Below, piece after piece: positions 1 to 64,000 of a stretch of 64,000 bases of DNA. Origin of the DNA: a virus (lineage: Duplodnaviria; Caudoviricetes). Made by a program: the position numbers and the translations under genes. The notes beneath the pieces are model-generated. The model was given only the letters and a program-made list of their open reading frames with translations, ran no database searches and was not told the DNA's origin. How positions within the stretch are numbered: position 1 is the stretch's first letter; every line of letters begins with the position of its first letter. Location of the stretch: the IMG/VR virus record IMGVR_UViG_3300024344_003081. One strand, given 5' to 3'.

Positions 1-1
1 A

Positions 2-634
2 GATTCAGGAATTGCGGATAAAGATCCAGAAGAACTATCAAAATTTGTAGGTGATTTTGTGTTTAATCCAGTTGCAGGAACGCAAGAACTTGCAATTAAT
101 GAACCCGTAAATGTTTTAGAAATTGGAACTGGTTTTATGATGGTTCAGAGACAAGTTTTTGATAAATGGAGAGAAGCATATCCTCAGTTTCATTATAAAC
201 CAGATCATAATCGTTCAGAGCAATTTAAAGGTGATCGATATATTCATGCATATTTTGATACAGTCATTGATAATGAACAATATATGCCTATGGGTTCATC
301 GAATAAATCTGATCGATATTTATCGGAAGATTATGCATTTTGTCAATTATCAAGACATATAGACATTCCTATCTATTTGTGTCCTTGGATGAAATTAGGA
401 CATATAGGCACTTATGTTTTTGATGGTTCAATGGCTGATCTTGGAAGAATAGATACTTCAAATCCACTTGCAAAAAGTCATCAAGAACAATCTCAAAAAT
501 TAAGGGCGGCTAGAATAAAAGTTACTGAAGAAGCACAAGCAGTAAAGAAAATTGAAGACATTGAAAAGGTAAAAGGAAACAGGCAAGAAAGACGAAAAGC
601 ATTAAGAGATAAGAAGAAAAAGAAGAAACGTTGA
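2..634 (+). CDS. Conserved T4-like phage protein, glycosyltransferase-like C-terminal part (5'-truncated by window edge)
   Basis: Frame is open from nt 2 (DSGIADKDPEEL...); GTGFMMV and YLSEDYAFC motifs typical of GT-A-like phage proteins. Confidence 0.5.
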   Translation, partial: DSGIADKDPEELSKFVGDFVFNPVAGTQELAINEPVNVLEIGTGFMMVQRQVFDKWREAYPQFHYKPDHNRSEQFKGDRYIHAYFDTVIDNEQYMPMGSSNKSDRYLSEDYAFCQLSRHIDIPIYLCPWMKLGHIGTYVFDGSMADLGRIDTSNPLAKSHQEQSQKLRAARIKVTEEAQAVKKIEDIEKVKGNRQERRKALRDKKKKKKR

Positions 635-659
635 CATATGTTACTGTGTATGGTATAAT
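631..659 (+). promoter_or_regulatory. sigma70-type promoter upstream of gp45
   Basis: TTGACA (631-636), 17-nt spacer, TG-G-TATAAT (654-659). Confidence 0.85.
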
Positions 660-691
660 GATGATAATTAAACAATTAATAGAGAAAAATT

Positions 692-1369
692 ATGAAATTA
701 AGTGATCAAACGGTTTCTGTTTTGAAAAATTTTGCTAATATTAATAGTGGAATTTTCTTTGAACAAGGAAAAGTAATCAGAACAGTTGCTCCTACTAAAG
801 CAATTTTAGCGAAAGCTAATATTGTAGAAGAAATACCAAGAAATTTCGGTATATATGATATAACAAAAATGCTCGGTTCGTATTCTTTATTTGAATATCC
901 TGAAGTCGAATTTGAAGATAAGTATATTGTTATTGAAGACAAGAAGAATAAAAGAAATGTAAAATATTGGGTTTGTGATCCCGAACTTATTGTAAGACCA
1001 CCAGAAGGAAAAGAAATTGCACTTCCTTCTGAAGATGTAAATTTTGTTCTTGATTCTGATGCATTAGATTTTACAATTAAACAAGCTAGTGTTTTATCGC
1101 TTCCTGAAATAGGTATTATAGGTAATGGTACTGATATAACTATTTCAGCATTGGATTCACAAACTAATGAAACTTCTTCCGAACAAGTAGTCGGTGAAAC
1201 CGATAAAAATTTCAAATTTGTTTTTAAGTTTGAAAATATTACAAAATTGATGGCCAAAAATTATAATGTGTCTTTGTCTAGTAAAGGATTGTCGAAATTT
1301 AACAGTTCTGATAATGTTATAGAATATTTTGTTGCTATCGAATTAGCAAATTCTATATATGAAGATTAA
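692..1369 (+). CDS. gp45: Sliding clamp (T4 gp45 homolog)
   Basis: MKLSDQTVSVLKNFANINSGI N-terminus, FGIYD motif, 225 aa, directly upstream of gp44. Confidence 0.93.
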   Translation: MKLSDQTVSVLKNFANINSGIFFEQGKVIRTVAPTKAILAKANIVEEIPRNFGIYDITKMLGSYSLFEYPEVEFEDKYIVIEDKKNKRNVKYWVCDPELIVRPPEGKEIALPSEDVNFVLDSDALDFTIKQASVLSLPEIGIIGNGTDITISALDSQTNETSSEQVVGETDKNFKFVFKFENITKLMAKNYNVSLSSKGLSKFNSSDNVIEYFVAIELANSIYED

Positions 1370-1390
1370 TATGTATATTATGGATAATAA

Positions 1391-2332
1391 ATGTTTGGAG
1401 AATCTTTTTTATGGGTCGAAAAATATAGACCTAAAACAATCGATGAGTGTATACTTCCTGATAGAATAAAAACACTTTTTCAACAGATATCATCGGAAAG
1501 TCGTATTCCTAATATGATTCTTTCTGGCGGTCCTGGTATGGGTAAAACGACCGTTGCGAAAGCACTTTGTAATGAAGTGGGATGTGATTTTCTTATGATA
1601 AATGGTTCTGAAGAATCTGGTATTGATGTTCTACGTACTAAGATTAGAGGATATGCATCAACTGTTAGTTTTGATGGTAAAAGAAAAGTTGTTATACTCG
1701 ATGAAGCAGATTATTTAAATCCCCAATCTACCCAGCCCGCCTTAAGGTCTTTTATTGAAGAATTCGAAAAACATTGTTCATTTATAATGACATGTAATTA
1801 TATTAATCGAATTATTGAACCTCTTCATTCTAGATGTCAAACAATTGATTTTCGTATAAATAAAGAAGAGAAGTTAAATGTTGGATCGAATTTCGGAAAA
1901 AGACTTTATACAATCCTAGATCAAGAAAAAGTAAATTATGATAAGAAAGTGGTCGCCGAAGTGTTGATGAAACACTTTCCCGATTATCGCCGAGTATTAA
2001 ACGAACTCCAAAAATATTCTAAATATGGTAACATAGATTCGGGCATTCTGTCCCAAGTCTCCGATATAGATTTGTCTGAACTTATGAATCATATGAAAGA
2101 TAAAAAATTTAATGAGGTACGAAAATGGGTTGTTAATAATTTAGATAATGATCCACAAAAAATATATAGAAAAATATATGATGTTGCAGAAAAATATGTA
2201 CAAACAACATCGATACCTCAATTAGTATTAATTTTGGCAGACTCCCAGTATAAATCTGCATTTGCCGCAGATCATGAATTAAATTTAGTTGCATGTCTTG
2301 TAGAGATAATGGTAGAATGTCAATTTAATTAA
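1391..2332 (+). CDS. gp44: Clamp loader large subunit (gp44, RFC-like AAA+)
   Basis: WVEKYRP, Walker A GGPGMGKT, Walker B ILDEAD, SRC motif. Confidence 0.96.
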   Translation: MFGESFLWVEKYRPKTIDECILPDRIKTLFQQISSESRIPNMILSGGPGMGKTTVAKALCNEVGCDFLMINGSEESGIDVLRTKIRGYASTVSFDGKRKVVILDEADYLNPQSTQPALRSFIEEFEKHCSFIMTCNYINRIIEPLHSRCQTIDFRINKEEKLNVGSNFGKRLYTILDQEKVNYDKKVVAEVLMKHFPDYRRVLNELQKYSKYGNIDSGILSQVSDIDLSELMNHMKDKKFNEVRKWVVNNLDNDPQKIYRKIYDVAEKYVQTTSIPQLVLILADSQYKSAFAADHELNLVACLVEIMVECQFN

Positions 2333-2341
2333 AGAGATAAT

Positions 2342-2908
2342 ATGATAAAAAATGCACTTATACAAGTTCTTTTGTGTTGGTTAGTTGTTGCTTTTACAAT
2401 AATGGGTATAGGTAAAGTAATAAAAGGAGAAGAAATTAGAGATCCTAATCCAAATATAAAATTATATAATTGGACAACACAATTATTGTATGATACTACA
2501 AATGCTTGTTATCAAGGAACATTACGATGGATAGTTATGTCTAAACCTGATCTTGCTGGTATTCCTCCTGGATTTGAATCTCAAAGACAAATGTTAGTGC
2601 ATTGTTTTTGTGTCATGGATAGAATTAGATCGAAATATAAAATAGAAGAATATCGTAAAAAAGTTTTTGACAGCAAATTCATTGGAAGTCTTTTTATGGA
2701 TAATGCATTTGAATGTGTAAAAAATGAAAAAACATTACATTCTTTTTTTGTTGTGGAAGACAACGAATCACTTAAAACACGAAATATACCACAATTTAAC
2801 GAACCAACAAAAATACCAAGAGAGAAACCTGAGGATTCAAAAGAAGAGTCACCAGACCAACAACAGGAAGAATCGGAAGGATCTCCTCAAACAATTTTTC
2901 AAGGATAA
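2342..2908 (+). CDS. Hypothetical exported protein
   Basis: N-terminal hydrophobic signal, CYQG...HCFCVMD...C cysteines, acidic low-complexity tail. Confidence 0.5.
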   Translation: MIKNALIQVLLCWLVVAFTIMGIGKVIKGEEIRDPNPNIKLYNWTTQLLYDTTNACYQGTLRWIVMSKPDLAGIPPGFESQRQMLVHCFCVMDRIRSKYKIEEYRKKVFDSKFIGSLFMDNAFECVKNEKTLHSFFVVEDNESLKTRNIPQFNEPTKIPREKPEDSKEESPDQQQEESEGSPQTIFQG

Positions 2909-2910
2909 AA

Positions 2911-3999
2911 ATGAAAAACATCAAGTATTATGGCTTGATATGTTTTTTTATTATTATTTCACTTGTACCGATAAACATATCAGCTACAGAAAACAATTTT
3001 GGAGAAGTCGTTGAAAGGGCGAAAAAGTCAGTAGTATTACTGTCTATGAACCCTAGTGATAATCCAGAAACAAATCCAAATTCATCAGGACTATGTTCTG
3101 GTGTAGTTATAGATGATATTGGTCATGTTCTTACAAATTTTCATTGTGTTTATAATCAAAATTTTATAAAATTATATTATTATGATGAAAATGATTGGGC
3201 TGATTATGATGTAAATGTAATAGGTTTAGATCCGCTTGCAGATTTAGCAGTACTTCAAGTCTTAGGAAAAGAAGAACCGATTCCATATCTTAAATTTGCA
3301 GAAAATTCAGATAATATAACATTAGGAACTGATGTTTTTGCATTAGGGCATCCTATGGGAATGGCATGGAGTTTAACTAAGGGAATTGTTTCTAGTAATG
3401 AAAGATATGCTAGACATCCCTTTATTAAAGCAATTCAAACTGATTCTGCAATTAATAAAGGAAATTCGGGCGGTCCTCTTATGAACATGAAAGGAGAAAT
3501 CGTAGGGATTAATGCATTAATTGTTTCTAGAATTTCTGAAAGTGCAGGAATAGGTTTAGCGATTAGAGGTGATATTGCAAAAAAATCTGTTTTATCTATG
3601 TTATCTATTGGAAGAGTTGATAGACCAGCAATTGGTATTATGATTATGGAATTGGTCAATGAGAACTCAAGAAAAAAAATAATGAAAGAATTTCCTAAAC
3701 TTAAAGAAAATCATATTCCAAATACTTATGGAATATTTGTGAGGTCTGATAAAAACCCCAAAGGAATAAAGAAATTTGATACTATTGTTGCAATTAATGA
3801 TATCATGACTAATGGTCAAGTACAATTTTCTGATGAAATAAGTAAATATAATGTAGGAGATATTATTACTTTGACAGTTATACGAAAACGAAGATATTTA
3901 AAAGTTGATATTCCGTTAAAGGTTTTTCCCGTTGATGCTGATGCATTGTATTCAGTAATACGTAGACCAACATTACCAATAGTACCAGAAAATAAATGA
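2911..3999 (+). CDS. HtrA/DegP-family serine protease with PDZ domain
   Basis: Signal peptide; triad motifs TNFHCV, DLAVL, GNSGGPL; C-terminal PDZ-like region. Confidence 0.92.
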   Translation: MKNIKYYGLICFFIIISLVPINISATENNFGEVVERAKKSVVLLSMNPSDNPETNPNSSGLCSGVVIDDIGHVLTNFHCVYNQNFIKLYYYDENDWADYDVNVIGLDPLADLAVLQVLGKEEPIPYLKFAENSDNITLGTDVFALGHPMGMAWSLTKGIVSSNERYARHPFIKAIQTDSAINKGNSGGPLMNMKGEIVGINALIVSRISESAGIGLAIRGDIAKKSVLSMLSIGRVDRPAIGIMIMELVNENSRKKIMKEFPKLKENHIPNTYGIFVRSDKNPKGIKKFDTIVAINDIMTNGQVQFSDEISKYNVGDIITLTVIRKRRYLKVDIPLKVFPVDADALYSVIRRPTLPIVPENK

Positions 4000-4394
4000 C
4001 TCCTTTCGATTTTTTAAATGATATAAATTATGGTAAAAAAAATCTGATGGTTGATGATATCGACCATCAGGTTGAAAAACAATATACGCCCTTTATTGTT
4101 AATAAAGGACTGTCTTATACAATGGATACAGCCATTTATGCGAATGAAATGAATATTCGCCCTAATACTGATAAGAAACTACAATTTGACTATTTAATAA
4201 ATACAATCAGACGTAATAAACGTTTTCCAAAGTGGATAAAACATGAGGAAGACGAAAACATCAGAGTGATCATGGATTATTATGGATATAATGTACACAG
4301 AGCAAAGGAAGTTTTATCTTTGCACTCCATGGAAGAAATTAGTCAATTAAAAGAAAAATTAGATACGGGCGGTGAAAGGAACACAAATGTATGA
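3996..4394 (+). CDS. gp62: Clamp loader small subunit (gp62)
   Basis: PFDFLNDIN, YTPFIVNKGLS, QFDYLINTIRRNKRFPKW; position before regA. Confidence 0.9.
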   Translation: MTPFDFLNDINYGKKNLMVDDIDHQVEKQYTPFIVNKGLSYTMDTAIYANEMNIRPNTDKKLQFDYLINTIRRNKRFPKWIKHEEDENIRVIMDYYGYNVHRAKEVLSLHSMEEISQLKEKLDTGGERNTNV

Positions 4395-4782
4395 CATTAG
4401 TGAAATGGTAGAAATTATTTTAAAAGAGAGTGATGATTTTCTAAAAGTAAAAGAAACATTAACTCGGATTGGTGTAGCTAGTAGAAAAGAAAAAACGCTT
4501 TATCAGTCTTGTCACATTTTACACAAACAAAGTAAATATTATATAGTGCATTTTAAAGAGTTATTTGCTCTTGATGGTAAGCCTTATAATTTTTCAGATA
4601 CAGATATTGCTAGAAGAAACACAATAGCAAATCTATTAGAAGAATGGAATCTTGTTAAATTAGTAGATGTAGAAAAAACAAAAGATCCTTCTTTACCTTT
4701 AAATCAATTAAAAATACTTTCTTTTTCTGAAAAAGAAGAATGGACATTAACACCGAAATATAATATCGGCAAAAAATCATAA
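4387..4782 (+). CDS. regA: RegA translational repressor
   Basis: DDFLKVKETLTRIGVAS, LYQSCHILHKQSKYYIVHFKELFALDG; start moved to ATG 4387. Confidence 0.96.
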   Translation: MYDISEMVEIILKESDDFLKVKETLTRIGVASRKEKTLYQSCHILHKQSKYYIVHFKELFALDGKPYNFSDTDIARRNTIANLLEEWNLVKLVDVEKTKDPSLPLNQLKILSFSEKEEWTLTPKYNIGKKS

Positions 4783-5306
4783 TGAATGGAACATTTGAAT
4801 TACAAGAAAATTTAGGAATTTTTTGTTTGTATGATGATGTTGAAGTACCATCATTAGCAACTGAAAAGTCGGCATGTTTTGACTTGAAAGCATATCTTAA
4901 ATCGCATACAAAAGTACTTGCATATAATCATTATAATCATAAAAAAGAAATTCTCATAACAAATAACTCTTTATCAATGTTACCACATTGGAGATATCTA
5001 ATACCCACAGGAATAATTTTTGATATTCCTAGAGGATATTATGTTAAAGTTCATCCTCGTTCTGGTAATGCATTGAAAAAAGGTTTAATTACTGCAAATA
5101 ATGTGGGGATTGTTGATGAAGATTATGTAGAAGAATGTAATTGTATTATGAGAAATGTATCACATACTCCTATTCAAATTAATCATGGTGATAGAATTGC
5201 ACAAGCAGAATTGCGTAAAGTAGAAAATTTCAACATCAAACTTGTACGTAAACGACCAAAACAAAAAACAGATAGAGATGGTGGATTTGGCTCTACTGGA
5301 CAATGA
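4782..5306 (+). CDS. dut: Trimeric dUTPase
   Basis: SACFDL, PRSG, GIVDEDY, RIAQ, RDGGFGSTG motifs. Confidence 0.94.
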   Translation: MNGTFELQENLGIFCLYDDVEVPSLATEKSACFDLKAYLKSHTKVLAYNHYNHKKEILITNNSLSMLPHWRYLIPTGIIFDIPRGYYVKVHPRSGNALKKGLITANNVGIVDEDYVEECNCIMRNVSHTPIQINHGDRIAQAELRKVENFNIKLVRKRPKQKTDRDGGFGSTGQ

Positions 5307-5857
5307 TTATTGATTTAAAAGAATTAATAGATGATGATTTAATTTTTAATTATTTTTCTCATAAAGTTGAAAATGCCCAAAGTCTTACATCATCTTTAAA
5401 AACTATTCCAATTAAAAAAGACGGCTATAGAGGATATGATTTTTATTGTGATTATCTATCAATGATTTTTCATTTAAAAATTACACCTTTTGTTTCAAAA
5501 ATTCTAAATAAAGAATTAATACCAACTTTTTGTTTTACAAGAATGTATTTTGGGGGAAGTAAATTAGATTTTCATACAGATAGGGAAGCATGTGAAATTA
5601 CTGTATCTCATTGTCATTATGGTAGTCCATGGAAAATATATGTTTTAGAAGATGAATTTGTAACAGAAAAAGGAGTAAGTCTTTGTTATGAGGGAGCAAA
5701 AAAATCTCATGGTAGAGTTGCTCCAACATTAAATAAAGCATTATATTCTTTTTATCATTGGGTTGAAAAAGGTGGAAAATATGATGAATTGAAGTATGAT
5801 GAATCAGAAAAAATAGAAAAAATTTATAGTCAAACCCTTGACAAATTATATATATAA
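5303..5857 (+). CDS. 2OG-Fe(II) oxygenase-like protein
   Basis: RMY...FHTDREACEITVS (HxD) and distal HGR as in phage PKHD-type oxygenases. Confidence 0.7.
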   Translation: MIIDLKELIDDDLIFNYFSHKVENAQSLTSSLKTIPIKKDGYRGYDFYCDYLSMIFHLKITPFVSKILNKELIPTFCFTRMYFGGSKLDFHTDREACEITVSHCHYGSPWKIYVLEDEFVTEKGVSLCYEGAKKSHGRVAPTLNKALYSFYHWVEKGGKYDELKYDESEKIEKIYSQTLDKLYI

Positions 5858-5866
5858 GAGTATAAT
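5838..5866 (+). promoter_or_regulatory. sigma70-type promoter of hsp20
   Basis: TTGACA (5838-5843), 17-nt spacer, TATAAT (5861-5866). Confidence 0.85.
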
Positions 5867-5873
5867 TGATCTT

Positions 5874-5972
5874 ATGAGAATTAAAATGAAATTCTCATTG
5901 TTGCAATCAGCAACATCCCTCTGGCTTTATTGCAGAGGATTAATTAGTTAATCTGCCTATAAAGGAGATAAT
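5874..5972 (+). promoter_or_regulatory. Structured 5' UTR of hsp20, candidate ROSE-like RNA thermometer
   Basis: Hairpins 5874-5898, 5899-5915, 5918-5938 and an SD-sequestering hairpin ATCT-G-CCT/ATAA/AGG-AGAT (5951-5969) with a bulged G. Confidence 0.55.
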
Positions 5973-6440
5973 ATGTATTTAGTACCGAAATCTATCGAAG
6001 AACTCAATCGCCAACTATCAATGTCCGTAGGGTTTGATTCTTTTTTTAATCGTCTATTTGATGATGCTTTTTTAGCGAATAGTTCACAGGGGTATCCTCC
6101 TTATAATATTCGCAAAGTGACCGATACAGAGTATGCTATCGAAATTGCCTTAGCAGGATTTACAAAAGACGACCTAGATATAGAACTTGCAGATGGAACA
6201 CTTACAATAAAAACAGTTCCAAACGAAAAACAAAATGATGAAAGTTATTTACATCATGGAATCGCCAAGCGAGTCTTTACCCGAAGATTTAACCTTGCTG
6301 ATGATGTCATTGTGAAGGGTGCAGATTTGTTCAATGGCTTGCTTAAAGTTGAGCTGGAGCGAGTTATTCCTGAGGAAAAAAGACCTCGCAAAATTGATAT
6401 AGATGATGGCGTGAAAGTGGTTGATCACAAAGTTGTGTAA
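5973..6440 (+). CDS. hsp20: Small heat shock protein (Hsp20/IbpA-like)
   Basis: YPPYNI, IEIALAGF, YLHHGIAKRVFTRRF, NGLLKVELE. Confidence 0.96.
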   Translation: MYLVPKSIEELNRQLSMSVGFDSFFNRLFDDAFLANSSQGYPPYNIRKVTDTEYAIEIALAGFTKDDLDIELADGTLTIKTVPNEKQNDESYLHHGIAKRVFTRRFNLADDVIVKGADLFNGLLKVELERVIPEEKRPRKIDIDDGVKVVDHKVV

Positions 6441-6464
6441 AAAAATAACAACTTAAACAAATAA

Positions 6465-6496
6465 AGGGGGGTCATGATTATGACCTCCTTTTTTTT
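6465..6496 (+). terminator. Rho-independent terminator after hsp20
   Basis: GGGGGTCAT-GATT-ATGACCTCC stem-loop followed by T8. Confidence 0.85.
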
Positions 6497-6509
6497 AGGA
6501 TTAAATACA

Positions 6510-6974
6510 ATGAAACTCACCAAAAATTTTTCATTCAAAGAAATGACTTTTTCTGATACTGCTATTAGAAAAAATATAGACAATACTCCAGGTTTAAAAG
6601 AAGCAATAAATTTGACAAATGTTTGTAATAATATTTTGCAACCTGTAAGAGATCATTTTGGAAAAGTAGTAAGAATTAATTCTGGATATAGATCAGTTAA
6701 ATTGTGTTTAGCAGTAGGAAGTTCCGCAAAATCTCAACATGCAAAAGGAGAGGCCGCGGATTTTGAAATTAATGGTATATCGAATCATGATTTAGCAAAA
6801 TGGGTTTATAATAATTTAAATTATGATCAAATTATTTTAGAATACTACGATCCAAAAGGTGATCCCAATAGTGGTTGGGTTCATTGTTCTTATAAAGCTG
6901 ATGGAACAGGTCGTAAGCAAGCTCTAATTATTAATAAAAACACAAAGGGCAAATATCTCCCATGGAAGCCATAG
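6510..6974 (+). CDS. Peptidase M15A (Zn D-Ala-D-Ala peptidase / endolysin-like)
   Basis: LTKNFSFKEM, INSGYRS, SQHAKGEAAD, WVHCS; start moved to ATG 6510 downstream of terminator. Confidence 0.9.
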   Translation: MKLTKNFSFKEMTFSDTAIRKNIDNTPGLKEAINLTNVCNNILQPVRDHFGKVVRINSGYRSVKLCLAVGSSAKSQHAKGEAADFEINGISNHDLAKWVYNNLNYDQIILEYYDPKGDPNSGWVHCSYKADGTGRKQALIINKNTKGKYLPWKP

Positions 6975-7046
6975 AAGCATTTTTTTGGAAATGTTATCTG
7001 CAATTATTATTCGGACTTCATTTATTAATTCATAAAAAAACGTGGA

Positions 7047-7075
7047 TTGACAATCATATTTTATTATGCTATACT
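7047..7075 (+). promoter_or_regulatory. sigma70-type promoter of gp43
   Basis: TTGACA (7047-7052), 17-nt spacer, TG-C-TATACT (7070-7075). Confidence 0.8.
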
Positions 7076-7131
7076 AATTTAGATAAATTAGGTAGCAATT
7101 ACGATAAATCCTGGTACTACAAATTCACTAA

Positions 7132-9645
7132 ATGACCTTTTATACAAATGTTCAAAATTGGGGCGGTAAAATCTATTACAGAGGAATAGATTCTAACGGC
7201 ATTCACTTCAAAAAAAAGTTGGATTATAATCCAACTCTATTCATTAACTCACCAGAACCCACCGAATATAAAACTCTTGAAGGAACATGTCTTGCTCCTG
7301 TTGAATGTGGTAATATTAGACAAACAAGAGATTTTATAAAAAAGTATGAAGGAGTAGAGAATTTTAAAATCTACGGAAATACAAATTATCATTATACTTT
7401 TATTACAGATAATTTTCCTGATCAAATAAACTACGATTTAAGCAAAATAACAGTTGCGAATATTGATATAGAAACTGGTTCGGAAAATGGGTTTCCTAAT
7501 CCTGAAACTGCTCCTGAACCTGTTACTGCAATAACTATTTCTTTAAATGGAAAATATTATGTTTTTGGATGTGGTGAATATAAAGTTCATAGGAATGATG
7601 TTGAATATTTTGAATGTGAAAATGAATTACATTTACTTCAAGAATTTATATCATTGTGGTCCAAGCAAGATATAGACATTGTTACTGGTTGGAATATTAA
7701 GTTTTTTGATATACCATATCTTGTAAATAGAATGAATTTGTTATTTGACGAATCATTTTATTATGATTTATCGCCTTGGCAGTTTGTAAGTGAGAGAACG
7801 GTGATGGGTTTCGGGGGAGCAAAACAGCAACAAGCATATGAGCTTATGGGTGTTGCGACTCTTGATTATTTAGATTTATTTCGAAAATTTACTTATACTA
7901 ATCAAGAATCTTATGCGTTAAATCATATTGCTCATGTTGAATTGGGCGAAAGAAAATTAGATTATTCTGAATATGGTTCATTACATACTCTTTGGAAAGA
8001 AGATTATCAGAAATTTATAGAGTATAATGTAAAAGATGTTGAGCTTGTTAATAAATTAGATGATAAAATGAAATTAATTGAAATGGCTATTGTATTAGCA
8101 TATGATGCCAAAGTAAATTATACAGATGTTTATACACAAGTTAGAATGTGGGATACTTTAATTTATAATGAATTAAGAAATAAAGGTATACAACTTCCTC
8201 CTAAAAAAGATTCAATAAAAGATCGGCCCTATATTGGTGCTTATGTTAAAGAACCTATTCCTGGAATGTATGAGTGGGTTGCTAGTTTTGATTTGGATAG
8301 TTTATATCCACATTTAATCATGCAATATAATATTTCTCCAGAAACATTACTTACAAAATTTCCTCAAAAATCATTATCTGTTGATAAACTTTTAAATAAA
8401 GAAATTAGTACTGATTATGCTAAAACTGAAGATATATGCATAGGAGCTAATGGGTTTCATTTTTCAAATGAGCATCAAGGATTTCTTCCAGAAATGATGG
8501 AAAGAATGTATGCAGAACGAAAAAAGTTTAAAAAAGATATGCTCAAGGCACAACAAGAATTAGAAACAGAAACCGATGGATTGGATAGATTACGACTTAT
8601 TAAAGAGGTTTCAAGATTAAATAATATGCAGATGGCAAGAAAGATTCAACTTAATTCTGCTTATGGTGCTTTAGGTAATCAATATTTTAGATTTTATGAT
8701 GAAAGACAAGCAACGGCTATCACGACTGGTGGACAGCTTTCAATTAGATGGGTTGAGAATGATGTTAATCGATATTTGAATAAAATTCTCAAAACAGAAA
8801 ATAAAGATTATATTATAGCCGCTGATACTGATTCGATTTATCTAGGTTTAGATGATTTAGTTAAATCTGTTTTTACTGATACAAGCGATAAAGAAAAAAT
8901 TATTAAATTTTTAGATAAGGTATGTGAAACAAAAATACAAGATTGTATAAATGATTCATTCAATCGATTGCATGTATATATGAATGCATTTGAACAAAAA
9001 ATGAATATGTCTAGAGAAGTTCTAGCAGATAAAGCGGTTTGGACTGGTAAGAAACATTATATTATGAATGTTCATAATTCTGAGGGAGTACAGTATACTA
9101 AACCTAAATTAAAAGTAATGGGTATAGAGTCAGTAAAATCTTCAACTCCAGCAGTTTGTAGAGAAAAATTAAAACAGTCTTTTGATATTCTTATGAATGG
9201 GACTGAAGACCAAATGCAGAAATTTATTGAAGAATTTAAGGAATCATTCCAAACACTTCCTCCAGAAGATATTGCATTTCCAAGATCAGTTAAGGGAATT
9301 GACAAATATAGTGATAGTGTGTTATTATATAAGAAAGGCACGCCTATACATGTAAAGGGAACAATCATACATAATAAATTACTGAAAGAACATAAACTTA
9401 TAAAGAAATATCAAATTATTCAAGAGGGAGAAAAGATTAAATTTTCTTATCTTAAAGAACCGAATCCTGTAGGAGATACTGTAATTAGTATGGGAACAGT
9501 ATTGCCTTCAGAGTTTGGTTTACATGAATATATAAATTATAATATGCAATTTGAAAAGTCTTTTTTAGAGCCGTTAAAAAATATATTAAAATGTGTTGGA
9601 TGGGAACATGAAAAAAGAAGTACACTTGAAGATTTTTTTATTTAA
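7132..9645 (+). CDS. gp43: Family B DNA polymerase (gp43)
   Basis: Exonuclease DIET, GWNIKFFDIPY; polymerase SFDLDSLYPH, KIQLNSAYGALG, ADTDS. Confidence 0.98.
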   Translation: MTFYTNVQNWGGKIYYRGIDSNGIHFKKKLDYNPTLFINSPEPTEYKTLEGTCLAPVECGNIRQTRDFIKKYEGVENFKIYGNTNYHYTFITDNFPDQINYDLSKITVANIDIETGSENGFPNPETAPEPVTAITISLNGKYYVFGCGEYKVHRNDVEYFECENELHLLQEFISLWSKQDIDIVTGWNIKFFDIPYLVNRMNLLFDESFYYDLSPWQFVSERTVMGFGGAKQQQAYELMGVATLDYLDLFRKFTYTNQESYALNHIAHVELGERKLDYSEYGSLHTLWKEDYQKFIEYNVKDVELVNKLDDKMKLIEMAIVLAYDAKVNYTDVYTQVRMWDTLIYNELRNKGIQLPPKKDSIKDRPYIGAYVKEPIPGMYEWVASFDLDSLYPHLIMQYNISPETLLTKFPQKSLSVDKLLNKEISTDYAKTEDICIGANGFHFSNEHQGFLPEMMERMYAERKKFKKDMLKAQQELETETDGLDRLRLIKEVSRLNNMQMARKIQLNSAYGALGNQYFRFYDERQATAITTGGQLSIRWVENDVNRYLNKILKTENKDYIIAADTDSIYLGLDDLVKSVFTDTSDKEKIIKFLDKVCETKIQDCINDSFNRLHVYMNAFEQKMNMSREVLADKAVWTGKKHYIMNVHNSEGVQYTKPKLKVMGIESVKSSTPAVCREKLKQSFDILMNGTEDQMQKFIEEFKESFQTLPPEDIAFPRSVKGIDKYSDSVLLYKKGTPIHVKGTIIHNKLLKEHKLIKKYQIIQEGEKIKFSYLKEPNPVGDTVISMGTVLPSEFGLHEYINYNMQFEKSFLEPLKNILKCVGWEHEKRSTLEDFFI

Positions 9646-9654
9646 GGAGATATA

Positions 9655-10710
9655 ATGAGTTTTTTAAAAGAATATATTAAGGAGGTGGGGAATGAATATG
9701 CTGGATTGGTTTCAGATGGTATTGAAGCAGGCGATGTTGAATCTTTCATTGATACTGGCAGTTATGCTTTTAATGCTTTACTTAGTGGCTCAATATATGG
9801 AGGTTTGGCCTCAAACAAAATTACAGCATTCGCTGGAGAAAGTGCAACTGGGAAAACATTCTTTGTACTCGGTATTGTCAAACAATTTTTGGAAGACAAT
9901 CCTACTGGTGGCGTTCTTTATTTTGAGTCTGAATCTGCTATAACAAGACAAATGATTGAGCAACGAGAAATAGATACTACTCGTATGGTTATGTTACCTG
10001 TTGCTACAATTCAAGAGTTTGCATATCAAGTTACAAAGGTTCTTGATAAACATCTTGCTAGTGAAGATAGAAAGCCTTTGATGATATGTCTTGATAGTCT
10101 TGGTATGTTATCTACTTCAAAAGAGGTGGGAGATGTTGCAGAAGGTAAAGAGACAAAAGATATGACAAGAGCCGCACTTGTAAAAGGAACATTTAGAGTA
10201 TTAACACTTAAAGCAAGTAAAGCAAAAGTTCCTGTATTAATTACAAATCATACTTATAGTCAAATTGGTGTGATGTTTCCACAGCAAATTATGGGTGGTG
10301 GTACTGGTCTTTATTATGCTTCAAGTAATATTGTATTTCTTTCAAAAAGAAAAGAAAAAGAAGGTACAGAAGTAATAGGTAATATTATTCATTGCAAAAA
10401 TCATAAGTCTAGATTGACAGTAGAAAATAAAATGGTTGATGCATTAGTGACTTATAATAAAGGATTAGATCGTTGGCATGGTATGTTAGAACTTGCTGAA
10501 GAAGCTGGTATTTTTACTAAAGTGTCAACAAGATTTGAGCTTCCAGATGGTACAAAATTATTTGGAAAACAAATTATGCAAGATCCTGAAAAACATTTTA
10601 CTGAAGAAGTAATGTTAAAAATCGACAAATATTGTCAGGAGAAATTTCTATATGGAACAACAAAAGACAATGAAGAAGTGGTACACGATGGTGAAGAATC
10701 CTCAGAATGA
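9655..10710 (+). CDS. uvsX: UvsX RecA-like recombinase
   Basis: [31 protein letters not shown]. Confidence 0.96.
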
Positions 10711-11017
10711 AGAGGATGACCAATTCGCTTTTGCTATCACTAAAGGTAAATTTAAAGATGTAGTTTATAAGTATAATCGATTTGGATTAATAGAACCAGA
10801 TGCAGAACAAGAAGAGTTGAAATATCGGTTCGAATATGATATACTTGAAATACCTGGAGAAATCAGAGATAAGAAATATTCTGATACTGAGGGTGTAGAA
10901 TTTGAAAAATTAATAGGCGACATTTTAATAGAAGTAATTCAAGAAAACATAGATTTAAATACAAACGAAGATGACGAGGATAGAGGACACGATACTGAAG
11001 AATCTGATATTCAATGA
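10670..11017 (+). CDS. Conserved hypothetical protein at the uvsX-gp41 junction (position of T4 gp40)
   Basis: Acidic ORF overlapping both neighbours; alternative start at 10652. Confidence 0.55.
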
Positions 11018-12410
11018 TGAATATACCAGAAAATCTCTTCCATATTTAAAAAAAGAATATTTTACAGATCATAATGATAAATTTCTTTTTGAAGAAATAG
11101 AAAATTATGTGAATAGTTTTAATGTTCTTCCTACCAAAGAAGCCCTAATTATAGAAGTTGGAAATAATTCGAAACTTACTGAAGATCAATTTACTGATGT
11201 TTCTAAAAAAGTTACAGAATATTTCGATAATAAAGAAGATACAGAAACAGATTGGTTACTTGAAACTACTGAAAGATTTTGTCAAGATAAAGCAATTTAT
11301 AATGCAGTACTTGAATCGATAGGTATTATTGATGATCAAAAAGAAACACAAAAAGATAAAGGAGCTATACCAGAAATTTTATCTGATGCTCTTTCTGTTT
11401 CTTTTGATCCTAACATAGGTCACGATTACATTGAAGATTCGAATGAACGGTTCGAATTTTATCACAAAGTTGAAGAAAAGATACCTTTTGATTTAGATTA
11501 TTTTAATAAAATAACTAAGGGCGGTTTATCCAAAAAAACTTTGAATGTCACTCTTGCTGGTGTAGGTGTTGGAAAGTCATTATTCATGTGTCATCATGCG
11601 GCTTCTGCAATTGCTCAAGGATTAAATGTTTTATATATTACTCTTGAAATGGCTGAAGAAAAGATTGCAGAAAGAATTGATGCAAATTTAATGAATATTA
11701 CGATAGATGATTTACATGATATACCTAAAGATATGTTTGATAAAAAAATAAAAAAAGTTAAAAAATCAACATCAGGTAGATTGATTGTTAAAGAATATCC
11801 CCCCGCTTCTGCGAATGTAAATCATTTTAGAAATTTATTGAATGAATTAAAATTAAAAAGAAAATTTGTACCTGAAATTATATTCATAGATTACTTAAAT
11901 ATTATGGCTTCATCCAGATTGAAGTATGGTAATACTGTAAATTCTTATAATTATATTAAATCTATTGCGGAAGAAGTACGTGGTCTTGCAGTTGAAAACA
12001 ATCTTCCTATTTGTTCTGCTACACAAACAACTAGATCAGGATTTACAGATACAGATTTTGGACTTGAAGATACTTCTGAATCATTTGGATTGCCAGCAAC
12101 TGCAGATTTTATGTTTGCTTTAATTAGTACAGAAGAATTAGAAGAACTTGATCAAATTTTAATTAAACAATTGAAAAATCGTTATAGTGATCCTGGTAAA
12201 AATAAAAGATTTGTAATTGGAATTGATAGAGCAAAAATGAAATTATATGATCTTGAAGAAACTGCACAAGATGATTTAGTTACGAGGTCTACACAAAAGA
12301 AAAAGCCAAGATTCAGCAAAAAAGATAAAGATGATGATCCAGTATTTGATGTTGGAACAAATAATAGAATGAAAAGAAAGAAAGATTTCTCGGAATTTTC
12401 CTTTAATTAG
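10971..12410 (+). CDS. gp41: Replicative DnaB-like helicase (gp41)
   Basis: LAGVGVGKS, ITLEMAEEKIAERIDAN, FIDYLNI, SATQTTRSG, SESFGLPATAD, KQLKNRY. Confidence 0.97.
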   Translation: MTRIEDTILKNLIFNDEYTRKSLPYLKKEYFTDHNDKFLFEEIENYVNSFNVLPTKEALIIEVGNNSKLTEDQFTDVSKKVTEYFDNKEDTETDWLLETTERFCQDKAIYNAVLESIGIIDDQKETQKDKGAIPEILSDALSVSFDPNIGHDYIEDSNERFEFYHKVEEKIPFDLDYFNKITKGGLSKKTLNVTLAGVGVGKSLFMCHHAASAIAQGLNVLYITLEMAEEKIAERIDANLMNITIDDLHDIPKDMFDKKIKKVKKSTSGRLIVKEYPPASANVNHFRNLLNELKLKRKFVPEIIFIDYLNIMASSRLKYGNTVNSYNYIKSIAEEVRGLAVENNLPICSATQTTRSGFTDTDFGLEDTSESFGLPATADFMFALISTEELEELDQILIKQLKNRYSDPGKNKRFVIGIDRAKMKLYDLEETAQDDLVTRSTQKKKPRFSKKDKDDDPVFDVGTNNRMKRKKDFSEFSFN

Positions 12411-12411
12411 C

Positions 12412-12439
12412 TTGACATAATTTCTCATTTTGATATAAT
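12412..12439 (+). promoter_or_regulatory. sigma70-type promoter
   Basis: TTGACA (12412-12417), 16-nt spacer, TG-A-TATAAT (12434-12439). Confidence 0.7.
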
Positions 12440-12497
12440 AATAGTGTATTGGTTGAGTTAGAAGCTCTTTTTGTTAATCTCAAATAAATGAGGTGAT

Positions 12498-13217
12498 ATG
12501 TATAAGTATATTATGATAATTACAGTTGCATTAACAATATTTTCGGGCTGTGCCCCAAAAAATTATGCTGTAGCTGGTAGTAATAAAATAGGATTACCAT
12601 TTGGTACTGTTCTTACAGTTGGTGGTAAAAAAATGATTGTAGTCAGTCAAGAAACTCAAGAAGTAAGATTAAAACCTTATATAGTAGAAAAAACATCTGT
12701 ATCTATGACAGGTGTTAAAGCAGAAGAACCCAAAGGCAATATAGTAAAACCAGAGTGGGACAGTAAAAAAGTTGTTACAGAAGGAGTAAAAACTGTTCAA
12801 GAATGTCAAGATCCACGAGGATGTCCTCAGGATGTTGCAACTGGTGAATGTCTTGAAGGGTGTTCTGAACAAAAAGTAAAAGTTGAAATGACAGAAACAA
12901 TTGTTACTCCAGCAATGCAAGTAGAAGTGACTAAACCAGTTTCAGATACACTTGATCCTGAGTTAGTTCTTGAAGTATTCTTTAAATTCGAACCAACCAT
13001 AGGTACCCCTAAATCTCTAAAAGGAATGTGGGCGAATTACTATGGTAAACCCGAATGGTTATGTGTAATGATAAATTTTTCAGGAACTACACGAACTAAA
13101 GTATTATTAACAAAACTTCTCCATTCCAACCCCAAATTTCTCAAAATGTGCAATACGGCATTTCCCCGCAATGACAATTTCTGGAATCACCTTCCAAAGT
13201 CAAAATTCTACAATTAA
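12498..13217 (+). CDS. Hypothetical lipoprotein
   Basis: Signal peptide with lipobox FSGC; SD GAGGTG. Confidence 0.55.
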   Translation: MYKYIMIITVALTIFSGCAPKNYAVAGSNKIGLPFGTVLTVGGKKMIVVSQETQEVRLKPYIVEKTSVSMTGVKAEEPKGNIVKPEWDSKKVVTEGVKTVQECQDPRGCPQDVATGECLEGCSEQKVKVEMTETIVTPAMQVEVTKPVSDTLDPELVLEVFFKFEPTIGTPKSLKGMWANYYGKPEWLCVMINFSGTTRTKVLLTKLLHSNPKFLKMCNTAFPRNDNFWNHLPKSKFYN

Positions 13218-13289
13218 ACAATCCTCAATTAGATAATATAATAAATAGTTAGTGACTATTTATGTTTATATTACAGTACTTAGAGGAAA

Positions 13290-14525
13290 ATGATCGATTT
13301 TAAAGATTTTTTGCTAGAATCTCAGGGTGCTAACAAGCACCTTGAGCATATAGAAGATGAAGTTTTAAATGGTGGTTTCGATGGTGTGAAAAAGGCAATC
13401 ACCTATTTAAGTTCATTAGGATCAACTTTAAAGGGTTCTTCTTCTAAAAAAATTACAATAACGACCAAATGGGATGGAGCGCCAGCAATTGTAGCTGGAA
13501 TAGATCCTGAGACTAAAAAGTTTTTTGTAGCAACTAAACATGGAGCATTTGCTAAAGAACCTAAATTAAATTTTTCAGATGAAGATATTGAAAATAATCA
13601 TGAAGCAACAGGATTGCAAGATGTATTAAAAGATTCATTAAAATATCTTAAAGATATTGGAATGGATGGTGTTTATCAAGGAGATTTATTATATAGTCCA
13701 CAGAAATCTAAAACACTACAGAATATAGATGGTGAATCGCATGTTGTTTTTACTCCAAATACTATAACATATGCGATTAAATTAAGAAGTGACTTGGGTA
13801 GAAAAATAACTGCTTCAAAATTGGGCATTGTTTGGCATACAAAATATGTCGGTGAAAAAGTAAATCAGATGGATGCTACATTTGATGTAAATGTTGATAA
13901 TTTTAAACAAACATCAGATGTATGGTTTAAAGATGCTGAATATGAAAAAATGGATGGAATAGCATCTTTTACTAAAGAGGAAACTGAAAAATATTTTAAT
14001 GTACTTTCGATGGCAGGTAGAGTATTTAGAACTCTTAATAAAAAACTGTTAGACGGTATTAAAGATGATAAATACTTAAATACACAGATTAAAGCATTTG
14101 CTAATTTTAAAATAAGACAAGGTATGCCCATTGGAAATGTTAATAGTCATGTTATTGGTTTGATTAGATATTTACAAAATAAGTTAGATAAAGAGGTTGA
14201 TAAATTAAAATCAGTAAGAGGTAAAGAAAATAGGCGTAAAAAAAATGAAGATATTTTAAAATTTTTTACTGGGAATAAGACTGCTTTGAAAAATATGTTT
14301 CAAATGCAAAATATTCTTATAGCCGCTAAAATGATAGTAATTAAGAAATTACAAGATATTCAGCCTTTGACAAAAACGTTTATACAAACCGATAAAGGTT
14401 TTGAAATTACAAATCCAGAAGGATTTGTTGCAGTTACATTAGATGATGGAGCGGTAAAATTAGTAGATAGACTAGAGTTTTCTAGACAAAATTTTTTAGC
14501 ACCAAAAACATTTGGGAGTCGTTAA
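13290..14525 (+). CDS. Conserved T4-like protein (DUF6267-like) with ligase/nucleotidyltransferase-like motifs
   Basis: MIDFKDFLLE start, KHLEHIED, TTKWDGAPA, YQGDLLY, NPEGFVAV, AVKLVDRLEFS. Confidence 0.65.
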   Translation: MIDFKDFLLESQGANKHLEHIEDEVLNGGFDGVKKAITYLSSLGSTLKGSSSKKITITTKWDGAPAIVAGIDPETKKFFVATKHGAFAKEPKLNFSDEDIENNHEATGLQDVLKDSLKYLKDIGMDGVYQGDLLYSPQKSKTLQNIDGESHVVFTPNTITYAIKLRSDLGRKITASKLGIVWHTKYVGEKVNQMDATFDVNVDNFKQTSDVWFKDAEYEKMDGIASFTKEETEKYFNVLSMAGRVFRTLNKKLLDGIKDDKYLNTQIKAFANFKIRQGMPIGNVNSHVIGLIRYLQNKLDKEVDKLKSVRGKENRRKKNEDILKFFTGNKTALKNMFQMQNILIAAKMIVIKKLQDIQPLTKTFIQTDKGFEITNPEGFVAVTLDDGAVKLVDRLEFSRQNFLAPKTFGSR

Positions 14526-14938
14526 TGCAAGTAGCAGAACAGGGTCTTTTAGACAGATTAGGCGAATCTTATATGAATATAGCATTGTCAGAAGATGTCG
14601 ATGCACGATTAAAAAGATTAGCAAGAGAAGGATTAATCGGTAAACAAGAATATGCATTGTTTCTTAAAACAATGAAAGATTTGGAAGATGATAAAAAACC
14701 AAATCCAAAACAAAGAATGCTGATTATAAGAATTTTTGATAAAATGCTTGCTCTCATTATGGGCGATAAAGTTGTATATCAAAAAATATTACAAACTGTT
14801 AAAAAAGGCAAAAAAGATAAAGCAAAAGTAGCAGAAGAAGCCTTTAGAGATACACACACCACAGTTGTTCATGGTGGAACAGAATTTTATGTTAATGCTG
14901 AGAACAAATTAGTGGAAATGCCATCTTCATTTGAATAA
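14525..14938 (+). CDS. Hypothetical protein
   Basis: 137-aa ORF coupled to upstream stop (TAATG). Confidence 0.6.
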   Translation: MQVAEQGLLDRLGESYMNIALSEDVDARLKRLAREGLIGKQEYALFLKTMKDLEDDKKPNPKQRMLIIRIFDKMLALIMGDKVVYQKILQTVKKGKKDKAKVAEEAFRDTHTTVVHGGTEFYVNAENKLVEMPSSFE

Positions 14939-14946
14939 ATAATTCT

Positions 14947-17094
14947 ATGAAGATTTATAAACATTTTTTAACAGAAACAAAGCAAGAAAAAACAGCAGTT
15001 GTGACTTTTGGGAGAATGAATCCTCCTTCAATAGGTCATGTTAAACTTGCAAAAAAGATTGGAGCAGAGGCTAGAAAACATAAAGCAGAGCCTTTTATTT
15101 TTCTGTCCCCTACTCAGAATGCTAAAAAGGATCCTTTAGGTCCAGATAGAAAAGTTGTTTATGTTGAAAAAACAATAGGTCAAAATATCAATATAGATAT
15201 TAAACCTACAGTTTTTGAAGCACTATCTGATTTATATTCTAATGGATTTAAAAAACTTGTATTTGTAGTTGGTAGTGATAGATTAGCTAAATTTTCAAAA
15301 TGGATATCAGAATATAATGGAAAAGAGAAAAGACATGGATTTTATGATTTTATAGATATCGATTTTGTAAGTTCAGGAGATCGTGATCCTGATGCTGAAG
15401 GTGTTGCTGGAATGTCTGCATCGAAATTAAGAGAATTTGCAGTTTCTGGAGATTTTGACAGTTTTAAAAAGGGAACGAAATTATCTGTTAAAGATACAAA
15501 GTCTATGTATAACGAAATTAGGAAGGCAATGAAAATTGACACTATAAAAGAAGCGGCTCTTAGACCTGGAACTAAAGTAAAAGTTGCTCATCCAGCAAAA
15601 GGTAAGGGAATGGTTACAGGAAAAGTAGTTCGCTATGATGATCAAGGGCCTCATTCTCCTTTTTACGTTGTTGCTATTCCAGGATTAGCAAGATCAGAAA
15701 AAGTGCCCGCACATAAAATTAAAGAAGGAGCAGAATATCCCAAAACTCCTGAGGCAAAGAAAGCACATTTAGCTAAAATAATGAAAAAAGTGAAAGATAC
15801 CGAAGCAAAAAGAGCAAAAGCGGGTTATAAAATAATAGATAGAACTCCTGATTGGATGTTTTCTAAAGAAGAAGTTGAAGTAGATGAAATGAGTGCAGTA
15901 CAAAAAACTGCTCTTAATATTCATAATCAAAGAGTTAAGTTGGGTATTGTTAAACCTGGTACTAAAAAGATCAAGAAGAAAGAAAGTGGAGTACAGAAAG
16001 CGGCTAGGGCTTCAGGAATGTCTAATAGAGAAAGATCCTTTTTGTACAATGATAATCATTTGGAAGATATTGAAATAGATGAAATGTCTAAAAAATTACT
16101 TTATAGAGCCGCATCAAAAGCAGAAGTACAAGGAAGAGAACCTGAAAGTCCAGGTTCAGACACAGGTTTTGGTAAGAGAGATCCCGCAATAAGATTGAAA
16201 CGAAGAAAACAAGCTGTTAAATTTGTTAAAGGAATATCTAAAGCATCAGAAGAAGTTGTAGTAGACGAAGCAAAAATAGAAAAACAACCTGATGATCATC
16301 TTAAAGCAAAGATGAAGCAATTGCGTACTAGCGGAAAAACTGATATGCCTTCTTTTCAATTTATGATTAAACGTATTGGTAAAGAGATGAAGAAAAGGGG
16401 ATTAGAAGAAAAAGCGCCTCCAGGAAGAGAAAAGCAAGTAAAAGCATTAAAGAAAAAAGTAGGTACAGAAAAAGCATATGCATTTGCTTGGGCGCAACAT
16501 AATAAACATGGATTGCCCGAAGAAGCAGATCGAAAAAGACTCCCGACAAGGAAACAAATTAAGAAACATTGGGCTGATACTCAAATAAAAAGAAAAAAAG
16601 AAATGATAAAAACCAGTCATCCTGGATATGATGAATCTGTTATAATAGACAATTTAAAATTAAAAGCTGAACAGTCTGGTATTCCATTTAAAATTTTACA
16701 AAAAGTATATACTCGTGGAATTAGTGCATGGAATACAGGACATAGACCAGGAACTACTCCCCAACAATGGGCAGAGTCAAGAGTTAATTCATTTTTGACT
16801 GGTGGTAAAACTAGATTAATCGCAGATCAAGATTTATGGATTCAAGTTAACTCTGTGCATAGAACAAAGGAAGAAATGGATACAAATCATGCATTCAAAA
16901 AATGGTTAGCCTTTAGTGAAGCAGATGTAGTTGTAGACACTCCTCAAGGCAGATATGTAAAAAAAGGATCTGTTGCTTCAGAAAAAATGAGAGCAAAAAG
17001 GGCTTTCCGAGACCAGAAAGATAAAAAACAAGTAAGTACTAGGGTAGCTAACCCTATAGAAAGAAAATATCTTCAACGTAAAGATGAGGGATAA
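14947..17094 (+). CDS. Multi-module protein with N-terminal HIGH-family cytidylyl/nucleotidyltransferase domain
   Basis: TFGRMNPPSIGH, VVGSDRL, GMSASKLR; later Lys-rich modules incl. ISAWNTGHRPGTTPQQWAESRVNSF (DUF5824-like). Confidence 0.75.
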   Translation: MKIYKHFLTETKQEKTAVVTFGRMNPPSIGHVKLAKKIGAEARKHKAEPFIFLSPTQNAKKDPLGPDRKVVYVEKTIGQNINIDIKPTVFEALSDLYSNGFKKLVFVVGSDRLAKFSKWISEYNGKEKRHGFYDFIDIDFVSSGDRDPDAEGVAGMSASKLREFAVSGDFDSFKKGTKLSVKDTKSMYNEIRKAMKIDTIKEAALRPGTKVKVAHPAKGKGMVTGKVVRYDDQGPHSPFYVVAIPGLARSEKVPAHKIKEGAEYPKTPEAKKAHLAKIMKKVKDTEAKRAKAGYKIIDRTPDWMFSKEEVEVDEMSAVQKTALNIHNQRVKLGIVKPGTKKIKKKESGVQKAARASGMSNRERSFLYNDNHLEDIEIDEMSKKLLYRAASKAEVQGREPESPGSDTGFGKRDPAIRLKRRKQAVKFVKGISKASEEVVVDEAKIEKQPDDHLKAKMKQLRTSGKTDMPSFQFMIKRIGKEMKKRGLEEKAPPGREKQVKALKKKVGTEKAYAFAWAQHNKHGLPEEADRKRLPTRKQIKKHWADTQIKRKKEMIKTSHPGYDESVIIDNLKLKAEQSGIPFKILQKVYTRGISAWNTGHRPGTTPQQWAESRVNSFLTGGKTRLIADQDLWIQVNSVHRTKEEMDTNHAFKKWLAFSEADVVVDTPQGRYVKKGSVASEKMRAKRAFRDQKDKKQVSTRVANPIERKYLQRKDEG

Positions 17095-17096
17095 AC

Positions 17097-20000
17097 ATGG
17101 ATTTTAAAACGCTTCACGAAGATTGGAAAACTTTATCACCAGGTCCTTTTACAGAACCTGAAGATGAAGCAATATATCAAGAATTTTTAAAAATAAAAGA
17201 GCAAGGTGATGTACATCATCATCATTATGCTAAAGGTGATAATCCTGATGATAAAAAGAAACGAGAGAAAGATGCTAAAGCTAAAGCAAAAGAAGGCGAA
17301 GCAAAAGCAGATAAACCAGACAGTAATGGTGAAGCAAAACCAAAAGAAGGTGAAGCGAAAGCAAATGATAACGGTGAAGAAAAACCAAAATTAGATCCTG
17401 TTGGAAAAGAAGATGGGGATATTGATAATGATGGAGATAAAGATAAATCTGATAAGTATCTAGCGAAAAAAAGAAAAGCAATTGGTAAATCTATTAAAGC
17501 ACAGAAAAAAACGAAAAACGAAAAACCTATAAAATTATCAGGCGAAAAAGAAAAAGTTAAACTTCATAAGGGAGTTGAAGAAGCAAGTACATATAGAGAT
17601 AGTAAAAAAGCAGAGGATAATAAAAAGGTCAAGAAATTTGCTTTTGGAAAGAAAAAAGAAAGAAGAATTGCTGGTCAATATCATTCAGGATATAGTAAAG
17701 AAGAAACAGAACTTGGAGAGGGTCACGAAAAAGAAATTGCTAATTTTATGGACAAAGCATTTCAAGGAGTAGACTATCATTTTAAACAAGGCGCACTTCA
17801 TGTAGCAAAAGGATTTAGAGGAAAAGTTGCACGAAGAATGGCGGGGGAAGGAATTAAACCTCCTATAAAAGGTATAAAAGAAGAAGCCGAACTTAAAGAA
17901 GCAGAATATGTAAAACCAGTTTTCTCGGGTAAAGAAAAAGCAAATATAAAGAGAACACTCGGATTTTCATTTGCAGACAAGGTTAAAAAATATAATAAAA
18001 AATTACAAAAAACAAAAGATTCTATTAACAAATATAAAACAGAAGATACTGAAATTGAAGAAAGAGCATTGTCTGGTAAAGAAGTTGCTCAAAGAATGCT
18101 AAATTATAAAGGTAGAGGTGGTCATAATTATTTAAAAGGATTTGCAAAAGATGTTGCAAAAATGAGAACAGTTACTAGAAATGATTTAGAAAAATTATTT
18201 CCCGATTATGTTGATGGAAGTGATATTACAAAATTATTAGAGGGATGGAAAAAAGGAAAATATAAAATTACTGATGATAAAGGAAAAATACATGGTGTAT
18301 TTAATTCTGGTCGTCAAGCTGAAAAAGCACAACAAGATATGATGCAAAAAGGAGATCATAAGAGACTTGAAGTATCAGCGGTGAACGAAGGAGAATTAGA
18401 TGAAGCTCCATCAAACTACGAAGATGAAATTAAAAAATTTAAAGCTGGTGGCGGAAAAGTTAAAAAATTAAAGCCTGGCAAAAAATTTGGAAGTCTTTTT
18501 AAACAAAAGGGACCAAAAAGACCCCCACGACAAGCTGAAGAAACAGAAGATGTGGAAGAGGGTACTGGATTACAAGTAAAAATGGCTTTAGATGATGCAG
18601 GATTAAAGGGGAAATTCAAAGATGGAAAAGTTAGTGTTCATAAAAAACATATGAAAAAAGCACACAAAGCCCTAAAAGGAAATGTCTATTATAAAGGAAA
18701 AACTCCTGATGTTGTGGGAGAGGACACACTTGATGAAGCAACAAAATCTCAATTGCGTGATTTTTCTCAGGAGTTAGCCGCTTATGCAAGAAAACATAGA
18801 AGCAGTATTGATAAACAATATTATGAAAAAATCGCACAAATAGCCGCGGCAGGAAAAATACCTTCTGCTAAAGATATTGATACTGATACAGAGCCACGAG
18901 ATGTTGTTTTAGGTATGATGGCTAAATCTTTTCCTTCAGGAGTAATGAAAAGTTTTAAAGGAGTTTCTCCTGCTCTTGATCGTTCTTTGTCAAAAGGTAG
19001 TGGACTTTATTATGCTCGACATGGTGAAGAAGTCGAACATGAAGGTGATATGACAGAAGATTTAAAAGCAATTGAAAAAGAAATTGATAAACTTCATAGT
19101 CGAACCAAACATATGAAGTATCTTACTGGAAAAGATCGTGATGCAATGCGGGCTTTGTCAAGAAAAAGAGATGCCGCTTTAAAGGGACGTAAATTTGAAG
19201 AGGTAGAACTTGATGAATTAGTTGCTCCAGGAAAAAAATCTGCAAGTGGTTATATACTTTATCATAAAACCTTTTCAGATGCAATGCAACATGCAGTTGA
19301 TCATGCAAAAACAAAAGGTGCTATTGTAGATCCTAAAGAAATAGATGATAAAGTTGCAACTGGCCCAAGAAAACCATCAAGCGGTAAGACAAATCGTTAT
19401 TCATTAGGTGCAGGAAGAAAAACAGTACAAATTCAAGTTGCAAATTTAGACAACAAAGCATACGAATTGAACATGTATATTGAAGGTGTTCAATTTGATG
19501 AAGATTTTAAAGGAAGAATTTCTAACAACCCACTAATAAATAAACTTTACTTGATGAATCAAGCAAAGGCTATTGCAAAAGAAAAAGCAGGTCCCGATAA
19601 AGAACATAAAATTTCTGCTTGGGAAGATTTAGCTAAAAAAATGGGATTCGACAGACGAGATTATGAAGAGTTTGGTGAACATCAAGGTATGTATGAATCC
19701 TCTATACCACAAGAAAAGGGAGATATGGCTACTAAAACAAGACTAAAACTTGAAAAGGTTCTAGAAAATAGAAAAAAGATTGTAGAGCCTAAGGAGAGTG
19801 AAAGAGCAGGAGAATGGGGAACTGATAAGTTGTCTGACAATTATAAGGAAGCCACTCCTGGTCAAGATGTAAAAGAAGGAAATGTCATTGTCAATGACAG
19901 AGATCCTTATAGGGTGTTTGAACACATGGTTCATTATTTAATGGGTACTTCTATTAAAAATGTAGAAGATTATTCATTTTATAAAATTGAAGAAACACCT

Positions 20001-20315
20001 GATAAATTGAGATTAGAAAATAAAGAAGGAGCTTTAGCAACAATTACTTTAGCTGATGTTCAATCTTTTTACGATGATCAAGATATGGGTATGGATGAAT
20101 TTGTTGAAATGATAGTAGGATTTGGTGTTAAAGAATTGACAGAAAAAGAAAATAGTATTATAGGAGACGAAGGTACTCCTGCTATTGGAAAAGACAAAAT
20201 GGGGCAAGGTATCTATACTACTGATCCACCCAAAACTTTTGAAAATATAGATGTATATTCAAAATATATTCAATCAAATGAACAGCGGCTAAAAAAAGGT
20301 TTCGTTGTAAGCTAA
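17097..20315 (+). CDS. Large Lys/Glu-rich modular protein, probable head-internal protein
   Basis: 1072 aa, highly charged, many (I/L/V)xE junctions between short basic modules. Confidence 0.55.
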   Translation: MDFKTLHEDWKTLSPGPFTEPEDEAIYQEFLKIKEQGDVHHHHYAKGDNPDDKKKREKDAKAKAKEGEAKADKPDSNGEAKPKEGEAKANDNGEEKPKLDPVGKEDGDIDNDGDKDKSDKYLAKKRKAIGKSIKAQKKTKNEKPIKLSGEKEKVKLHKGVEEASTYRDSKKAEDNKKVKKFAFGKKKERRIAGQYHSGYSKEETELGEGHEKEIANFMDKAFQGVDYHFKQGALHVAKGFRGKVARRMAGEGIKPPIKGIKEEAELKEAEYVKPVFSGKEKANIKRTLGFSFADKVKKYNKKLQKTKDSINKYKTEDTEIEERALSGKEVAQRMLNYKGRGGHNYLKGFAKDVAKMRTVTRNDLEKLFPDYVDGSDITKLLEGWKKGKYKITDDKGKIHGVFNSGRQAEKAQQDMMQKGDHKRLEVSAVNEGELDEAPSNYEDEIKKFKAGGGKVKKLKPGKKFGSLFKQKGPKRPPRQAEETEDVEEGTGLQVKMALDDAGLKGKFKDGKVSVHKKHMKKAHKALKGNVYYKGKTPDVVGEDTLDEATKSQLRDFSQELAAYARKHRSSIDKQYYEKIAQIAAAGKIPSAKDIDTDTEPRDVVLGMMAKSFPSGVMKSFKGVSPALDRSLSKGSGLYYARHGEEVEHEGDMTEDLKAIEKEIDKLHSRTKHMKYLTGKDRDAMRALSRKRDAALKGRKFEEVELDELVAPGKKSASGYILYHKTFSDAMQHAVDHAKTKGAIVDPKEIDDKVATGPRKPSSGKTNRYSLGAGRKTVQIQVANLDNKAYELNMYIEGVQFDEDFKGRISNNPLINKLYLMNQAKAIAKEKAGPDKEHKISAWEDLAKKMGFDRRDYEEFGEHQGMYESSIPQEKGDMATKTRLKLEKVLENRKKIVEPKESERAGEWGTDKLSDNYKEATPGQDVKEGNVIVNDRDPYRVFEHMVHYLMGTSIKNVEDYSFYKIEETPDKLRLENKEGALATITLADVQSFYDDQDMGMDEFVEMIVGFGVKELTEKENSIIGDEGTPAIGKDKMGQGIYTTDPPKTFENIDVYSKYIQSNEQRLKKGFVVS

Positions 20316-20351
20316 ATAATGAGAATAAACAATTTTAATTAGGAGAAAACA

Positions 20352-20963
20352 ATGCCTTTATGGGGAACAGATGGTGATGTTGCAACCAATAAGCCTAAAT
20401 TTTTGCCCGATGATACAAATAGTCCTTATGATAAGACTATGGTTTTTGCAAATCAATCAGGCTGGGCAGTAACAGGCGCCGCAACTGGTAATGGAAATGC
20501 AGATGCTACTCCAGAAGTTCTTGTAGCAATTCGTGGTCTCGCTGGAGCCACGGCCGCAACTGGACTAAAACATCCAACTATGACAAATTTCAGAGTACTT
20601 ACTTCGGCCGCTCATGGTACTGGAAGTAATATTGTATTTGAAATCATCTATGATGAACGAATAAAGTATACTGCTGGATCTGCGGCCACTTTTCTTTTGA
20701 CTGCATCAGCAGGCGGAAACGTAACTGCAACACTTACACACCTAAATGGAACAGCATTAGCAACTGGTGGAGTAGGAAATAGATTGAGATTTACTGCAAC
20801 CAGTGGTGCCGCAGGAACTTTTACTCTTGCGGATGATGTAGCAATGGGAAATCGAACAGATTTATCTGATAATATTTCTGGAACTGCCTTAGAAGCGGCA
20901 TCAGGACTACTTAGTTCTGCAGTTAAGACTGCAATAGGTGTTTCAGTAATAACAATTGCATAA
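20352..20963 (+). CDS. Probable virion structural protein
   Basis: MPLWG...KPKFL N-terminus, Ala/Gly/Thr-rich; strong SD AGGAG. Confidence 0.55.
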   Translation: MPLWGTDGDVATNKPKFLPDDTNSPYDKTMVFANQSGWAVTGAATGNGNADATPEVLVAIRGLAGATAATGLKHPTMTNFRVLTSAAHGTGSNIVFEIIYDERIKYTAGSAATFLLTASAGGNVTATLTHLNGTALATGGVGNRLRFTATSGAAGTFTLADDVAMGNRTDLSDNISGTALEAASGLLSSAVKTAIGVSVITIA

Positions 20964-20991
20964 TATAATTGATTTTTGAAAAAAGGTTATA

Positions 20992-21291
20992 ATGGAAGAA
21001 GAATATAATGAAGAATTTGGTAATAATGTTCCTGATCTTAACATTGAAGAAGAGACTCCTTTTGTAGGAAGTATAAGTACTACTGCAATGGAGTCTCATA
21101 CTTCTATTCTTGAAAAGAAATTGCTTGAAATTGAAGATATGTTTGAAGGTCAAGAAGAAGAATTAAAAGCTCTTGCAATTGAGAAAGAAGAGCTAAATAA
21201 TAGAGAAGAAGCCGTGAAATACGAATTAAGCGGATTACATGGCGCTAAAGTAGTTTTACAACAATTAATTGAAGAAGCAAAAGATTCATAA
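20992..21291 (+). CDS. Hypothetical acidic coiled-coil protein
   Basis: Glu-rich heptad pattern. Confidence 0.55.
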   Translation: MEEEYNEEFGNNVPDLNIEEETPFVGSISTTAMESHTSILEKKLLEIEDMFEGQEEELKALAIEKEELNNREEAVKYELSGLHGAKVVLQQLIEEAKDS

Positions 21292-21346
21292 ACCGGTCTT
21301 GGCTGAGTCCCAGCAACTTCACCGCTATTATTAAGGAGTTAAAGCA

Positions 21347-22135
21347 ATGGCTGACAAAAAGATGACGGATCTGACCGATCTTACTACTGGAGTAGCATCC
21401 GATGATATTATTCATATAGTAGATGATCCATCAGGTAGTCCTGTCAATAAAAAAGTTAACGTTTTCAATCTTTTTGGAAACTTAAATCATTCTACAAATA
21501 CGGGTGATGCCACTGGCAGATCATTCGTTTCTACATCTATTTCAACTTCACTTGGTACAACTGCAGGAGATATTGCATCATTTAATGCACAAACAACACA
21601 TGATCATAGAACAGGTGATGCTAATTCAGTAGTTAATGTCTATGGAGCTAAAATAGATGCAAATCTTTCGGGTTCTAATTCAATAGTCACTACTGCCGCC
21701 GCAGGTGCAAAAATCACTCTTAATATGACAAATGGTCTTCACAAAGATAACGTGAATACTTCATATACTGGCGGTGTTACAAGAACATATGGTATGATGA
21801 TTGATGTTAATGATGATGCTGGTGATAGAGCAACAAAACCAGATGCATTTATTAGTTTAAGAGACCTTGGAGGTGGTATGGCATCAACTAATGCTAATGA
21901 TCCATCTGCACAAGCAGTACACTATTTTGTTGAACTGGGTTCAGAGCTTGGTGCCGCAGGTAATCAACATGGACATGTTGCCGCTTCGGCCGCCGCTAAT
22001 ACAACAGCAAGAGATTCAAATCTTATTATGTTTGCAACTGCTACTGCTGATATTACATCTAATGCTAGATTGCGAATGAAAGTAAATGGAACTGAATACT
22101 GGTTGTTAGCAACCGCTAATGGACATCTTAGCTGA
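21347..22135 (+). CDS. Probable tail/fibre-associated structural protein
   Basis: MADKKMTDL...IVDDPSGSPVNKKV N-terminus shared with next gene; Ala/Thr/Asn/Gly-rich. Confidence 0.6.
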   Translation: MADKKMTDLTDLTTGVASDDIIHIVDDPSGSPVNKKVNVFNLFGNLNHSTNTGDATGRSFVSTSISTSLGTTAGDIASFNAQTTHDHRTGDANSVVNVYGAKIDANLSGSNSIVTTAAAGAKITLNMTNGLHKDNVNTSYTGGVTRTYGMMIDVNDDAGDRATKPDAFISLRDLGGGMASTNANDPSAQAVHYFVELGSELGAAGNQHGHVAASAAANTTARDSNLIMFATATADITSNARLRMKVNGTEYWLLATANGHLS

Positions 22136-22150
22136 TAAAAGGTTAAATAA

Positions 22151-24463
22151 ATGGCAGACAAACGCATTTCGGGACTGCCTTCACTATCATCTGCGGCCAG
22201 AGAAGACTTATTATTGGTCGTAGATGATCCAGCGGGGACTCCCTCAAATAAAAAAGTAACATTAACACAATTTTTTTCAAATGTTGAACCTGAAATAGTG
22301 TTTGCTAACACTAAAGCATTAGGTAGTTCGACTAATGCTTCTGTTATTTTCAAAGGCGGTGTTGCTGTTAATGATAGTGTTAAAGTTGATACAGATTTGA
22401 CAGTAAATGCTAATGCAACTATAAATGTTGTTACAATGACCGCCATACATTCCAATGTACAACCAGGAACAAATGCTACTCATGATTTAGGTAATACAAC
22501 TATAGGTTGGAAAAATGCATATGTAGGAATAATTTCTGGTGATACTGAATCCAATCTGTTACTCGCCGCAAATACTAATGCTTCAGCAAATATTACATTT
22601 ACAGGCGGATTAGTTCATATAAAAAGCAATTCTACAATTGCTGGTCAAGATACTACAATTACATCAAATGCATCATTTACAGGAAATGTAATTGCTTCTG
22701 GACCAAATACTCATATTGCATCGAATTCTACAATAGCAGGAGCAAATACTGTAATTACAGCCAATGCACTTTTTTCTGGTGCTAATGTAGTTATTGATGG
22801 TACAAATGCACATATAACATCAAATACTACTATAGCAGGAACGAATACAGATTTTACATCTAATACACTTTGGATTTCTGATCTAAATCGTTTTATGGGT
22901 TCTAATACTCAATTTACAACCAATGCTTATTTTCAAGGAACGGATGTAAGGGTTACAGCAAATATTCATATGAGCGGTTCAAATGTTCATATTCAAGGAT
23001 CAAATACGTTTGTTTCTTCAAACACAACATTAAAAGGAACAAATACAGATATTACATCCAATGTTACTATGACTTCAAATGTAGCATTGACTTCAGCGGT
23101 AGATTCTACAAGTAATACATCTGGTGCTTTAGTAGTATCAGGTGGTGTGGGTATTCTTAAAAGTGCAGTTATTGGTGGAAATTTAAGATGTCATGGAAAT
23201 ATACATGCAAACGGAAATATTACGGCAGATGGCGGAACAATCACTCTCGGTGATTCTGCGGATGATACAGTAACATTTAATGCTGATATTGGTTCTGATA
23301 TTATTCCAAATGTGGACTCATCTTCTGATTTAGGAAATACCACACATAGATTTGCAAATGCTTATATTGATGATGTAGTATTAACAGGGAATCTTGATGT
23401 GGGTGGTACAGTAACATCTACAGGAAATGTAAGTGGAGCATTTGGAATATTTTCTGATAATGTATCAATTGGAACCGATAAATCATTAACATTTAGAGAT
23501 GCTACTTTAGAAATTAATTCTCCAAATGATGGAGAAATAGAAATTACTGCAGATGATCTTATTACACTTACTGCAACTGCAAATGTGGAAATAGATTCAG
23601 CAGTCTTAAATGTCACATCGAATACAACTGTAGGAGGCACAAATACAGTTATTGGTTCGAATGTTACGATAAATGGTGCAAATACAGTTATTGCTAGTGC
23701 AAATGTAAATCTTACTGGAGCTGGAGCAACTATAGATGGTACATTAATGAATGTTAAGTCTAATGTTGTTATGTCAGGAATTACAACTCTGGGAGTAGAT
23801 GGTTCAGGTAAAAACTTTACAGTTTGGGCTAATACTTCTGGACAAAAAATTCAGTTAAAAGCAGATTCAGATCAATTTATTGCAAATACACAAATTGAAA
23901 GTAGTGAAAAAATTCGGTCTGATGGTGATGTTTTTGTAGCAAACGATTGTTCTCTTGTATTTGGTAGTCAATTTAAAATTATGGATACTGCAAGTACAAC
24001 TGGTTTTCTTTTACAAGAAGACGGAACTGCGGCAGGAAGTGGAACTGAAGGTGGAAGACTTGATTTAGAAGCAAGTCATACATTAACTCATAATACATCT
24101 GCTGGATTTATTTTTAATGATAATTTAAGAACCGATAAATCAATTGCTCTCTATGGTGCAACTCTCACTTCTGCTACAGTTGGAGATGCCGCAGGTGTTT
24201 TTGCAGTAAAAAATGGAACTGCACCAACTGTTCAAGGAGCAGATCAAGCATATTTGTATGCAAAAGATGATGCATCAGAATCACACATATATACAATGGA
24301 TGAGGGTGGAAACGAAACAAAACTGGGTCCTCATAATGAAGATGGAGAATGGGAATTTTATTCCAGAAATGTTAAAACGGGAAAAGTTATGCGTGTTAAT
24401 ATGGAACGCATGATAAAGAAATTAGAAGAATTTACAGGAGAAAATTTTATAGAAGAAAATTGA
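22151..24463 (+). CDS. Tail fibre/spike-like beta-solenoid protein
   Basis: MADKRISGL...VVDDPAGTPSNKKV N-terminus; quasi-repeats such as SNSTIAGANTVIT; C-terminal EWEFYSRN...NMERMIKKLEE region. Confidence 0.7.
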   Translation: MADKRISGLPSLSSAAREDLLLVVDDPAGTPSNKKVTLTQFFSNVEPEIVFANTKALGSSTNASVIFKGGVAVNDSVKVDTDLTVNANATINVVTMTAIHSNVQPGTNATHDLGNTTIGWKNAYVGIISGDTESNLLLAANTNASANITFTGGLVHIKSNSTIAGQDTTITSNASFTGNVIASGPNTHIASNSTIAGANTVITANALFSGANVVIDGTNAHITSNTTIAGTNTDFTSNTLWISDLNRFMGSNTQFTTNAYFQGTDVRVTANIHMSGSNVHIQGSNTFVSSNTTLKGTNTDITSNVTMTSNVALTSAVDSTSNTSGALVVSGGVGILKSAVIGGNLRCHGNIHANGNITADGGTITLGDSADDTVTFNADIGSDIIPNVDSSSDLGNTTHRFANAYIDDVVLTGNLDVGGTVTSTGNVSGAFGIFSDNVSIGTDKSLTFRDATLEINSPNDGEIEITADDLITLTATANVEIDSAVLNVTSNTTVGGTNTVIGSNVTINGANTVIASANVNLTGAGATIDGTLMNVKSNVVMSGITTLGVDGSGKNFTVWANTSGQKIQLKADSDQFIANTQIESSEKIRSDGDVFVANDCSLVFGSQFKIMDTASTTGFLLQEDGTAAGSGTEGGRLDLEASHTLTHNTSAGFIFNDNLRTDKSIALYGATLTSATVGDAAGVFAVKNGTAPTVQGADQAYLYAKDDASESHIYTMDEGGNETKLGPHNEDGEWEFYSRNVKTGKVMRVNMERMIKKLEEFTGENFIEEN

Positions 24464-24470
24464 TAATATT

Positions 24471-24755
24471 ATGAAAAAAATTAAAAAAAATGAAACAGTT
24501 TTAGAAAAAGAATATACATCATTGTATGAAGATAATAAAAAAAGGAGTGATATTGTTATGATTGAAAAAATCGAAGCTGAACTTGAAAAATTAAACAATG
24601 ATAGAACTATGACAATACAGAAAATAAATCAGTTTGAATCAGAATTAGTAAATTTAAAAAATCATCTTAGTATGATCAGTGGAGCTATTCAAACATGTAC
24701 TTATTTTTTAACAGGTAAAGAAAAAAGTGAAAATGAAGAAGTAGTATCTAATTGA
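24471..24755 (+). CDS. Hypothetical coiled-coil protein (possible fibre chaperone)
   Basis: Heptad repeats; follows the fibre gene. Confidence 0.45.
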   Translation: MKKIKKNETVLEKEYTSLYEDNKKRSDIVMIEKIEAELEKLNNDRTMTIQKINQFESELVNLKNHLSMISGAIQTCTYFLTGKEKSENEEVVSN

Positions 24756-24765
24756 AAGAGAGATA

Positions 24766-25185
24766 GTGTTTGAAGACTTGAATAAAGATAATTTTATCTT
24801 ATATGCAATGAAATATTATGAGAATCCTCAATGTTTAAGTGAACAAGATTTTCATGATGATTTAAAAATTATAAAGTATTTAAAAAGATTATTAAATAGA
24901 TATCATTTGGGTGGTGAATTAAAAGAAAGATTAATCTTAAACCATTTAATAACATTAGGAAATGTTTTTCCTATTGAAGTTTTAACGAGAATATTATTTT
25001 TAAAAATATCTCAAAAATATTGGACCTATTTAAAAACTTTTTTAATATTTTTAGATTATATGCCAGATCAAATATCTAGTATAAATGGTGAAAAAATTAT
25101 TAGTAGTAATATAACAGTAAATTTAGAAATAGCAGATAGATTAAGAGAGATAATACCAGATGGGACTAGCATCAGCGGCAGGTAA
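24766..25185 (+). CDS. Conserved T4-like hypothetical protein
   Basis: NFILYAMKYYENPQC...DFHDDLK..KYLKRLL...ERLILNH motif set seen in marine T4-like phages; GTG start. Confidence 0.7.
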   Translation: MFEDLNKDNFILYAMKYYENPQCLSEQDFHDDLKIIKYLKRLLNRYHLGGELKERLILNHLITLGNVFPIEVLTRILFLKISQKYWTYLKTFLIFLDYMPDQISSINGEKIISSNITVNLEIADRLREIIPDGTSISGR

Positions 25186-25933
25186 CATATATTTTGTTTA
25201 TTCATTTATTAAAAGACTTGCAACTCCTTTTAAGAATACAAAAGCCTTTGAGTTGGGAATAATAGATGAAAATGGAAAAATTCTTAAAAAAAGAAGTAAA
25301 TTAAAAACCAAAGAAGAAAAAGAAGCATATACATTGTCAGATACATTGGTTTTTAATTTAAAAAAAGTTTTAGCGAAAGTTCCTGGTGGATCAACAAAAT
25401 TTGCTTCTTTTGCGGCGGCTTTATTTCTAATGAAAGAAGAAAATAAAAATGCAAAATTATACTATGATCAAACATTTTTAGAAAAAGAATATACATTATT
25501 TTTACAAGAATGTAAATATAATAAAAAAGAAATGAATCAATTAATAGAAGAAGTTGAACGTAGAGAAGAGGAATTAAATGAAGATGGATTGGCCGCTGGC
25601 GGTGGTGCTATTGCAGGACTTGGTGTAGAAAATCCTTCTATTCCAGGACAAGCAGAACCAGGAGTTAAGAGGAAGAAGAAAATAAAAAAAGGAAGTAAGT
25701 TTGCTGGTTCAGAAGTTTTTATGGTTAAACCAGAAACTTTTATGAGAGCAAGATATGGTAAGCGCCGTTATGCTAAATATGAACAGTATGTAGGCAATGA
25801 TGAAGTTGGAGAAGCAATTAGACAATATGGAAGAGCCAATCCAGGTAAACCTATTATTTTACAAGATGAGTTAACGGGTTCTATGATTTATCTTAAATAC
25901 GGGCGTAAAAATGCTAGATTTCACAACATTTAG
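25160..25933 (+). CDS. Conserved T4-like hypothetical protein
   Basis: FIKRLATPFKNTKAFELGIIDENG...TLVFNLKK N-terminal domain typical of T4-like phages near primase. Confidence 0.65.
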   Translation: MGLASAAGNIYFVYSFIKRLATPFKNTKAFELGIIDENGKILKKRSKLKTKEEKEAYTLSDTLVFNLKKVLAKVPGGSTKFASFAAALFLMKEENKNAKLYYDQTFLEKEYTLFLQECKYNKKEMNQLIEEVERREEELNEDGLAAGGGAIAGLGVENPSIPGQAEPGVKRKKKIKKGSKFAGSEVFMVKPETFMRARYGKRRYAKYEQYVGNDEVGEAIRQYGRANPGKPIILQDELTGSMIYLKYGRKNARFHNI

Positions 25934-26237
25934 AGAACAAACATCTTATCATGAAGAAATAGATGCTCTTGCAGAAAAATATGATATTAATCATAAAATT
26001 GCAAGTAAAGTAAAAGAAGAATTGGTTAAGAGAAATATAAATATTAGTGATACTGAAACTATTTCTTCTATTATTAGAATGTTTAAGTTGAGAGAAGAAC
26101 CAAAAAGTAAAAAACAATTACGAGCAGAAGAAAAACGGGGAAATTTGGATTATCTTTTAAATCAATTCAAAGATGATAAGACAAAAAAACAAGATATTAA
26201 TGATAAATTCAAATCAATTTTTGTGGGAGTAAAATGA
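25911..26237 (+). CDS. Hypothetical protein with capsid-targeting-like N-terminus
   Basis: MLDFTTFRE start; overlaps neighbours. Confidence 0.5.
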   Translation: MLDFTTFREQTSYHEEIDALAEKYDINHKIASKVKEELVKRNINISDTETISSIIRMFKLREEPKSKKQLRAEEKRGNLDYLLNQFKDDKTKKQDINDKFKSIFVGVK

Positions 26238-26866
26238 TAGCAAGAGACACACTTACAATACAGAATCATACAGAAGGAGATGGAACTGCCGCCAGATTAA
26301 CTAATATTGCGTTTCAAGGATGGTCTGATGGAGAAGATTCTGCTAATGATTATTTTAAGGGGTTTGGTTCAACTACATTTACTGGAAGTGGTTTAGATGA
26401 TCTTACATATGGTGGAGCTTATAATTCAACTGCTGTCAGAACTTATCGAGTGAAAATTGATGCGGCGGCCGCTACTGACACATATACTTGGTCAGAAGAC
26501 GGAGGATCAACATGGGAAGCGACTGGTGTTGCAATGACAGGATCTGCACAAGAATTAAATAAAGGAATAACTGTTACATTTGCCGCAACAACTGGTCATA
26601 CATTAAATGAATATTGGGAGATTACTACAATTATAACAACAACTGCTATGCATAAATTGGGCGAAATAGTTGTTGATCATGAAGGAACTTCTGCTGATGA
26701 TAAAGGAGAGTTGGTTGTAAAAACAAATAATGGATCAGGAGTAAATACAATTCAAACTTATCACTCTAATGGCGATGCAACTTTTTCTGCAAAATGTTAT
26801 AATTCTGATGGGGCACATGGTTTGATAACAATTAGAGACACTAGCGGAACGATTGTTAATACATGA
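26234..26866 (+). CDS. Probable virion structural protein
   Basis: Gly/Thr/Ala-rich; FTGSGLDDLT..G.Y, TYTWSEDGGSTW (Asp-box-like). Confidence 0.5.
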   Translation: MIARDTLTIQNHTEGDGTAARLTNIAFQGWSDGEDSANDYFKGFGSTTFTGSGLDDLTYGGAYNSTAVRTYRVKIDAAAATDTYTWSEDGGSTWEATGVAMTGSAQELNKGITVTFAATTGHTLNEYWEITTIITTTAMHKLGEIVVDHEGTSADDKGELVVKTNNGSGVNTIQTYHSNGDATFSAKCYNSDGAHGLITIRDTSGTIVNT

Positions 26867-26937
26867 AATAATGAAAAAACTAAATATTTCTACCACTGAA
26901 TTTATTGCGATGATCATTCAAAGTTTAAAAAGGTAAA

Positions 26938-27255
26938 ATGGTAAACAATAAATTCGAAAAATATTTCGTAGGTCCAATAAGTGCCGCTACTATAGCTATA
27001 GTTGGTTGGAGTCTCATTAATATTATAGAATTAAAAGAAGATACTGCTATACTAAAAACTGATATAAAACATCTAGTAAAAGCGGTTGATAAAAATACAC
27101 AAGCATTAACTAGATTATCTGATCAAATAGCTTATTCCTCCCCAACCTATCATGATGATTCTTTTGATATTGCAGATACTTTAGCTTTAAATAAAGATGT
27201 AAGTCCAGCTACACTTGAAAATAGAGATTGGGGATCAAATGAGTCAACTGAGTGA
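26938..27255 (+). CDS. Hypothetical single-pass membrane protein
   Basis: One hydrophobic segment followed by coiled coil. Confidence 0.5.
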   Translation: MVNNKFEKYFVGPISAATIAIVGWSLINIIELKEDTAILKTDIKHLVKAVDKNTQALTRLSDQIAYSSPTYHDDSFDIADTLALNKDVSPATLENRDWGSNESTE

Positions 27256-27400
27256 AAATGAACAAAAAGTTTATAAATTAGTTACATCTATAAAAAATAA
27301 AAATAAAGTTAAAGACTTATCTCCAATTTATAATTATGCTTATCAATTGAATGTATCCGATGAATCAATCCAAAAAATATTATCATTAGCCTCTTGGTGA
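27239..27400 (+). CDS. Small hypothetical protein
   Basis: ATG 27239 overlapping upstream stop; fills the gap before the primase promoter. Confidence 0.4.
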   Translation: MSQLSENEQKVYKLVTSIKNKNKVKDLSPIYNYAYQLNVSDESIQKILSLASW

Positions 27401-27429
27401 TTGACTTTCCTAATTAAATCTGATATAAT
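27401..27429 (+). promoter_or_regulatory. sigma70-type promoter of primase
   Basis: TTGACT (27401-27406), 17-nt spacer, TG-A-TATAAT (27424-27429). Confidence 0.75.
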
Positions 27430-27459
27430 TTTAATAAAACTTTAATTCCTTCGGGTATT

Positions 27460-28461
27460 ATGTCCATTTATATTGATGTAAAATATTTGAATCTGTTATC
27501 TAATCGTCTTCCGATATTTAAGCAAAAAAGAGAATTTCTTTGGAATTTTCGATGTCCTATCTGTGGTGATTCTCAAAAAAAATCAACAAAAGCTAGAGGA
27601 TATATTCATAGAAAAGATAATGATCTTTTTTATAAATGCCATAATTGTGGAGTAGGAAAATCTTTTTCAAATTTTTTGAAAGAGTTAGATGTAAGACTGC
27701 ACTCTGAATATATTATGGAAAGATATAAGACGGGGGAGAATAAATTTAGTAATTATCAAGAGCCCGAATTTAAATTTGAAACTCCAAAATTTCAAAAAAT
27801 TGATTTAAATATTCCTTGTGTGAAAGATTTAGAGGATGAACATTTTTGTAAACAGTATGTGAAATCTAGAAATATTGAAGTCACTAAATACAAGTATCTT
27901 TATTTCGCACAAGATTTTAAAAAGTGGGTTGAAAGTTTAAATCTTGATATAAATTATGAATTAATAGAAGATGATCCTAGATTAGTCATACCTTTTTTTG
28001 ATAAAGATTATAATTTGATTGCCGCTCAAGGAAGATCATTGAGAGGAAAATCTAAATTAAGATATGTTACAATAAAAATTAAAGAAAATGCTCCCAAAAT
28101 TTTTGGGTTGAATACATGGGACGAAAATAAAACGACATATATAGTCGAAGGTCCGATAGATTCTTTATTTGTAGAAAATTCTCTTGCTATGGCCGGTGCT
28201 GATTTATCTGCATATAGAAAAATGTTTGATAATATTGATGTAGTATTCATTTATGATAATGAGAAAAGAAATAAAGAAATTGTTAAAAAGATGGACAGAA
28301 TAATTGCAAATAACCAGAAAATAGTTATTTGGCCAAGACATGTGATACAAAAAGACATTAATGATATGATTTTAAATAATGTAGATGTTATGAATATTAT
28401 TGAACATAATACCTATCAAGGATTAACTGCAAAAACAAAATTATTGGAATTTAAATTATGA
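27460..28461 (+). CDS. gp61: DNA primase (gp61)
   Basis: Zn ribbon RCPICGDS...YKCHNCG, TOPRIM VEGPIDSLF, DNEKRN, KDINDM. Confidence 0.96.
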   Translation: MSIYIDVKYLNLLSNRLPIFKQKREFLWNFRCPICGDSQKKSTKARGYIHRKDNDLFYKCHNCGVGKSFSNFLKELDVRLHSEYIMERYKTGENKFSNYQEPEFKFETPKFQKIDLNIPCVKDLEDEHFCKQYVKSRNIEVTKYKYLYFAQDFKKWVESLNLDINYELIEDDPRLVIPFFDKDYNLIAAQGRSLRGKSKLRYVTIKIKENAPKIFGLNTWDENKTTYIVEGPIDSLFVENSLAMAGADLSAYRKMFDNIDVVFIYDNEKRNKEIVKKMDRIIANNQKIVIWPRHVIQKDINDMILNNVDVMNIIEHNTYQGLTAKTKLLEFKL

Positions 28462-29294
28462 TAAGTGAAAAACAAGTGCATAAGCACGGTTTTGTGAAAT
28501 TGTTAGAAGTGATGGGTAGTGATGAAGAAGTTGAAAATGCCGCAAGAATTAGTTACGGAACTGGCACACGAAAAACAAGTCAAACAAGAAATCTAATTCG
28601 ATATTTAATGCGCCATCAACACACATCACCATTTGAGATGTGTGAAGTGAAGTTTCATTTGAAGCTACCGATATTTGTAATGAGACAAATTGTTAGACAT
28701 AGAACTGCTAATATAAATGAATATTCAGGTCGTTATTCTATTATGAGTGACGAATTTTATTTGCCTGCGGAAAAAGATGTACACGAACAATCAAAACAAA
28801 ATAATCAAGGTCGAGGAACAGAATTAGATGAAGACAACAAACAGCTTGTCCTTGGACGGATGTATGATGTTAATGAACATGCAAAAGGTTGTTACAGACA
28901 AATTTCACAGCCTAATGATTTAGATGGATTTTATGAAGGATTTAAAGGAATTGCTAGGGAATTAGCAAGAGTAATTTTACCAGTTTCGAATTATACAGAA
29001 TGTATCTGGAAAATAGATTTAAATAATTTCTTTAAATTTTGTAATTTGAGAATGGATTCTCATACACAACAAGAAACAAGAGATTATGCAGAAGCAATGT
29101 ATGAATTAGTAGAACCAAAGTTTTCCATATGCTGTGAAGCATTTGAAGATTATATGTTTAATTCTGTAACTTTTTCGCAGAAAGAAATGAAAATTATAAA
29201 AGACAATTTAAACGGTAGTTGGGTTATGTCTAAGTATGGATTGTCTGAACGAGAATCAAAAGAATTTTTAGAAAAACTGAAAGGAGTTGAATAA
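28458..29294 (+). CDS. thyX: FAD-dependent thymidylate synthase ThyX
   Basis: AARISY, HTSPFE, RHRTANINEYSGRY, ARVILP, HTQQETR. Confidence 0.96.
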   Translation: MISEKQVHKHGFVKLLEVMGSDEEVENAARISYGTGTRKTSQTRNLIRYLMRHQHTSPFEMCEVKFHLKLPIFVMRQIVRHRTANINEYSGRYSIMSDEFYLPAEKDVHEQSKQNNQGRGTELDEDNKQLVLGRMYDVNEHAKGCYRQISQPNDLDGFYEGFKGIARELARVILPVSNYTECIWKIDLNNFFKFCNLRMDSHTQQETRDYAEAMYELVEPKFSICCEAFEDYMFNSVTFSQKEMKIIKDNLNGSWVMSKYGLSERESKEFLEKLKGVE

Positions 29295-31225
29295 TGCCTC
29301 TACCCACCGAATATCAATCTTTTATACATTTATCAAGATATGCAAGATGGAATTATGATCTTAAAAGACGGGAAACTTGGGAAGAAACGGTTGATAGATA
29401 TTTAAATTTTTTTAAAGAACACTTAAAAGACAAACATAATTTTGATCTTGATAATGGATTAGAGGCAGATTTACGAAAAGGAATTACAAATCTTGATGTA
29501 ATGCCTTCTATGAGATGTTTAATGACTGCAGGAGAAGCCCTTAAAAAAGAAAATATTGCAGGATATAATTGTTCTTATGTTAAAGTAGACTGTCCACGTT
29601 CATTTGATGAAATTCTTTATGTTTTGATGAATGGAACAGGTGTAGGATTTTCAGTTGAAGAAGAATATGTTAATCAGCTTCCAGAATTACCAGAAGAATT
29701 TTATGAAACAGATACGACAATTATAGTTGCAGATTCTAAACTTGGTTGGGCTAAAGCATATAAAGAATTACTGTCATTGTTATGGCAAGGACAAATTCCA
29801 AAATGGGATTTATCTAATGTAAGACCTGCAGGATCTCCTCTCAAAACATTTGGAGGAAGAGCATCGGGTCCAGAGCCATTGGAAGACCTTTTTATGTTTA
29901 CTATAAATACATTTCAGAGTGCTTTTGGAAGAAAATTAAAATCAGTTGAAGCTCATGATATTGTATGTAAGATTGCAGAAATAGTTGTTGTAGGAGGTGT
30001 TCGTAGATCCGCTCTTATTAGTTTATCTAATCTTAATGATGAATCAATGAGACATGCAAAATCAGGAAAATGGTGGGAAACAAATCCACAAAGAGCCCTT
30101 GCAAATAATTCTGTAAATTATAAAGAAAAACCAGATGTTGGTACTTTTATGAGAGAATGGTTATCTCTCTATGATTCTAAATCTGGAGAACGAGGAATTT
30201 ATAACAGCCAAGCGGCTAAACATCAAGTAGAAAGGTTGAATAGTGAAGAAAAAACCAGAAGAGAACCAAAAGAAGATTTTGGTACCAATCCGTGTAGCGA
30301 GATTATTCTTAGAAGCAGAGAATTCTGCAACCTTTCAGAAGTCGTGGTCAGAGGAGGGGACGATTCCAAATCTTTGGAAGAAAAAGTTCGAACTGCAACT
30401 ATCCTTGGAACATTTCAATCAACCCTCACCAGTTTCAAATATCTCTCACGGGAATGGAAAAAGAATTGTGAAGAAGAGCGGCTTTTGGGGGTCTCCCTCA
30501 CAGGAATAATGGATAATTCTTTGACAAATGGTAAAAAAGGTAATTTAGAAGATTTATTGGAGAATTTAAAAAATGTCGCAATTAAAACAAACAAAGAATT
30601 CTCAGAAAAACTCGGAATATCACAATCAGCCTCTATCACCTGTGTCAAGCCTTCTGGTACGGTTAGCCAGCTTGTCAACTCTGCTAGTGGTATACATGCT
30701 CGTCATAATCCATACTATATTAGAACGGTTCGTGCGGATAATAAAGACCCCCTTTGTAAATTCATGAAAGATGCAGAATTTCCAAATGAACCAGATGTAC
30801 TGAGACCTAAACATACAACTGTATTTTCATTTCCTACGAAGAGTCCAAAAAATGCAATATGTAGAACAGATATAACAGGAATTGAACAGTTAAAGATTTG
30901 GTCTACATATCAAAAACATTGGTGTGAACATAAACCTTCTGTTACTATTTCTGTTAAAGAACAAGAATGGCCAGAAATGGGAAATTGGGTTTGGAGCAAT
31001 TTTGATGATATTAGTGGAATATCTTTTCTACCTTTTTCGGAGCATACATACAGACAAGCACCGTATCAAGATTGTACAGAAGAAGAATATACAATAGCAT
31101 TAAAAGCAATGCCTAAAAATGTTGATTGGTCATTATTGTCTTCATATGAAGAAAAAGATTTTACTGTAGGATCACAGGAATTGGCTTGTGCCGCAGATGA
31201 AGGCTGTGAAGTAGTGGATTTATAA
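29294..31225 (+). CDS. nrdJ: Class II (B12-dependent) ribonucleotide reductase
   Basis: SRYARW..RRETWEETVDRY, GYNC, TNPCSEI, CNLSE, TCVKPSGTVSQL, C-terminal LACAADEGCE. Confidence 0.93.
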   Translation: MPLPTEYQSFIHLSRYARWNYDLKRRETWEETVDRYLNFFKEHLKDKHNFDLDNGLEADLRKGITNLDVMPSMRCLMTAGEALKKENIAGYNCSYVKVDCPRSFDEILYVLMNGTGVGFSVEEEYVNQLPELPEEFYETDTTIIVADSKLGWAKAYKELLSLLWQGQIPKWDLSNVRPAGSPLKTFGGRASGPEPLEDLFMFTINTFQSAFGRKLKSVEAHDIVCKIAEIVVVGGVRRSALISLSNLNDESMRHAKSGKWWETNPQRALANNSVNYKEKPDVGTFMREWLSLYDSKSGERGIYNSQAAKHQVERLNSEEKTRREPKEDFGTNPCSEIILRSREFCNLSEVVVRGGDDSKSLEEKVRTATILGTFQSTLTSFKYLSREWKKNCEEERLLGVSLTGIMDNSLTNGKKGNLEDLLENLKNVAIKTNKEFSEKLGISQSASITCVKPSGTVSQLVNSASGIHARHNPYYIRTVRADNKDPLCKFMKDAEFPNEPDVLRPKHTTVFSFPTKSPKNAICRTDITGIEQLKIWSTYQKHWCEHKPSVTISVKEQEWPEMGNWVWSNFDDISGISFLPFSEHTYRQAPYQDCTEEEYTIALKAMPKNVDWSLLSSYEEKDFTVGSQELACAADEGCEVVDL

Positions 31226-31491
31226 TGTTAAAATACGAAATAGATTTTAATAAAGGAAATTATGTTGTTGGACATTTTACTTTCAGAGAATGTGCAATGT
31301 GCGATAAAGCAAAGTCTTTATTAGATAAACATAAAAAACAATACATGTTCATTCAAGCAGATAAGAAACTGTTTGGTAAAATATTGTCAGTTACAGGAAG
31401 TAAAAAGGTTCCTCAGATTTTTTTGGAAGGTAAGGTTTATCTGACTGTAGGAGAATTAGAGGAAGCATTAGACAAAAATGGAGATATCTGA
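31225..31491 (+). CDS. Glutaredoxin-like redoxin
   Basis: CAMC active site, KVPQIF; follows nrdJ. Confidence 0.8.
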   Translation: MLKYEIDFNKGNYVVGHFTFRECAMCDKAKSLLDKHKKQYMFIQADKKLFGKILSVTGSKKVPQIFLEGKVYLTVGELEEALDKNGDI

Positions 31492-31630
31492 AAAAATTGA
31501 ATGTACATTTTGTTCAAAAATGTACGAAGTTATTATTCATGAAGAAGACGAAGAAAAAGTACAATTTTGTTCTTATTGTGGAGAGATGATAGAACTACAA
31601 GAAGAGGACGATGATAACTGGGATACATGA
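31478..31630 (+). CDS. Small zinc-ribbon protein (not in ORF track)
   Basis: 50 aa MEISEKIECTFCSK...FCSYCGE...; two CxxC pairs, overlaps both neighbours. Confidence 0.7.
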   Translation: MEISEKIECTFCSKMYEVIIHEEDEEKVQFCSYCGEMIELQEEDDDNWDT

Positions 31631-32192
31631 TTTGCATGTGGGAATTGATTATTCACTAACCAGTCCAGCAGTAACAGAATGTGATGGTGAATGGAAATAT
31701 GAAAACATTAAACATTATTGTTTAGCGAAAAACGGTAGACAACTTGATAGATGGGGTTCTTTACATAATATTCAAATCACGGAATATCCTAAATATAACA
31801 CAGAGATGGAAAGATATTTAGGACTATCTTCTTGGGTAATAGAATGTATTGTAAAATATGCTAAAAGACCCAAAATAGTCTATATTGAAGATTATGCCTA
31901 TGCCGCAAGCGGACAAAGAGTTTTACAAATTGCGGAAAATATGGCAATTTTAAAACATACTTTACTCAATTATAAACTGAGGTATGAAATGATACCTCCT
32001 ACAGTAATTAAAAAATACGCATCCGATAAGGGAAACGCAAATAAAGAATTAATGTATGATTCTTTTGTGTCTGACACACAGAGAGAACTTACAAAAGAAT
32101 TTCAGACAAAGTGTGATAAAAATCCCATTTCAGATATAGTTGACTCTTATTGGATTTGCAAATACGGATACGAAAATGGCACAAATACCTGA
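31611..32192 (+). CDS. RuvC-like Holliday junction resolvase
   Basis: VGIDYSLTSPA, IEDYAY, IPPTVIKKYASDKGNANK, SDIVDSY. Confidence 0.85.
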   Translation: MITGIHDLHVGIDYSLTSPAVTECDGEWKYENIKHYCLAKNGRQLDRWGSLHNIQITEYPKYNTEMERYLGLSSWVIECIVKYAKRPKIVYIEDYAYAASGQRVLQIAENMAILKHTLLNYKLRYEMIPPTVIKKYASDKGNANKELMYDSFVSDTQRELTKEFQTKCDKNPISDIVDSYWICKYGYENGTNT

Positions 32193-32541
32193 TGAATATG
32201 CTAGTTTTGACTTCGGTTTTTCCGCAGTAGATGATGAAGAATATAAAGCAAAAACTACAGAAGTAGAAAAAAAGATTGAACAAGTAGAAGCAAAATCAAA
32301 AGATTTTTCGGCATTAGAAAAGAAAATAGATTCTGCTATTAAAGAAATCGGTTATAAAAAAGATTATTTAGAAGAAAAATATGTAGAAGATATGAGCAAA
32401 ATTGAACAATTAATTTTACCTCTTTTATATAATCTTATGAAAAATCCAGATAAGGATTATATTTATTGGCCGAATCGTGAAGAAATTATTACTAAACAAA
32501 TAGAAAAAATTAAAGATGTGACTCAAGATTTATCTAAATAG
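32176..32541 (+). CDS. Conserved T4-like hypothetical protein
   Basis: DFGFSAVDDEE...LILPLLYNLMKNPDKDYIYWPNR; start at ATG 32176. Confidence 0.65.
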   Translation: MAQIPDEYASFDFGFSAVDDEEYKAKTTEVEKKIEQVEAKSKDFSALEKKIDSAIKEIGYKKDYLEEKYVEDMSKIEQLILPLLYNLMKNPDKDYIYWPNREEIITKQIEKIKDVTQDLSK

Positions 32542-32544
32542 TTT

Positions 32545-32885
32545 TATCGATGATACTGTAGAGTAGCATTTAAGACATCGGTGCGATTCCGATCAGCTCC
32601 ACCAAAGGAACATCAATGAGTAGTGCAGATATGGCCATATTAGTAGTATTAATTGTAATTGGCATAATTATGACGGGAACTTATTTTTATTTTGGTGGGT
32701 GATTCTTTGGAGGGGCTGTAATAGAATTCGATTGGATGTGATTATACAGAGGAGATCATCTTGACAGATGTAAAATGTCATTTAAATTAATCGCAAATAA
32801 TAACGATTATTATTCAGCACAAGTGGCATTAGCCGCTTAATCGCTGGCGGGCTTATGATTGTGCCTTGGAACAGAAACAATCAGA
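32545..32885 (+). ncRNA. ssrA: Circularly permuted (two-piece) tmRNA gene: acceptor piece ending 32604, intervening segment 32605-32711, coding piece from 32712
   Basis: 3' piece ...GAC ATCGG TGCGATT CCGAT CAGCTCC ACCA precedes 5' piece GGGGCTG...GAATTCGA; inter-piece helices TTGGATGT/GCATTTAA, TACAG/CTGTA, ATCATC/GATGAT; tag ORF 32793-32840 ANNNDYYSAQVALAA*; outer ends approximate. Confidence 0.92.
32616..32702 (+). CDS. 28-aa single-TM peptide inside the tmRNA intervening segment
   Basis: AAGGAA 5 nt upstream of ATG; MSSADMAILVVLIVIGIIMTGTYFYFGG*. Confidence 0.55.
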   Translation: MSSADMAILVVLIVIGIIMTGTYFYFGG

Positions 32886-32904
32886 CACACACAACACACA
32901 CACA
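32885..32904 (+). repeat. CA-rich microsatellite-like leader
   Basis: ACACACACAACACACACACA directly before SD TAAGGAG of ORF 32917. Confidence 0.8.
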
Positions 32905-32916
32905 TAAGGAGAAAAT

Positions 32917-33144
32917 ATGTCTAATCCATATGAATTAAGATTTAGACTTTTAGAGATGGCTTCTGGTTATCTTTATGATCAACAGCAAAAACAAACACAA
33001 TTCGCTATTGATGCATGGGAATTTGCAAAAGAAGAAGGTACAGCAAATATGGAGTTGTTTAAAGACCTCCAACCCAAAAATTATACTATTGAAGACATAA
33101 AGAATAAAGCTACTGAACTTTATGAATTTGTTGAAAAAAAATAA
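32917..33144 (+). CDS. Small conserved phage protein
   Basis: NPYELRFRLLEMA...IKNKATELYEFV; strong SD. Confidence 0.75.
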   Translation: MSNPYELRFRLLEMASGYLYDQQQKQTQFAIDAWEFAKEEGTANMELFKDLQPKNYTIEDIKNKATELYEFVEKK

Positions 33145-33187
33145 TTGGCGCACCCCATCTGTAATGGATGGGGTTCTTCAGGAGAAA

Positions 33188-33580
33188 ATGATCAGCTTAA
33201 CAGAAAAAGCCGCTAGTAAAATATTAAGCATTATGAAAGACCAAAAAGTATCTGGTGAGACAGTATTACGGGTTGGAGTTAAGGGCGGAGGATGTTCAGG
33301 ATTTACTTATACAGTAGACTTTGATACTAGAAAAGGAAAGTTTGATTTAGAGTTTGAATCATATGGTTTAGGAATTTTATGTGACAAAAAGAGTCATCTA
33401 TATATTAAAGGCACGGAAATTGATTGGTCAGATGATTTAAATGATAGAGGATTAAAATTTAACAATCCTTCAGCTAAAGGTTCTTGTGGCTGTAGGACTT
33501 CTTTTATGTACGAACATACGGAGACTAAAACTGAAACAACACCTAATTGGATGGGAATGAACAATGCAGACTACTTGTGA
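33188..33580 (+). CDS. iscA: IscA/HesB A-type Fe-S carrier
   Basis: MISLTEKAA, GVKGGGCSGFTY, FNNPSAKGSCGC; start at ATG 33188 after GGAG. Confidence 0.92.
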   Translation: MISLTEKAASKILSIMKDQKVSGETVLRVGVKGGGCSGFTYTVDFDTRKGKFDLEFESYGLGILCDKKSHLYIKGTEIDWSDDLNDRGLKFNNPSAKGSCGCRTSFMYEHTETKTETTPNWMGMNNADYL

Positions 33581-33959
33581 ATTAAAAATAACAGAAAAGG
33601 CCGCAGTAGAATTTAAACAAATGTGTATTGGTGAAGATAAACATTGGGCGGATGCATATTTAAGAATAGGAGCAAATTCAGGCGGATGTTCTGGTTGGAA
33701 GTATAGTTTAGATTATGAAGATACAGTAGAGTCTACAGATTTAATTTTCGAACAGCATGGTGTTAAATTAGTAGTAGACGAATACATTCTTAATGATATA
33801 ATTGGTGATGTAGAAGTAGATTATAAAGTAGGAAATTTAGTAGAACAAGGATTTATATTTAAACGGCTCAAATTTGAGCATGTCTGTGGATGTGGAGAGA
33901 GTTTTACACCAGTAAAAGATATCCCTGCAGACGGTAAACAAAAATTAGGATGGAATTAA
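33564..33959 (+). CDS. Second IscA/HesB-family Fe-S carrier
   Basis: LKITEKAA, SGGCSGWKY, HVCGCGESF. Confidence 0.88.
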   Translation: MQTTCELKITEKAAVEFKQMCIGEDKHWADAYLRIGANSGGCSGWKYSLDYEDTVESTDLIFEQHGVKLVVDEYILNDIIGDVEVDYKVGNLVEQGFIFKRLKFEHVCGCGESFTPVKDIPADGKQKLGWN

Positions 33960-33960
33960 T

Positions 33961-34350
33961 ATGGCATATTCAGAAAAAGTTATAGATCATTTTCAAAATC
34001 CAAAAAACATCGGAAGTTTTGATAAAAATGATCCAACTATTGGAACTGCTCTTGTAGGCGCTCCAGAGTGTGGCGATGTAATGAAATTACAGATAAAAGT
34101 GGGTGATAATGGAACAATTGAAGATGCTAAGTTTAAAACATTTGGTTGTGGAAGTGCAATAGCAAGTTCTTCACTTGCAACTGAATGGGTAAAGGGAAGA
34201 ACTTTAGATGAAGCATGGGCGGTAGAAAACACCGAAATCGTAGAAGAATTATCATTGCCTCCAGTAAAAATTCATTGTTCTGTTCTTGCAGAAGATGCGA
34301 TTAAAGGAGCAATAGCAGATTATAAGAATAAACATGAAATAAATACTTAA
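33961..34350 (+). CDS. iscU: IscU/NifU Fe-S scaffold
   Basis: YSEKVIDHF, GAPECGDVMKLQI, FKTFGCGSAIASSS, LPPVKIHCSVLAEDAI. Confidence 0.97.
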   Translation: MAYSEKVIDHFQNPKNIGSFDKNDPTIGTALVGAPECGDVMKLQIKVGDNGTIEDAKFKTFGCGSAIASSSLATEWVKGRTLDEAWAVENTEIVEELSLPPVKIHCSVLAEDAIKGAIADYKNKHEINT

Positions 34351-34395
34351 AAAGCAACAGAATCCCGTATAAACATAAATATAAAGGAGTTAACA

Positions 34396-34509
34396 ATGTG
34401 TAATAATCCAGAATGCAAATGTACAGATTGCACCTGTGATCCATGTGAATGTTCGTCTGAGAGTCCTTGTGGATGTGAATTTGATGATGAACAAGTAGCA
34501 CCAGTTTAA
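34396..34509 (+). CDS. Metallothionein-like Cys-rich peptide (not in ORF track)
   Basis: SD AAGGAG; MCNNPECKCTDCTCDPCECSSESPCGCEFDDEQVAPV*, 9 Cys in 37 aa with four CxC pairs. Confidence 0.75.
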   Translation: MCNNPECKCTDCTCDPCECSSESPCGCEFDDEQVAPV

Positions 34510-34518
34510 AGGAAAAAA

Positions 34519-34947
34519 ATGTTAAATGTAAAAGAGTTATTTGAAAGTTTGTCTGATGCAGAAAAAGAAGAACTTAGAAAACTTCTTCTTCATCATACAG
34601 ATGATGTTAAAGTGCAAAGTCCTAAAGAAGACATTTTTGCCAATGTAGAAATAATAGATCCTCTTCAACAAAATGAAGAAGTTACTATTGGTGATCAATT
34701 AGACCAAATAGTAAATGAAGCAGAAGCAGAAGCAGAAGTAGAAACCCAAACTCCTGAAGGAGAAACAGACCTTACAGTTTCAGAAAAACAGGAATTTTTA
34801 GTTAAGTTTGGATATGATCCTACTAACGTAAAATATATGAATACTGATATTTTGGATCAAGCATACGGTAGTGCTTTAAAAATTAGAGATGCAGAAGCAG
34901 GTGGAGAAACTATTACTGCAATGCCAGGAATGCCTACAGAAGGATAA
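34519..34947 (+). CDS. Hypothetical acidic protein
   Basis: 142-aa ORF with SD. Confidence 0.55.
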   Translation: MLNVKELFESLSDAEKEELRKLLLHHTDDVKVQSPKEDIFANVEIIDPLQQNEEVTIGDQLDQIVNEAEAEAEVETQTPEGETDLTVSEKQEFLVKFGYDPTNVKYMNTDILDQAYGSALKIRDAEAGGETITAMPGMPTEG

Positions 34948-34984
34948 TATCATTTTTTAAACTGAAACATTATGAGGAAATATA

Positions 34985-35272
34985 ATGTCATTAGATAAGA
35001 AGCAAAACGGCGCAGAAATGTCGGCTATAGAACGAAGAAAAGTGAAGAATTGGTGGGCCAGGATTACTTTATCTTGGGCTATTGTTGGAACATTTTTAAT
35101 TTTGATTTACCTTTTATTCTTTACAGAATCCACAGATGATAATCATATGCAATTGATAAACATCCTGGTTGGTGCCTATGTCGCAGTTTTAGCAAAAAGT
35201 ACGGATTACTGGTTCAAGGAGAAAGACGATCCAGAACATAAGGAATCACAGGACTTAACAAATGGCCATTGA
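34985..35272 (+). CDS. Two-TM membrane protein (holin-like)
   Basis: Two hydrophobic helices, STDYWFK near C-terminus. Confidence 0.55.
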   Translation: MSLDKKQNGAEMSAIERRKVKNWWARITLSWAIVGTFLILIYLLFFTESTDDNHMQLINILVGAYVAVLAKSTDYWFKEKDDPEHKESQDLTNGH

Positions 35273-35579
35273 AAAGTCTTATTTAACTACTAATGGAATA
35301 ATTGTAGATAAGGCATATTATAAAGTGCATCAACTCACACCTTGGGATATAGAAAATTCCGAAAATACATATCAAGCACAAGTCTGGGTTTGGGCTAATG
35401 AATATCAAAGACAAAAAAATCCAGACAACCCCCTCGCATCAAATATCTACTATAAATTTGAGCCGGATACTTCCGCCTTTGATGCAAAAATTAGTGATGA
35501 AGAAAATAGAATTAAACAAGCATACAGCAAATTAAAAAATTTAACTGATAGTTTTAAAAATGATGGAAGTGATGTATAA
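35262..35579 (+). CDS. Hypothetical protein
   Basis: Overlapping ORF; ends IKQAYSKLK as in small virion-accessory proteins. Confidence 0.5.
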   Translation: MAIEKSYLTTNGIIVDKAYYKVHQLTPWDIENSENTYQAQVWVWANEYQRQKNPDNPLASNIYYKFEPDTSAFDAKISDEENRIKQAYSKLKNLTDSFKNDGSDV

Positions 35580-35588
35580 AGGAATATT

Positions 35589-36044
35589 ATGCTGACAATA
35601 TTAGGAAGTGTATTGGGATTTGCTACTTCTACTGTACCCACCATAATGGACTTCTTTAAAGATAAAGAAGAGAAGAAAGCAAAACAAGAAGAATTTAAAC
35701 TACAGATAGAAGCAAAAAAAGCAGGTGTAGATTTAGACATTAAACTGTTTCAAGCAAAAAAAGATTTTGATGAACAGAAAATGCTTCTTGAACATGATAC
35801 TGCATTAGGTCAACAAGGGGGTTTTATAAACTCGTTAAGAGCATTTGTAAGACCTTTTATAACGTATGTGTTTGTGTTGACATTTATAGGTATTAAAATA
35901 GTACTTGTATGGCAAGCAATACAAATGGATGCAGATTTAAATCAAACTATTAATATAGTATGGGATGATGAAACTGAGGCTCTATTTGCCGCTATTATAA
36001 GTTTTTGGTTTGGTTCCCGTGCAATGCCAGTTAGAAAAAAGTGA
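35589..36044 (+). CDS. Holin-like protein (GTA 3TM-holin-like)
   Basis: N-terminal helix, coiled coil, VRPFITY, AAIISFWFGSR. Confidence 0.7.
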   Translation: MLTILGSVLGFATSTVPTIMDFFKDKEEKKAKQEEFKLQIEAKKAGVDLDIKLFQAKKDFDEQKMLLEHDTALGQQGGFINSLRAFVRPFITYVFVLTFIGIKIVLVWQAIQMDADLNQTINIVWDDETEALFAAIISFWFGSRAMPVRKK

Positions 36045-36122
36045 TATCTCCGTTATCTAAATAATTGGATAACTTAAAAAAAGGAGAAAGTATGAACTTA
36101 TTTCGGAGAATAATCGGATCTT

Positions 36123-36425
36123 TTGATCTTTCTGGAGAGAGTATTAGCCTGTGAGGAAAAGACTTCACAGGCCAAACACGTTAAAAGAATAATTAAAAAT
36201 GAAGATTCAACGTTAATTGTTTATTATAAACTAGAAAACCCATCGATTCAAATGGACCAATTAAATTTTCATACAATGAGTTTAGAAGATTTAGAACATT
36301 TAAAAGAATATCTTTTAGATTCAAGAAATACAGAAGAAGCATATTCTGAAAGAGCGGATATTAATCAAAGAATTCTTCTTATTGATAAAGAGATTCATAA
36401 CAAAAAACAACAATTAAATGGTTAA
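36123..36425 (+). CDS. Hypothetical protein (start uncertain)
   Basis: TTG start without SD; SD-linked ATG at 36092 is in another frame; internal ATG near 36253. Confidence 0.4.
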   Translation: MIFLERVLACEEKTSQAKHVKRIIKNEDSTLIVYYKLENPSIQMDQLNFHTMSLEDLEHLKEYLLDSRNTEEAYSERADINQRILLIDKEIHNKKQQLNG

Positions 36426-36427
36426 TT

Positions 36428-36673
36428 ATGTCAAAAAGTGTAGTGAGAATTAGTGTAAAAAATAAAAATAATAATAACTTTAGAACTTTGCAAATTTTTA
36501 AAAATAAAGTTAATGATGAGGGAATTATACAAGATTTAAAAAAGAAAGAATATTATGTAAAGCCCTCAATGCGTAAAAGATTAAAAAGAGAAAACGCAGA
36601 AAAACAGAGAACAAAAGATTTAAATAAAGACATTAAAAATGCTTTAAAAAGTCAAAATGATCTGTTCTCTTAA
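36428..36673 (+). CDS. rpsU: Phage-encoded ribosomal protein bS21
   Basis: FRTLQIFKNKVNDEGIIQDLKKKEYYVKPSMRKRLKRENA matches the bS21 signature (E-Y/F-Y-x-KPS). Confidence 0.82.
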   Translation: MSKSVVRISVKNKNNNNFRTLQIFKNKVNDEGIIQDLKKKEYYVKPSMRKRLKRENAEKQRTKDLNKDIKNALKSQNDLFS

Positions 36674-36745
36674 TATATAAATATTCGTGTAATGTTGGGA
36701 ACCCCTAACAAAAAGAAAGAAAAATGAATATCGAAAGAGTTAAAC

Positions 36746-37054
36746 ATGCCAGTACAAACCATGCAAAGTATAGCAGAGCATCAATTATTCAAGGCGACTT
36801 TGCCCCTTCTCTTTGTATTCGTGGTAGGCAGTATAACATGGATATTTGTTACAGTCATGGATATAGACAAAGTAATACATAAAATTGAAGATTCGGAAAT
36901 ACCACAAATTAATAAAGATATTGCACTTGGATATAAAAAAATAGAAGAATTGGAAAAACAAATGATGGATATGAGAATTAAAATGGCAGAAATAGAAGGT
37001 TCAGTTTCTCCAGGTCATCCATCTAAATCAGGATTTCGACCAGAAAATAGATGA
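36746..37054 (+). CDS. Hypothetical membrane protein
   Basis: One TM segment then coiled coil. Confidence 0.5.
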   Translation: MPVQTMQSIAEHQLFKATLPLLFVFVVGSITWIFVTVMDIDKVIHKIEDSEIPQINKDIALGYKKIEELEKQMMDMRIKMAEIEGSVSPGHPSKSGFRPENR

Positions 37055-37299
37055 AAAAATTAACTATTGATACTTTAGTACCAATACATTTTGACTATCT
37101 TGCTAGAGACAAAGATGGAAAAACTTTTGTTTTTCAAAACAAACCTGAACTAACATCTGATGTTGATTGTGATACATGGGATGTAGAAGAGGGAGAAATT
37201 TTACAAATTACTGATTCAATTTCCGTACCAGATGGAGAAATTGATTCTCAATTAGGAAATTGGAAAGAATCGTTAATTGATTTAAGAGATTCATCATGA
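37051..37299 (+). CDS. Hypothetical protein
   Basis: YLARDKDG..FVFQNKP motif of small phage proteins. Confidence 0.5.
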   Translation: MKKLTIDTLVPIHFDYLARDKDGKTFVFQNKPELTSDVDCDTWDVEEGEILQITDSISVPDGEIDSQLGNWKESLIDLRDSS

Positions 37300-37745
37300 A
37301 CAAACTATGGTATAGTTGGGAAGAAATGCGTAACGATTGTAACGTTCTTGTAAGAGATATCGTTCTTGATAATTTCGACCCAGTAGTGATTGTTGGATTA
37401 TCACGAGGAGGATTAACTCCTGGTGTGATGTTATCACATTGGTTCAAAAAACCATTTAAATCTGTGAAATCAGCTTTAAGAGACTTTCCTGAGTGGGAAG
37501 ACTATTTACCAAGACCTACTGATAAGAGAGTTTTGATAGTTGATGATATCTGTGATTCTGGTGAAACCTTTCATAGGATGAAAGAACATATTATTAAAAA
37601 AGCCAATGGAGTAGATGTTCGATTTGCTACTCTTTGGTGGAATAATGAATGTAATTTTGAACCGAAATATTATGTCAGAGAAATTGCTAAAGATTCCACG
37701 AATACCTGGATTAATTTTCCTTGGGAAAAATGGTGGGATGCTTAA
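37296..37745 (+). CDS. Purine phosphoribosyltransferase (Gpt/Hpt-like)
   Basis: IVGLSRGGLTPG, PRPP-binding LIVDDICDSGET, WINFPWE. Confidence 0.9.
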   Translation: MNKLWYSWEEMRNDCNVLVRDIVLDNFDPVVIVGLSRGGLTPGVMLSHWFKKPFKSVKSALRDFPEWEDYLPRPTDKRVLIVDDICDSGETFHRMKEHIIKKANGVDVRFATLWWNNECNFEPKYYVREIAKDSTNTWINFPWEKWWDA

Positions 37746-37836
37746 TCTGATATAATTCAATCTATTCTAACGAATCACCATGGAAGGATTTGAAGTATTA
37801 TTGTTAGAATATTAACAATCTTTAAGGAGAATATAA

Positions 37837-38055
37837 ATGGTAGAAAAAATTCTCGGTTGGGTTAAATCTCTCACCGAAATTGGTCTAGCTTTTATAGCAC
37901 TCGGAGTAGTGCTTCAGATCCTATTCGGAGCCGCAGTTCCATTTCTTGGTTTGGACGTAATTGGTTCTGTATTAGCGGTCGTTAAGGAACTAGGAAGCGA
38001 AGGACTCGTTGGTCTAGTTGCTATATGGGTACTTTGGGGAATATACTCAAAGTAA
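37837..38055 (+). CDS. Small hydrophobic membrane protein
   Basis: 72 aa, almost entirely hydrophobic; SD AAGGAG. Confidence 0.7.
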   Translation: MVEKILGWVKSLTEIGLAFIALGVVLQILFGAAVPFLGLDVIGSVLAVVKELGSEGLVGLVAIWVLWGIYSK

Positions 38056-38065
38056 GTTAATAAAT

Positions 38066-38097
38066 AGCGGTAGATTGGAAGATTTACCGCTTTTTTT
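38066..38097 (+). terminator. Rho-independent terminator
   Basis: AGCGGTAGAT-TGGAAG-ATTTACCGCT stem-loop followed by T run. Confidence 0.75.
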
Positions 38098-38117
38098 GTT
38101 TTCTCGGAAGGAGAAAA

Positions 38118-39203
38118 ATGAATAAGTTAAAAATCCTTGCTGTACTCATTTTGAGTATAGCATTAATTGGTATTGCTAACGCAAAAAAGCAAGTATCAGT
38201 TGGTTATGTTCTAGTGGGACCAAAAAATGATGGCGGATGGTCAATGCGACATCATCAAGGATTTCAATCCTTAACAAAACATGGGTATGAAGTCTCAATG
38301 GTAGAAATGGTACCAGAGTCAGAATCCCAAAAAGTATTCCGTAAACTCGCAAGAAAACACGATATTGTCTTTGCAACTTCATTCGGTTATATGGATGGAA
38401 TGGTGAAAGCCGCAAAGAAAAATCCTGATACAATTTTCATGCATGCCACGGGTTACAAAGGTAACGATACAAATATGGACAACTACGTTTGTCATTCATT
38501 CCAAGCACGATATCTTACAGGAATTGCGGCTGGAATGTTGTCAAAAACAAATAAGATTGGTGTAGTTGGTTCACATCCGATACCTGAAATTATTCGTAAT
38601 ATTAATGCTCTAACTATTGGAGCCCAAACAGTAAATCCAGACATTGAAGTTAATATTGTATGGATTAACTCATGGTTCGATCCACCTAAAGATATGGATG
38701 CGGCTAAAGCACTTCTTGATGATGGAAATGATATTCTCTTTACAACAACAGATTCACCTAGTGTAGTAACTCTTGCACAACAAGCGTGGAAAACTGATGG
38801 TAAAGAAGTATGGAGTATGGGAAATGATGCGCCTATGGGAAGTAACGGACCAGATCGATACATCACGGGTATGATGTTCAACTGGAATGTTCTTTACAAA
38901 CATATAGTAGATCAACTTGCACATGGAAAACTCAAAATGAATCAAAGGTGGAATTGGGGTTTGAAAGAAAATTGTGTAGGACTATCACCATGGGGAGCAA
39001 ATGTTCCTGGCTCTGTTGTTAATAAAGTTGAAACAGTTAAAATGAACTGGATTAATGATGATTTGGATGAATGGTATCCATTCTCTCAAGGAATTACGAA
39101 ACAGGATGGTTCAACAATTCCCGCTGGTACTCTTAAAAGACCAGAATTAGAAACAATGCAATACTTTGTAAAAGGTGTTGTTAATAAATTCCCTACTAAT
39201 TAA
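38118..39203 (+). CDS. BMP/PnrA-family ABC substrate-binding protein (nucleoside/nucleobase type)
   Basis: Signal peptide; VGPKNDGGW, ATSFGY, YLTGIAAG, NALTIGA, WINSWFDP. Confidence 0.92.
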   Translation: MNKLKILAVLILSIALIGIANAKKQVSVGYVLVGPKNDGGWSMRHHQGFQSLTKHGYEVSMVEMVPESESQKVFRKLARKHDIVFATSFGYMDGMVKAAKKNPDTIFMHATGYKGNDTNMDNYVCHSFQARYLTGIAAGMLSKTNKIGVVGSHPIPEIIRNINALTIGAQTVNPDIEVNIVWINSWFDPPKDMDAAKALLDDGNDILFTTTDSPSVVTLAQQAWKTDGKEVWSMGNDAPMGSNGPDRYITGMMFNWNVLYKHIVDQLAHGKLKMNQRWNWGLKENCVGLSPWGANVPGSVVNKVETVKMNWINDDLDEWYPFSQGITKQDGSTIPAGTLKRPELETMQYFVKGVVNKFPTN

Positions 39204-39216
39204 TGGAGAGTAAAAA

Positions 39217-40158
39217 ATGAAAAATATTTTAGCAATTATTGTAGCATTCTTTATGATGATGAGTGTTACTTATGCCAAAGAAAAAGTGACCCTGTTAATG
39301 GATTGGTTTCCACAGGGCAATCAAAGTGGATTCTGGCAGGCTCAATTTGATAATGCACATAATCCAGACCTTGAAATTACAATTAAATCGGGCGGACCAA
39401 AAGTTAGAACTACTACTGCAGTAGCATCTGGTCAAGTAGAATTTGGTCTTAATGGATCAGATAGTGTAATGATGGCTAATGCAAAAGGTGCAGGACTTAA
39501 AGCTATTTTCGTTAGTCTTGGTCATGTTCCATACACGTTAGTTTATCATCCAAATACTGGTGTAAATAGTGTTCAAGATTTAGATGGTAGACCCTTTGCA
39601 GTTGTGATGGGTATTACATATTGGAAATGGGTAAAACATACTTATAATTTAAATAAAGTAAAAGAATTTCCATTGACTGGTGATCTTGGATTGTTTGCAA
39701 GAACTCCACAACAATTTCAACAAGGATATTCTCTTTTCTTACCAGCAAGACTGGATGCTAAGGGAGTTGATAATGAGCAAATTACAGTTGAGTCTTTGGG
39801 TTATAGACCATATAGTGTTTTGTTCACAAGCGATAAGTTGATCAAAGAAAATCGTGCATTAGTGCAGAAAGTTGTTGATCGTCTTAGTATTTCTTTTCAC
39901 AAGTCTTTAGTTGATCCAAAACCAACTAGAGATTTTATTCTTTCAAAGAGTAAAAAAGTAAATGCTGAAATTCATAACAATGCTCTTGAACTTATGAAGG
40001 CAGATTTTCTTCCCGATGATTGGAGCAAGATTGGATGTCAAGATCCTCAACGATGGGTTGAATTAGCAAGTCAATTGAAAGAAGTTAACGTATTACCTGC
40101 GGATTTCGATCCACATTCGTCATATGATACTTCATTTAAAAAGGGATGTTTTAATTAA
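39217..40158 (+). CDS. NMT1/THI5 (ThiY/SsuA-like) ABC substrate-binding protein
   Basis: Signal peptide; LLMDWFPQGNQSGFWQA, SGGP, VASGQVEFG. Confidence 0.88.
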   Translation: MKNILAIIVAFFMMMSVTYAKEKVTLLMDWFPQGNQSGFWQAQFDNAHNPDLEITIKSGGPKVRTTTAVASGQVEFGLNGSDSVMMANAKGAGLKAIFVSLGHVPYTLVYHPNTGVNSVQDLDGRPFAVVMGITYWKWVKHTYNLNKVKEFPLTGDLGLFARTPQQFQQGYSLFLPARLDAKGVDNEQITVESLGYRPYSVLFTSDKLIKENRALVQKVVDRLSISFHKSLVDPKPTRDFILSKSKKVNAEIHNNALELMKADFLPDDWSKIGCQDPQRWVELASQLKEVNVLPADFDPHSSYDTSFKKGCFN

Positions 40159-40171
40159 TTGAGAGTTTATT

Positions 40172-40876
40172 ATGATTGACATTTCAGGTGTTACTAAACA
40201 TTTTGATGATGTCCATGCATTAGCAGAAATAAATTTAGACATTAGCACAGGAGAGTTTGTTTCTATAGTTGGACCCTCTGGTTGCGGAAAGTCTACCTTA
40301 TTAAGAATTATTGCGGGTTTAGTTTCTACTCATGGAAGAGTATTAAAACCTGATAAAGGTGCTTTTGTGTTCCAAGATTCTGCATTACTTCCATGGAGGA
40401 ATGTGCAGAAAAACATAGAACTTTTAATGGAATTAGAACTTATCCCTAAAGCAGAACGAGTCGAAAAGGCTCGTTCTGCCCTCTCTCAAGTCGGACTAAC
40501 TGGATTTGAAAAAAATTATCCTCATCAATTATCTGGTGGCATGAAAATGAGATTGTCTCTAGCAAGATCATTAGTATTAAACCCTGATTATCTTCTTATG
40601 GATGAACCATTATCTGCGGTAGATGAATTAACCCGTGAAGTTTTACAAGAAGAGATATATGCATTATGGAAAAAAGATAAATTTACTGCTATACTTGTGA
40701 CACATAATGTTCCAGAAGCAGTTTATCTTTCTAATAGAGTAGTTATTATGTCTCCAAGACCTGGAAGTATTACACATATTGTTGATGTTCCTTTTAAGAA
40801 CAGAAATCAAAAATTGAGATCATCAAATAAATATCATAAACTTATTAATAATATTTCTGGAAAATTAAGATCATGA
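40172..40876 (+). CDS. ABC transporter ATPase (TauB/SsuB-like)
   Basis: GPSGCGKST, VFQDSALLPWR, LSGGM, LLMDEP, VTH. Confidence 0.97.
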   Translation: MIDISGVTKHFDDVHALAEINLDISTGEFVSIVGPSGCGKSTLLRIIAGLVSTHGRVLKPDKGAFVFQDSALLPWRNVQKNIELLMELELIPKAERVEKARSALSQVGLTGFEKNYPHQLSGGMKMRLSLARSLVLNPDYLLMDEPLSAVDELTREVLQEEIYALWKKDKFTAILVTHNVPEAVYLSNRVVIMSPRPGSITHIVDVPFKNRNQKLRSSNKYHKLINNISGKLRS

Positions 40877-41634
40877 AAAATATAATTCCACCAATTCTAG
40901 TCTTAATAATATTTCTATTTGTGTGGACACTAGCGGCCCATCTTTATAATATGTCTTTTCTTTTACCAAATCCCCTAGAAGTTTTACAAGCATTTATAAC
41001 AGATTTTGATATGGTTATCGGTGGACTTTGGATTACTTTTCAAGAAGCATTATATGGTTATCTTTTAGCAATCGGTATTGGTATTACTTCTGCGGCAATT
41101 ATGAGTCAATCAAAAATATTAGAACGCAGTTTCTATCCCTATGCAATATTATTACAAACACTTCCTGCAGTTGCAGTAGCTCCATTGATTGTTCTTTGGT
41201 TTGGATTTGAAATGAGATCAGTTGTTATTATAAGTTTAATTATTTCATTATTTCCAATCATTAATAATACTTTGTTAGGATTAAAATCAACATCTATTAG
41301 TTTAGTTGAACTTTTTCAAATGCATAATCAATCACGTTTTGTTAATTTTTTCAAACTTCGTTTACCAGCCGCTACTCCTAATGTTATTGCAGGATTGAGA
41401 ATATCAGCAGGATTATCTGTTATCGGTGCAATCGTAGGAGAGTTTATTATTGGCTCTGGAAGTGAAGGTGGCGGATTAGGTGTAATGATAATGTATGCAC
41501 AAGCAGATTTAGCAACTGCATTAGTAATAGCACTTATTTTTACTGCTACTGGTTTGGGGTTTGCTTTCTTTATGACAGTATCAACATTGGGACACTATCT
41601 TTTACATAACTGGCACGAATCAGAGTTAGCATGA
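40873..41634 (+). CDS. ABC transporter permease (TauC/SsuC-like)
   Basis: About 6 TM; QTLPAVAVAPL, LRLPAA, AIVGEF. Confidence 0.93.
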   Translation: MKNIIPPILVLIIFLFVWTLAAHLYNMSFLLPNPLEVLQAFITDFDMVIGGLWITFQEALYGYLLAIGIGITSAAIMSQSKILERSFYPYAILLQTLPAVAVAPLIVLWFGFEMRSVVIISLIISLFPIINNTLLGLKSTSISLVELFQMHNQSRFVNFFKLRLPAATPNVIAGLRISAGLSVIGAIVGEFIIGSGSEGGGLGVMIMYAQADLATALVIALIFTATGLGFAFFMTVSTLGHYLLHNWHESELA

Positions 41635-42686
41635 AATCAACAATAGAACGCAGAAAAACGGGATTAATTTATTGGGATATGGATTGGTCTTCTGGATGTT
41701 ATACTTTGTATGCACCACAAACTGGTAATGGTTTAGTAAAATTAATTGCTATTGATGGCGATACTGTTCACGAATGGAAACTTCCAGTAAGACCCGGTCG
41801 AGATGCAGTAATACTAGATTATGTACAAGGTCGTAAATCTGGAAATCTTGGTTACAATGGTAGTCATGCAAAGTCAGCAAATCTTTATCCATCATGGGAT
41901 ATTTGGCATGGTGGACATTTCATGGAAGTTGCACCAAACGGAGATATTGTATGGGAACATGAAGATATCTATCATCACCATGATGCTCAATGGTTGCCAA
42001 ATGGAAATTTAATCTATACAGTTGCGGCTGAATGGAATGGTAAACAATCAGATATTGTAAAAGAAGTAAATCCAAAAGGTGAAGTAGTTTGGGAATGGAG
42101 AGCATGGGAACATCTTACTAGAAAAGAGTGGTCTATACATGAATGTTTTAATGATGATCATTGGCCAATGATTAATGGTGTTTATCAAGATGGGTTTCTA
42201 CTTTATTTGAGTTTACGAACAACATCGGGTATTATTGCAGTAAATAAAAATACAAAAGAAGTAATTTGGGAATTGAAGTATCCTTTTGTAGCACAACAGC
42301 ATGATCCATCAATAACAGAACAGGGAAATTTATTGTGTTTTGATAATGGAAATATTCGTCCTAGTTCAATTCATCATTCTCGTATTGTAGAGTATGATAC
42401 AGTATCAAAAGAACTTGTATGGGAATATAAAGACCCGATGCCTTCTGCATTTTTTTCTCCGTATATGGGAAGTGTTCAAAAACTTTGGAATGGAAGTTAT
42501 TCTATTTGTGAAAGTGCATTTGGAAGAATATTCGAAGTAACTTCAGAAGGCGAATTAATGTGGGAATATGTTATACCAGAATTCGCAGAATACCCCTCAC
42601 CACTAAATAACTATATAACAGGATCACATAATAGTTGTTTTAAAGCACATCGTTACGAATCAAATACGATAACGAATATTCTCTAG
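41631..42686 (+). CDS. Arylsulfotransferase (ASST)-like beta-propeller
   Basis: HHDA..LPNGN, EVNPKGEVVWEW, HIN-like PMINGV, QQHDP, FDNG, SRIVEYD repeats. Confidence 0.8.
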   Translation: MKSTIERRKTGLIYWDMDWSSGCYTLYAPQTGNGLVKLIAIDGDTVHEWKLPVRPGRDAVILDYVQGRKSGNLGYNGSHAKSANLYPSWDIWHGGHFMEVAPNGDIVWEHEDIYHHHDAQWLPNGNLIYTVAAEWNGKQSDIVKEVNPKGEVVWEWRAWEHLTRKEWSIHECFNDDHWPMINGVYQDGFLLYLSLRTTSGIIAVNKNTKEVIWELKYPFVAQQHDPSITEQGNLLCFDNGNIRPSSIHHSRIVEYDTVSKELVWEYKDPMPSAFFSPYMGSVQKLWNGSYSICESAFGRIFEVTSEGELMWEYVIPEFAEYPSPLNNYITGSHNSCFKAHRYESNTITNIL

Positions 42687-42701
42687 GAGGGTGAATAAAA
42701 A

Positions 42702-43979
42702 ATGATCGGATTCAAAAAGAATCGATGGGACAATATAACACGTCCTTATACAGAAGAAGATGTAGACCGGTTAGGGGGGTCTCTCAAAATAGAATATACT
42801 CTAGCAAAAACAGGAGCAGATAAATTATGGAACAGACTACATTCTAAAAATCGAAATTATGTAAATGCATTAGGAGCATTAACAGGAAATCAAGCATTGC
42901 AACAAGCAAAAGCAGGATTAAAATCTGTTTATCTCAGTGGTTGGCAAGTAGCAGGAGATGCAAATGATAGTTTAGAAATGTATCCAGATCAATCACTATA
43001 TGCAACAAGTAGTGTACCCACAGTAATTAAAAAAATCAATAATACATTTATTCGTGCAGATCAAATTCAAACAATGGAAGGAACAGGAGATATAGATTAT
43101 TTTCTTCCTATTGTTGCTGATATGGAATCGGGATTTGGTGGAGTACTTAATACACATGAATTAATGAAAGACATGATTGAAGCAGGTGCCGCAGGTGTAC
43201 ATTTAGAAGATCAATTATCTTCTGCTAAAAAATGTGGACATATGGGAGGAAAAGTTTTAGTACCTACTCGGGAAATGATTTCTAAACTTATTTCAGCAAG
43301 ATTTGCGGCAGACATAATGGGCGTTGATACAGTAATAATTGCAAGAACAGATTCATTAGCAGGAGCATTATTGTCTTCTGATTCTGATCCTTATGATCAT
43401 AAATTTATTGAAAAAAAACAGTGGAACCACATGCTTCCACCGAAAGAAGATAGAACTGAAGAAGGTCTTTTTAGAGTAAAAGCAGGAATGGAACAAGCAG
43501 TTTCTAGAGGACTTGCATATGCACCATATTGTGATTTAATTTGGATGGAAACATCTTTACCAGACCTGGGAGAATGTAAAGAATTTATACAAGAGATTCG
43601 TAAAGAGTTTCCTGAAAAAATGTTTGCATATAATTGTTCTCCATCATTTAATTGGAAAGCAAAATTAAATGATACAGAAATACGTGATTTTCAAGATAAT
43701 TTGGGTGAATTGGGATGTAAATATCAGTTTATAACTCTTGCTGGTTTTCATAGTTTAAATTATAGTATGTTTGATTTAGCAAGAAAATATAAAAAAACAG
43801 GAATGACTGGATTTGTAGACTTACAACAAAAAGAATTTGAAGCACAGGATAAGGGTTTTACTGCAGTAAAGCATCAACGTGAAGTTGGGGCGGGTTATTT
43901 TGATGCAGTTGGGCAAATTTGTACAAATAGCAATACTTTGAGTGCAGTTGAAGGATCAACTGAACAAGAGCAATTTTAG
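42702..43979 (+). CDS. aceA: Isocitrate lyase
   Basis: [49 protein letters not shown]. Confidence 0.97.
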
Positions 43980-43989
43980 AAGGAGTAAA

Positions 43990-45072
43990 ATGAAAAGTGG
44001 AGATGTGGCAACAGGTGTAGATGTATCAAAAGAAACAAGTGTTGGAAATGAAGATGTTGGCGCAAGTGCAGAAGCCCATGCAGAAGCAGGTGTAGAAGTA
44101 ACCGATTCTAGTGTAAGTGCAGAAGCAGAAGTTGGCGCAAGTGCAGAAGCACATGCAGGTACTACAGTAGGTGGAGTTGATTTAGAAGCAGAGGCATCAG
44201 TAGAAGCAGAAGCACATGCAACGGCAGGTGCAGAAATTACAGATACAGATGTGAGTGCAGGAGCAGAAGTTGGTGCAAGTGTAGAAGCCAGTGTGGAAGC
44301 AAGTGCAGGATCAGATACTACAATAGGTGATACAGGTATTGATGTAGGAGCAGAAACTTCAGTAGGAGCAACTGCAGAAGCACATGTAGGAGCAGAAGCA
44401 GAAGCAACTGCTGGACTTCATGGAGTAGAAGGACATGCAGGAGCAGAAGTTGGTGCAAGTGTTGGTGTAGAATCAGAATCATCTGTTCAAGTTGGTGCGG
44501 CAGAAGCAACTGGAAGTGCAGGAGTAAGTATTGGAGTGCAAGCTGGTGCAGAAGTCGGTGGAGGCGCAACTTTTGATGAGGGAACGATTAGTATGGGAGT
44601 TGATGGACATATTGCGTTACTTGCTGGTGTGGATCTTGATTTAGAAGTAGATATTGATACTAAAGAAGCATTGAGAGAAGCAAAAGATGCGGCCCAAGAA
44701 GCACAAAAACTGGCGGATGAAGCAAAAAAAGCGGCTTTAGCACATGATAAAGAAGTTGCTGAAGCAAAAAGATTAGCAGAAGAACATGCTAAAGAAGTAG
44801 CAAAAGCCGCTCAAGAGAAAATTCTGAAAGATAAAGAATACGCCGAAGAGAAGGCACGAAAAGCAAAAGCAGAAGCAGAAGAAAAAGCTAGACAAGCGGC
44901 GGAAAAAGCTAGACAAGCAAAAGAGGCCGCAGAAAGAGCGGCCGCAAAGAAAGCTGAAGAAGCTAAAAAAGCCGCGGAGAATACGGCTAAAAAGGCGAAA
45001 AAGACAACAAAGAAAACAACAAAAAAAATAACAAAAGCATTTAGTACGAAAAAGAAAAAGAAGAAAAAATGA
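43990..45072 (+). CDS. Low-complexity protein: Ala/Gly/Glu/Val beta-repeat N-half plus Ala/Lys/Glu coiled-coil C-half
   Basis: Repeated (G)AEVGAS(A/V)EA(H)AG units, TolA/histone-H1-like tail, poly-K end; ATG 43990 after AGGAG. Confidence 0.7.
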   Translation: MKSGDVATGVDVSKETSVGNEDVGASAEAHAEAGVEVTDSSVSAEAEVGASAEAHAGTTVGGVDLEAEASVEAEAHATAGAEITDTDVSAGAEVGASVEASVEASAGSDTTIGDTGIDVGAETSVGATAEAHVGAEAEATAGLHGVEGHAGAEVGASVGVESESSVQVGAAEATGSAGVSIGVQAGAEVGGGATFDEGTISMGVDGHIALLAGVDLDLEVDIDTKEALREAKDAAQEAQKLADEAKKAALAHDKEVAEAKRLAEEHAKEVAKAAQEKILKDKEYAEEKARKAKAEAEEKARQAAEKARQAKEAAERAAAKKAEEAKKAAENTAKKAKKTTKKTTKKITKAFSTKKKKKKK

Positions 45073-45075
45073 AGA

Positions 45076-45429
45076 ATGCAAGATTTAAATATTAGATGTA
45101 TTATACATAAATCTTCATTGATTGAATATTTTTATAAACATACACTTGTTATTCAAGATGAAGAACATATAGATCCATTAATAGAATTTCAAGATGATTC
45201 TTGGTTACTTTATTCTTCAAAGGTCCCTAAACATAAAACGAGTTTGATTCCTCCAACTCTTCCTTTGAAAGCTATAAGACCTGTAGTAGATTCTTTGACT
45301 TTATATTATATTAAAAATTCATTAGTGATGCCTTGTTTTGATTTATTAAAAACTACTATGGAAATTGATTTTGGTATAGTAGAAGAAAGTAAAGAAATTG
45401 TTATCACTAATATAAAAACTAAATACTAA
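45076..45429 (+). CDS. Hypothetical protein
   Basis: 117-aa ORF in gene-dense context. Confidence 0.45.
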   Translation: MQDLNIRCIIHKSSLIEYFYKHTLVIQDEEHIDPLIEFQDDSWLLYSSKVPKHKTSLIPPTLPLKAIRPVVDSLTLYYIKNSLVMPCFDLLKTTMEIDFGIVEESKEIVITNIKTKY

Positions 45430-45430
45430 T

Positions 45431-46336
45431 ATGAGAACATTTAAAGGATATCTAACAGAACGCTTTCAAGAGTGGAAAAAACCCAATAAGCCCGCATGGA
45501 CAGAAGGTCTGTCTACCATGTTATTTGATTTACGTAACTCGGGCATAAACGATTTACCAATTCCCCTATCTCCCTCTATTTTTTCAAGACTTTGGCCAAA
45601 ACCCACCCGTTCAAGAGTATTTCATGTAACTGATTATATGGGAGTCGAAAATTTAGCAAGATTGCAAGGAAGAAAGAAATCAATTTCTGCATTTTATAAT
45701 ATTGCAAGATGGACTATTGAAGATGGTATCAGAACAGATGGGGGTTATGTTGTTGAATTAGATGCAGATGTTCTCGTTGCGGCACCAGATGATATTTCAA
45801 GTATGCCCGATAAGGGGGGAACAAGATGGATTACTTGGAATACAATTTTTTCTCAAATGGGACAGAAAAAATATCTTAAAAGAATGGAAGATGATCTGAA
45901 TGAATTCTTGATAGAACTTATTATGCAATATGCAGATGATCCAAAATTTATGCCAGATGTTAAGAAATCTTGGATTGCTCTTGGTAAAGAATATAAGAAT
46001 GAAAAAAGAATATTGTATGATATTATCAAAGATTATTTTGATGGTATAGAGCAAGTTATACGAAAACATGGAAAAGAGTTACACTTTGTCTTTACTAATT
46101 ATGTTGGAGATAGGCATATGAGGCCAGATCCAGATAGTGGAGACTATGAAGAATGGGATGAATTAGTAGTTAATAATATTAAGATTATAAAGATTCATGT
46201 AGGACCAGAATTTGCACCAGATTTTGAAGAAGATGATGATATAGATGGATTTCCATTTAAGGGTTGGGATGATACTGGTGATTTAACAAAGTATATTGCA
46301 CAAAAAGTAAAAAAGGATCTTAAAAAAAGAAAATGA
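45431..46336 (+). CDS. Hypothetical protein with capsid-targeting-like N-terminus
   Basis: MRTFKGYLTE start; 301 aa. Confidence 0.6.
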   Translation: MRTFKGYLTERFQEWKKPNKPAWTEGLSTMLFDLRNSGINDLPIPLSPSIFSRLWPKPTRSRVFHVTDYMGVENLARLQGRKKSISAFYNIARWTIEDGIRTDGGYVVELDADVLVAAPDDISSMPDKGGTRWITWNTIFSQMGQKKYLKRMEDDLNEFLIELIMQYADDPKFMPDVKKSWIALGKEYKNEKRILYDIIKDYFDGIEQVIRKHGKELHFVFTNYVGDRHMRPDPDSGDYEEWDELVVNNIKIIKIHVGPEFAPDFEEDDDIDGFPFKGWDDTGDLTKYIAQKVKKDLKKRK

Positions 46337-46343
46337 AAATATA

Positions 46344-46856
46344 ATGATAATAGATTTTAATAAAAGTATTAGTGAACAATGGAAAGATCAAACTACAACA
46401 ACATCACATACAGCCGCTACGGCTGATGAAAAAGTTTTAGCAACATCAACTTTTAATACAGAAATACCATCAACAGTAATTGACATTTATAATTTTCCTA
46501 GAAAATCAAAGTCTATTGTTGCAACAAGTAAAAACAAAGAAAAGTTAATTGAATTATTTGATCTCATTGAATCAAAAAATGAAACGACATTGAAATTTAA
46601 TGAGTCAGAAGATTTATTTGTTTCTGAAGAATTTAAACATTTTAAAGAAGTTCAATTTGATATTTTTCCTCTAACAATGGATGTGAATAAGCTATTTACA
46701 GATTTTAAACAACTGTTACAGTTAAAAAATATGACTATTATTTGTAAATTTAGTCCAGAAATAGCTTGCCATGAAGTGCTAGATATGTTAAAATATGTGT
46801 TAGTATTAAAAAATAAGAATTATCCTGGAATTGTAATAATTAAAGATGAGATATGA
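46344..46856 (+). CDS. Hypothetical protein
   Basis: 170-aa ORF coupled to guaC (ATGA overlap). Confidence 0.5.
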   Translation: MIIDFNKSISEQWKDQTTTTSHTAATADEKVLATSTFNTEIPSTVIDIYNFPRKSKSIVATSKNKEKLIELFDLIESKNETTLKFNESEDLFVSEEFKHFKEVQFDIFPLTMDVNKLFTDFKQLLQLKNMTIICKFSPEIACHEVLDMLKYVLVLKNKNYPGIVIIKDEI

Positions 46857-47836
46857 GAATACAAGATGATATAAAACTTGATTTTGATGATGTTTTAATC
46901 AAGCCTAAAAGATCCACCCTAGTTTCACGTAAAAAAGCAAATCTAGAAAGAACATTTAAGTTCAAACATTCACACCATCGATGGACAGGAATTCCTATAA
47001 TTGCATCCAATATGGATCATACGGGAACTATTGCTATGGCTCATGTTCTTATGGAATTTCCCATGCTTACAGCATTGTGTAAATTTGTTGAGTCTACAGA
47101 ATGGGGATGGAATAAAAATATAATAAGAACAATCGGTCTAGATCAAAATTTAGATGAATTAACTGATGATTCAATGTGGATTTGTCTTGATGTAGCAAAT
47201 GGATATACAGAACGTTTTAATGATTATGTTGCATTAATGAGAAGACATGCCGCAACTAAAGATAGAATAATTATAGCAGGAAATGTATGTACACCAGAAG
47301 CAACAGAACAAATACTTTTAGCAGGAGCCGATATCGTAAAAATAGGAATAGGTCCTGGATCGGTGTGTACAACTCGCAAAATGACAGGCGTTGGATATCC
47401 ACAATTAAGTGCTACAATGGAATGTGGAGATGCGGCCCATGGTCTAGGAGGACACATAATTACAGACGGAGGATGCACAGTTGTAGGAGATATTGCAAAA
47501 AGTTTTGGAGGTGGTGCAGATTTTGTAATGCTTGGTGGTATGTTAGCAGGGCACAAAGAATGCGAAGGAGAAATAGAAGATGACAAAATGATATTTTATG
47601 GAATGTCTTCAACTGAAGCACAAATAAAACATCATGGTGGAAAAAAATCTCATAGAGCATCAGAAGGAAAAGCAGTTATGATAGATTACAGAGGTAATGT
47701 AGCAGATACAGTACAAGAAATCTTAGGAGGATTACGAAGTTCATGTACATATGCTGGTGCAAAATCAATTAAAGACTTGCCCAAATGTACTACATTTGTT
47801 AAGGTTAATCGACAGTTAAATACGGTATTTAATTGA
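46853..47836 (+). CDS. guaC: GMP reductase
   Basis: LDFDDVLIKPKRSTL, CLDVANGY, KIGIGPGSVCTTR, FYGMSS, RASEGK, GGLRSSCTY. Confidence 0.95.
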   Translation: MRIQDDIKLDFDDVLIKPKRSTLVSRKKANLERTFKFKHSHHRWTGIPIIASNMDHTGTIAMAHVLMEFPMLTALCKFVESTEWGWNKNIIRTIGLDQNLDELTDDSMWICLDVANGYTERFNDYVALMRRHAATKDRIIIAGNVCTPEATEQILLAGADIVKIGIGPGSVCTTRKMTGVGYPQLSATMECGDAAHGLGGHIITDGGCTVVGDIAKSFGGGADFVMLGGMLAGHKECEGEIEDDKMIFYGMSSTEAQIKHHGGKKSHRASEGKAVMIDYRGNVADTVQEILGGLRSSCTYAGAKSIKDLPKCTTFVKVNRQLNTVFN

Positions 47837-47837
47837 A

Positions 47838-47870
47838 CTCTAATCATATCTTAACAATATTCTAACAATA
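47838..47870 (+). promoter_or_regulatory. Three tandem 11-bp direct repeats (Pho-box-like operator)
   Basis: CTCTAATCATA / TCTTAACAATA / TTCTAACAATA upstream of the PiT-like gene. Confidence 0.5.
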
Positions 47871-47874
47871 GAAA

Positions 47875-47882
47875 TATAAATA
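47875..47882 (+). promoter_or_regulatory. T4-type late promoter
   Basis: TATAAATA in intergenic DNA. Confidence 0.5.
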
Positions 47883-47950
47883 TTTTGGATGGATATGCAA
47901 AAGGAACACAGAACACTTTACGATAAATGGAAATATAAAAAAGGAGATAT

Positions 47951-48916
47951 GTGGATTTAGTAACATTGTATACTATAGTTGGATTTTCTCTAGCGAGTTA
48001 TTCAGTTATAGCTAATGATTCAGTCCAGACCCTTGGTACATGGATGGCATCAAATCAAGCACGGTTCAAGTGGTATTACATGTGGGCCGCCGCTAGTTTT
48101 GTTTTGCTATTCACAATTTGGTATGGTTGGTCTATCAACGCAGGTGATATATCGTATGGCAGATTAAACAAAATCCCATACATCCCCATAGAATGGTATC
48201 ATGCCATAGCACCACTCATTCTTGTAGCCCTCACAAGATTCGGTGTTCCCGTCAGCACAACATTTTTAGTTCTATCTGCATTTGCTAGTACAGTAGTTCT
48301 AGAAAAGGTTCTTACCAAATCAGCATTAGGATATATTGTTGCCGCTTCGGCCGCTTATCTCATATGGTTGCTTGTTGCAAGGTTTTGGGAGTCAAAGAAA
48401 GATATTCCAGAGTCGCATGACAAGTATTGGAGAGTGGCACAATGGTGTACAACAGGTTGGTTATGGTTCACTTGGTTGTCGCATGACATGGCAAACATAG
48501 CAGTATATCTACCTAGACAAGTTCCTGTTAATGTAATGATTATCATTAGCATTATATTTGTCGCAGGTCTAGGTTATATGTTCCATGAGAAAGGTGGTAG
48601 AATACAAGAAGTTGTATTGAGTAAGACAAACACAAAATATGTCAGGTCTGCAACATTAGTTGACTTGATTTATAGTTTGATATTGTGGTACTTCAAAGGA
48701 TATAATGATATTCCAATGAGTACAACTTGGGTGTTTGTTGGTTTGCTTGCAGGTAGAGAACTTGCATTTGCAACGATAACTGGTGAGCATACATTTAAAA
48801 CTGTTTTTCCATTGATAGGAAAAGATTTCTTCAAGATGATTATAGGTCTTTCTTTGTCAGTTGTCATTGTACTATTAATTCATGGATTTGCATTCGATGG
48901 TTTGAAAACCAATTGA
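47951..48916 (+). CDS. PiT/Pho4-like phosphate transporter
   Basis: Multi-TM; IANDSVQTLGT and LSHDMANIAV resemble the two PiT signature repeats; GVPVSTT and IPMSTT motifs. Confidence 0.65.
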   Translation: MDLVTLYTIVGFSLASYSVIANDSVQTLGTWMASNQARFKWYYMWAAASFVLLFTIWYGWSINAGDISYGRLNKIPYIPIEWYHAIAPLILVALTRFGVPVSTTFLVLSAFASTVVLEKVLTKSALGYIVAASAAYLIWLLVARFWESKKDIPESHDKYWRVAQWCTTGWLWFTWLSHDMANIAVYLPRQVPVNVMIIISIIFVAGLGYMFHEKGGRIQEVVLSKTNTKYVRSATLVDLIYSLILWYFKGYNDIPMSTTWVFVGLLAGRELAFATITGEHTFKTVFPLIGKDFFKMIIGLSLSVVIVLLIHGFAFDGLKTN

Positions 48917-48963
48917 TTAAAAATAATCGGAGTGCTTTGGCACTCCACTTCCCATTTTTTATT

Positions 48964-49557
48964 ATGATAATACAAAAAGATAATAATGATCCAAATGGGT
49001 ATGCATTTGAGGATGCTTTAGCAAAAGCACAATACATGTATCCAAAACCCAGAAATCCTCACATACATACAATTTTACAACATGCTCAACAGATTTATGA
49101 TGGTGAATTAATTGAACGATCTATTTGTAAACAACTTCCCGATTTTAAACCCATCAATATGATAAATTGTAAGAAGTATTTTGAGGAAATGAAGCCATGG
49201 GAATTCTTATTGAAGACTAAAGAAAGAAAAATATCAAAAGAAATGATGAGAAAAAATAATGGTGCATGGGAAACATATTATGAAGAAAAAAATGTTACAG
49301 AATGGGAATACATGTACTATGATATATTTCATGTTCCAACTCTTTCTATTATAGAGTGTAAAACATATGATTCAGACGAAGGAAGAAGGGGACATTTACA
49401 ACATATACGTGAAAATGATTGGAAATATAAGAATATGGATTATTTCTTATTTGCATTGAATAAAGACGAAAAATCTTTCGAAATTACTGATTTTTTAAGT
49501 TTAAACGGTTCAAATCAATTCAAAACTCATAATATTGATGAATTTATAGAGTTATAA
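48964..49557 (+). CDS. Hypothetical protein, possible PD-(D/E)xK nuclease
   Basis: YYDIFH...IIECKTY motif; start moved to ATG 48964. Confidence 0.35.
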   Translation: MIIQKDNNDPNGYAFEDALAKAQYMYPKPRNPHIHTILQHAQQIYDGELIERSICKQLPDFKPINMINCKKYFEEMKPWEFLLKTKERKISKEMMRKNNGAWETYYEEKNVTEWEYMYYDIFHVPTLSIIECKTYDSDEGRRGHLQHIRENDWKYKNMDYFLFALNKDEKSFEITDFLSLNGSNQFKTHNIDEFIEL

Positions 49558-49560
49558 ATA
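49553..49560 (+). promoter_or_regulatory. T4-type late promoter
   Basis: TATAAATA upstream of the 49608 gene cluster. Confidence 0.6.
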
Positions 49561-49607
49561 TTGATAAGAATAAATATATTACTATTAAAACCCTACAAGG
49601 AGAATTA

Positions 49608-49847
49608 ATGGATTATACCTCAAGTGATCTTTTAGATAAAATTGCAAGTGGAGAACACATTAAAGGAAAAGATGTTTTTAATGCATTGATGAATGATAGA
49701 GTGTTATCCGAACTTGGTGCTAAAAAAGTTGAAATAGCTAGAAGTTTATTACCCTCATCTGAAATTCCTCACTCGGAGATTGTTTTTGATAAAGCAAAAG
49801 ACATCTCTCAAGAAGATGCCAAAGATGAGCAAGAAACCGCACAATAA
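49608..49847 (+). CDS. Small protein resembling gp67-type prohead core proteins
   Basis: DLLDKIASGE...DVFNALMNDRVLSEL..KKVEIA helical pattern; late promoter and SD AGGAG. Confidence 0.4.
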   Translation: MDYTSSDLLDKIASGEHIKGKDVFNALMNDRVLSELGAKKVEIARSLLPSSEIPHSEIVFDKAKDISQEDAKDEQETAQ

Positions 49848-50106
49848 AAAACAAAAAATAGATATCGTAACTGTTGAAGAGCCTAAAGAAAATATTAGGA
49901 TTTTTGGTGATATAGGATTTTTACCAGACTTTTTTTATGAAGATGGTGATGTCAAAATTCCTAGAGAAGATGTAATTTATCTCTTTGATGATGACTGTGA
50001 TGAGGATGTTACTGAATTTGTAAACCAACAATGGTCGGAATTAGAAAAAGATGAGAACTTTTCAAAAGTTTGCATTGAACGAAGGATTAATCCAGATACC
50101 CCCTAA
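49825..50106 (+). CDS. Hypothetical acidic protein
   Basis: ORF overlapping neighbours; start uncertain. Confidence 0.4.
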   Translation: MSKKPHNKKQKIDIVTVEEPKENIRIFGDIGFLPDFFYEDGDVKIPREDVIYLFDDDCDEDVTEFVNQQWSELEKDENFSKVCIERRINPDTP

Positions 50107-50824
50107 AATTTATAAGCATTTTGAAACTGCTTTATTTACATTTGCTTTTTCACATATGATAAATGAAGTGGGAGATTATGGGTTTTCTAAAACAATTAAA
50201 AAAATAGCGGGAAAATATGGAATAAGGCGTTTTATTAAACCCGCCGCGGAGACAAATGTAGTATATAGAAATCCCCATCAAGATATGCCGTATCAAGATT
50301 GGGATGTAGATCAAAATGATAATATTACATTATTCATGGTTTATGATGAAAAAGATGCTAGTTATAATTCCTATTACGATAGTGAACATGAAAAAACGGG
50401 CAACCCTGCGATTACGTTTTATGCTTCTAATTATGTAAAAGAAATTCGTGAAGTAGATAAAAAAGAAGAAGCAACATTAATAATTGAACAAATTCTTACA
50501 AGAATACAAGCAGATTTGAAACATGAATTAATGCATTATGTTCAAGATGTTTTTCTTTCAAATAAATCAGAAAAACAAGTTCAATCGGGAAGTAATGAAG
50601 ATGAAATAGAATATTATACTTCACAAAAAGAATTTGACCCCTCAATAAGGTCTGAAATAGGTGAGTTTTTAGCCATTAGAAGACAGAATCCCTCATTACA
50701 AAAACATATAGATCAATCTAAGTTCTTTAATATATTAAAAAAACACGCATCTAAAAAATATAAACTAGCAATTAAAAAGTTTGTTATAGGTGTACAACAA
50801 GCCCTAGATAATAAGGGAAAGTAA
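50051..50824 (+). CDS. Hypothetical protein with HExxH zincin motif and capsid-targeting-like N-terminus
   Basis: MRTFQKFALNE start; LKHELMHYVQD; downstream EIEYY. Confidence 0.55.
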   Translation: MRTFQKFALNEGLIQIPPKIYKHFETALFTFAFSHMINEVGDYGFSKTIKKIAGKYGIRRFIKPAAETNVVYRNPHQDMPYQDWDVDQNDNITLFMVYDEKDASYNSYYDSEHEKTGNPAITFYASNYVKEIREVDKKEEATLIIEQILTRIQADLKHELMHYVQDVFLSNKSEKQVQSGSNEDEIEYYTSQKEFDPSIRSEIGEFLAIRRQNPSLQKHIDQSKFFNILKKHASKKYKLAIKKFVIGVQQALDNKGK

Positions 50825-50835
50825 TAAATAATAAT

Positions 50836-51429
50836 ATGGAAACATTTAAAACTTTTGCTGAATTTGGTCAAGCATATAAAGAAGAAAAGAATTGGAAAGG
50901 TGAAGAGATGCCTTCGGCATCTAAGGATATCACCAAATATACTGTTAATGATTTAAATAAGAACAAACAACGCAAGTCAAGCGATAATATTGTTTTTGCT
51001 AAATTTCTTTATATGGACAATTCTTATTCGGGAATGCAGGCAGGAAATATAAAAGGAACTGATAATCGAATTCATGATGAAGAACAACAACCTACTGCAT
51101 TGTATATGACTATTGTAGGACCAGACAGAACGGGAAAATTTCTATATCCCAAAGGTTCTTATTATGTTTCGCATGATAGAGTAAATGCAGTTGGCGAAGT
51201 GGTTAATGGTTGGACAGGAACTGCAAGGTTAGTTACAAAAGACTTAAATCAAGCAAAAGAATATATAAAAAGATTCGGTGATGTTGCTTTACAAAAAAAA
51301 CAAATAGAAAAAGGCAACAAAGGATGGGATGCATGGCCATCTACTTATGATATGACTGGAGACTTTGAGGGTAATAGAAAAGGTTATAAAGTTATCAAGA
51401 TTAAAAATCTTGAATCAATTAAACGTTAA
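50836..51429 (+). CDS. Hypothetical protein with capsid-targeting-like N-terminus
   Basis: METFKTFAE start; TAATAAATA late-promoter-like sequence upstream. Confidence 0.55.
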   Translation: METFKTFAEFGQAYKEEKNWKGEEMPSASKDITKYTVNDLNKNKQRKSSDNIVFAKFLYMDNSYSGMQAGNIKGTDNRIHDEEQQPTALYMTIVGPDRTGKFLYPKGSYYVSHDRVNAVGEVVNGWTGTARLVTKDLNQAKEYIKRFGDVALQKKQIEKGNKGWDAWPSTYDMTGDFEGNRKGYKVIKIKNLESIKR

Positions 51430-51439
51430 GGAGAAGTAA

Positions 51440-51769
51440 ATGGAGACAATGTTAGCAATTTTCGGCGCTAAGTGGTGTTGTGTGATGGCGTCTACTTTAG
51501 GAGGATTGACTAATGGATTAGTTCACAAATGGATGGGAATTTGGTGGGAAATCAAAAACCTATTGATTGCGGCCATAGTAGGTTTCATAGCCGCAGAATT
51601 CTTTATTCCTGCATTGATGGAACAATTTGAATTTGGTGTATATACAGCACTCGCAATCGCATTCTTTATTGGATATACCGGTATAAGATTATTACCTTTT
51701 CTAGAAAGAAAATTCTTTAGTAAGTTAGATAAGGCAATAGATTCCGTTGGTGGAGAAGATAAAAAATAA
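51440..51769 (+). CDS. Holin-like 3-TM membrane protein
   Basis: Three hydrophobic helices, AFFIGYTG, charged C-terminus. Confidence 0.55.
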   Translation: METMLAIFGAKWCCVMASTLGGLTNGLVHKWMGIWWEIKNLLIAAIVGFIAAEFFIPALMEQFEFGVYTALAIAFFIGYTGIRLLPFLERKFFSKLDKAIDSVGGEDKK

Positions 51770-51793
51770 CTATAGCTTAATAGTAAAGGAATT

Positions 51794-52096
51794 ATGAAAC
51801 ATTTTAAAGATTTTATGAAAGATATTGAATCATCTACAGAAGAAACTACAGAAGAAGAAGTAGATACTGAAGCAGACAAAGAAGATAAAGAAGATGCTGA
51901 TGTAAAGGCAGAAGATTATCAAGATGATGTTCGGGCCGCCTGGTATAAAGGAGATGAGGCTTATGCAGATCATAAAAAAGCAAATCCTCAAATGCATAAA
52001 AAAGTTCCTATAAAGAAAAAAGGAATGCAAATTCCTAAAGGACATATACCAAAAGATAGTGCAGAAAAGAATCGTGATAAATTTTATTCGAAGTAA
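51794..52096 (+). CDS. Small acidic/basic protein with capsid-targeting-like N-terminus
   Basis: MKHFKDFMKD start. Confidence 0.55.
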   Translation: MKHFKDFMKDIESSTEETTEEEVDTEADKEDKEDADVKAEDYQDDVRAAWYKGDEAYADHKKANPQMHKKVPIKKKGMQIPKGHIPKDSAEKNRDKFYSK

Positions 52097-52099
52097 AAT

Positions 52100-52378
52100 A
52101 TGAAATCTTTTAAAGATAGTTTTAAAGAATCTAAGCTAGATGATAGATTAGATAGATATGTTTCTGATGAAATCAAAAAGAGGAAGATCGCAAGACATGT
52201 AGTTAATGCGACAGATGACATTAAGATGAGAATGTCACCTAACAAACCAGCATTTAAATTTCCCTCTCCAACGGGAAGTATGATGATACATGTTTTTATT
52301 AGACGAATGCGTGGTCTTCCTAAAGGAATGAATAAATCAGATATAGTTGCATATAATTATCAACTAGAAGAGAAATGA
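52100..52378 (+). CDS. Small basic protein with capsid-targeting-like N-terminus
   Basis: MKSFKDSFKE start. Confidence 0.55.
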   Translation: MKSFKDSFKESKLDDRLDRYVSDEIKKRKIARHVVNATDDIKMRMSPNKPAFKFPSPTGSMMIHVFIRRMRGLPKGMNKSDIVAYNYQLEEK

Positions 52379-52665
52379 AAATAAACAAAACTATAAACAG
52401 ACATTGGAGAGACTGGGCGGGATTAGTATATCTGTTCATTTGTCTAATTGATTTTTTTGTAGCTCCTTTAATATGGAATATACGAATGGAAGAATACTGT
52501 TTGGCACATGATTGTGCGGCAGAAGGTGTGACTAGATGGCAACCTCTTACACTAGGGGCTGGAGCAATGTTTCACTTATCATTCGGAGCCATACTAGGTG
52601 CAACTGCTTGGAAGAAGAAAGAAGAATTGGAAACTCATAATAATAGGTCTGATATTATTTCTTAG
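52375..52665 (+). CDS. Holin-like protein (3TM GTA-holin-like)
   Basis: WRDWAGLVYLFICLIDF..P, WQPLTL, FHLSFGAILG..AW. Confidence 0.6.
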   Translation: MKINKTINRHWRDWAGLVYLFICLIDFFVAPLIWNIRMEEYCLAHDCAAEGVTRWQPLTLGAGAMFHLSFGAILGATAWKKKEELETHNNRSDIIS

Positions 52666-53479
52666 CGGATGTACATTCACCAATTATTTTTTATGGGATG
52701 AAGGTAAATCAGGAGATAGAACTACTTTACCAGTATCCTTAGATGTTCTCATTGAAATGGGTGAATATTCTAAACTCATTTATACAAACAAAGGAATATT
52801 TGCAGACGGATTTAATGGGGTTTCTCCCGAAGATCCAGAATTCTATGGTCTAAATAGGATGATTGCAAATCAATATCGTGTTAAACAAGATCAATTTTCT
52901 TATTATGTAATACAAGAAGATGGAATAACTATTCTTATTTTTAGAGGAACAGCAAATGCTAAGAATGTATTAACTGATATTGATGTAAGAACATTTAATG
53001 ATAGTAGATTAGATGCAAAGCTCCATAGAGGATTTAGAGATGCGGCAGAAGCCATATATGTTGATATTATAAAAACGTATGAATTAGATCATACAATATA
53101 TTTAACGGGCCATTCATTAGGCGGTGCAATTGCACAAATCATGGGAATGTGGTTACATCAGAGAGGATACAATGTTCAAATATTCACTTTCGGAAGTCCA
53201 AAAGTCAGTACTACATTTACTTTTAACGAACCCAATCATTGGAGGATGGTTGATAGGAGCGATCCTGTGCATTTTCTTCCTCCTTATCCTTACGTTCATT
53301 CAGGAGTGGTAATAGATATTAATACATTAGAATGGAGTGAAAATCATGAAGAGGGCGATATTTTACAAACAGATGGCTTGGATCATTCTATTAAAGATTA
53401 TCTTGACATATTATACAATCATTCAGACTGTGATGCACAATGTAGAGGTTCGCAAGAAATACGGGAGCCGAATGATTAA
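52598..53479 (+). CDS. Class 3 lipase, probable lipoprotein (start uncertain)
   Basis: Lipobox LSGC; IFRGT, LHRGF, LTGHSLGG, FTFGSP, DPVHFLP. Confidence 0.88.
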   Translation: MQLLGRRKKNWKLIIIGLILFLSGCTFTNYFLWDEGKSGDRTTLPVSLDVLIEMGEYSKLIYTNKGIFADGFNGVSPEDPEFYGLNRMIANQYRVKQDQFSYYVIQEDGITILIFRGTANAKNVLTDIDVRTFNDSRLDAKLHRGFRDAAEAIYVDIIKTYELDHTIYLTGHSLGGAIAQIMGMWLHQRGYNVQIFTFGSPKVSTTFTFNEPNHWRMVDRSDPVHFLPPYPYVHSGVVIDINTLEWSENHEEGDILQTDGLDHSIKDYLDILYNHSDCDAQCRGSQEIREPND

Positions 53480-53894
53480 ATATATTTTAATTTTTTGTTT
53501 ATTATTTAGTGGATGCACCGCTCTCAAGCATCTTACGGGAGATGTTGAATGCCCTCCAGATGAACATTGTGTGGATTTGACACATAGAATAGAAAACGAT
53601 ATATTTCTTGAACTAAAACCAATGAAGGGGTGGAGACAAACAGGGTGTATACACTCTAAGATGTTAGATCCTACATCAATAGTTGAACAAATGTATTGTG
53701 AGTATTGTAATAAGGAAGATCATCAGATGTGGATGATATATGATTATGGTGATGAAACATGGAATATGGGTGAAGAAGAGTGGCTTAATGTTTGTGGAAC
53801 TCCACATCCTCTATGGAATAAATCTCTTCATATGAAAGCTCAGAAAGCATTAGATAAAAAAGCAAGTGAGAAGACAGGAAGGAGAGAGAAATGA
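53472..53894 (+). CDS. Cys-rich hypothetical lipoprotein
   Basis: MIKYILIFCLLFSGC lipobox; start moved to ATG 53472. Confidence 0.55.
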   Translation: MIKYILIFCLLFSGCTALKHLTGDVECPPDEHCVDLTHRIENDIFLELKPMKGWRQTGCIHSKMLDPTSIVEQMYCEYCNKEDHQMWMIYDYGDETWNMGEEEWLNVCGTPHPLWNKSLHMKAQKALDKKASEKTGRREK

Positions 53895-54298
53895 AAGAAA
53901 TGGAACCTAAAGAAAGGGATATACTTAGAACTGCAATGGATGTGCAATTTAGATATATGTTTTATAAAAGACCAGAATTTCCTTTTCTACCTAGTATAGG
54001 AGTAAAAGATATATTTCAAGCATTCGGTAATGAAGAAGTAGGATTTATAGGGTTTCTTCATTTAAAACATACACACAGGGGAATAGGAGAAAAAGAATGG
54101 GATTCTGTTTGGTATGATACTGCCGAAGAAGGAGCAGAAGCACAGGAAAGATGGTTTGAAGATGCTCCATACGATAGACATAAATTATTACAAATACATG
54201 TTGAACATTTGAGAGTACAAGCAAGAAAAGAAAGAAAAAGAAAAGAGAAAAAAGAATTAGAAGAATTCATAGAGGATGAAGATATATTATTAAATTGA
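53891..54298 (+). CDS. Hypothetical protein
   Basis: 135-aa ORF coupled by ATGA overlap. Confidence 0.5.
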   Translation: MKEMEPKERDILRTAMDVQFRYMFYKRPEFPFLPSIGVKDIFQAFGNEEVGFIGFLHLKHTHRGIGEKEWDSVWYDTAEEGAEAQERWFEDAPYDRHKLLQIHVEHLRVQARKERKRKEKKELEEFIEDEDILLN

Positions 54299-54299
54299 A

Positions 54300-54641
54300 A
54301 TGGAAAAAGAAGGAACAATAACTGAAAACAGACCCAAAAAAGGAGCAACTGCCCGTGGTTTTAAAAGAGTAAGAGAACCACAAAAACCAAGCAATTATGC
54401 TGTTGTTCTACATGATGATAATTATACTACAAAAGATTTTGTGGTATATATTTTACAAGAAGTCTTTCATCATTCATTTATAGATGCTGAAAGAATTATG
54501 TTAAATGTGCATGAAAATGGTTTAGGCGTTGCAGGAATATATCATTTTGAGATAGCAGAAGAAAAAGCATATTATACTGCAGATTTAGCAAAAGAATATG
54601 AATATCCTTTAAAAATAACAATAGAGAAAGTAAATGAGTAG
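54300..54641 (+). CDS. clpS: ClpS N-degron adaptor of ClpAP
   Basis: YAVVLHDDNYTTKDFVVYILQEVF, AERIMLNVHENG.GVAG.Y..EIAEEKA, EYPLKITIE. Confidence 0.93.
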   Translation: MEKEGTITENRPKKGATARGFKRVREPQKPSNYAVVLHDDNYTTKDFVVYILQEVFHHSFIDAERIMLNVHENGLGVAGIYHFEIAEEKAYYTADLAKEYEYPLKITIEKVNE

Positions 54642-54795
54642 TATAAGAGAGATTAGACAAATGGGATCTATTCTACAAAGAAAGAGTCGAGGTAGAATAT
54701 GGAATAATGATATAGATCCAGTCAAGAAACACAAGAAACGAAAGAAATCAAAAGAACACATTCATAAGAATTGGGATCATGATTTGTGGGACTAA
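54634..54795 (+). CDS. Small basic hypothetical protein (not in ORF track)
   Basis: 53-aa ORF overlapping clpS stop and next gene start. Confidence 0.45.
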   Translation: MSSIREIRQMGSILQRKSRGRIWNNDIDPVKKHKKRKKSKEHIHKNWDHDLWD

Positions 54796-55025
54796 AAAAT
54801 ATTATACTTATAGTAATTATTATATTAGGACCATCATGGACAGTAGCTTATATAACTGATAAAGTAATTTATGTGATTCCAATGCTCGCCGTATGTACAT
54901 TTGTTTCCGCACAAATTTATCAAAATAGACCCACTAGATTAGATGATGATGGAAGTCATGCTAAAGAAGATGGCGGTGATGCTATAGCATCATTGGACAG
55001 TAGTAGCAAAGACGGTGATCATTAA
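54786..55025 (+). CDS. Small two-TM membrane protein
   Basis: Two hydrophobic segments; GTG start. Confidence 0.45.
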   Translation: MGLKNIILIVIIILGPSWTVAYITDKVIYVIPMLAVCTFVSAQIYQNRPTRLDDDGSHAKEDGGDAIASLDSSSKDGDH

Positions 55026-55074
55026 TAGATAAAAAATACCATAATAAATAATATAAAAACCAATTGGGAGAAAA

Positions 55075-55542
55075 ATGCAAATAGGAAGAAAACTTTTGAA
55101 ATGGTGGTTAATATTTTGTTTAATCCTTCTAGGAATTGGAATATCTTATCATTTTAACTTGCATTCACTATTATATTATGCAGATGTTACTAAACTTAGT
55201 TTTATCATTATTACTATTTTTATATTTACTTCGGTTTGGATAGGAAGAAAAACATTTGATTTAGAAAAAACCTCTGTTACAGATGATAATATTAATGTTG
55301 GGTGGTTTATTGCTGAAACTTGTTTAGCATTAGGAATGGTTGGAACTGTAACTGGTTTTTTATACATGTTAGGAACCGCATTTGAAAATATAGATATTAC
55401 TGATGCTACAACATTACAAGATGCTCTTGCCTCAATGGCTAAAGGAATGTCTACTGCCTTGTATACAACCCTAACGGGATTAATCGCTTCTTTAATTATT
55501 AAAGTACAGTTGGTGAATTATGAAGTGGAAGAATCGGTATAA
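55075..55542 (+). CDS. MotA/TolQ/ExbB proton-channel family protein
   Basis: LALGMVGTVTGF, MAKGMSTALYTTLTGL. Confidence 0.85.
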   Translation: MQIGRKLLKWWLIFCLILLGIGISYHFNLHSLLYYADVTKLSFIIITIFIFTSVWIGRKTFDLEKTSVTDDNINVGWFIAETCLALGMVGTVTGFLYMLGTAFENIDITDATTLQDALASMAKGMSTALYTTLTGLIASLIIKVQLVNYEVEESV

Positions 55543-55545
55543 AGT

Positions 55546-56349
55546 ATGTTCGATAGAAATAAATACAATTCAAGCATCGGTTTTACTGACATGCTTTTTA
55601 ATATTCTTGTTGGATTTGCTTTTCTTTTCATTGTCGCATTTTTATTGATAAAACCAGAAGCAAAGAAAGAAGACTTTGAGAGAAAAGCAGAATTTGTTGT
55701 TGTCATGGAGTGGAATCATGATGCACCAGATGATGTTGATCTTTATGTACAAGACCCAACAGGCACTAAAGTACATTTTAGATTACCTATAACTAATTTT
55801 ATGTACTTGGATAAAGATGATTTGGGCTTTGCAAATGATATTGTAAAAAATGTAGATGGTACAATAACGAAAGTAAATATTAATAGGGAAGTAGTTACTA
55901 TACGTGGTATCATTCCTGGTGAATATATTATTAATGCTCATTATTATTCAGCAAGACAATGGGAGAATGATGGAAGATTAAATACAAATCATGAAAGATC
56001 AAAACCAGATCCCGGTAGAAAATTAACTGTAAAAGTAGAATTGCATAGAGTTAATCCTTATAAAATTTGGTGGGTAGGAGAGAAAACATTTACTCACAGA
56101 GGACAAGAAGAAACTTTTGTGAGATTTACATTAGATCACGAAGGAAATCAAGTTGGAGATTTTAATTATATAGAAAAAGACTTTGTAGCTCCATTTCAAA
56201 ATACAGTTGGATCGGCGGCTCCTGTTGAATTTGAACAGATAGGAGATCAAATTGAAGACCATCACGCAGATGAACCTACAGGATCTTCAACACTTGTTGA
56301 ATCTGGAACAGATGAAGCAGATTATTTAGATAGTATTAGGCAAAGGTAG
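55546..56349 (+). CDS. ExbD/MotB-like single-TM partner with YfaP-like periplasmic domain
   Basis: GFTDMLFNILVGF (conserved TM Asp), MEWNHDAPDDVDLYVQDP, YLDKDDLG, PGEYIINAHYY. Confidence 0.65.
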   Translation: MFDRNKYNSSIGFTDMLFNILVGFAFLFIVAFLLIKPEAKKEDFERKAEFVVVMEWNHDAPDDVDLYVQDPTGTKVHFRLPITNFMYLDKDDLGFANDIVKNVDGTITKVNINREVVTIRGIIPGEYIINAHYYSARQWENDGRLNTNHERSKPDPGRKLTVKVELHRVNPYKIWWVGEKTFTHRGQEETFVRFTLDHEGNQVGDFNYIEKDFVAPFQNTVGSAAPVEFEQIGDQIEDHHADEPTGSSTLVESGTDEADYLDSIRQR

Positions 56350-56351
56350 AT

Positions 56352-56834
56352 ATGATAGGAATTTTAGTTTTTGCTTTAGTAGTTCTTGCTACAGTCTGTC
56401 TTTGGTTGTTGATTGAAGAGAGAAAAAGTCCCAAGTTTTTGATTTGGTTTATTCCCGTTCTTTTACTATTAGTAACATCAACTTATGTTACTTATACATC
56501 AATATTGGGAATTCCGAAAGTTGGAGTACCAGAAAAGGGAATGTATTTAAAACATTATATAGCTGAACCAAACTGGATTTATTTGTGGATTTTAAATAAA
56601 AACAATGTTCCAATGTCTTATCAAATAGTATATACAAGAAAAAAACATGAAGCATTGGAAGGTGTCAGAGGAAAAGTAGAAGAAGGTGCGTTTATGGTTT
56701 TAGGAGAAGATAAAGAAGTTATTGGAGAATCAGGAGAAAAAGAAAAATCTGGTGGCGGATATACTATTGGTGGTGATATTAGTTTTTATGAATGGGATTA
56801 TGCAGAAAATATGCCATCAAAAAACTCACAATAA
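56352..56834 (+). CDS. Membrane protein, third gene of the TolQ-like triplet
   Basis: Two N-terminal TM segments, EPNWIYLW motif. Confidence 0.55.
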   Translation: MIGILVFALVVLATVCLWLLIEERKSPKFLIWFIPVLLLLVTSTYVTYTSILGIPKVGVPEKGMYLKHYIAEPNWIYLWILNKNNVPMSYQIVYTRKKHEALEGVRGKVEEGAFMVLGEDKEVIGESGEKEKSGGGYTIGGDISFYEWDYAENMPSKNSQ

Positions 56835-56846
56835 GGAGTATATGAA

Positions 56847-57260
56847 ATGCCCATACATAAACATTTGCTCATTAGAGCCGAAGTAGCTGATCCTATAATA
56901 GAAGAAAAAATACTTAAAAAATGGCTTAGAAATTTGGTGAAGAAGATTGATATGAAAATTATCAAAGGTCCTTTTGCTGGTTATGTAACTAAAGAAGGAA
57001 ATCGTGGACTCACGGGTGTAGTAATGATAGAAACAAGTCACGTTTCTATTCATATTTGGGATGAAGAAAATCCCGCATTAGTACAATGTGATGTTTATAG
57101 TTGTGCAGAATTTTCTGCTTCAGAAGTATTACTTCTTCTTGAGCCAATGCAACCAGTAAAAATAAATTATATGGTTATTGATCGTAAAGACGAATTTGAA
57201 ATTCTTAATAAATCGTGGATGCCAAAGAAGAATTATGGTAGTCTTTCTGTATTAGATTAA
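56847..57260 (+). CDS. speD: Pyruvoyl-dependent S-adenosylmethionine decarboxylase family protein
   Basis: HKHLLIRAE, GLTGVVMIETSHVSIHIWDE, DVYSC. Confidence 0.85.
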   Translation: MPIHKHLLIRAEVADPIIEEKILKKWLRNLVKKIDMKIIKGPFAGYVTKEGNRGLTGVVMIETSHVSIHIWDEENPALVQCDVYSCAEFSASEVLLLLEPMQPVKINYMVIDRKDEFEILNKSWMPKKNYGSLSVLD

Positions 57261-57281
57261 TAAAAAAGTGAAAGGAATATT

Positions 57282-58262
57282 ATGTTTAGATTTTTTACAA
57301 ACAAAGAATGGTGGTTATGGTCTTGGCTTGGTTCAATAATCATTTTAGGATCGCTTTGGGTTCAAGTAAAGATTGATGTAAAAATAAATGAATGGTTTGG
57401 TGTCTTTTATGACATGATACAAAAAGCACTTGCCACACCAAATGCAATTACAATAGGAGAATATTTCGACAGTTTATTCTCATTTATTACACTAGCAGGA
57501 ATGTATGTCGGGCTTTATGTTATAATCAGTTATTTTACTGCTCACTATTTGTTTAGATGGCGTACTGCAATGGTTGACTGGTATCATAGTGTATATGAGA
57601 AAGCCAGAACAATAGAAGGTGCATCGCAAAGGGTTCAAGAAGATACAATTAAATTTACCCGTATAATGGAAAGTTTAGGAACATCTTTAATTGAATCCGT
57701 TATGGTTTTAGTTCAGTTTGTTCCTATATTATTTGGATTGTCAATGGGCATTCCAATATTCTTTTTTGGTGATTGGGAATATGGATTGATTACAGGTGCG
57801 TTACTTTGGACATTAGGCGGTACTGCATTTTTAATTGGATTAGGATGGATATTGCGTTTAGTTGGTATAGAATATGACATACAAGCAAAAGAAGCGGCAT
57901 ATAGAAAAATACTTGTTATTGCAGAAGATGATGGAACTGTTAGACCAAAGAAAATCGAGGAATTCTTTGATGATGTACGTAAGATTCACTTTTTAAGTTA
58001 TTTACGTTATCTGTATTTTAATATTGGTCGAATGGCGTACTTACAGGCAAATGTATTATCAGCTTATGTATTTCTAGCACCAGCAATAGTTGCAGGAGTG
58101 ATGACTCTAGGTGTAATGCAACAAATAATAAGAGCCTTTGGTAGAGTAGAAGGATCGATGCAATATCTATTAAAAGCATGGCCTACTATTATTGAATTAA
58201 TGAGTGTTTTTAGGCGTTTAAGAGAATTTGAAGCTAAGTTAATAGAAAACGAAAAGTTATGA
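57282..58262 (+). CDS. sbmA: SbmA/BacA-family peptide transporter
   Basis: VKINEWFGVFYDMIQKAL, HYLFRWRTAM, IEGASQRVQEDT, EAAYRKILV, FGRVEGSMQYL. Confidence 0.9.
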   Translation: MFRFFTNKEWWLWSWLGSIIILGSLWVQVKIDVKINEWFGVFYDMIQKALATPNAITIGEYFDSLFSFITLAGMYVGLYVIISYFTAHYLFRWRTAMVDWYHSVYEKARTIEGASQRVQEDTIKFTRIMESLGTSLIESVMVLVQFVPILFGLSMGIPIFFFGDWEYGLITGALLWTLGGTAFLIGLGWILRLVGIEYDIQAKEAAYRKILVIAEDDGTVRPKKIEEFFDDVRKIHFLSYLRYLYFNIGRMAYLQANVLSAYVFLAPAIVAGVMTLGVMQQIIRAFGRVEGSMQYLLKAWPTIIELMSVFRRLREFEAKLIENEKL

Positions 58263-58585
58263 TTAAAATAATAATTATATTTCTTTTTACATTTGTTGCT
58301 TGTGGTGTCCCGCCCGAAGATTGGAAAGATACTCGACCTAGTGATGAACAATGGATGGCTTCTATGGATGCATCTTTGGAAAAATGGATAGTTGCATCAC
58401 AGTATTTACCTAAAGAAAAACTACAAGGATTACAACGTGCAGGATTTTTTGAAATAGGGGATTCTATTTATTCTCATCATTGTGACAGTCATGGAAATAT
58501 GTTGCGATTAAAATATAATGAAGAAAATAATACATGGAAGCAAATAAAATATGAAACATTAGGATGTGTGGGTTTTGAAGAATGA
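58259..58585 (+). CDS. Hypothetical lipoprotein
   Basis: Lipobox FVAC. Confidence 0.5.
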   Translation: MIKIIIIFLFTFVACGVPPEDWKDTRPSDEQWMASMDASLEKWIVASQYLPKEKLQGLQRAGFFEIGDSIYSHHCDSHGNMLRLKYNEENNTWKQIKYETLGCVGFEE

Positions 58586-59118
58586 AGCAATACAAACGTG
58601 GAAATTATTGGATACAAAAAGTTAAACGTGATTGGAATTCTAAAGCATATATTGACTTTTATGAAAAATATGGACACGAATGGCTCCCAAAACTAATTGA
58701 TCATAAGAGATATAGTGAAATTGGTGAAATACAAATGGAATTTATTGATGGTAAACCAGTAACTTCTGATTATCATTCTTTTGTAATTCAAACTATTTGT
58801 TATACAATTATACCAGCATTTTTTAGTTATTCCATGTATGAACGTTCATATTCTGGAATTACTCATGAAGAATTAGTGTGGAGCTTTATGAGACAAACTG
58901 ATGATTGTAAATTATATTTACATAGAGATTTAAAATTTGAAAATTTCCTTATTGGTGAACACAACAAATTAACATTGGTAGGTATAGATGCATTTGGGTG
59001 GTCATCACTAAAAGAAGTATCATCCCTCAGAGCATGGAAATATAAAGATCAAAAACTTGATGGTGATCTTAAAGTAAAAGGTTCACCATATTTAGATTAT
59101 TCTGATGCTGTACAATAA
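58582..59118 (+). CDS. Minimal protein-kinase-like/APH phosphotransferase, copy 1
   Basis: LPKLID, MEFIDG, HRDLKFENF, IDAFG. Confidence 0.7.
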   Translation: MKQYKRGNYWIQKVKRDWNSKAYIDFYEKYGHEWLPKLIDHKRYSEIGEIQMEFIDGKPVTSDYHSFVIQTICYTIIPAFFSYSMYERSYSGITHEELVWSFMRQTDDCKLYLHRDLKFENFLIGEHNKLTLVGIDAFGWSSLKEVSSLRAWKYKDQKLDGDLKVKGSPYLDYSDAVQ

Positions 59119-59133
59119 TTCATAAATACATGT

Positions 59134-59667
59134 ATGAGATATGATACAAATACCTTAAGAGATTTCAGAATAAAATTAATGGAGTTTGATAATCCCACTA
59201 TCTATTGTGATATGGATGGTGTGTTAGCAGATTTCATTTCATTTACTGATAAAATTTTAGGAACAAAATTTAAAGATGAACACTGGTCAAAACTTCCAGA
59301 TGATTTATTTTATCAATTATCCCCCATGCCCGATGCTCACACATTATGGTCCTTCATTTCTAAACATGATCCTCGTATATTGACTGCACACCCTAGACCA
59401 GGAAGAGGACCCATTTCAAATAGAGCATCCGATGATAAAAAAAGATGGATGTTAAAGCATTTTAAATGGCCCGCCAGTAAAATCTATCCTGTTTTAAGAA
59501 AAGACAAAAAGCAATTTGCAAAAGATGGTAGAGATGGTAGACCCAATCTTTTAATTGATGATTATGTAGGAAATTGTGTAGAATTTAGAAATCGTGGTGG
59601 TATAGCAGTAGTTCATACAAGTGCTAGTAATACCATAAAAGAACTTAAAAAAATAGGTTACAAATGA
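59134..59667 (+). CDS. HAD-family 5'(3')-deoxyribonucleotidase-like phosphatase
   Basis: IYCDMDGVLADF, ILTA, KKRW, LLIDDYVGN. Confidence 0.8.
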   Translation: MRYDTNTLRDFRIKLMEFDNPTIYCDMDGVLADFISFTDKILGTKFKDEHWSKLPDDLFYQLSPMPDAHTLWSFISKHDPRILTAHPRPGRGPISNRASDDKKRWMLKHFKWPASKIYPVLRKDKKQFAKDGRDGRPNLLIDDYVGNCVEFRNRGGIAVVHTSASNTIKELKKIGYK

Positions 59668-60362
59668 TTCATTTTGACTCTTATCTTGCTGAAGAAGAAT
59701 TAATAGAAGGGGTATATGATCCAGGTATACTCAAAGCATTCTTTACGGCGGGCGGACCAGGATCTGGAAAGTCTTATGTTACGGGAAAAGCTGGACTGGG
59801 TAAATTCTCTCCTCTAGGAATTAAAATTGTTAATTCCGATGCACAATATGAAAAGCTATTAGATGATGCAAAATTGGAGATGACTCCTGCAAATATCTTT
59901 AGTCCAAAAGGACAGGAAATCAGAAAACGAGCAAAAGAAATGACTCAAGCAATGAGATCGGGATATATTGATGGAAGACTTGGTTTGTTGATAGATGGAA
60001 CGGGAAAAGATTATGAAAAGATTCAATTGACCTCTAATTCTCTCAGAAAAGTCGGTTATGACACATACATGATTTTTGTCAATACCTCATTAGATGTAGC
60101 ACAAAAAAGAAATTTAATGAGACCCAGAAAACTTGATCCAGGACAAGTAACTAAAATGTGGAATGCTGTTCAACAGAATATAGGCAAATTCCAAAGACAT
60201 TTTGGAAGAAAAAATATACTTATTCTTGACAATAATGATGAAAGCGAAGACATTATTGAAAGTTTATTTGTTAGAATAAAGAAATTGGTTACTGAGCCAG
60301 TGGTAAATACTATCGGGAAACGATGGATTGAAAGTGAACTTAAAAAGAAAAAAAGGAAATAA
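59664..60362 (+). CDS. P-loop kinase (zeta toxin/AAA_33-like)
   Basis: FTAGGPGSGKS, VNSD, LIDGTG, IFVNTSLDVAQKRN; MIHFDSYLAE start. Confidence 0.8.
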   Translation: MIHFDSYLAEEELIEGVYDPGILKAFFTAGGPGSGKSYVTGKAGLGKFSPLGIKIVNSDAQYEKLLDDAKLEMTPANIFSPKGQEIRKRAKEMTQAMRSGYIDGRLGLLIDGTGKDYEKIQLTSNSLRKVGYDTYMIFVNTSLDVAQKRNLMRPRKLDPGQVTKMWNAVQQNIGKFQRHFGRKNILILDNNDESEDIIESLFVRIKKLVTEPVVNTIGKRWIESELKKKKRK

Positions 60363-60363
60363 A

Positions 60364-60876
60364 ATGGCTGAATATACAAATAAAGAGGCTTGTGAGTATA
60401 TTTACAAGATAACTGCAGTGGAGAAAGTTGTAGATGGAGATACTATTGATGCTGTCCTTGATTTGGGGTTCGATGTTGGTATCCGTGCCAGAATCCGTTT
60501 GCTCGGAATGGATACCCCAGAGTCCAGAACTAGAGATTTGGAAGAGAAGTTTTATGGAAAACTCTCATCGAGTGCCCTTAAATCATGGGTACATTGGGCA
60601 GTCGTATCAGACAGGGACGACATTGAAATTCAATTGCGATGTCCAGAAGAAGACAGTAGAGGTAAATTTGGAAGAGTCCTTGGAGAACTCTGGATCAATT
60701 GTGATGCCGATGGAGAAGAATTTTCGGGATGGACCAATATAAACAAATGGATGTGTGAAAATGGTTATGCTGTTGGGTATTTTGGTGGAAGTAAAGAAGA
60801 AATTGAAGCAGAACATATGAAAAACAGAGAATTGCTTTTAGAAACTCAGGGTATTAAGTACGAGGAATATGATTGA
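60364..60876 (+). CDS. Thermonuclease (SNase)-like nuclease
   Basis: KVVDGDTID..LDLGF, RIRLLGMDTPESRTRD, GKFGRVLG; start at ATG 60364. Confidence 0.88.
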   Translation: MAEYTNKEACEYIYKITAVEKVVDGDTIDAVLDLGFDVGIRARIRLLGMDTPESRTRDLEEKFYGKLSSSALKSWVHWAVVSDRDDIEIQLRCPEEDSRGKFGRVLGELWINCDADGEEFSGWTNINKWMCENGYAVGYFGGSKEEIEAEHMKNRELLLETQGIKYEEYD

Positions 60877-60879
60877 AAG

Positions 60880-61383
60880 GTGAAAAAAGAAGGTAATTAT
60901 TGGTATAAAAAAACATTCGAAAAACAATGGGACGTAAAAAGTTATAATGAATTCTATGAAGGTTATGGATCAAGTTTTCTTCCAAAACTCATAGAATACA
61001 ATAATGAATCTGATACTCCTTTTATACGAATGGAATATATTGATGGCAAACACGTTTCTCCAGATCAATATCCAATGGTAATGCAATTTGTTTGTTATAG
61101 AATTATACCATTGTTTTTTAGATACTCTATGTCTGATGTTGCTGATATTAGTCATCAAGAATTTATGGATGGTTTCATAAGACAAAAACGTAAGTGTAGA
61201 TTATATTTTCATACTGATTTGAAATTTGGGAATTTCTTTATTGATAAACAGAACAAAATATATCTACTTGATATTGATTCATTACATTGGACTACTAATG
61301 AATATTTGGAATCAAAATGGTTATATCAAAACCCACTTGCTAAACCTGATCCGAGATACCTGAGTGGTAGTCCCAAAACGTAA
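60880..61383 (+). CDS. Minimal protein-kinase-like/APH phosphotransferase, copy 2
   Basis: LPKLIE, MEYIDG, HTDLKFGNF, LLDID; paralog of 58582. Confidence 0.7.
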   Translation: MKKEGNYWYKKTFEKQWDVKSYNEFYEGYGSSFLPKLIEYNNESDTPFIRMEYIDGKHVSPDQYPMVMQFVCYRIIPLFFRYSMSDVADISHQEFMDGFIRQKRKCRLYFHTDLKFGNFFIDKQNKIYLLDIDSLHWTTNEYLESKWLYQNPLAKPDPRYLSGSPKT

Positions 61384-61393
61384 AGGAGCCGAT

Positions 61394-61609
61394 ATGAAAA
61401 CATTTTCACAGTATCTAGAAGAAACAAATTCCAAGTATATTGTTTCCAAAAATCCACACGACAAGCAGTGGTATGTAATGGGACATGTAGGTCGCAACAA
61501 ATGGATGCCAGTTTCTAATGGATTTAAAAACAAAACTCAGGCACAGAAGTGGGCAAAGAGTCAAGACAAGGTGGACTCCGCCGCTAGTGGAGAAATAAGT
61601 GGTGTATAA
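61394..61609 (+). CDS. Small protein with capsid-targeting-like N-terminus
   Basis: SD AAGGAG; MKTFSQYLEE start at ATG 61394. Confidence 0.65.
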   Translation: MKTFSQYLEETNSKYIVSKNPHDKQWYVMGHVGRNKWMPVSNGFKNKTQAQKWAKSQDKVDSAASGEISGV

Positions 61610-61999
61610 ATGAAAACATTTACTACATTTTTAAACGAAAATATAACTCAAAAGCAACTGAATGCTATAGAATCATATGCTGATAGGTTATTTAGAGCCG
61701 TTGATATAGATGTAGAATTCACCAGACATTTTATTGATCGTGTTAATGATAGTCGAAATAAGAAGCAAATTACACAGTCTGAATTGATACGATTATTTAA
61801 ACAAACTTATAAAAAGCATGGAAAACATATCCCACAAATGGGAGATGAAGCACAGGCAGTTATAAGGGATATGCAAACCGATATCAATATGCCATTTGTA
61901 TTAGCATATGATAATCGAAATAAAGAACTCGATTTGGTCGCTAAGACCATCATGAGAAAAAAAGGATTCAAAACATCTAACAAGAAGTTAGATATATAA
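61610..61999 (+). CDS. Conserved T4-like protein with capsid-targeting-like N-terminus
   Basis: MKTFTTFLNE start; VEFTRHFIDRVND, DINMPFVL, KTIMRK. Confidence 0.65.
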   Translation: MKTFTTFLNENITQKQLNAIESYADRLFRAVDIDVEFTRHFIDRVNDSRNKKQITQSELIRLFKQTYKKHGKHIPQMGDEAQAVIRDMQTDINMPFVLAYDNRNKELDLVAKTIMRKKGFKTSNKKLDI

Positions 62000-62017
62000 T
62001 TTAGAAATTGACAATAT

Positions 62018-62025
62018 TATAAATA
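62018..62025 (+). promoter_or_regulatory. T4-type late promoter
   Basis: TATAAATA upstream of the AsnRS-like gene. Confidence 0.55.
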
Positions 62026-62043
62026 AAAAGGAAATTGGAAAAT

Positions 62044-62889
62044 ATGACTACATTAATTTCACCCCAAGATTTCACCAACGCCACAAATCAACTCAGAACT
62101 TTCTTTAATGACCTCGGATTTCTTGAAGTCCATACGCAAAATCGTCTTTCGATTCTTGCCGCTTGTGAAGATCCAACTACAGTTTCCACTTACGATTATG
62201 CAGGAAATATTTGGCCTCTTCCTCAGACTGGTCAAATGTGGCTGGAATACGAATTACTACAAAATCCCGATTTAAAAGGCGTATACTGTGTATCAACATC
62301 GTATCGACAAGAACAAAATCCAGTAGCAGGAAGACATGATTTGATCTTTCCAATGTTTGAATTTGAAGCACCAGGTACATTTGATGATTTAATAGAGATG
62401 GAAGAAAACTTAGTTTGTCATCTTGGATTCAGACCATGTGTATATCCTATTAAAAGATATACTGAATGGCAAGAAGAATTCAATACAACTGAAGAATTAA
62501 ATCACGAACACGAACAAATGATTTCAGATTCACATACCAACATTCAACAAGCAGGTGTGGGTTTTATTACACATTTTCCCTATACTACATCACCCTTTTG
62601 GAATATGAAGAAAGAAGGAGAATTTGCTAACAAATGTGATGTTATTATAGATGGAATGGAAACTATTGGATCTGCAGAAAGATCCGCTGATACAGTAGAA
62701 ATGAGAGAACAATTTCATACAATATCAGATGGAGAATATGCTAGTTTATTGTACGAATTATTTGGAAAAGAGAGAGTAGAAAAAGAATTAGAGGAATTTT
62801 TAAGTTATGATTTCTTTCCTAGATATGGAGGAGGAATCGGAGTAACAAGACTTATTAGTGCTTTGAAAAATTGTGGAGTGGCGAAATAG
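62044..62889 (+). CDS. Class II aaRS catalytic-domain-only paralog (AsnRS-like / archaeal-type asparagine synthetase family)
   Basis: Motif 1 LRTFF...GFLEV, LPQTGQMWLE, motif 2 SYRQE...RHDLIFPMFEFE, ETIGSAER, motif 3 PRYGGGIGVTRL; no N-terminal OB anticodon domain. Confidence 0.85.
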   Translation: MTTLISPQDFTNATNQLRTFFNDLGFLEVHTQNRLSILAACEDPTTVSTYDYAGNIWPLPQTGQMWLEYELLQNPDLKGVYCVSTSYRQEQNPVAGRHDLIFPMFEFEAPGTFDDLIEMEENLVCHLGFRPCVYPIKRYTEWQEEFNTTEELNHEHEQMISDSHTNIQQAGVGFITHFPYTTSPFWNMKKEGEFANKCDVIIDGMETIGSAERSADTVEMREQFHTISDGEYASLLYELFGKERVEKELEEFLSYDFFPRYGGGIGVTRLISALKNCGVAK

Positions 62890-62962
62890 GTAAACGCAAC
62901 CAGTTGTTTACTGGTCGAGTCGGGGCAGACTTTTGAAGGTTCGAATCCTTCCTCCACAGCCA
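62872..62962 (+). tRNA. Non-canonical tRNA, anticodon GTT (Asn), with long variable arm
   Basis: Acceptor TGTGGAG/CTCCACA + G + CCA; D arm GCG..CGC; anticodon arm ACCAG-TTGTTTA-CTGGT; 19-nt variable region with GAGTC/GACTT stem; T arm GAAGG-TTCGAAT-CCTTC. Confidence 0.85.
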
Positions 62963-62981
62963 TTTAACGCCACTCATTATT

Positions 62982-63821
62982 ATGAAAGAACTATTTATGA
63001 AAATATTGATTACTGGATCCCGTGGATATATCGGATATAATCTAATTCAATACCTTCAGAGACATGCCCCTGAGATCGAATTAATAGGTCTCGATTCTAC
63101 ATTTAAAGAATTATCAAAAAAATCTAAAGACAAACTTAGACATGATCATATATTAGATATTCTGCATATTGATGATACAATATTAGAAGCAGAATTACCT
63201 CTGGATGTTACGCATGTGATTCATCTAGCGGGAAAAACAGGTGTCAGACAATCATGGGATGCAGAAGACCTCAAATCCTATTATGTAGATAATGTATTAT
63301 CAACTCAACGAATTTTTAATGTATATTCTAGACCTCCATATAAAACAGATATTCCAATCCTATATGCAACAAGTTCTTCTGCAATTGAAATGAAATCTCC
63401 TTATGCAATGACACAAGCAATGAAAGAATCAATAGCACCATCAACTGCAATAGGAATGAGATTTTTCACAGTTTGGGGTGGAGAATATCCTAGACATGAT
63501 ATGTTATATGGAAAAGCATTAAGAGATGGTATAGATGAACTTACAGAGAATGAAAGAGATTTTACACATATACACTATGTTTGCGAATCAATTTATGCAT
63601 TAATTCTTTCGACAGATACTACAAAGTTTTCTGGAAGAAAATTGGACATATATGATATAGGAACTGGTGAACCTAGAACACCAAAGAAGTTCTTAGAAGA
63701 TATAGATATTTTACCTACAACTGTTCTTGATTCAATTCCAATAGTAGAAAATGAATTTGAATCACGAAGTACTAAAGCAGATCCAACTGAAATTGAGAAA
63801 ATTAGAAAGAGATTCTTGTGA
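62982..63821 (+). CDS. NAD-dependent epimerase/dehydratase (extended SDR)
   Basis: ILITGSRGYIG, VIHLAG..GVR, ATSSS, PYAMTQ, RFFTVWG, RDFTHI. Confidence 0.88.
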   Translation: MKELFMKILITGSRGYIGYNLIQYLQRHAPEIELIGLDSTFKELSKKSKDKLRHDHILDILHIDDTILEAELPLDVTHVIHLAGKTGVRQSWDAEDLKSYYVDNVLSTQRIFNVYSRPPYKTDIPILYATSSSAIEMKSPYAMTQAMKESIAPSTAIGMRFFTVWGGEYPRHDMLYGKALRDGIDELTENERDFTHIHYVCESIYALILSTDTTKFSGRKLDIYDIGTGEPRTPKKFLEDIDILPTTVLDSIPIVENEFESRSTKADPTEIEKIRKRFL

Positions 63822-63882
63822 AAAACAGGCAACCGCTAAATAGGTGTGTACACCGTTCTTTTGAAAGATGCTATTAATTATT

Positions 63883-64000
63883 ATGTTGTATATTTCTGCT
63901 CCTTTCGGTAATTACCTTCACGCTACAAACGCCAAATCAGTCATCGGCACATATACAGTAGATAGTAGACCAGGAAGATTCACACAAATCCTCAAAACAT
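63883..64000 (+). CDS. 5' part of a gene running off the window, possibly dihydroorotate dehydrogenase-like
   Basis: MLYISAPFGNYL...GTYTVDSRPGRFTQILKT resembles N-termini of viral DHODH-like proteins; only 39 codons visible. Confidence 0.35.
   Translation, partial: MLYISAPFGNYLHATNAKSVIGTYTVDSRPGRFTQILKT

Follow-up and report, generated by a model that had tools for sequence, protein, structure and literature searches.

The tmRNA locus of a marine phage raises the question of whether the intervening segment of a two-piece tmRNA, usually treated as disposable, may carry a gene of its own, and what maturation of the tmRNA would do to the expression of such a gene. Open reading frames this short are missed by gene callers. 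The locus lies in a stretch of 64,000 nucleotides, hereafter called the window, from a virus of the Caudoviricetes (Duplodnaviria; IMG/VR record IMGVR_UViG_3300024344_003081).

The window derives from a large marine T4-like phage without a close cultured relative. It is AT-rich, with about 30-37% G+C, and all 29 of its ORFs of at least 250 aa are on the + strand; its DNA polymerase is T4-type and 52% identical to cyanomyophage polymerases, and it further encodes a class II ribonucleotide reductase, glutaredoxin, Fe-S assembly proteins and ClpS. The window and the marine T4-like phages with a permuted tmRNA named below share a similar gene order, comprising an exonuclease-like gene, a small gene, the tmRNA and further small genes. 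When the tmRNA regions of the window and of one relative were compared by blastn with a collection of phage records, no match was found, and therefore no annotated cultured representative of this tmRNA clade is available. Consensus scans for promoters and terminators around the tmRNA locus revealed nothing convincing.

Several other features of the window were observed. Directly 3' of the tmRNA and a 75-aa gene are two HesB/IscA-type Fe-S assembly genes and a NifU/IscU gene (33122-34509), and the same stretch holds a 37-aa cysteine-rich, metallothionein-like ORF (34396-34509). Between the tmRNA and the ribosome-binding site of the next gene lies a CA-rich tract (32887-32906), which shows small length differences among the metatranscriptome contigs of relatives, namely 2 missing nucleotides and single-base insertions. 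In addition, the Rfam alignment of a 91-nt tRNA-Asn(GTT) (62872-62962) shows about 17 inserted nucleotides separating the anticodon stem from the T-arm, an unusual feature in a class I tRNA.

ARAGORN located a permuted tmRNA at 32512-32931 on the + strand, with the tag ANNNDYYSAQVALAA, and the Rfam model tmRNA_permuted (RF04321) matched positions 32549-32840 along all 213 of its positions, scoring 94.3 bits (gathering score 47). As in other permuted genes, the acceptor piece, with the T-arm, the 3' acceptor strand and CCA, is upstream of the coding piece, with the 5' acceptor strand and the tag frame. The Rfam alignment, ARAGORN and reading of the sequence place the acceptor piece at 32549-32604; it contains the 5' strand of a long pairing with the coding piece and the T-arm, and reading of the sequence gives the 3' acceptor strand at 32594-32600, the discriminator A at 32601 and the CCA end at 32602-32604. 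The coding piece, placed by ARAGORN and Rfam at 32712-32885 with an approximate 3' boundary, starts with the 5' acceptor strand GGGGCTG (32712-32718, read from the sequence) and contains the partner strand of the long pairing, the tag reading frame (32793-32840, ARAGORN) and a 3' hairpin; all these elements are on the + strand. With its full-length Rfam match, the G3:U70 pair (G32714 with T32598) and encoded CCA of an alanine identity, and a tag frame that has an Ala resume codon and a hydrophobic end of the ALAA type, the window tmRNA is intact.

A permuted tmRNA of alphaproteobacterial type has likewise been described in other T4-like marine phages, namely Pelagibacter phage HTVC008M and the OM43 phage Melnitz (PMC9004378). 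The spacer of the cultured HTVC008M is short and empty, whereas that of the window is filled by an ORF. In Melnitz, the 3' part of ssrA contains a glutamine riboswitch, and an ORF in the intervening segment is unmentioned in the description of this two-piece tmRNA (PMC9004378); a search of the window for this riboswitch gave no match, even at E values up to 10.

Between the CCA end at 32604 and G1 of the coding piece at 32712 lies a spacer of 107 nt (32605-32711, + strand), which is absent from the mature two-piece tmRNA. The original prediction had held that this segment is almost exactly filled by a gene for a membrane micropeptide, and the boundaries, coordinates and peptide that it gave were all found to be exact. 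A Shine-Dalgarno-like AAGGA (32605-32609) directly follows CCA and is 6 nt before the ATG of an 87-nt ORF (32616-32702, + strand), which ends with TGA and nearly fills the spacer. The 28-aa product is a single-pass membrane peptide with a polar N-terminus (MSSAD), a hydrophobic helix at residues 6-24 with a mean Kyte-Doolittle hydropathy of 2.51, within the transmembrane range, and an aromatic and Gly-rich C-terminus. The features of a small membrane-protein gene, that is, a ribosome-binding site, a start, a stop and a single hydrophobic helix of at least about 19 residues, are thus all present. An equally filling ORF arose in 71 of 2000 dinucleotide shuffles of the window spacer (p about 0.036), and U-rich, AT-rich sequence readily yields hydrophobic codons, which counts against the gene reading. 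Taken alone, the window ORF is suggestive and only weakly beyond chance, and the significance of the arrangement therefore rests on the relatives.

We gathered relatives from IMG/VR using two neighbouring proteins and tmRNA sequence patterns, and located their permuted tmRNAs by ARAGORN; an independent recount by regular expression (CCA plus the complementary GGGG strand) agreed. The spacers in the tmRNA clade of the window, which has tags starting with ANN, fell into three classes: the shortest, of 13-35 nt, were without an ORF; those of 95-113 nt contained an ATG ORF of 26-33 codons, filling 81-96% of the spacer; and those of 178-205 nt contained an ORF of 50-59 codons, filling 87-90%. Altogether, an ORF filled a fraction of 0.81-0.96 of the spacer in 44 of 44 distinct ANN-clade tmRNAs with a spacer of at least 60 nt, whereas the spacer was filled in only 2 of 29 tmRNAs with other tags, though their spacers reach 194 nt. 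The combined shuffle p was 6e-17 over 15 distinct cargo sequences, the reverse strands of the cargo spacers were closed, and AGGA, GGAG or AAGG was found at the equivalent place in nearly all cargo-bearing relatives. Homologues without the ORF, for which the original prediction had recommended looking, were present only among the short spacers (13-35 nt) and leave the idea unrefuted; the existence of these homologues indicates that the cargo is dispensable.

The short cargo comprised roughly a dozen membrane-peptide families that had no recognisable sequence similarity to one another, all of the peptides (26-33 aa) having a short polar N-terminus and one helix with a hydropathy of 1.6-3.3. The long cargo was a Lys/Arg-rich basic protein of 52-59 aa with a conserved EHF..W-D-DLWD end motif. 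Two sister families of the window peptide show purifying selection in their codon patterns. In the MEK family (30 aa, 35 unique nucleotide sequences), dN/dS was 0.32 in the coding frame, whereas the two alternative frames gave 0.66 and 1.37, and 3-4 different codons were used for the invariant Leu and Gly residues; in the MDD family, one pair had a dN of 0.17 and a dS of 1.77 (ratio 0.10), with third codon positions holding 15 of the 23 differences.

The family of the window peptide, gathered from IMG/VR and, by means of a back-translated N-terminal pattern, from a metagenome collection, contained 8 distinct sequences (27, 28 and 30 aa), each of them intact and hydrophobic. Every member from both sources was located between CCACCA and GGGGCTG, and the changes in length (27, 28 and 30 codons) were all in frame. 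The dN/dS comparison that had been proposed as a check gave a divided answer, since the value was about 1 in the window family itself (0.26 to more than 2, on 27-28 codons), whereas the sister families gave the 0.32 and 0.10 mentioned above. The coding signature of the window family would therefore consist of frame integrity, in-frame length change and kept hydrophobicity, with residue-level selection not among its components.

The basic-protein cargo formed at least 50 clusters at 90% identity in the metagenome protein collection, and members of this family also occurred as free-standing genes with their own ribosome-binding site and without a tmRNA nearby. One such free-standing copy is present in the window (54634-54795), where this family member of 53 aa overlaps the 3' end of a gene for a phage ClpS adaptor (Pfam ClpS, 91 bits), the pair lying within 54300-54795. 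ClpS was found within 1 kb of the basic-protein family only in the window and two other distinct loci, and its adjacency was accordingly dropped as a general context of the basic protein; a functional link of the basic protein and ClpS to ssrA-tag proteolysis is only a thought. A Cys-rich ORF similar to that at 34396-34509 follows the free-standing basic-protein gene of locus L367 (about 1687-1773). In another relative (L079:1088-1276), the basic-protein cargo was frameshifted near the C-terminus, with loss of the conserved DWD.DLWD end, representing either cargo decay or an assembly error.

Comparison of eight cargo peptides with Pfam and PHROGs gave nothing significant, and a protein-atlas look-up returned generic small membrane proteins at 0.85 for the peptides and unnamed clusters only for the basic protein. 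Since the cargo belongs to no Pfam or PHROGs family, any function for the peptide is a guess; ours is that the window peptide may be an accessory factor by which the phage acts on the host membrane.

We found that the spacer ends are paired in a closing stem. The window spacer and its flanks fold at -34.7 kcal/mol (z = -3.1), none of 200 shuffles folding as well, and the minimum-energy and centroid folds agree in pairing 32602-32609 with 32703-32710 and 32611-32614 with 32698-32701. According to these predicted folds, the 5' arm (32602-32614, + strand, also seen by covariation) consists of CCA, the ribosome-binding site and the bases before the ATG, the 3' arm (32698-32710, + strand) consists of the last sense codon, the stop TGA (32700-32702) and TTCTTTGG, and the window acceptor stem is lengthened by about 12 pairs. 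In 18 cargo groups, CCA together with the first 22 nt of the spacer was then paired with the last 22 nt, arms from different groups serving as controls: cognate arms had a mean of -14.0 kcal/mol versus -8.3 for non-cognate arms (Mann-Whitney p 1.5e-8). The closing stem thus covaries across the cargo families, with different sequences and kept pairing, and the empty spacers are just the closing hairpin. Most spacers end with UUGAU before G1, and many ORFs stop at that UGA, 1 nt before G1. The predicted structures lock together the ribosome-binding site, the stop region and, in many cases, the ATG at the foot of a hairpin stacked on the acceptor stem, and a ribosome-binding site so paired would hinder initiation on the folded precursor.

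Comparison of tmRNAs with closely similar flanks showed that the spacers vary independently of them. For example, the window and one relative (L008) were 100% identical in the acceptor piece over 70 nt and 97% identical in the coding piece over 190 nt, but only 40% identical in the spacer. On a common backbone, L082, L104 and L217 contained an empty spacer of 26 nt, a membrane-peptide spacer of 103 nt and a basic-protein spacer of 198 nt, respectively, and the same MEK peptide was found in several different tmRNA backbones. ORF-filled spacers were also observed in other tag clades, at L218:1150-1253 (tag ANDEQFALAA), with a 29-aa membrane peptide, and at L257:402-576 (tag ANDNAFLMAA), with a 50-aa protein; the same closing stem is formed in each, and the slot is therefore not confined to one phage lineage. 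Judging from these comparisons, the spacer is a general, exchangeable site for small genes, and cargo exchange has probably taken place by recombination between the conserved tmRNA flanks.

The original prediction thus stands in part. That the spacer carries a small membrane-peptide gene of its own is favoured by the ORFs with ribosome-binding sites that fill every long spacer in the relatives, by the purifying selection in the sister families and by the free-standing occurrence of the basic-protein gene; a dedicated pairing of the tmRNA with one membrane peptide, which it also implied, does not agree with the unrelated cargo on near-identical backbones. The window ORF is very probably a real but dispensable small gene in an exchangeable slot, and its translation is predicted.

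The nearest bacterial genome (G001; loci L371 = G001:C40 and L382 = G001:C49) includes a contig with the same permuted tmRNA, in which the spacer-ORF peptide is 93% identical to that of the window. G001 also has an ordinary one-piece tmRNA with the tag GKKQLALAA, and among 151 genomes of its class a permuted tmRNA above the cut-off was found in one, that one being the phage-like contig itself. Since the class is otherwise without permuted tmRNA and G001 has its own one-piece tmRNA, the phage contig was probably mis-binned into G001, and a host inferred from this genome was rejected.

Transcripts of the locus were sought in four metatranscriptome runs as Logan contigs, from which RNA ends, strand and level cannot be read. 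Contigs connected the tmRNA coding piece to the next gene, and one contig started exactly at 32712, a weak hint given that contigs cannot map RNA ends; the ORF stretch 32616-32683 was without contig cover in the four runs, which is uninformative either way. In RNA-library contigs of relatives from two studies, the acceptor piece was joined to a different membrane-peptide ORF and then to the coding piece, which is weak evidence given that DNA carry-over is possible. Runs X15 and X17 contained loose ends at 32571-32613, at which the acceptor piece runs into an otherwise unsampled ORF starting with MEKAGIILVV, suggesting that cargo diversity is larger than IMG/VR shows.

We consider it likely that a real membrane-peptide gene is nested in the excised hairpin spacer, is expressed from the precursor and occupies a general slot; for its translation, the timing of that translation and the processing enzymes, we infer the following course. 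Two cuts would be made in the precursor, one where the acceptor piece ends in CCA (32604) and one, presumably by RNase P, at G1 (32712), with which the coding piece begins. The spacer of 107 nt would form a hairpin prolonging the acceptor stem, with the gene for the 28-residue peptide nested inside; the 5' arm would hold the ribosome-binding site of this gene, and the 3' arm its stop codon together with the bases that follow. The peptide would most likely be translated from the nascent or not-yet-folded precursor, within a polycistronic transcript. Initiation would require an open stem, most simply on a nascent transcript still lacking its 3' arm, or else during unwinding of the stem by another ribosome. 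Folding of the stem and of the tRNA-like domain would be followed by cleavage at G1 and trimming to CCA, freeing the spacer as a closed hairpin with a sequestered ribosome-binding site, and this RNA would probably be degraded.

Processing had originally been supposed, if the ORF is translated, to release or destroy a mini-mRNA. Since its ribosome-binding site is held in the conserved closing stem, the fragment cut out is more likely to be a silenced hairpin than a released messenger, and maturation would more likely end peptide expression than start it. Since stem closure and processing would hide the ribosome-binding site, expression of the peptide may be tied to transcription of the tmRNA and limited by its maturation.

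The same anatomy may be read differently, with the act of translating mattering more than the peptide. In such a cis-acting translation sensor, a ribosome on the 3' arm would melt the closing and acceptor stems and thereby delay or gate folding and RNase P processing, so that tmRNA output would be tuned to free ribosomes: while free ribosomes translate the ORF, both stems would be held open and maturation delayed; when ribosomes are scarce or stalled, the stem would snap shut and RNase P would release mature tmRNA; and a ribosome terminating at the base of the stem would free the ribosome-binding site for re-initiation. The location of the ribosome-binding site and the stop region on opposite arms of a stem stacked on the acceptor stem is as this reading would have it, as are the use by many relatives of the UGA of the conserved UUGAU as stop, 1 nt before G1, the interchangeability of unrelated ORFs in the slot and the dN/dS of about 1 in the window family. 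However, purifying selection in the sister cargo families acts at the amino-acid level, the basic-protein cargo is also found as a gene in its own right, and close relatives as well as HTVC008M have no spacer ORF at all; such a sensor would, moreover, be compatible with a functional peptide. A cis regulator of the leader-peptide or attenuator type would be expected to combine an ORF overlapping alternative RNA structures with an unconserved product; the ribosome-binding site and stop region do lie in the closing stem, but the MEK, MDD and basic-protein families have conserved products. We regard it as unlikely that the spacer ORF serves tmRNA production as an inbuilt sensor of ribosome availability, at a site doubling as a plug-in slot for small early genes.

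It is quite unlikely, in our estimate, that the cargo is selfish or addictive, that is, a type I toxin-like hydrophobic peptide or a mobile mini-gene that sits in a safe site and does not serve the tmRNA. Single-helix peptides of 26-33 aa do have the size and shape of type I toxins, the cargo is patchy, dispensable and swapped in the manner of a cassette, and the hidden ribosome-binding site is reminiscent of the translational locks on toxin mRNAs, but there is no mobility gene, one kind of cargo is a hydrophilic basic protein unlike a toxin, and the peptides have no family match in Pfam, PHROGs or the protein atlas. We consider it very unlikely that the spacer is structured only and contains no gene, its open frame being a by-product of base composition and the conserved hairpin. 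An accidental frame is difficult to reconcile with the filling of 44 of 44 long ANN-clade spacers, each with ATG and a ribosome-binding site, versus 2 of 29 in other clades, some of whose tmRNAs also have spacers of 60-194 nt, or with the closed reverse strands, the in-frame selection in the MEK and MDD families and the in-frame length changes at 27, 28 and 30 codons; it would agree with the single-window shuffle p of only 0.036, with the window family dN/dS of about 1 and with the window ORF being without expression support in the metatranscriptome contigs, themselves uninformative.

The reading that we prefer, a membrane-peptide gene expressed from the tmRNA precursor, belongs to a kind of arrangement in which a gene is nested in the excised part of a stable RNA. 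SgrS/SgrT, RNAIII/hld and E. coli tyrT-tpr are cases in which one transcript gives rise to a stable or regulatory RNA and a small protein; their ORFs are located within or after the functional RNA, whereas that of the window is in a segment removed for maturation. In Leptospira, 23S rRNA contains intervening sequences with an ORF for S23p. Such intervening sequences also occur in the 23S rRNA of Coxiella burnetii (PMC4990558), where a stem-closed segment with the ORF inside is excised without religation, as here, leaving an RNA that is fragmented yet functional, like the two-piece tmRNA; the Coxiella paper suggests that S23p is not made in vivo (PMC4990558). The host RNA differs in the S23p case and the ORF is far larger, whereas the tmRNA-spacer cargo is diverse and exchangeable; a Pfam scan found no homology to the S23p four-helix bundle in any cargo. 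The S23p intervening sequence is the nearest analogue in mechanism, not in membership.

Homing-endonuclease genes are known in group I introns of tmRNA genes (PMC11915505), and in these introns, too, a protein gene lies in a part missing from the mature RNA. The introns differ, however, in having splicing, exon ligation and a mobility enzyme, whereas the window spacer has no intron fold or endonuclease and the RNA stays in two pieces. For the intervening sequences of permuted tmRNAs, the 2025 tmRNA database paper mentions a tRNA-Ala gene as well as a repetitive element, but no protein gene (PMC11915505), and our full-text literature search on tmRNA intervening segments and ORFs found no description of a protein gene in the spacer.

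The roughly a dozen natural single-helix peptides form a defined set whose roles can be studied. If such spacers are a widespread slot for exchangeable small genes in abundant marine phages, a class of phage micro-proteins would have been overlooked, tmRNA precursors would double as messenger RNAs, and translation and stable-RNA maturation would compete on one molecule, offering a simple, testable system for their coordination.

Follow-up and report, generated by a model that had tools for sequence, protein, structure and literature searches.

Gene content of the locus

The locus examined here raises the question of whether a phage can carry a complete ABC importer of its own and, if it does, whether two different binding proteins serve that importer. 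The DNA, a stretch of 64,000 nucleotides referred to below as the window, comes from an uncultured marine T4-like phage. At positions 38118-41634 a sequence-only reading had placed a single importer with two binding proteins, for nucleobases, nucleosides or thiamine-pyrimidine precursors. A check of the open reading frames confirmed four intact genes at exactly these coordinates, all on the plus strand, coding for a Bmp/PnrA-family periplasmic binding protein of the AtzT/3S99 subclade (38118..39203; Pfam Bmp, E 7e-47), an NMT1/ThiY-like periplasmic binding protein (39217..40158; NMT1, E 2e-17), an ABC ATPase of the NitT/TauT type (40172..40876; ABC_tran, E 9e-28) and a single BPD_transp_1 permease that presumably forms a homodimer (40873..41634; E 5e-24). 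This interval stops short of a conserved fourth gene of the importer cassette, which codes for a cytoplasmic arylsulfotransferase (ASST)-like beta-propeller (41631..42686, plus strand). Further along the same strand are isocitrate lyase (42702..43979), a neighbour in the island that lies outside the transporter, and GMP reductase (46853..47836), a purine-interconversion gene. Upstream of bmp, also on the plus strand, are genes for a phosphoribosyltransferase (PRT; 37296..37745) and for a 72-aa protein with two transmembrane (TM) helices predicted from hydropathy (37837..38055). They are followed, directly 5' of bmp, by a terminator-like hairpin with an 11-bp stem and a T-run (38066..38101), which is a candidate unit boundary only, as such sites are not above chance in this region.

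The genes had been described as translationally coupled. This holds for the ATPase and permease genes, which share an ATGA overlap, and the permease and ASST-like genes are joined in the same way, whereas at the Bmp/NMT1 and NMT1/ATPase junctions the genes are 13 nt apart, with a Shine-Dalgarno-like site in each gap. The flanking genes are phage-type, as had been noted, and include a gp43-type polymerase, UvsX, homologues of gp41 and gp61, and ribonucleotide reductase.

The locus belongs to the phage genome

An obvious alternative is that bacterial transporter genes were misjoined to a phage contig during assembly or came from host contamination, and one observation is in its favor, namely, a 28-kb contig with 97% identity that is binned in a Chloroflexota MAG. 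However, the same phage genes extend over the whole of that contig, and its GC content is 33%, whereas two other loci in the MAG have 38-41%. A survey of viral databases showed that the gene order recurs in many independent viral assemblies and is not chimeric: IMG/VR contig 3300020462_001097 and GenBank contig PAAV01000031.1 have it at 97-99% identity, and over 15 additional viral contigs in JGI and ENA data, one of them 83 kb long, show it at 70-90% amino-acid identity. The GC3 of the locus genes (0.17-0.25) equals that of the phage core genes (0.17-0.20), and contigs from a DNA run of another study span the PRT/Bmp, NMT1/ATPase and ASST/isocitrate lyase junctions. The chimera explanation is thus refuted for practical purposes, and we give it next to no chance. 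All the genes are under purifying selection, since their dN/dS values are between 0.08 and 0.16 (0.10 for PRT and 0.08 for Bmp). Metatranscriptome contigs from three studies cover the PRT gene, the small TM gene, bmp, the NMT1 gene and the 5' part of the ATPase gene, in libraries of a kind that may also contain DNA.

Bmp is a putative purine receptor in a salvage module

The Bmp protein is similar over its full length to 3S99 (E 5e-63) and to the guanine-binding AtzT (6PI5; E 6e-59) in the PDB, and it has an N-terminal signal peptide without a lipobox cysteine. In the alignment of the ligand site, W41, W186, the S-F motif and E157 of Bmp correspond to Tyr45, Trp194, Ser97-Phe98 and Glu165 of AtzT, while AtzT Asn218 is replaced by Thr and AtzT Asn220 by Asp, the latter as in adenine-bound 3S99 (PMC6834077). 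Judged by these residues, Bmp is a predicted purine-base receptor of the AtzT/3S99 type. The expectation that it binds nucleobases or nucleosides agrees with the retained ligand residues, and the PRT and GMP reductase genes nearby place it among purine-salvage genes.

Bmp was found in 79 viral loci, and a PRT gene is upstream of it in 46 of the 57 with enough flanking sequence. The PRT of the window (Pfam Pribosyltran, E 3e-18) is weakly xanthine/hypoxanthine-guanine PRT-like, its NCBIfam xanthine PRT score of 43 bits being under the cut-off. The 72-aa TM protein is often encoded between PRT and Bmp and is 82-100% conserved in many loci. GMP reductase (NCBIfam, 464 bits against a cut-off of 397) is near PRT-Bmp in many relatives, and in relatives the island also includes genes for adenosine deaminase (440 bits against a cut-off of 419) and adenine PRT (217 bits against 143). 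Among 401 alphaproteobacterial genomes sampled, the closest cellular homologues of Bmp reach only 36-42% identity.

Inspection of the multi-TM open reading frames of the 64-kb window revealed no BPD_transp_2-like permease, and neither a cognate permease nor a tandem ATPase for Bmp lies nearby within it; the other membrane proteins of the window are SbmA/BacA-like, MotA/ExbB-like or have no Pfam match (47951-48916). We propose that PRT, the small membrane protein and Bmp form one unit (module A), in which Bmp would be secreted to the host periplasm and bind a free purine base. Since the window has no such permease, we infer that Bmp would pass the base to a host permease of the Bmp type (CUT2), after which the phage PRT and GMP reductase would channel it into nucleotide pools. 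Related phages would supplement this salvage with adenosine deaminase and adenine PRT.

The NMT1 protein, ATPase and permease form a NitT/TauT-type importer

The NMT1 protein scores 64 bits with Pfam NMT1 (cut-off 20.5) and, like Bmp, has an N-terminal signal peptide and no lipobox cysteine. The folds nearest to its model (pLDDT 94) in a Foldseek search are 4NMY, ThiY (3IX1) and Thi5, with TM scores of 0.64-0.78 to 4NMY, ThiY, SsuA and TauA, and by this model the protein is nearer to the thiamin and formylaminopyrimidine (FAMP) binders than to TauA and SsuA. The nearest solved binding proteins are just 16-20% identical and therefore their specificity cannot be transferred to it. The ATPase has a Walker A motif found by pattern (GPSGCGKS), and inspection of its sequence also shows the signature (LSGGM), Walker B (LLMDE) and the H-loop (VTHN). 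The permease (Pfam BPD_transp_1, 85 bits) has about six TM segments and a recognisable EAA loop (E146..LRLP), which is degenerate, with Asn for the expected Gly, and gives no match to the strict pattern. The best NCBIfam matches are SaoA, TauB, NrtD and SsuB for the ATPase and SaoP, SsuC, NrtB and TauC for the permease, all below the equivalog cut-offs, and the scores fall so far short (SaoA, 215 against 360; SsuA_fam, 37.5 against 163.5) that they do not indicate orthology to the characterised TauABC, SsuABC, NrtBCD or SaoAP. By their sequence features the three proteins nevertheless make up a complete NitT/TauT-type importer. Thus, the claim that a complete binding-protein-dependent importer is phage-borne holds, and the importer is conserved. 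It would be self-sufficient (module B), with the NMT1 protein and, presumably, dimers of the ATPase and of the permease.

The constant partner of the importer is an ASST-like gene

The gene that overlaps the permease gene codes for a protein with a Pfam Arylsulfotrans domain (PF05935; E 3e-22, 79.7 bits against a cut-off of 24.2). Its model (pLDDT 86) has an ASST-like fold, for which Foldseek gave Cpz4 (9KF4/9KF6; E 1e-15) and AssT (E 1e-11 to 1e-12) with TM scores of 0.60-0.68. In the profile alignment the catalytic His and Arg are retained: the invariant H224 falls on AssT His436 and the invariant R196 on AssT Arg374. At the position of AssT His356 there is a hydrophobic residue, three positions downstream of a His (H177) that is invariant in the family. 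An invariant HHHD motif at 115-118 may be a stand-in for AssT His252. The phage and bacterial members have no signal peptide, which argues against a periplasmic location as in E. coli AssT; polar residues come after their conserved N-terminal RR, which in the model is folded into the propeller.

In soil bacteria, too, the four cassette genes make up an operon. Thirteen bacterial loci were fetched (12 genome contigs and one metagenome contig), and in 11 of them the ASST-like, binding protein, ATPase and permease genes are together at 40-64% identity, the other two being cut at the contig end; the phage permease is 57-64% identical to those of the bacterial cassettes. Of the annotated loci, six have a divergent LacI-type regulator gene and one (Janthinobacterium) has a LysR-type one. 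The gene after the permease codes for a 2OG oxygenase in seven of eight loci (five of the DIOX_N and two of the TauD type) and for an integrase in Janthinobacterium. The ASST-like gene adjoins the importer in both phages and bacteria and is its constant partner; a second binding protein is not. In the tree the binding proteins of the phages group together in one clade (100/100), which is nested in the cassette clade (100/100), and hence have a single origin. A single acquisition would have brought the four cassette genes into the phage lineage, with a bacterial operon as the source in which the order was regulator / ASST-like, binding protein, ATPase, permease, 2OG oxygenase.

The two modules are independent

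If Bmp and the NMT1 protein were two receptors of one importer, as had been supposed, then they should be found together. The genes of this window are consistent with such an arrangement because all four are contiguous, on the same strand and tightly spaced, both binding proteins are secreted, and one is purine-type while the other is ThiY-like in fold. However, in related phages the two occur independently. Of 43 Bmp loci with at least 5 kb downstream in IMG/VR, the importer is present in seven and absent in 36. Loci L038-L041 also have bmp without the cassette, and loci L005, L009 and L019-L021 have the cassette without bmp. In locus L012 the Bmp and NMT1 genes are split by about 1.7 kb that holds a 377-aa protein and a second PRT, and none of the 13 bacterial cassette loci has a bmp gene within the fetched locus. 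Moreover, in known systems Bmp-family receptors normally dock on BPD_transp_2 permeases and not on BPD_transp_1. The co-occurrence data disfavour a two-receptor importer, and we regard it as very unlikely. The neighbourhood is itself variable: isocitrate lyase (NCBIfam, 673.7 bits against a cut-off of 562) shifts its position among related phages, and their island also holds PRPP synthetase and OMP decarboxylase. The locus is probably best described as two independent uptake modules, a purine receptor and an importer/ASST-type cassette, that lie side by side in an island of nucleotide salvage.

Possible substrates of the importer

The importer of module B would be translationally coupled to a cytoplasmic, PAPS-independent ASST-type enzyme, which would act on the imported solute by means of a histidine nucleophile. 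The best candidate for the solute is a sulfate ester of an aromatic or heteroaromatic compound, from which the phage would presumably benefit. We tentatively suggest, as one possibility, an autonomous import-and-transfer device in which the phage importer takes up an extracellular aryl or heteroaryl sulfate and the PAPS-independent sulfotransferase uses this compound in the cytoplasm; as part of the same tentative suggestion, the reaction might release a useful ring compound, or it might place the sulfate on a target of the cell or of the virus in a host unable to make PAPS.

Another possibility, to be held just as tentatively, is that the cassette imports a non-sulfated nucleobase-like heterocycle (pyrimidine, orotate or hydantoin-like) for nucleotides and that the ASST-like propeller carries out some other chemistry on it. 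The nearest NMT1 folds bind thiamin or formylaminopyrimidine, a 31%-identical relative is in a hydantoinase/amidohydrolase cluster, and the island is rich in nucleotide genes, with PRTs and GMP reductase in the window and PRPP synthetase and OMP decarboxylase in relatives. The closest solved ASST-type structure, Cpz4, is from the caprazamycin pathway and its acceptor is, we presume, a nucleoside antibiotic. On the other hand, the aryl sulfotransferase His and Arg are invariant in the ASST-like family, the linked oxygenase in two bacterial loci is of the TauD type (the sulfonate/sulfate-ester dioxygenase family), and no purine or TPP riboswitch was found.

The thiamine part of the earlier reading has support only at the level of fold, and SAR11-type cells need HMP, so a ThiXYZ-like uptake of HMP or FAMP as B1 precursors for an auxotrophic host has to be considered. 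The top Foldseek matches are the thiamin-bound 4NMY and ThiY 3IX1, and the N-terminal DWFPQ motif of the NMT1 protein resembles these proteins. However, with identities this low (16-20%), with an ASST-like protein, a LacI regulator and a 2OG oxygenase as the conserved partners in place of thiamine-salvage enzymes, and with no TPP riboswitch found either in the window or in the three bacterial loci L026, L027 and L032, this role is highly improbable. Scavenging of sulfur from sulfonates or sulfate esters, as by SsuABC, TauABC and AtsRBC, appears unlikely as well. It would fit the NitT/TauT-type NCBIfam matches, the ASST-like enzyme of the cassette, the TauD-type partner in two bacterial loci and the LysR regulator in Janthinobacterium, but the regulators in most bacterial loci are LacI-type and not CysB/Cbl-type, the NMT1 fold resembles that of heteroaromatic binders more than that of SsuA or TauA, and sea water is rich in sulfate.

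SAR11-type cells cannot reduce sulfate. A sulfate-ester role would bring no obvious gain in sulfate-rich sea water, and least with a host of this type.

Significance

Lone binding proteins such as PstS are a known feature of marine phages. In a 2018 survey of viral transport genes, ABC transporters were listed only for giant viruses and entomopoxviruses (PMC6163359), and complete phage ABC systems have been noted so far only in huge phages, beside PspA (bioRxiv 10.64898/2026.10.24.761521). What is new here is, first, a putative purine-base receptor that occurs widely in an abundant group of marine T4-like phages, in combination with enzymes of purine salvage; no description of such a module was found in the literature searched. 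Purine cross-feeding among ocean bacteria was recently described (PMC11698098), and the receptor would connect phage replication to it. Second, a whole importer and a sulfotransferase-like enzyme appear to work as one functional unit, and the cassette that encodes them is likewise uncharacterised in soil bacteria; its substrate could be found in cultivable bacteria that carry it, such as Janthinobacterium sp. CG3 and Terripilifer ovatus. If the import-and-transfer suggestion is true, it would add a new class to the auxiliary metabolic functions and show what a so far uncharacterised operon of bacteria does.

Comparison with known systems

The lone PstS of marine T4-like phages (cyanophages and pelagimyophages) is presumed to plug into a host ABC permease (PMC12379486). 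The Bmp module follows the same logic of a lone periplasmic binding protein, but its predicted ligand class is purine and not phosphate, and it is paired with salvage enzymes and not with the pho regulon. Compared with AtzT (6PI5) and the Brucella 'basic membrane lipoprotein' 3S99, the phage Bmp keeps the aromatic sandwich, the Ser-Phe motif and the Glu; it differs in having Thr for AtzT Asn218 and a plain signal peptide without a lipobox, and in being phage-encoded with no cognate permease or ATPase nearby in the 64-kb window.

The huge-phage ABC systems beside PspA also comprise a phage-encoded binding protein, ATPase and permease, but they are of another transporter type, belong to a membrane-stress module, have a wall-tethered receptor and are described without an ASST partner (bioRxiv 10.64898/2026.10.24.761521). 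Relatives of the present phage, with IMG/VR contigs of 134 and 167 kb among them, are T4-like and not huge. With the NitT/TauT importers (TauABC, SsuABC and ThiXYZ; TC 3.A.1.16/17) the cassette shares one gene each for an NMT1/SsuA-fold binding protein, a permease and an ATPase, the best NCBIfam matches of the latter two, and the fold matches to ThiY, 4NMY, TauA and SsuA. It differs from them in scoring under every equivalog cut-off, in the 13-20% identity of its binding protein to the solved members compared, and in being phage-encoded and always linked to an ASST-like enzyme. We know of no characterised member of the NitT/TauT family with such a partner.

The phage ASST-like protein is shorter (351 aa) than AssT (3ELQ; 571 aa) and Cpz4 (9KF4; 472 aa), is only 12-13% identical to AssT chains and 20-21% to Cpz4, and has no His aligned to AssT His356. 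It shares with both the beta-propeller fold, at TM scores of 0.63-0.68, its His and Arg align with His436 and Arg374 of AssT, and it is signal-less, as Cpz4 presumably is too.

The transport genes are intact and lie in phage DNA

The sequence-only reading had described one complete ABC importer at 38118-41634 that is served by two binding proteins. The four ORFs, which encode the Bmp binding protein (38118-39203), the NMT1 binding protein (39217-40158), an ATPase (40172-40876) and a permease (40873-41634), have exactly the coordinates reported there and belong to the families claimed. Both binding proteins have a cleavable-looking signal peptide without a lipobox, the ATPase has the full set of motifs, and the permease has about six transmembrane (TM) segments and a recognisable but degenerate EAA loop. 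Translational coupling, which had been claimed for the whole block, holds for the ATPase and permease genes, where there is an ATGA overlap as there is between the permease gene and the next one, but the remaining junctions are 13-nt gaps that carry Shine-Dalgarno-like sites.

Independent viral contigs, contigs that bridge the junctions, and phage-like GC3 values bear out that the block lies in phage DNA and is not an assembly artefact. A copy that is 97-99% identical and has the same flanks is found in IMG/VR contig 3300020462_001097 and in GenBank PAAV01000031.1, more than 15 further viral contigs (JGI, ENA) have copies at 70-90% amino-acid identity, and in an 83-kb viral contig the block lies between ThyX/RNR and other phage genes. 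The stretch is present in at least 14 DNA runs, and in 20 runs or datasets in total from 10 named studies, and contigs of one DNA run bridge several of the gene junctions. GC3 is 0.17-0.25 in the block genes and 0.17-0.20 in phage core genes as against up to 0.88 in bacterial cassette genes, whose ORFs were retained for this comparison only at GC3 >0.72. Pairwise dN/dS among the phage copies is 0.08-0.16 for every gene. PAAV01000031.1 (locus L024; contig C40 of G001), a 28-kb contig with 97% identity to the window, has been assigned to the MAG 'Chloroflexota bacterium NAT137' that serves as a species representative. It has phage content and a GC of 0.33 compared to 0.38-0.41 for two other loci of this MAG, and it is probably misbinned.

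All genes of the window are on the plus strand and its GC is about 32%. Because it has T4-type replication genes (a gp43-like polymerase, UvsX, and gp41- and gp61-like proteins), a class II RNR and a permuted tmRNA, it belongs to the genome of a marine T4-like myophage that has not been cultured. Its polymerase shares about 52% identity with those of cyanomyophages, and its RNR is closest to the enzymes of Rhizobium and Puniceispirillum phages. When the region and the two binding proteins were compared by BLAST with GenBank phages, where near-identical records may be masked, no relative emerged, and the matches were only 20-31% identical fragments. Elsewhere in the window are a class 3 lipase domain protein (52598-53479), a 155-aa protein (55075-55542) that matches MotA/TolQ/ExbB proton channels (E 5e-9), has four predicted TM segments and recurs in the related loci L019 and L020, and a truncated class II tRNA-synthetase-like protein of EpmA/GenX-like size (62035-62889), the end of whose gene is overlapped by a tRNA gene (62872-62959). 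A further phage-borne transport protein is a full-length inner-membrane transporter of the SbmA/BacA family (57282-58262; Pfam E 3e-132), whose counterpart in viral contig L019 shares 92% identity with it.

In three studies, metatranscriptome libraries yielded contigs over the PRT gene (37296-37745), the small TM gene that follows it, the genes of both binding proteins and the 5' part of the ATPase gene, which suggests that PRT through the ATPase start is transcribed. There were next to no contigs over the permease, ASST-like and isocitrate lyase genes in the RNA runs examined, and no inference on expression is drawn from this. Sigma-70-like promoters and T4 late-promoter motifs were not more numerous than expected by chance, and no riboswitch was found in the window or in three bacterial cassette loci.

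Bmp and the NMT1 cassette are two modules

Bmp was found at 79 IMG/VR loci. The cassette, namely, the genes for NMT1, the ATPase, the permease and the ASST-like protein, accompanies it at only 7 of the 43 loci that extend 5 kb or more downstream. A PRT gene precedes Bmp at 46 of the 57 loci that extend 1.5 kb or more upstream. The importer is absent in close relatives with a common backbone of ThyX, RNR, Fe-S genes, bS21, PRT, the small TM protein and Bmp; in these, Bmp is followed by adenosine deaminase, a 2OG oxygenase, a 377-aa protein without an assigned function, adenine PRT, isocitrate lyase and GMP reductase. The loci L005, L009 and L019-L021 of other contigs, in turn, have the cassette without Bmp. 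Since each is found without the other in relatives, the proposal of one importer with two binding proteins is not supported, and these are two modules and not one. In the runs examined the depth at the middle of Bmp is about 10 times that of the neighbouring sequence, which fits many Bmp-only relatives.

The isocitrate lyase gene (42702-43979) scores above the NCBIfam equivalog cut-off, and no malate synthase gene was seen among the ORFs scanned. Its position in the island varies among related phages, being before Bmp, before NMT1, or after PRT2. Related phages (L039, 10096-13785; L016, 13442-16644) have further genes in the same island, for adenosine deaminase, adenine PRT, PRPP synthetase, OMP decarboxylase and a 2OG oxygenase of the DIOX_N type, all of which are absent from the window. 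The gene at 43942-45072, whose 376-aa product matches no Pfam family, has for the most part been lost or exchanged in the 97%-identical relative (no match over 44023-44960), and 44208-45049 is skipped by one DNA contig; this is a structural variant hot spot.

The importer and its ASST-like partner

Both the ATPase and the permease are NitT/TauT-type proteins and, by NCBIfam equivalogs, are orthologues of no characterised system. The model of the NMT1 protein (pLDDT 94) is closest in fold to thiamin-bound 4NMY, ThiY with formylaminopyrimidine, and Thi5 (TM 0.74-0.78), with TauA and SsuA lower (TM 0.64-0.70), and its identity to all five is only 13-20%. The ASST-family propeller gene (41631-42686) overlaps the permease stop, and its product has no signal peptide. 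Its model (pLDDT 86) best matches the Streptomyces sulfotransferase Cpz4 and next E. coli AssT. Profile alignment places the invariant H224 on AssT His436, the position mutated in the H436N entries 4P04/4P05, and the invariant R196 on AssT Arg374, while AssT His356 is unmatched in the family. Compared with locus L004 (10415-11470) of the nearest relative this gene is only 89% identical (dN 0.065) and the flanking genes are 98-99.8% identical, which suggests recombination, or faster change limited to that gene.

When prokaryotic genomes were scanned, one per species, relatives of the cassette turned up in soil Alphaproteobacteria, Oxalobacteraceae and Eremiobacterota and none in marine bacteria. 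All four genes are present in 11 of 13 bacterial loci, one of the 13 being a metagenome contig, and phage and bacterial proteins are 40-48% (binding protein), 53-62% (ATPase), 57-64% (permease) and 47-52% (ASST-like) identical. In the subset of loci whose flanks were annotated, six have a divergent LacI-type regulator upstream, and Janthinobacterium has a LysR-type one. Next to the permease gene, on its downstream side, is a 2OG oxygenase gene, of the DIOX_N type at five loci and of the TauD type at two, and in Janthinobacterium an integrase gene. A DIOX_N oxygenase also follows the ASST-like gene in several phage relatives. The gene contexts of the more distant NMT1 relatives P0131, P0133 and P0137 gave no useful information. 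Maximum-likelihood analysis groups the phage binding proteins in a single long-stemmed clade (100/100) inside the cassette clade (100/100), which indicates one old acquisition.

A complete importer is constantly paired with this putative cytoplasmic His-nucleophile transferase, and from this pairing the enzyme would act on the solute that the importer brings in. We tentatively put forward an aromatic or heteroaromatic sulfate ester as the class of this solute, since it best meets four features jointly: the fold and active-site residues of an ASST, the TauD-type enzyme as an alternative partner, the family of the transporter, and a binding-protein fold nearest to proteins that hold heteroaromatic rings. 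A non-sulfated nucleobase-like ring is less likely, and the rest of the weight goes to other solutes. In sea water there would be little point in plain sulfur scavenging.

In the literature searched we found no published account of the cassette, of a phage ASST or of a phage Bmp receptor. These genes go unmentioned in a survey of pelagimyophages, a 2018 inventory of transport genes in viruses has giant viruses and entomopoxviruses as its only entries with ABC transporters (PMC6163359), and a 2026 preprint describes a different, PspA-linked ABC system in huge phages (bioRxiv 10.64898/2026.10.24.761521).

Bmp as a candidate purine receptor

The best cellular homologues of Bmp in 401 sampled alphaproteobacterial genomes are 36-42% identical and none of these genomes has one above 42%, so the gene has long been part of the phage lineage. 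The 72-aa two-TM protein (37837-38055), whose gene separates PRT from Bmp at many viral loci and which the nearest relative has at 100% identity, may act with Bmp. No BPD_transp_2-type permease is present in the 64-kb window. A complex prediction with two permease copies and mature Bmp scored 0.05, which is neither for nor against docking.

Over its full length Bmp matches Brucella 3S99 (E 5e-63), in whose binding site adenine was modelled, and AtzT (E 6e-59), whose affinity is 110 nM for guanine and 2.5 µM for adenine (PMC6834077). The stacking residues Tyr45 and Trp194 of AtzT correspond to W41 and W186 in phage Bmp, so that stacking is kept, and Ser97-Phe98 and Glu165 are kept as well, whereas Asn218 is replaced by Thr and Asn220 by Asp, the latter as in 3S99. 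By analogy, phage Bmp may be a lone receptor that uses a host permease in the manner of phage PstS (PMC12379486).

Follow-up and report, generated by a model that had tools for sequence, protein, structure and literature searches.

Catalytic cores of class IIb aminoacyl-tRNA synthetases also occur as proteins in their own right. The archaeal asparagine synthetase AS-AR (also called AsnRS2) and bacterial AsnA make amides independently of tRNA, and EpmA (GenX, PoxA) is the lysyl transferase of EF-P. Roy et al. are said to have described in 2003 that AS-AR accompanies AsnRS in archaea. To our knowledge, no catalytic-core-only class IIb paralog (AsnA, AS-AR, EpmA) charges tRNA. The tRNA-Asn is read through GUU and G73 by AsnRS and non-discriminating AspRS and through U1:A72 by GatCAB (E. 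coli, Thermus, Staphylococcus), and its A37 is the t6A site. A truncated synthetase with a different task is Glu-Q-RS (YadB), a GluRS without anticodon domain (PMC9437257). It aminoacylates queuosine-34 of tRNA-Asp.

We analysed a 64,000-nt stretch of viral DNA (the window; IMG/VR record IMGVR_UViG_3300024344_003081) in which an ORF related to AsnRS, here called X, runs into the gene of a tRNA(GUU) with a long variable arm. The original prediction, made from the sequence alone, was that the two form a private synthetase-tRNA pair in which the enzyme recognizes the tRNA by this arm. Our literature searches found no paper describing an X-tRNA cassette.

Results

Anatomy of the locus

The window carries genes of a T4-like myovirus (gp45 clamp, gp44 clamp loader, family B polymerase, gp41-like helicase, UvsX), and ARAGORN also located a permuted tmRNA in it. 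The features of the locus are the following.

62018-62025, plus strand: late-promoter-like motif TATAAATA, T4-type, 26 nt 5' of the X ATG
62044-62889, plus strand: ORF X, 281 amino acids, starting with ATG at 62044 or TTG at 62035 and ending with TAG at 62887-62889
62872-62962, plus strand: tRNA(GUU), 91 nt, found as tRNA-Asn(gtt) by ARAGORN and as tRNA by Rfam
62872-62889, plus strand: overlap of X and tRNA, 18 nt, with the X TAG stop forming tRNA nucleotides 16-18 in the D-loop
62906-62908, plus strand: anticodon GTT, the same in each of the 53 distinct relatives parsed
62916-62934, plus strand: variable arm, 19 nt, with a 5-bp stem and a 6-nt loop

The motif TATAAATA occurs seven times in the window, each time on the coding strand. 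Among 67 distinct related loci, 22 have it within 100 nt 5' of X, the background being about 0.01 per 100 nt. The copy at 62018-62025 may thus act as the promoter of a putative late unit. The overlap of X and the tRNA, with the stop codon in the D-loop, agreed with the original prediction. The same overlap of -18 is present in three further loci (L003, L013, L016). X overlaps the tRNA in only 5/73 related cassettes, the remaining gaps being 4-226 nt, and the overlap is a lineage detail. A Pfam search showed that the upstream ORF at 61610-61999 is no anticodon domain either.

Four marine metatranscriptome studies contain six short contigs that match the X ORF at 99% or more, covering 61984-62241 and 62625-62878. 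None of the six extends beyond 62878, which is 6 nt inside the tRNA. These contigs weakly hint that X is transcribed and that the transcript ends or is processed close to where the tRNA starts, although they may also stem from DNA carry-over.

X is a class II core that resembles AsnRS

The sole Pfam match of X is PF00152, the class II core of the D/K/N type, over residues 12-274 (E 5.6e-19). Neither Pfam nor alignment revealed an N-terminal OB-fold anticodon-binding domain, and X begins at the catalytic domain, as had been predicted. No OB-fold-bearing long form was found among the longer X relatives, which are fusions with dihydroorotate dehydrogenase (PyrD).

None of the NCBIfam models reached its cut-off with X. 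The top score was that of the non-discriminating AspRS model NF003483 (45 bits vs a cut-off of 353), and asnS (TIGR00457, cut-off 342.6 bits) was absent among the matches. The model of archaeal asparagine synthetase A, NF005055, gave 20.2 bits against a cut-off of 389, and the EpmA models TIGR00462 and NF006828 gave 23.8 bits (cut-off 286.9) and 24.9 bits (cut-off 264). Judged by these curated models, X lies outside AS-AR, AsnA and EpmA, and the AS-AR function, which the original prediction had named as established for such truncated paralogs, gained no support in terms of family membership. A Protein Atlas search with X returned its own family alone.

The AF2 model of X had a pLDDT of 89 and was compared with known structures:

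AsnRS: Z 26.8, 25% identity, rmsd 2.6 A over 250 residues
archaeal AspRS: Z 26.2, 20% identity
AS-AR: Z 23.3-23.7 (3REU, 3REX, 3P8T), 18-19% identity
GenX: Z 23.4, 18% identity

No AS-AR chain was returned by a PDB profile search with X at E 0.001, and neither 101 Thermoplasmatota genomes nor the controls yielded an AS-AR sequence, so that the comparison of X with AS-AR is one of fold scores and not of residues.

When X was aligned to E. coli AsnRS, R88, E90, RH, E106/E108, R213 (the pocket arginine) and R269 were all present. X has TGQMWLE where AsnRS has SGQLNGE and AspRS has SPQLFKQ, and MFEFE where AsnRS has MLEPE and AspRS has QIDVE; the AsnRS-like motifs in the alignment are TGQMWLE, RH..F.MFEFE and ETIGSAER. 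X goes with AsnRS at the positions by which Asn and Asp recognition differ. The arginines that motifs 2 and 3 contribute to the ATP site are invariant. The earlier claim that all three class II motifs are present stood for motifs 2 and 3; motif 1 lacks its usual proline (EVHTQNR vs TP in AsnRS and AspRS). X also lacks the last ~15-20 residues, the RDVIPFPR strand, found in AsnRS, AspRS, GenX and AS-AR. The pocket and fold of X are nearest to AsnRS and not to archaeal asparagine synthetase A. Because of the AsnRS-type pocket residues and the invariant ATP-site arginines, the most likely activity of X is adenylation of an Asn- or Asp-shaped acid.

The tRNA combines Asn identity with a Leu-like body

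The Rfam tRNA model matched 62872-62962 with 52.1 bits (E 1e-9), and the family model R1 gave 89 bits; with R1, a genuine phage tRNA-Leu(UAA) reaches 64 bits. The acceptor stem UGUGGAG/CUCCACA gives U1:A72, followed by G73 at 62959 and an encoded CCA at 62960-62962. The anticodon loop UUGUUUA places U at position 37, and the D-arm is of the Leu type with a 3-bp D-stem. A blastn search of cultured phages with the window tRNA, a short and divergent query, gave no match. In five larger phage fragments, the linked tRNA(GUU) is the sole tRNA-Asn.

The cloverleaf covaries in 16/20 pairs among 48 relatives. The Asn identity elements named in the original prediction were found in the window sequence and throughout its relatives: U1 in 53/53, A72 in 52/53, G73 in 53/53 and GUU in 53/53, with CCA encoded in 46/53. 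Pairs 2:71 to 7:66 covary freely, while U1:A72 and G73 are near-fixed. Position 37 is U in 41/53 relatives and A in only 4/53, and position 33 is not U in 6/53. The body of this tRNA family is Leu-like.

Across the family, the variable region has between 5 nt, the length of an ordinary class I loop, and 39 nt. Against 19 nt in the window, it measures 5-7 nt in L003 and L004, which are near relatives, and L010 and L011 differ likewise (7 nt and 20 nt), the enzyme branch lengths being 0.01-0.05. The variable arm was originally proposed as the recognition handle. Short and long arms thus stand beside closely related enzymes, which an enzyme reading the arm in the manner of SerRS would not tolerate, and we reject the arm as the handle.

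X and the tRNA are linked in a large clade of marine phages

Relatives of X are carried by at least 575 IMG/VR viral contigs and by cultured Prochlorococcus phages, so the family is abundant. The linkage was examined from both sides, as the co-occurrence check suggested with the original prediction required. Starting from the enzyme, we collected 83 marine viral loci, including the window and two Prochlorococcus phage loci, and searched them for the tRNA with ARAGORN, the covariance model R1 and nhmmer. The tRNA lay on the same strand, -18 to +226 nt from the X stop, in 73/83 loci. Of the ten remaining loci, three are truncated at the contig end, and seven lack the tRNA in 0.9-3 kb of downstream sequence. 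Starting from the tRNA, a tRNA-only sequence signature listed 80 viral loci. Three are cut, and X was directly upstream in 73 of the 77 judgeable loci; four had no X. In these marine phages, X homologs are thus tightly linked to tRNA(GUU), and the absence of linkage that had been named as evidence against the pair is not what was found.

The Prochlorococcus phages P-SSM2 and P-SSM7 show the same order, with a tRNA(GUU) of 87-88 nt located 7-9 nt past the X stop. The P-SSM2 tRNA is misplaced in the GenBank coordinates. The adjacency persists down to 58% enzyme identity, from cyanophages to phages with an alphaproteobacterial-type tmRNA. The linkage of X and the tRNA in a large marine phage clade is real.

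Each part also occurs without the other

A long-arm U37 tRNA(GUU) without X was found on four related contigs, two of which are complete 195-kb genomes; neither complete genome has X anywhere. In three of these four contigs a canonical A37 tRNA-Asn lies close to the long-arm tRNA. One anticodon-stem pair has changed from G:C to A:U in this lineage, a compensatory change, which indicates that the tRNA structure is still under selection where X is missing.

Conversely, about 10% of the viral X loci have no tRNA, including the seven with 0.9-3 kb of downstream sequence, and one of these tRNA-less viral records has an ordinary tRNA-Asn elsewhere. The linked tRNA is also absent in huge phages with X at 42-49% identity and at all cellular X loci sampled (Patescibacteria, Bacteroidota, Alphaproteobacteria). 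As each part is found alone, a strictly private X-tRNA pair is unlikely. The strict orthogonality originally proposed is rejected in view of complete phage genomes that keep the tRNA and its compensatory stem change without X, nor does a tRNA-bound role extend to the whole X family, given the tRNA-less viral loci, the huge phages, the cellular members and the PyrD fusions.

X relatives in cells and fusions with PyrD

Species-representative genomes contained 384 loci with X relatives at 55-64% identity. The cellular ones are mostly from Patescibacteria, with some from Bacteroidota, Alphaproteobacteria and Bdellovibrionota. A few of the 384 loci lie on marine phage contigs that had been mis-binned into MAGs; one of them matches the window at 100%. 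The motifs EVHTQ.RLSILAACEDP, WPLPQTGQMWLE, FPMFEFE, ETIGSAER and GGGIG.TR are invariant in the family. With E. coli AsnRS, a long branch, as the root, the tree has the cellular members at its base, and the marine viruses with the linked tRNA form a nested clade (SH-aLRT 84-86); the presence of the tRNA changes about 6-8 times on this tree.

The order Dus-X-DnaX, in which Dus is a tRNA-modifying enzyme, was seen in 16/65 cellular loci, and gatC-gatA-X in two Gracilibacteria/Peribacteria loci (L139, L170). PyrD or a PyrE-F fusion adjoins X in one alphaproteobacterium and three Bacteroidota (L138, L161, L157, L179). In addition, fusion proteins of PyrD and X form at least eight clusters, with 50-54% identity to X. 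They are encoded on giant-virus-like contigs with RING fingers, eIF4E and a TBP-like gene; a thymidine kinase gene adjoins the fusion gene, and no tRNA was found near it on these contigs. Five genomes with PyrD-X were searched for PyrC. PyrC-like matches were present in 5/5, only one of them above the cut-off, and the type II form in 0/5. One X homolog comes joined to a GIY-YIG homing endonuclease, either as a fusion or through a joint gene call.

Distribution of X among Patescibacteria genomes

X was present in 2 of 151 evenly sampled Patescibacteria genomes. Canonical asnS was found in 6/50 X-bearing Patescibacteria vs 19/151 in the background, showing no association by which X would be a substitute for AsnRS or a supplier of free Asn there. 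A tie of X to PyrD was not seen either (10/50 vs 49/151). GatB was present in every genome tested, including those with gatC-gatA-X, where it is encoded elsewhere; X is therefore not a replacement for GatB in them. No simple role, be it a stand-in for AsnRS, a supplier tied to AsnRS or a partner of PyrD, covers all contexts of X.

Discussion

The present results are tentatively best explained by a compact, co-inherited late cassette of marine T4-like myoviruses that combines a tRNA-independent adenylating ligase derived from AsnRS with a remodelled tRNA-Asn charged by the host. X would be a stand-alone adenylate-forming ligase that has kept the ATP site and the Asn-shaped pocket of AsnRS and has lost the anticodon reader, and its core chemistry would proceed without need for tRNA. 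This chemistry would most likely be amide-bond formation on an Asp- or Asn-shaped acid. One possible reaction is the conversion of Asp to Asn of the AS-A type; an alternative may be the intramolecular closure of carbamoyl-aspartate to dihydroorotate, the cyclic ureide of Asn. The tRNA would be a working tRNA-Asn on a Leu-type body that decodes AAY codons, and since it keeps the GUU, G73 and U1:A72 that are read by the host Asn route, it would be charged by the host. The two genes would be co-transcribed and inherited as a unit, presumably because they share a theme, the supply of asparagine or amide in late protein synthesis, and X need not contact the tRNA. Several observations sit poorly with this explanation. 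Genes that have only a theme in common are usually neither so tightly nor so anciently adjacent. The Leu body, U37 (41/53) and non-U33 (6/53) are odd for a mere extra decoder, and both the sequence and the fold of X lie closer to AsnRS than to AS-AR. As X is independent of AsnRS and PyrD in Patescibacteria, the free-Asn and dihydroorotate roles misfit there.

The very tight reciprocal linkage, with shared orientation and at times overlap, would also suit an enzyme that acts directly on the linked tRNA. X would then be blind to the anticodon, read the acceptor end (U1:A72/G73) and attach Asn or amidate Asp, giving the phage its own route to Asn-tRNA, and the long arm would at most repel host class IIb enzymes. 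An Asn-type pocket and an AsnRS-like fold beside a partner tRNA of Asn identity are consistent with this, as are the fixation of U1:A72 and G73 (A72 in 52/53) while pairs 2:71 to 7:66 covary, the relaxed anticodon-loop context at positions 33 and 37, and the tRNA flavour of the gatC-gatA-X and Dus-X neighbourhoods in Patescibacteria. Direct action on the tRNA is nevertheless unlikely, because catalytic-core-only class IIb paralogs are not known to charge tRNA, the tRNA is under structural selection in complete phages that have no X, PyrD-fused X occurs on giant-virus-like contigs with no tRNA nearby, and the linked tRNA is absent in all cellular members. Moreover, X is not depleted among AsnRS-positive Patescibacteria, and the length of the variable arm is unconstrained. 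A modification of the tRNA elsewhere than at its 3' end, by analogy with Glu-Q-RS (YadB), would be in line with the parallel loss of the anticodon domain, with G34-U35-U36 being invariant while the flanking loop positions drift, and with Dus adjoining X in 16/65 cellular loci. However, U33, which bacterial TGT requires to insert the queuosine precursor, is missing in 6/53 of the tRNAs, PyrD fusions and tRNA-less members exist, and we know of no modification of this kind; a YadB-like activity of X is thus very improbable.

The PyrD-X fusions, which form at least eight protein clusters, and the PyrD or PyrE-F genes beside X in two bacterial phyla raise another explanation, in which X is a ligase of the pyrimidine pathway, catalysing for example an ATP-driven conversion of carbamoyl-aspartate to dihydroorotate, and the tRNA is an unrelated passenger. 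In variants of this explanation, X would react with dihydroorotate or orotate, and the tRNA would serve as a 3' processing or stability element or be a recombination hitch-hiker. From its chemistry, dihydroorotate would be sterically an asparagine bridged by an N,N'-carbonyl and should suit an AsnRS-type pocket; 4/5 of the PyrD-X genomes have only PyrC matches below the cut-off, and the X homolog with the GIY-YIG homing endonuclease hints at mobility. Yet PyrC-like genes are present in 5/5 of the genomes tested, PyrD is missing from 80% of the X-bearing Patescibacteria and shows no enrichment in the carriers, and one would not expect every passenger tRNA to be of the Asn type or to keep GUU, G73, U1:A72 and CCA. 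We therefore regard a pyrimidine ligase with a passenger tRNA as quite improbable and retain, tentatively, the cassette of a tRNA-independent ligase and a host-charged tRNA.

If X does act directly on the tRNA, the phage would carry a semi-orthogonal synthetase-tRNA pair of natural origin, and X, a minimal synthetase that functions without an anticodon domain, would be the first class IIb enzyme reduced to its catalytic core to be shown acting on tRNA. If X works in pyrimidine synthesis, as its PyrD fusions may suggest, it would be a new AsnRS-derived metabolic ligase. The tRNA would be a new class of phage tRNA, with Asn identity on a Leu body and U37. Since P-SSM2 and P-SSM7 are cultured, the question is directly testable.

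Comparison with known systems

The best structural match of X is AsnRS (2XTI, 8TC8, 1X54, 9SH8). The two share the pocket motifs [ST]GQ..xE, RH..F.M.E.E, E.IG..xR and G.G.G..R, whereas X lacks the OB-fold, the hinge, the C-terminal strand and the motif 1 proline. AS-AR (3P8T, 3REU, 1NNH) and bacterial AsnA are, like X, class IIb enzymes reduced to the core, with similar length and fold, and their amide synthesis is a precedent for the predicted chemistry of X. AS-AR occurs with AsnRS in archaea, whereas X is independent of AsnRS in Patescibacteria; AS-AR is not known to have a linked tRNA or a PyrD fusion, of which some X members have the one or the other. EpmA (3A5Y) also has a class IIb core without anticodon domain. 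Its pocket is of the Lys type (SPE..MKR), while that of X is of the Asx type (TGQ..LE).

The window tRNA shares GUU, U1:A72 and G73 with bacterial tRNA-Asn. The latter has a class I body with a variable loop of 4-5 nt and A37, in contrast to the 19-nt arm and U37 of the window tRNA, and canonical phage comparators of this kind are L094 and L224:3594-3669. The family of the window tRNA further differs from bacterial tRNA-Asn in the Leu-type D-arm, the highly variable arm and the occasional non-U33. With the class II tRNAs (Leu, Tyr, Ser) the window tRNA has in common the long variable arm and, on the Leu side, the D-arm; GUU and G73 are invariant, unlike the A73 of Leu and Tyr tRNAs. Identity elements and anticodon agree on Asn, and there is no sign of recoding by the window tRNA. 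A 'tRNA ligase' and a tRNA-Asn are annotated in the Prochlorococcus phages P-SSM2, P-SSM5 and P-SSM7; in P-SSM2 and P-SSM7 this 'tRNA ligase' is X. The cassette resembles YadB, ProRS-x/tRNA-ProX and the allo-tRNAs (PMC5389517) in that a truncated or duplicated synthetase is associated with an unusual tRNA. In those systems the synthetase belongs to another class or has an intact anticodon domain, unlike X.

Genomic context and possible mobility of the cassette

The cassette tRNA of the window is embedded in a polycistronic stretch, since the next gene begins 19 nt downstream of it:

62982-63821, +, NAD-dependent epimerase/dehydratase-like gene

The AsnRS-like core was also found joined to other domains. 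In the freshwater metagenome contigs L322-L325, which are giant-virus-like, it is fused with dihydroorotate dehydrogenase (PyrD) in proteins of 584-661 aa, and the fusion genes are adjoined by a thymidine kinase gene. The homolog P0130 (614 aa) contains the core and a GIY-YIG/NUMOD3 homing-endonuclease module within a single gene call. This joining hints that the cassette may be mobile. Diverged copies of the cassette tRNA at two loci (L054:3872-3971 and L059:2742-2840) showed the T-loop GGTCCGA and weak model scores, and may be decaying or further remodelled.

Other genes and probable host type

The window encodes a tmRNA and several metabolic and transport proteins:

32512-32931, +, permuted (two-piece) tmRNA gene, tag ANNNDYYSAQVALAA
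38118-39203, +, PnrA/Bmp-like ABC substrate-binding protein
41631-42686, arylsulfotransferase-like gene, adjoining the isocitrate lyase gene
42702-43979, +, phage-encoded isocitrate lyase (PF00463, E 1e-103)
46853-47836, +, IMPDH/GMP-reductase-family gene

ThyX and dUTPase genes were likewise found, and form a nucleotide-metabolism set with the IMPDH/GMP-reductase-family gene. Besides the PnrA/Bmp-like protein, the window encodes, at other positions, an SbmA/BacA-like transporter, a permease and an ABC ATPase, and the group resembles an uptake system carried by the phage. In related phage loci (L065, L078, L272) the tmRNAs are similar to that of the window and bear ANDN... tags, which suggests alphaproteobacterial-type hosts.

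Annotation of the P-SSM2 tRNA

In Prochlorococcus phage P-SSM2 (AY939844.2; L002), the GenBank tRNA-Asn feature PSSM2_199 is placed at 164094-164179, within a CDS. The true tRNA lies directly 3' of the gene annotated as 'tRNA ligase', at 3741-3828 of the L002 locus.

What the first reader, a model, noticed from the sequence alone, without database searches (positions are those of the whole stretch)
62872..62962. tRNA with a Leu/Ser-type body, Asn anticodon and U at position 37
All four stems pair well and CCA is encoded, so it does not look decayed. Yet bacterial long variable arms are normally restricted to Leu, Ser, Tyr and Sec tRNAs, and position 37 is nearly always a purine (t6A37 in tRNA-Asn). 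It could mistranslate AAY codons with Ser or Leu, evade anticodon nucleases and modification-dependent defences, or act outside translation.
Basis: partly seen in the sequence, partly recalled or inferred. Interest (0 to 1): 0.65.

Follow-up and report, generated by a model that had tools for sequence, protein, structure and literature searches.

The report
Odd phage tRNA-Asn with enzyme partner
This is a real tRNA kept in many marine phages: it has the recognition marks of an asparagine tRNA on a leucine-tRNA frame, an anticodon loop poorly suited to decoding, and usually a synthetase-like enzyme next to it, so it probably has a specialised, untested job rather than causing mistranslation.

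Summary
Window 62872-62962(+) is a tRNA gene (ARAGORN; Rfam 52.1 bits) with anticodon GUU, U at position 37, a 19-nt variable arm and an encoded CCA.

It is not decayed or misassembled. It belongs to a family of at least 114 distinct sequences in marine phages, including Prochlorococcus phages P-SSM2 and P-SSM7. The cloverleaf is 99% paired, and 16 of 20 pairs show compensatory changes.

Family invariants are G34-U35-U36, G73 and U1-A72, the bacterial asparagine identity set plus the amidotransferase mark. The D arm is leucine-type. Position 33 is non-U in 16% of sequences, position 37 is a purine in only 21%, and the variable region runs from 5 to 41 nt. Ser or Leu mischarging is therefore unlikely.

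In 70 of 80 loci the tRNA lies just 3' of an AsnRS-like catalytic core. That enzyme's bacterial orthologues lack the tRNA. Some sit beside pyrD in genomes without aspartate carbamoyltransferase. Three phage genomes also carry a canonical tRNA-Asn, and two complete ones have the odd tRNA without the enzyme.

I favour, at about 0.37, a dedicated Asn/Asp carrier for the enzyme. A private or nuclease-proof decoder is the main rival. This scan has already reported the same cassette on several other genomes. I found no published study.

The parts
62872..62962 (+). tRNA gene, 91 nt, with anticodon GUU, a leucine-type frame, an asparagine-type acceptor end and an encoded CCA
   Evidence: ARAGORN; Rfam 52.1 bits; family model R1 89.5 bits; covariation
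62904..62910 (+). Anticodon loop UUGUUUA: U33 at 62905, G34-U35-U36 at 62906-62908, U37 at 62909
   Evidence: Sequence and parse. Across the family GUU is invariant, position 33 is U in 96 of 114 and position 37 is U in 86 of 114
62916..62934 (+). Variable arm, 19 nt, with a 4-5 bp stem
   Evidence: Across the family its length ranges from 5 to 41 nt
62035..62889 (+). AsnRS-like class IIb catalytic core with no anticodon-binding domain. The ORF is 284 aa; database copies start at the ATG at 62044 (281 aa)
   Evidence: Pfam PF00152 E 5.4e-19; phrog_29758, function unknown; AlphaFold2 pLDDT 94; best structural matches are AsnRS and AspRS catalytic domains
62872..62889 (+). 18-nt overlap of the enzyme's last five codons and its TAG stop with tRNA positions 1-18; the stop lies in the D loop
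   Evidence: The same -18 overlap occurs in L003, L014, L016 and L074; in other loci the commonest gap is 4-10 nt and the largest is 226 nt

Best explanation
This is a functional tRNA of a phage-specific family. It was remodelled from a tRNA-Leu frame and carries the full bacterial asparagine identity set.

Shown: the cloverleaf is under strong purifying selection. G34-U35-U36, G73 and U1-A72 are (near-)invariant. Nucleotides that matter for decoding (U33, purine 37) and the variable arm are free to change. The gene is co-inherited with an AsnRS-like catalytic core.

Inferred: it is charged as an asparagine acceptor by anticodon-reading host enzymes. These would be AsnRS, or non-discriminating AspRS followed by GatCAB, which reads U1-A72. 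The lack of A37/t6A37 would favour aspartylation. Its aminoacyl form would then serve mainly as a dedicated Asn/Asp carrier for the adjacent enzyme. As an AsnRS homologue, that enzyme should bind the acceptor end.

The enzyme's chemistry is the same as that of its bacterial orthologues. Those are tied to dihydroorotate dehydrogenase in genomes lacking the normal first pyrimidine enzymes. On this reading the tRNA is not a routine decoder and not a mistranslator.
For: Identity set and structure:
- U1 in 48/48, A72 in 47/48, G73 in 48/48 and GUU in 48/48 sequences. In the larger set, 109 of 114 have U1-A72.
- PMC9976931 states that bacterial Asn identity is the anticodon plus G73, that U1-A72 confers Asp-tRNA(Asn) amidation, and that t6A37 blocks aspartylation in yeast.

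Decoding features are relaxed:
- Position 33 is non-U in 18 of 114 sequences and position 37 is a purine in only 24 of 114.

A canonical tRNA-Asn (loop CUGUUAA) coexists in three phage genomes:
- The 98% relative contig C18.
- The complete genomes G160 and G161.

Link to the enzyme:
- P-SSM2 (252 kb) has this as its only tRNA, directly after the enzyme.
- The pair is kept while the flanks vary: 70 of 80 loci, with no third conserved gene.

The enzyme is the same in phages and cells:
- About 105 positions are at least 90% identical across the phage and cellular clades, and only 7 are phage-specific.
- A short branch separates the two clades.

Cellular context:
- pyrD is adjacent in four genomes from two phyla, in both gene orders.
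- Those four genomes plus a related Aureispira genome (L205, no adjacent pyrD found) have PyrB over cut-off in 0 of 5 (14 of 14 controls) and CarB in 2 of 5.
Against: - No charging, expression or enzyme assay exists.
- At least six family tRNAs have no enzyme nearby, and two lie in CheckV-complete phage genomes with no enzyme anywhere. The tRNA can therefore work without the enzyme.
- U33 is still kept in 84% of sequences and U37 is preferred rather than random, so the loop is not evolving freely.
- GUU invariance is also what decoding would give.
- In CPR bacteria the enzyme sits between dus and dnaX, not with pyrimidine genes.
- No chemistry is known by which an aminoacyl-tRNA would feed pyrimidine synthesis.
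- No pyrD was found in 1.35 Mb of phage loci.
Confidence: 0.37

Rival explanations
1. Private or back-up decoder. The adjacent anticodon-blind AsnRS-like enzyme (and/or a host enzyme) charges the tRNA with Asn, and it reads AAY codons on the ribosome. The altered loop (no t6A37, variable positions 32, 33, 37 and 38) and the foreign frame make it insensitive to host anticodon nucleases or independent of host modification. It would then keep phage translation going when ordinary tRNA-Asn is attacked.
For: - GUU is invariant while the flanking loop positions diversify.
- It coexists with a canonical tRNA-Asn.
- It also occurs in enzyme-less phages.
- Precedents exist: phage tRNAs predicted to evade tRNases through loop mutations (PMC10264068), and phage tRNAs overcoming retron and other defences (PMC11555353).
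- t6A37 appears to matter for AsnRS recognition in S. pneumoniae (PMC12632869), which would explain the need for an anticodon-blind charger.
- The enzyme pocket aligns to the AsnRS motif QSSQLYLE.
Against: - A pyrimidine at 37 and non-U33 in 16% of members are expected to cripple decoding of an A/U-rich codon.
- The near-identical bacterial orthologues sit by pyrD, or between dus and dnaX, without any such tRNA. A dedicated charging role would not explain this.
- No nuclease targeting tRNA-Asn is known in these hosts.
Confidence: 0.3
2. Asparagine-supply module. The enzyme is a tRNA-independent asparagine synthetase, as shown for the archaeal AsnRS paralogue that lacks the anticodon domain. 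The tRNA is simply an extra, somewhat degenerate tRNA-Asn charged by the host, raising Asn-tRNA supply for an AT-rich phage.
For: - The enzyme lacks the anticodon-binding domain and has an AsnRS-like pocket.
- From memory (not checked here): Roy et al. 2003 PNAS and Blaise et al. 2011 JMB showed that the archaeal truncated AsnRS paralogue is an asparagine synthetase.
- The window is 32% G+C.
Against: - The family is not close to AsnA or AS-AR: NF005055 scores 20 bits against a cut-off of 389, and AS-AR is absent from the listed structural and profile matches.
- It does not explain the Leu frame, U37 or loss of U33.
- It does not explain why phages that already carry a canonical tRNA-Asn keep this one.
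- pyrD adjacency in genomes lacking PyrB points to another product.
Confidence: 0.14
3. Deliberate mistranslation. SerRS or LeuRS charges the long-arm frame, and Ser or Leu is inserted at AAY codons.
For: The window's copy has a long variable arm, G73 and G2-C71. Serine identity does not depend on the anticodon (PMC9976931).
Against: - G73 is an antideterminant for LeuRS.
- U1-A72 replaces the G1-C72 conserved in bacterial tRNA-Ser.
- C2-G71, an antideterminant for SerRS, is present in 26 of 48 members (rules).
- 11 of 114 members have a 5-8 nt variable loop.
- The D arm is Leu-type, not Ser-type.
- The conserved partner enzyme is Asn-type.
Confidence: 0.04
4. An RNA element that is never aminoacylated: a tRNA-like 3' end that directs RNase P/Z processing or stabilises the enzyme's mRNA.
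For: It lies directly 3' of the enzyme or overlaps it. The stop codon sits inside the tRNA in the window. No separate promoter or terminator stands out above chance.
Against: A processing signal would not need an invariant GUU, G73, U1-A72 and an encoded CCA. The element also occurs without the enzyme.
Confidence: 0.05
5. Decayed pseudogene or assembly artefact.
For: None beyond the unusual loop.
Against: Cloverleaf 99% paired with compensatory changes. At least 114 distinct relatives from independent samples and isolates.
Confidence: 0.01

Closest known systems
Canonical bacterial tRNA-Asn(GUU)
   Same: Anticodon GUU, discriminator G73 and U1-A72, which is the published identity set for AsnRS or ND-AspRS plus the amidotransferase (PMC9976931).
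   Different: Leu-type D arm (3-bp stem, 11-nt loop), a variable region of 5-41 nt instead of 5, U37 instead of A37/t6A37, and U33 not fixed. Canonical copies coexist in the same phages.
Bacterial and phage tRNA-Leu (type II)
   Same: D arm and overall frame. The family model scores tRNA-Leu higher than any other isotype.
   Different: G73 instead of A73, U1-A72, and an Asn anticodon.
Dedicated synthetase paralogue plus anomalous tRNA pairs, such as ProRSx with tRNA-ProX in Streptomyces (Vargas-Rodriguez et al. 2021 PNAS, from memory, not checked here)
   Same: A non-housekeeping synthetase-like gene genetically coupled to a tRNA whose body and anticodon belong to different isotypes.
   Different: Here the enzyme type, acceptor identity and anticodon all point to Asn, so no recoding is implied. 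The enzyme also lacks an anticodon-binding domain and has tRNA-less bacterial orthologues.
tRNAs used as carriers for on-tRNA biosynthesis (tRNA-Sec; Asp-tRNA-Asn in the transamidosome)
   Same: A long-arm or otherwise atypical tRNA that keeps identity marks for a charging enzyme and a tRNA-dependent modifying enzyme (PMC9976931).
   Different: No on-tRNA reaction has been shown here. tRNA-Sec still decodes on the ribosome.
Nuclease-insensitive phage tRNAs (PMC10264068; PMC11555353)
   Same: A phage-encoded isoacceptor with changes in the anticodon loop, coexisting with normal host tRNAs.
   Different: Those keep U33 and purine 37 and a normal frame, and none has a dedicated synthetase-like partner.
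Archaeal asparagine synthetase AS-AR, the truncated AsnRS paralogue (from memory, not checked here)
   Same: A class IIb catalytic core without an anticodon-binding domain.
   Different: Not a close relative by sequence or fold ranking. AS-AR has no partner tRNA.

Membership tests
tRNA (Rfam RF00005) | Cloverleaf with a conserved T loop and D-loop G18G19, scoring above the gathering threshold | tested here: met
   52.1 bits against a threshold of 29; 99% of cells paired, with covariation
Canonical bacterial tRNA-Asn | G34-U35-U36 plus G73 (aminoacylation identity) and U1-A72 (amidotransferase identity) | tested here: met
   identity rules from PMC9976931
Canonical bacterial tRNA-Asn | Class I frame (short variable loop, 4-bp D stem) and A37 (the t6A site) with U33 | tested here: not met
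   19-nt variable arm, 3-bp D stem and U37 in the window. Across the family, purine 37 in 21% and non-U33 in 16%
Bacterial tRNA-Leu | Type II frame with a Leu-type D arm | tested here: met
Bacterial tRNA-Leu | Discriminator A73 and a Leu anticodon | tested here: not met
   G73 in 48 of 48 sequences and anticodon GUU
Bacterial tRNA-Ser | Long variable arm with conserved G1-C72 and G2-C71 | tested here: not met
   U1-A72 is invariant, pair 2-71 is C-G in 26 of 48, and the arm is absent in 11 of 114
allo-tRNA (8/4 or 9/3 acceptor/T-stem geometry; Mukai et al. 2017, from memory) | Non-7/5 acceptor and T stems | tested here: not met
   7-bp acceptor stem and 5-bp T stem
Asparaginyl-tRNA synthetase (partner enzyme) | Class IIb catalytic core with motifs 2 and 3 | tested here: met
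   PF00152; fold matches to AsnRS and AspRS; motif alignment
Asparaginyl-tRNA synthetase (partner enzyme) | N-terminal anticodon-binding domain and a score above the curated family cut-off | tested here: not met
   284 aa, core only; all NCBIfam hits far below cut-off
Asparaginyl-tRNA synthetase (partner enzyme) | Aminoacylation of tRNA-Asn with Asn | not testable with these tools
   Needs a biochemical assay
Asparagine synthetase A / AS-AR | Family-level sequence membership | tested here: not met
   NF005055 scores 20.1 bits against a cut-off of 389

The most novel reading that the evidence does not exclude
The cassette is a tRNA-dependent shortcut into pyrimidine synthesis. The odd tRNA is a carrier insulated from translation. 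Host ND-AspRS and GatCAB would build asparagine on it, guided by GUU, G73 and U1-A72. The AsnRS-like enzyme would take that asparagine, or free Asn/Asp in bacteria, and use ATP to make dihydroorotate or its direct precursor. This would bypass carbamoyl-phosphate synthetase and aspartate carbamoyltransferase. It would be both a new pyrimidine pathway and a new non-ribosomal use of a dedicated tRNA.
Probability: 0.15. Interest if true: 0.95.

Novelty: new variant of a known kind. Interest (0 to 1): 0.72.

Why it matters
The family breaks two near-universal tRNA rules, U33 and purine 37, yet is strongly conserved. It is carried by hundreds of abundant ocean phages, including cultured model cyanophages. 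In P-SSM2 it is the only tRNA in a 252-kb genome.

It is coupled to an enzyme that is nearly unchanged between phages, CPR bacteria, Alphaproteobacteria and Bacteroidota. In some bacteria that enzyme sits beside pyrD in genomes lacking the normal entry steps of pyrimidine synthesis.

Working out what the pair does would show one of three things: a new non-ribosomal use of a tRNA, a new way for phages to protect Asn decoding, or a new route to pyrimidines. Prochlorococcus with P-SSM2 or P-SSM7 gives a laboratory system in which these can be tested directly.

Tried and rejected
- Alignment A3 was too diverse for a genome scan; the smaller alignment A4 was used instead.
- Four distant cluster representatives (P0199, P0153, P0211, P0165) have almost no relatives in IMG/VR. 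The phage clade is therefore the one already sampled.
- I tested whether CPR genomes with the enzyme specifically lack AsnRS. None of 5 has asnS over the cut-off and all 5 have gatB. The background is only 19 of 151 with asnS, and only 2 of 151 have the enzyme, so the comparison is uninformative.
- pyrD and dus were sought in 1.35 Mb of phage loci including the window; none was found.
- No conserved third gene flanks the cassette.
- The genes next to the enzyme-less tRNA in G161 (thymidine kinase, PhoH, HNH endonuclease) gave no clue.
- The promoter and terminator scan showed nothing above chance.
- Seven literature searches found no study of this tRNA or enzyme.
- The window's own assembly is not held. 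The nearest genome, G001, is a Chloroflexota-labelled MAG. Its 28-kb contig C18 is 33% G+C and 92-98% identical to the window end, so it looks like phage DNA, and host inference from G001 was dropped.

Full report
**1. The observation**

ARAGORN finds one tRNA in the 64-kb window, tRNA-Asn (gtt), at exactly 62872-62962(+). Rfam's tRNA model matches it end to end at 52.1 bits, E 2.6e-08.

Read from the sequence, it has these parts:
- A 7-bp acceptor stem starting with U1-A72.
- A 3-bp D stem with an 11-nt loop.
- Anticodon stem ACCAG/CUGGU.
- Loop UUGUUUA, so G34-U35-U36 lie at 62906-62908 and U37 at 62909.
- A 19-nt variable arm, a canonical T arm, G73 and an encoded CCA.

The single-sequence fold is only marginally better than shuffles (z -1.91), so the case rests on comparison with homologues.

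**2. It belongs to a large, selected family**

The tRNA overlaps by 18 nt the end of a 284-aa ORF (62035-62889). That ORF is a class II Asp/Lys/Asn-type synthetase core with no anticodon-binding domain (Pfam PF00152; phrog_29758 of unknown function).

The same gene followed by the same kind of tRNA is present in Prochlorococcus phages P-SSM2, P-SSM5 and P-SSM7. IMG/VR holds at least 595 relatives of the enzyme.

A covariance model built from 48 distinct tRNAs separates the family (55 bits or more) from ordinary tRNAs in those loci (48 bits or less). It finds a member within 226 nt 3' of the enzyme, on the same strand, in 70 of 80 loci. Three of the ten misses have less than 230 nt of flank.

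On the alignment, 99% of cells are paired and 16 of 20 pairs show changes on both sides. The covariation score is 0.709, against 0.208 for shuffles and at most 0.139 for slid partners. This rules out decay and assembly error.

**3. What is conserved and what is not**

I pooled the enzyme-anchored set with an independent scan for the tRNA itself. That scan's pattern required GTT; the enzyme-anchored set did not, and every member of it has GUU. The pooled set holds 114 distinct sequences.

| Feature | Count |
|---|---|
| Pair 1-72 | U-A 109, A-U 4, U.G 1 |
| G73 | all family members (required by the parser in the pooled set; 48/48 in the unfiltered alignment) |
| Position 33 | U 96, A 8, C 7, G 3 |
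| Position 37 | U 86, A 15, G 9, C 4 |
| Variable region | 5 to 41 nt, median 17 |
| CCA encoded | 87 of 114 |

Positions 32 and 38 also vary.

The invariants match the published bacterial asparagine identity set (three anticodon bases plus G73). U1-A72 is the pair that tells the amidotransferase to convert Asp-tRNA-Asn (PMC9976931). The nucleotides that normally matter for decoding, U33 and a purine at 37, are the ones that drift.

**4. The frame is leucine-type**

The family model scores bacterial tRNA-Leu highest among 42 tRNAs of a reference genome: 71.5 and 60.8 bits, against Ser 55.6, Asn 53.4 and Tyr 52.7. The D arm is nearest to tRNA-Leu, including the phages' own tRNA-Leu(UAA). The molecule is therefore a chimera: a Leu frame with an Asn acceptor end and an Asn anticodon.

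**5. Ser or Leu mischarging is unlikely**

[quoted passage not shown] Bacterial tRNA-Ser keeps G1-C72 and G2-C71, and C2-G71 is an antideterminant for SerRS (PMC9976931). This family has U1-A72 throughout and C2-G71 in 26 of 48 sequences. Eleven of 114 members have lost the long arm altogether, and these include close relatives of the window's copy with an identical acceptor stem and D arm.

**6. It is not simply the phage's Asn decoder**

A contig 98% identical to the window end continues 23 kb past it. It carries a canonical 75-nt tRNA-Asn (loop CUGUUAA), tRNA-Asp, tRNA-Tyr and tRNA-Gly, in addition to an identical copy of the odd tRNA.

Two CheckV-complete 195-kb phage genomes likewise hold both a canonical tRNA-Asn and the odd one. 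Conversely, the odd tRNA is the only tRNA in the 252-kb genome of P-SSM2.

**7. The tRNA is not strictly captive to the enzyme**

Of the 118 pattern hits, 89 have the enzyme immediately 5'. Seventeen are unrelated tRNA-Leu-like sequences, and four are family members at contig ends. Six to eight are true family members (67.6-81.4 bits) with no enzyme nearby. Two of these lie in the complete genomes mentioned above, which have no enzyme anywhere. This contradicts earlier notes of this scan that the tRNA never occurs alone.

**8. The enzyme**

The AlphaFold2 model is confident (pLDDT 94). It matches AsnRS and AspRS catalytic domains best (TM 0.70-0.78, 16-23% identity).

In profile alignments the family's PLPQTGQMxLE lines up with AsnRS LTQSSQLYLE, and ETIGSAER lines up with GEIVGGSMR. 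From memory of AspRS and AsnRS structures (not checked here), Leu-Glu in place of the AspRS Lys-Gln marks an asparagine-type pocket.

It is not close to AsnA or AS-AR.

**9. Cellular orthologues change the picture**

GTDB species genomes hold 383 relatives. Most are in Patescibacteria, including complete chromosomes. None of these has the odd tRNA beside it. The odd tRNA appears only on five marine MAG contigs whose enzymes fall in the phage clade of the tree (four placed).

- In CPR bacteria the usual context is dus, then the enzyme, then dnaX (at least 17 loci).
- In two Alphaproteobacteria, a Chitinophagales genome and an Aureispira genome, the enzyme lies directly beside dihydroorotate dehydrogenase, in both gene orders.
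- Those four genomes plus a second, related Aureispira genome (L205, no adjacent pyrD found) are 4-7 Mb in size. They have no aspartate carbamoyltransferase over the cut-off (0 of 5, against 14 of 14 controls). The large subunit of carbamoyl-phosphate synthetase is present in only 2 of 5, and dihydroorotase is over the cut-off in 1 of 5.

A tree splits the phage and cellular enzymes by a short branch. About 105 positions are at least 90% identical across both clades, and only seven are conserved specifically in phages. Five of those seven lie in the N-terminal 14 residues, where class IIb synthetases have their tRNA-contacting hinge (the hinge role is described in PMC12632869). The phage enzyme therefore almost certainly does the same chemistry as the pyrD-linked bacterial one. 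This confirms a lead from earlier notes of this scan.

**10. Reading**

Several facts point the same way:
- The loop is relaxed for decoding but keeps the charging and amidation marks.
- Canonical tRNA-Asn coexists in the same genomes.
- In P-SSM2 it is the only tRNA.
- The pair is tightly co-inherited.
- The enzyme has a metabolic context in bacteria.

I therefore favour, at about 0.37, that the tRNA is charged as an Asn acceptor by host enzymes and serves mainly as a dedicated Asn/Asp carrier for the adjacent enzyme. The absence of A37/t6A37 would favour the Asp route, because t6A37 blocks aspartylation in yeast.

The main rival, at about 0.30, is a private or nuclease-proof decoder charged by the anticodon-blind enzyme. 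This fits the enzyme-less occurrences and the published idea that phage tRNAs escape tRNases through loop changes (PMC10264068, PMC11555353). It leaves the bacterial contexts of the enzyme unexplained.

Lower-ranked readings are an Asn-supply module (0.14), a processing element (0.05), Ser/Leu mistranslation (0.04) and an artefact (0.01).

**11. Novelty and limits**

Seven literature searches found no study of this tRNA or enzyme. GenBank calls the pair 'tRNA ligase' and 'tRNA-Asn'. The same cassette has been reported several times by this scan on other genomes.

The window's own assembly is not held.

Noticed in passing
window 32549-32840 (+): A permuted (two-piece) tmRNA with tag peptide ANNNDYYSAQVALAA, scoring 94.3 bits on Rfam RF04321. 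This is the alphaproteobacterial type, carried by what looks like a pelagimyophage-like phage. A related permuted tmRNA lies beside the cassette in L061.
   Followed up: partly
L127 (G001 contig C18) 1798-1872, 6569-6646, 7113-7197, 8366-8439: The 98%-identical relative carries canonical tRNA-Asn(GUU), tRNA-Asp(GUC) and tRNA-Tyr(GUA), three of the four GUN (queuosine-family) tRNAs, plus tRNA-Gly. The GUN tRNAs are the set targeted by colicin E5-type nucleases.
   Followed up: no
L002 (P-SSM2, AY939844.2), locus 3241-3328 = record 162083-162168: The GenBank tRNA-Asn feature PSSM2_199 is annotated at 164094-164179, inside CDS PSSM2_205. The real gene lies about 2 kb upstream, directly after the 'tRNA ligase'.
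   Followed up: yes
L001 (P-SSM7) 2296-2368: A 73-nt tRNA with the Leu anticodon UAA but no long variable arm. This is the mirror-image oddity, sitting one gene upstream of the cassette.
   Followed up: no
L218, L224, L273, L312, L323 (IMG/VR): tRNA-Leu-like genes with a Leu-type D arm and A73 that carry about 45-50 extra bases after the anticodon region. They may contain introns.
   Followed up: no
L128 = PAAV01000009.1 (MAG labelled Chloroflexota NAT137): This 28-kb contig is 33% G+C and 92-98% identical to the window end, so it looks like phage DNA binned into a bacterial MAG. The MAG's tRNA set also mixes bacterial-like and archaeal-looking genes.
   Followed up: partly
window 58582-59118 and 60880-61383 (+): Two paralogous ORFs (178 and 167 aa) with a weak ABC1 atypical-kinase match (E 3.3e-4 for the second).
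   Followed up: no
L004 2364-2528 and 13 other loci: A small ORF family of about 74 aa lies on the + strand at or after the 3' end of the enzyme gene, reaching into the tRNA in L004.
   Followed up: no
L183 (MAG labelled Neomarinimicrobiota, 29% G+C): Here the enzyme lies beside Erv1/Alr sulfhydryl oxidase and a patatin-like gene, a context more like a giant virus than a bacterium.
   Followed up: no
window 62035-62076 (enzyme residues 5-14): Five of the seven positions conserved only in the phage clade of the enzyme lie in its first 14 residues. This is where class IIb synthetases have their tRNA-contacting hinge.
   Followed up: partly
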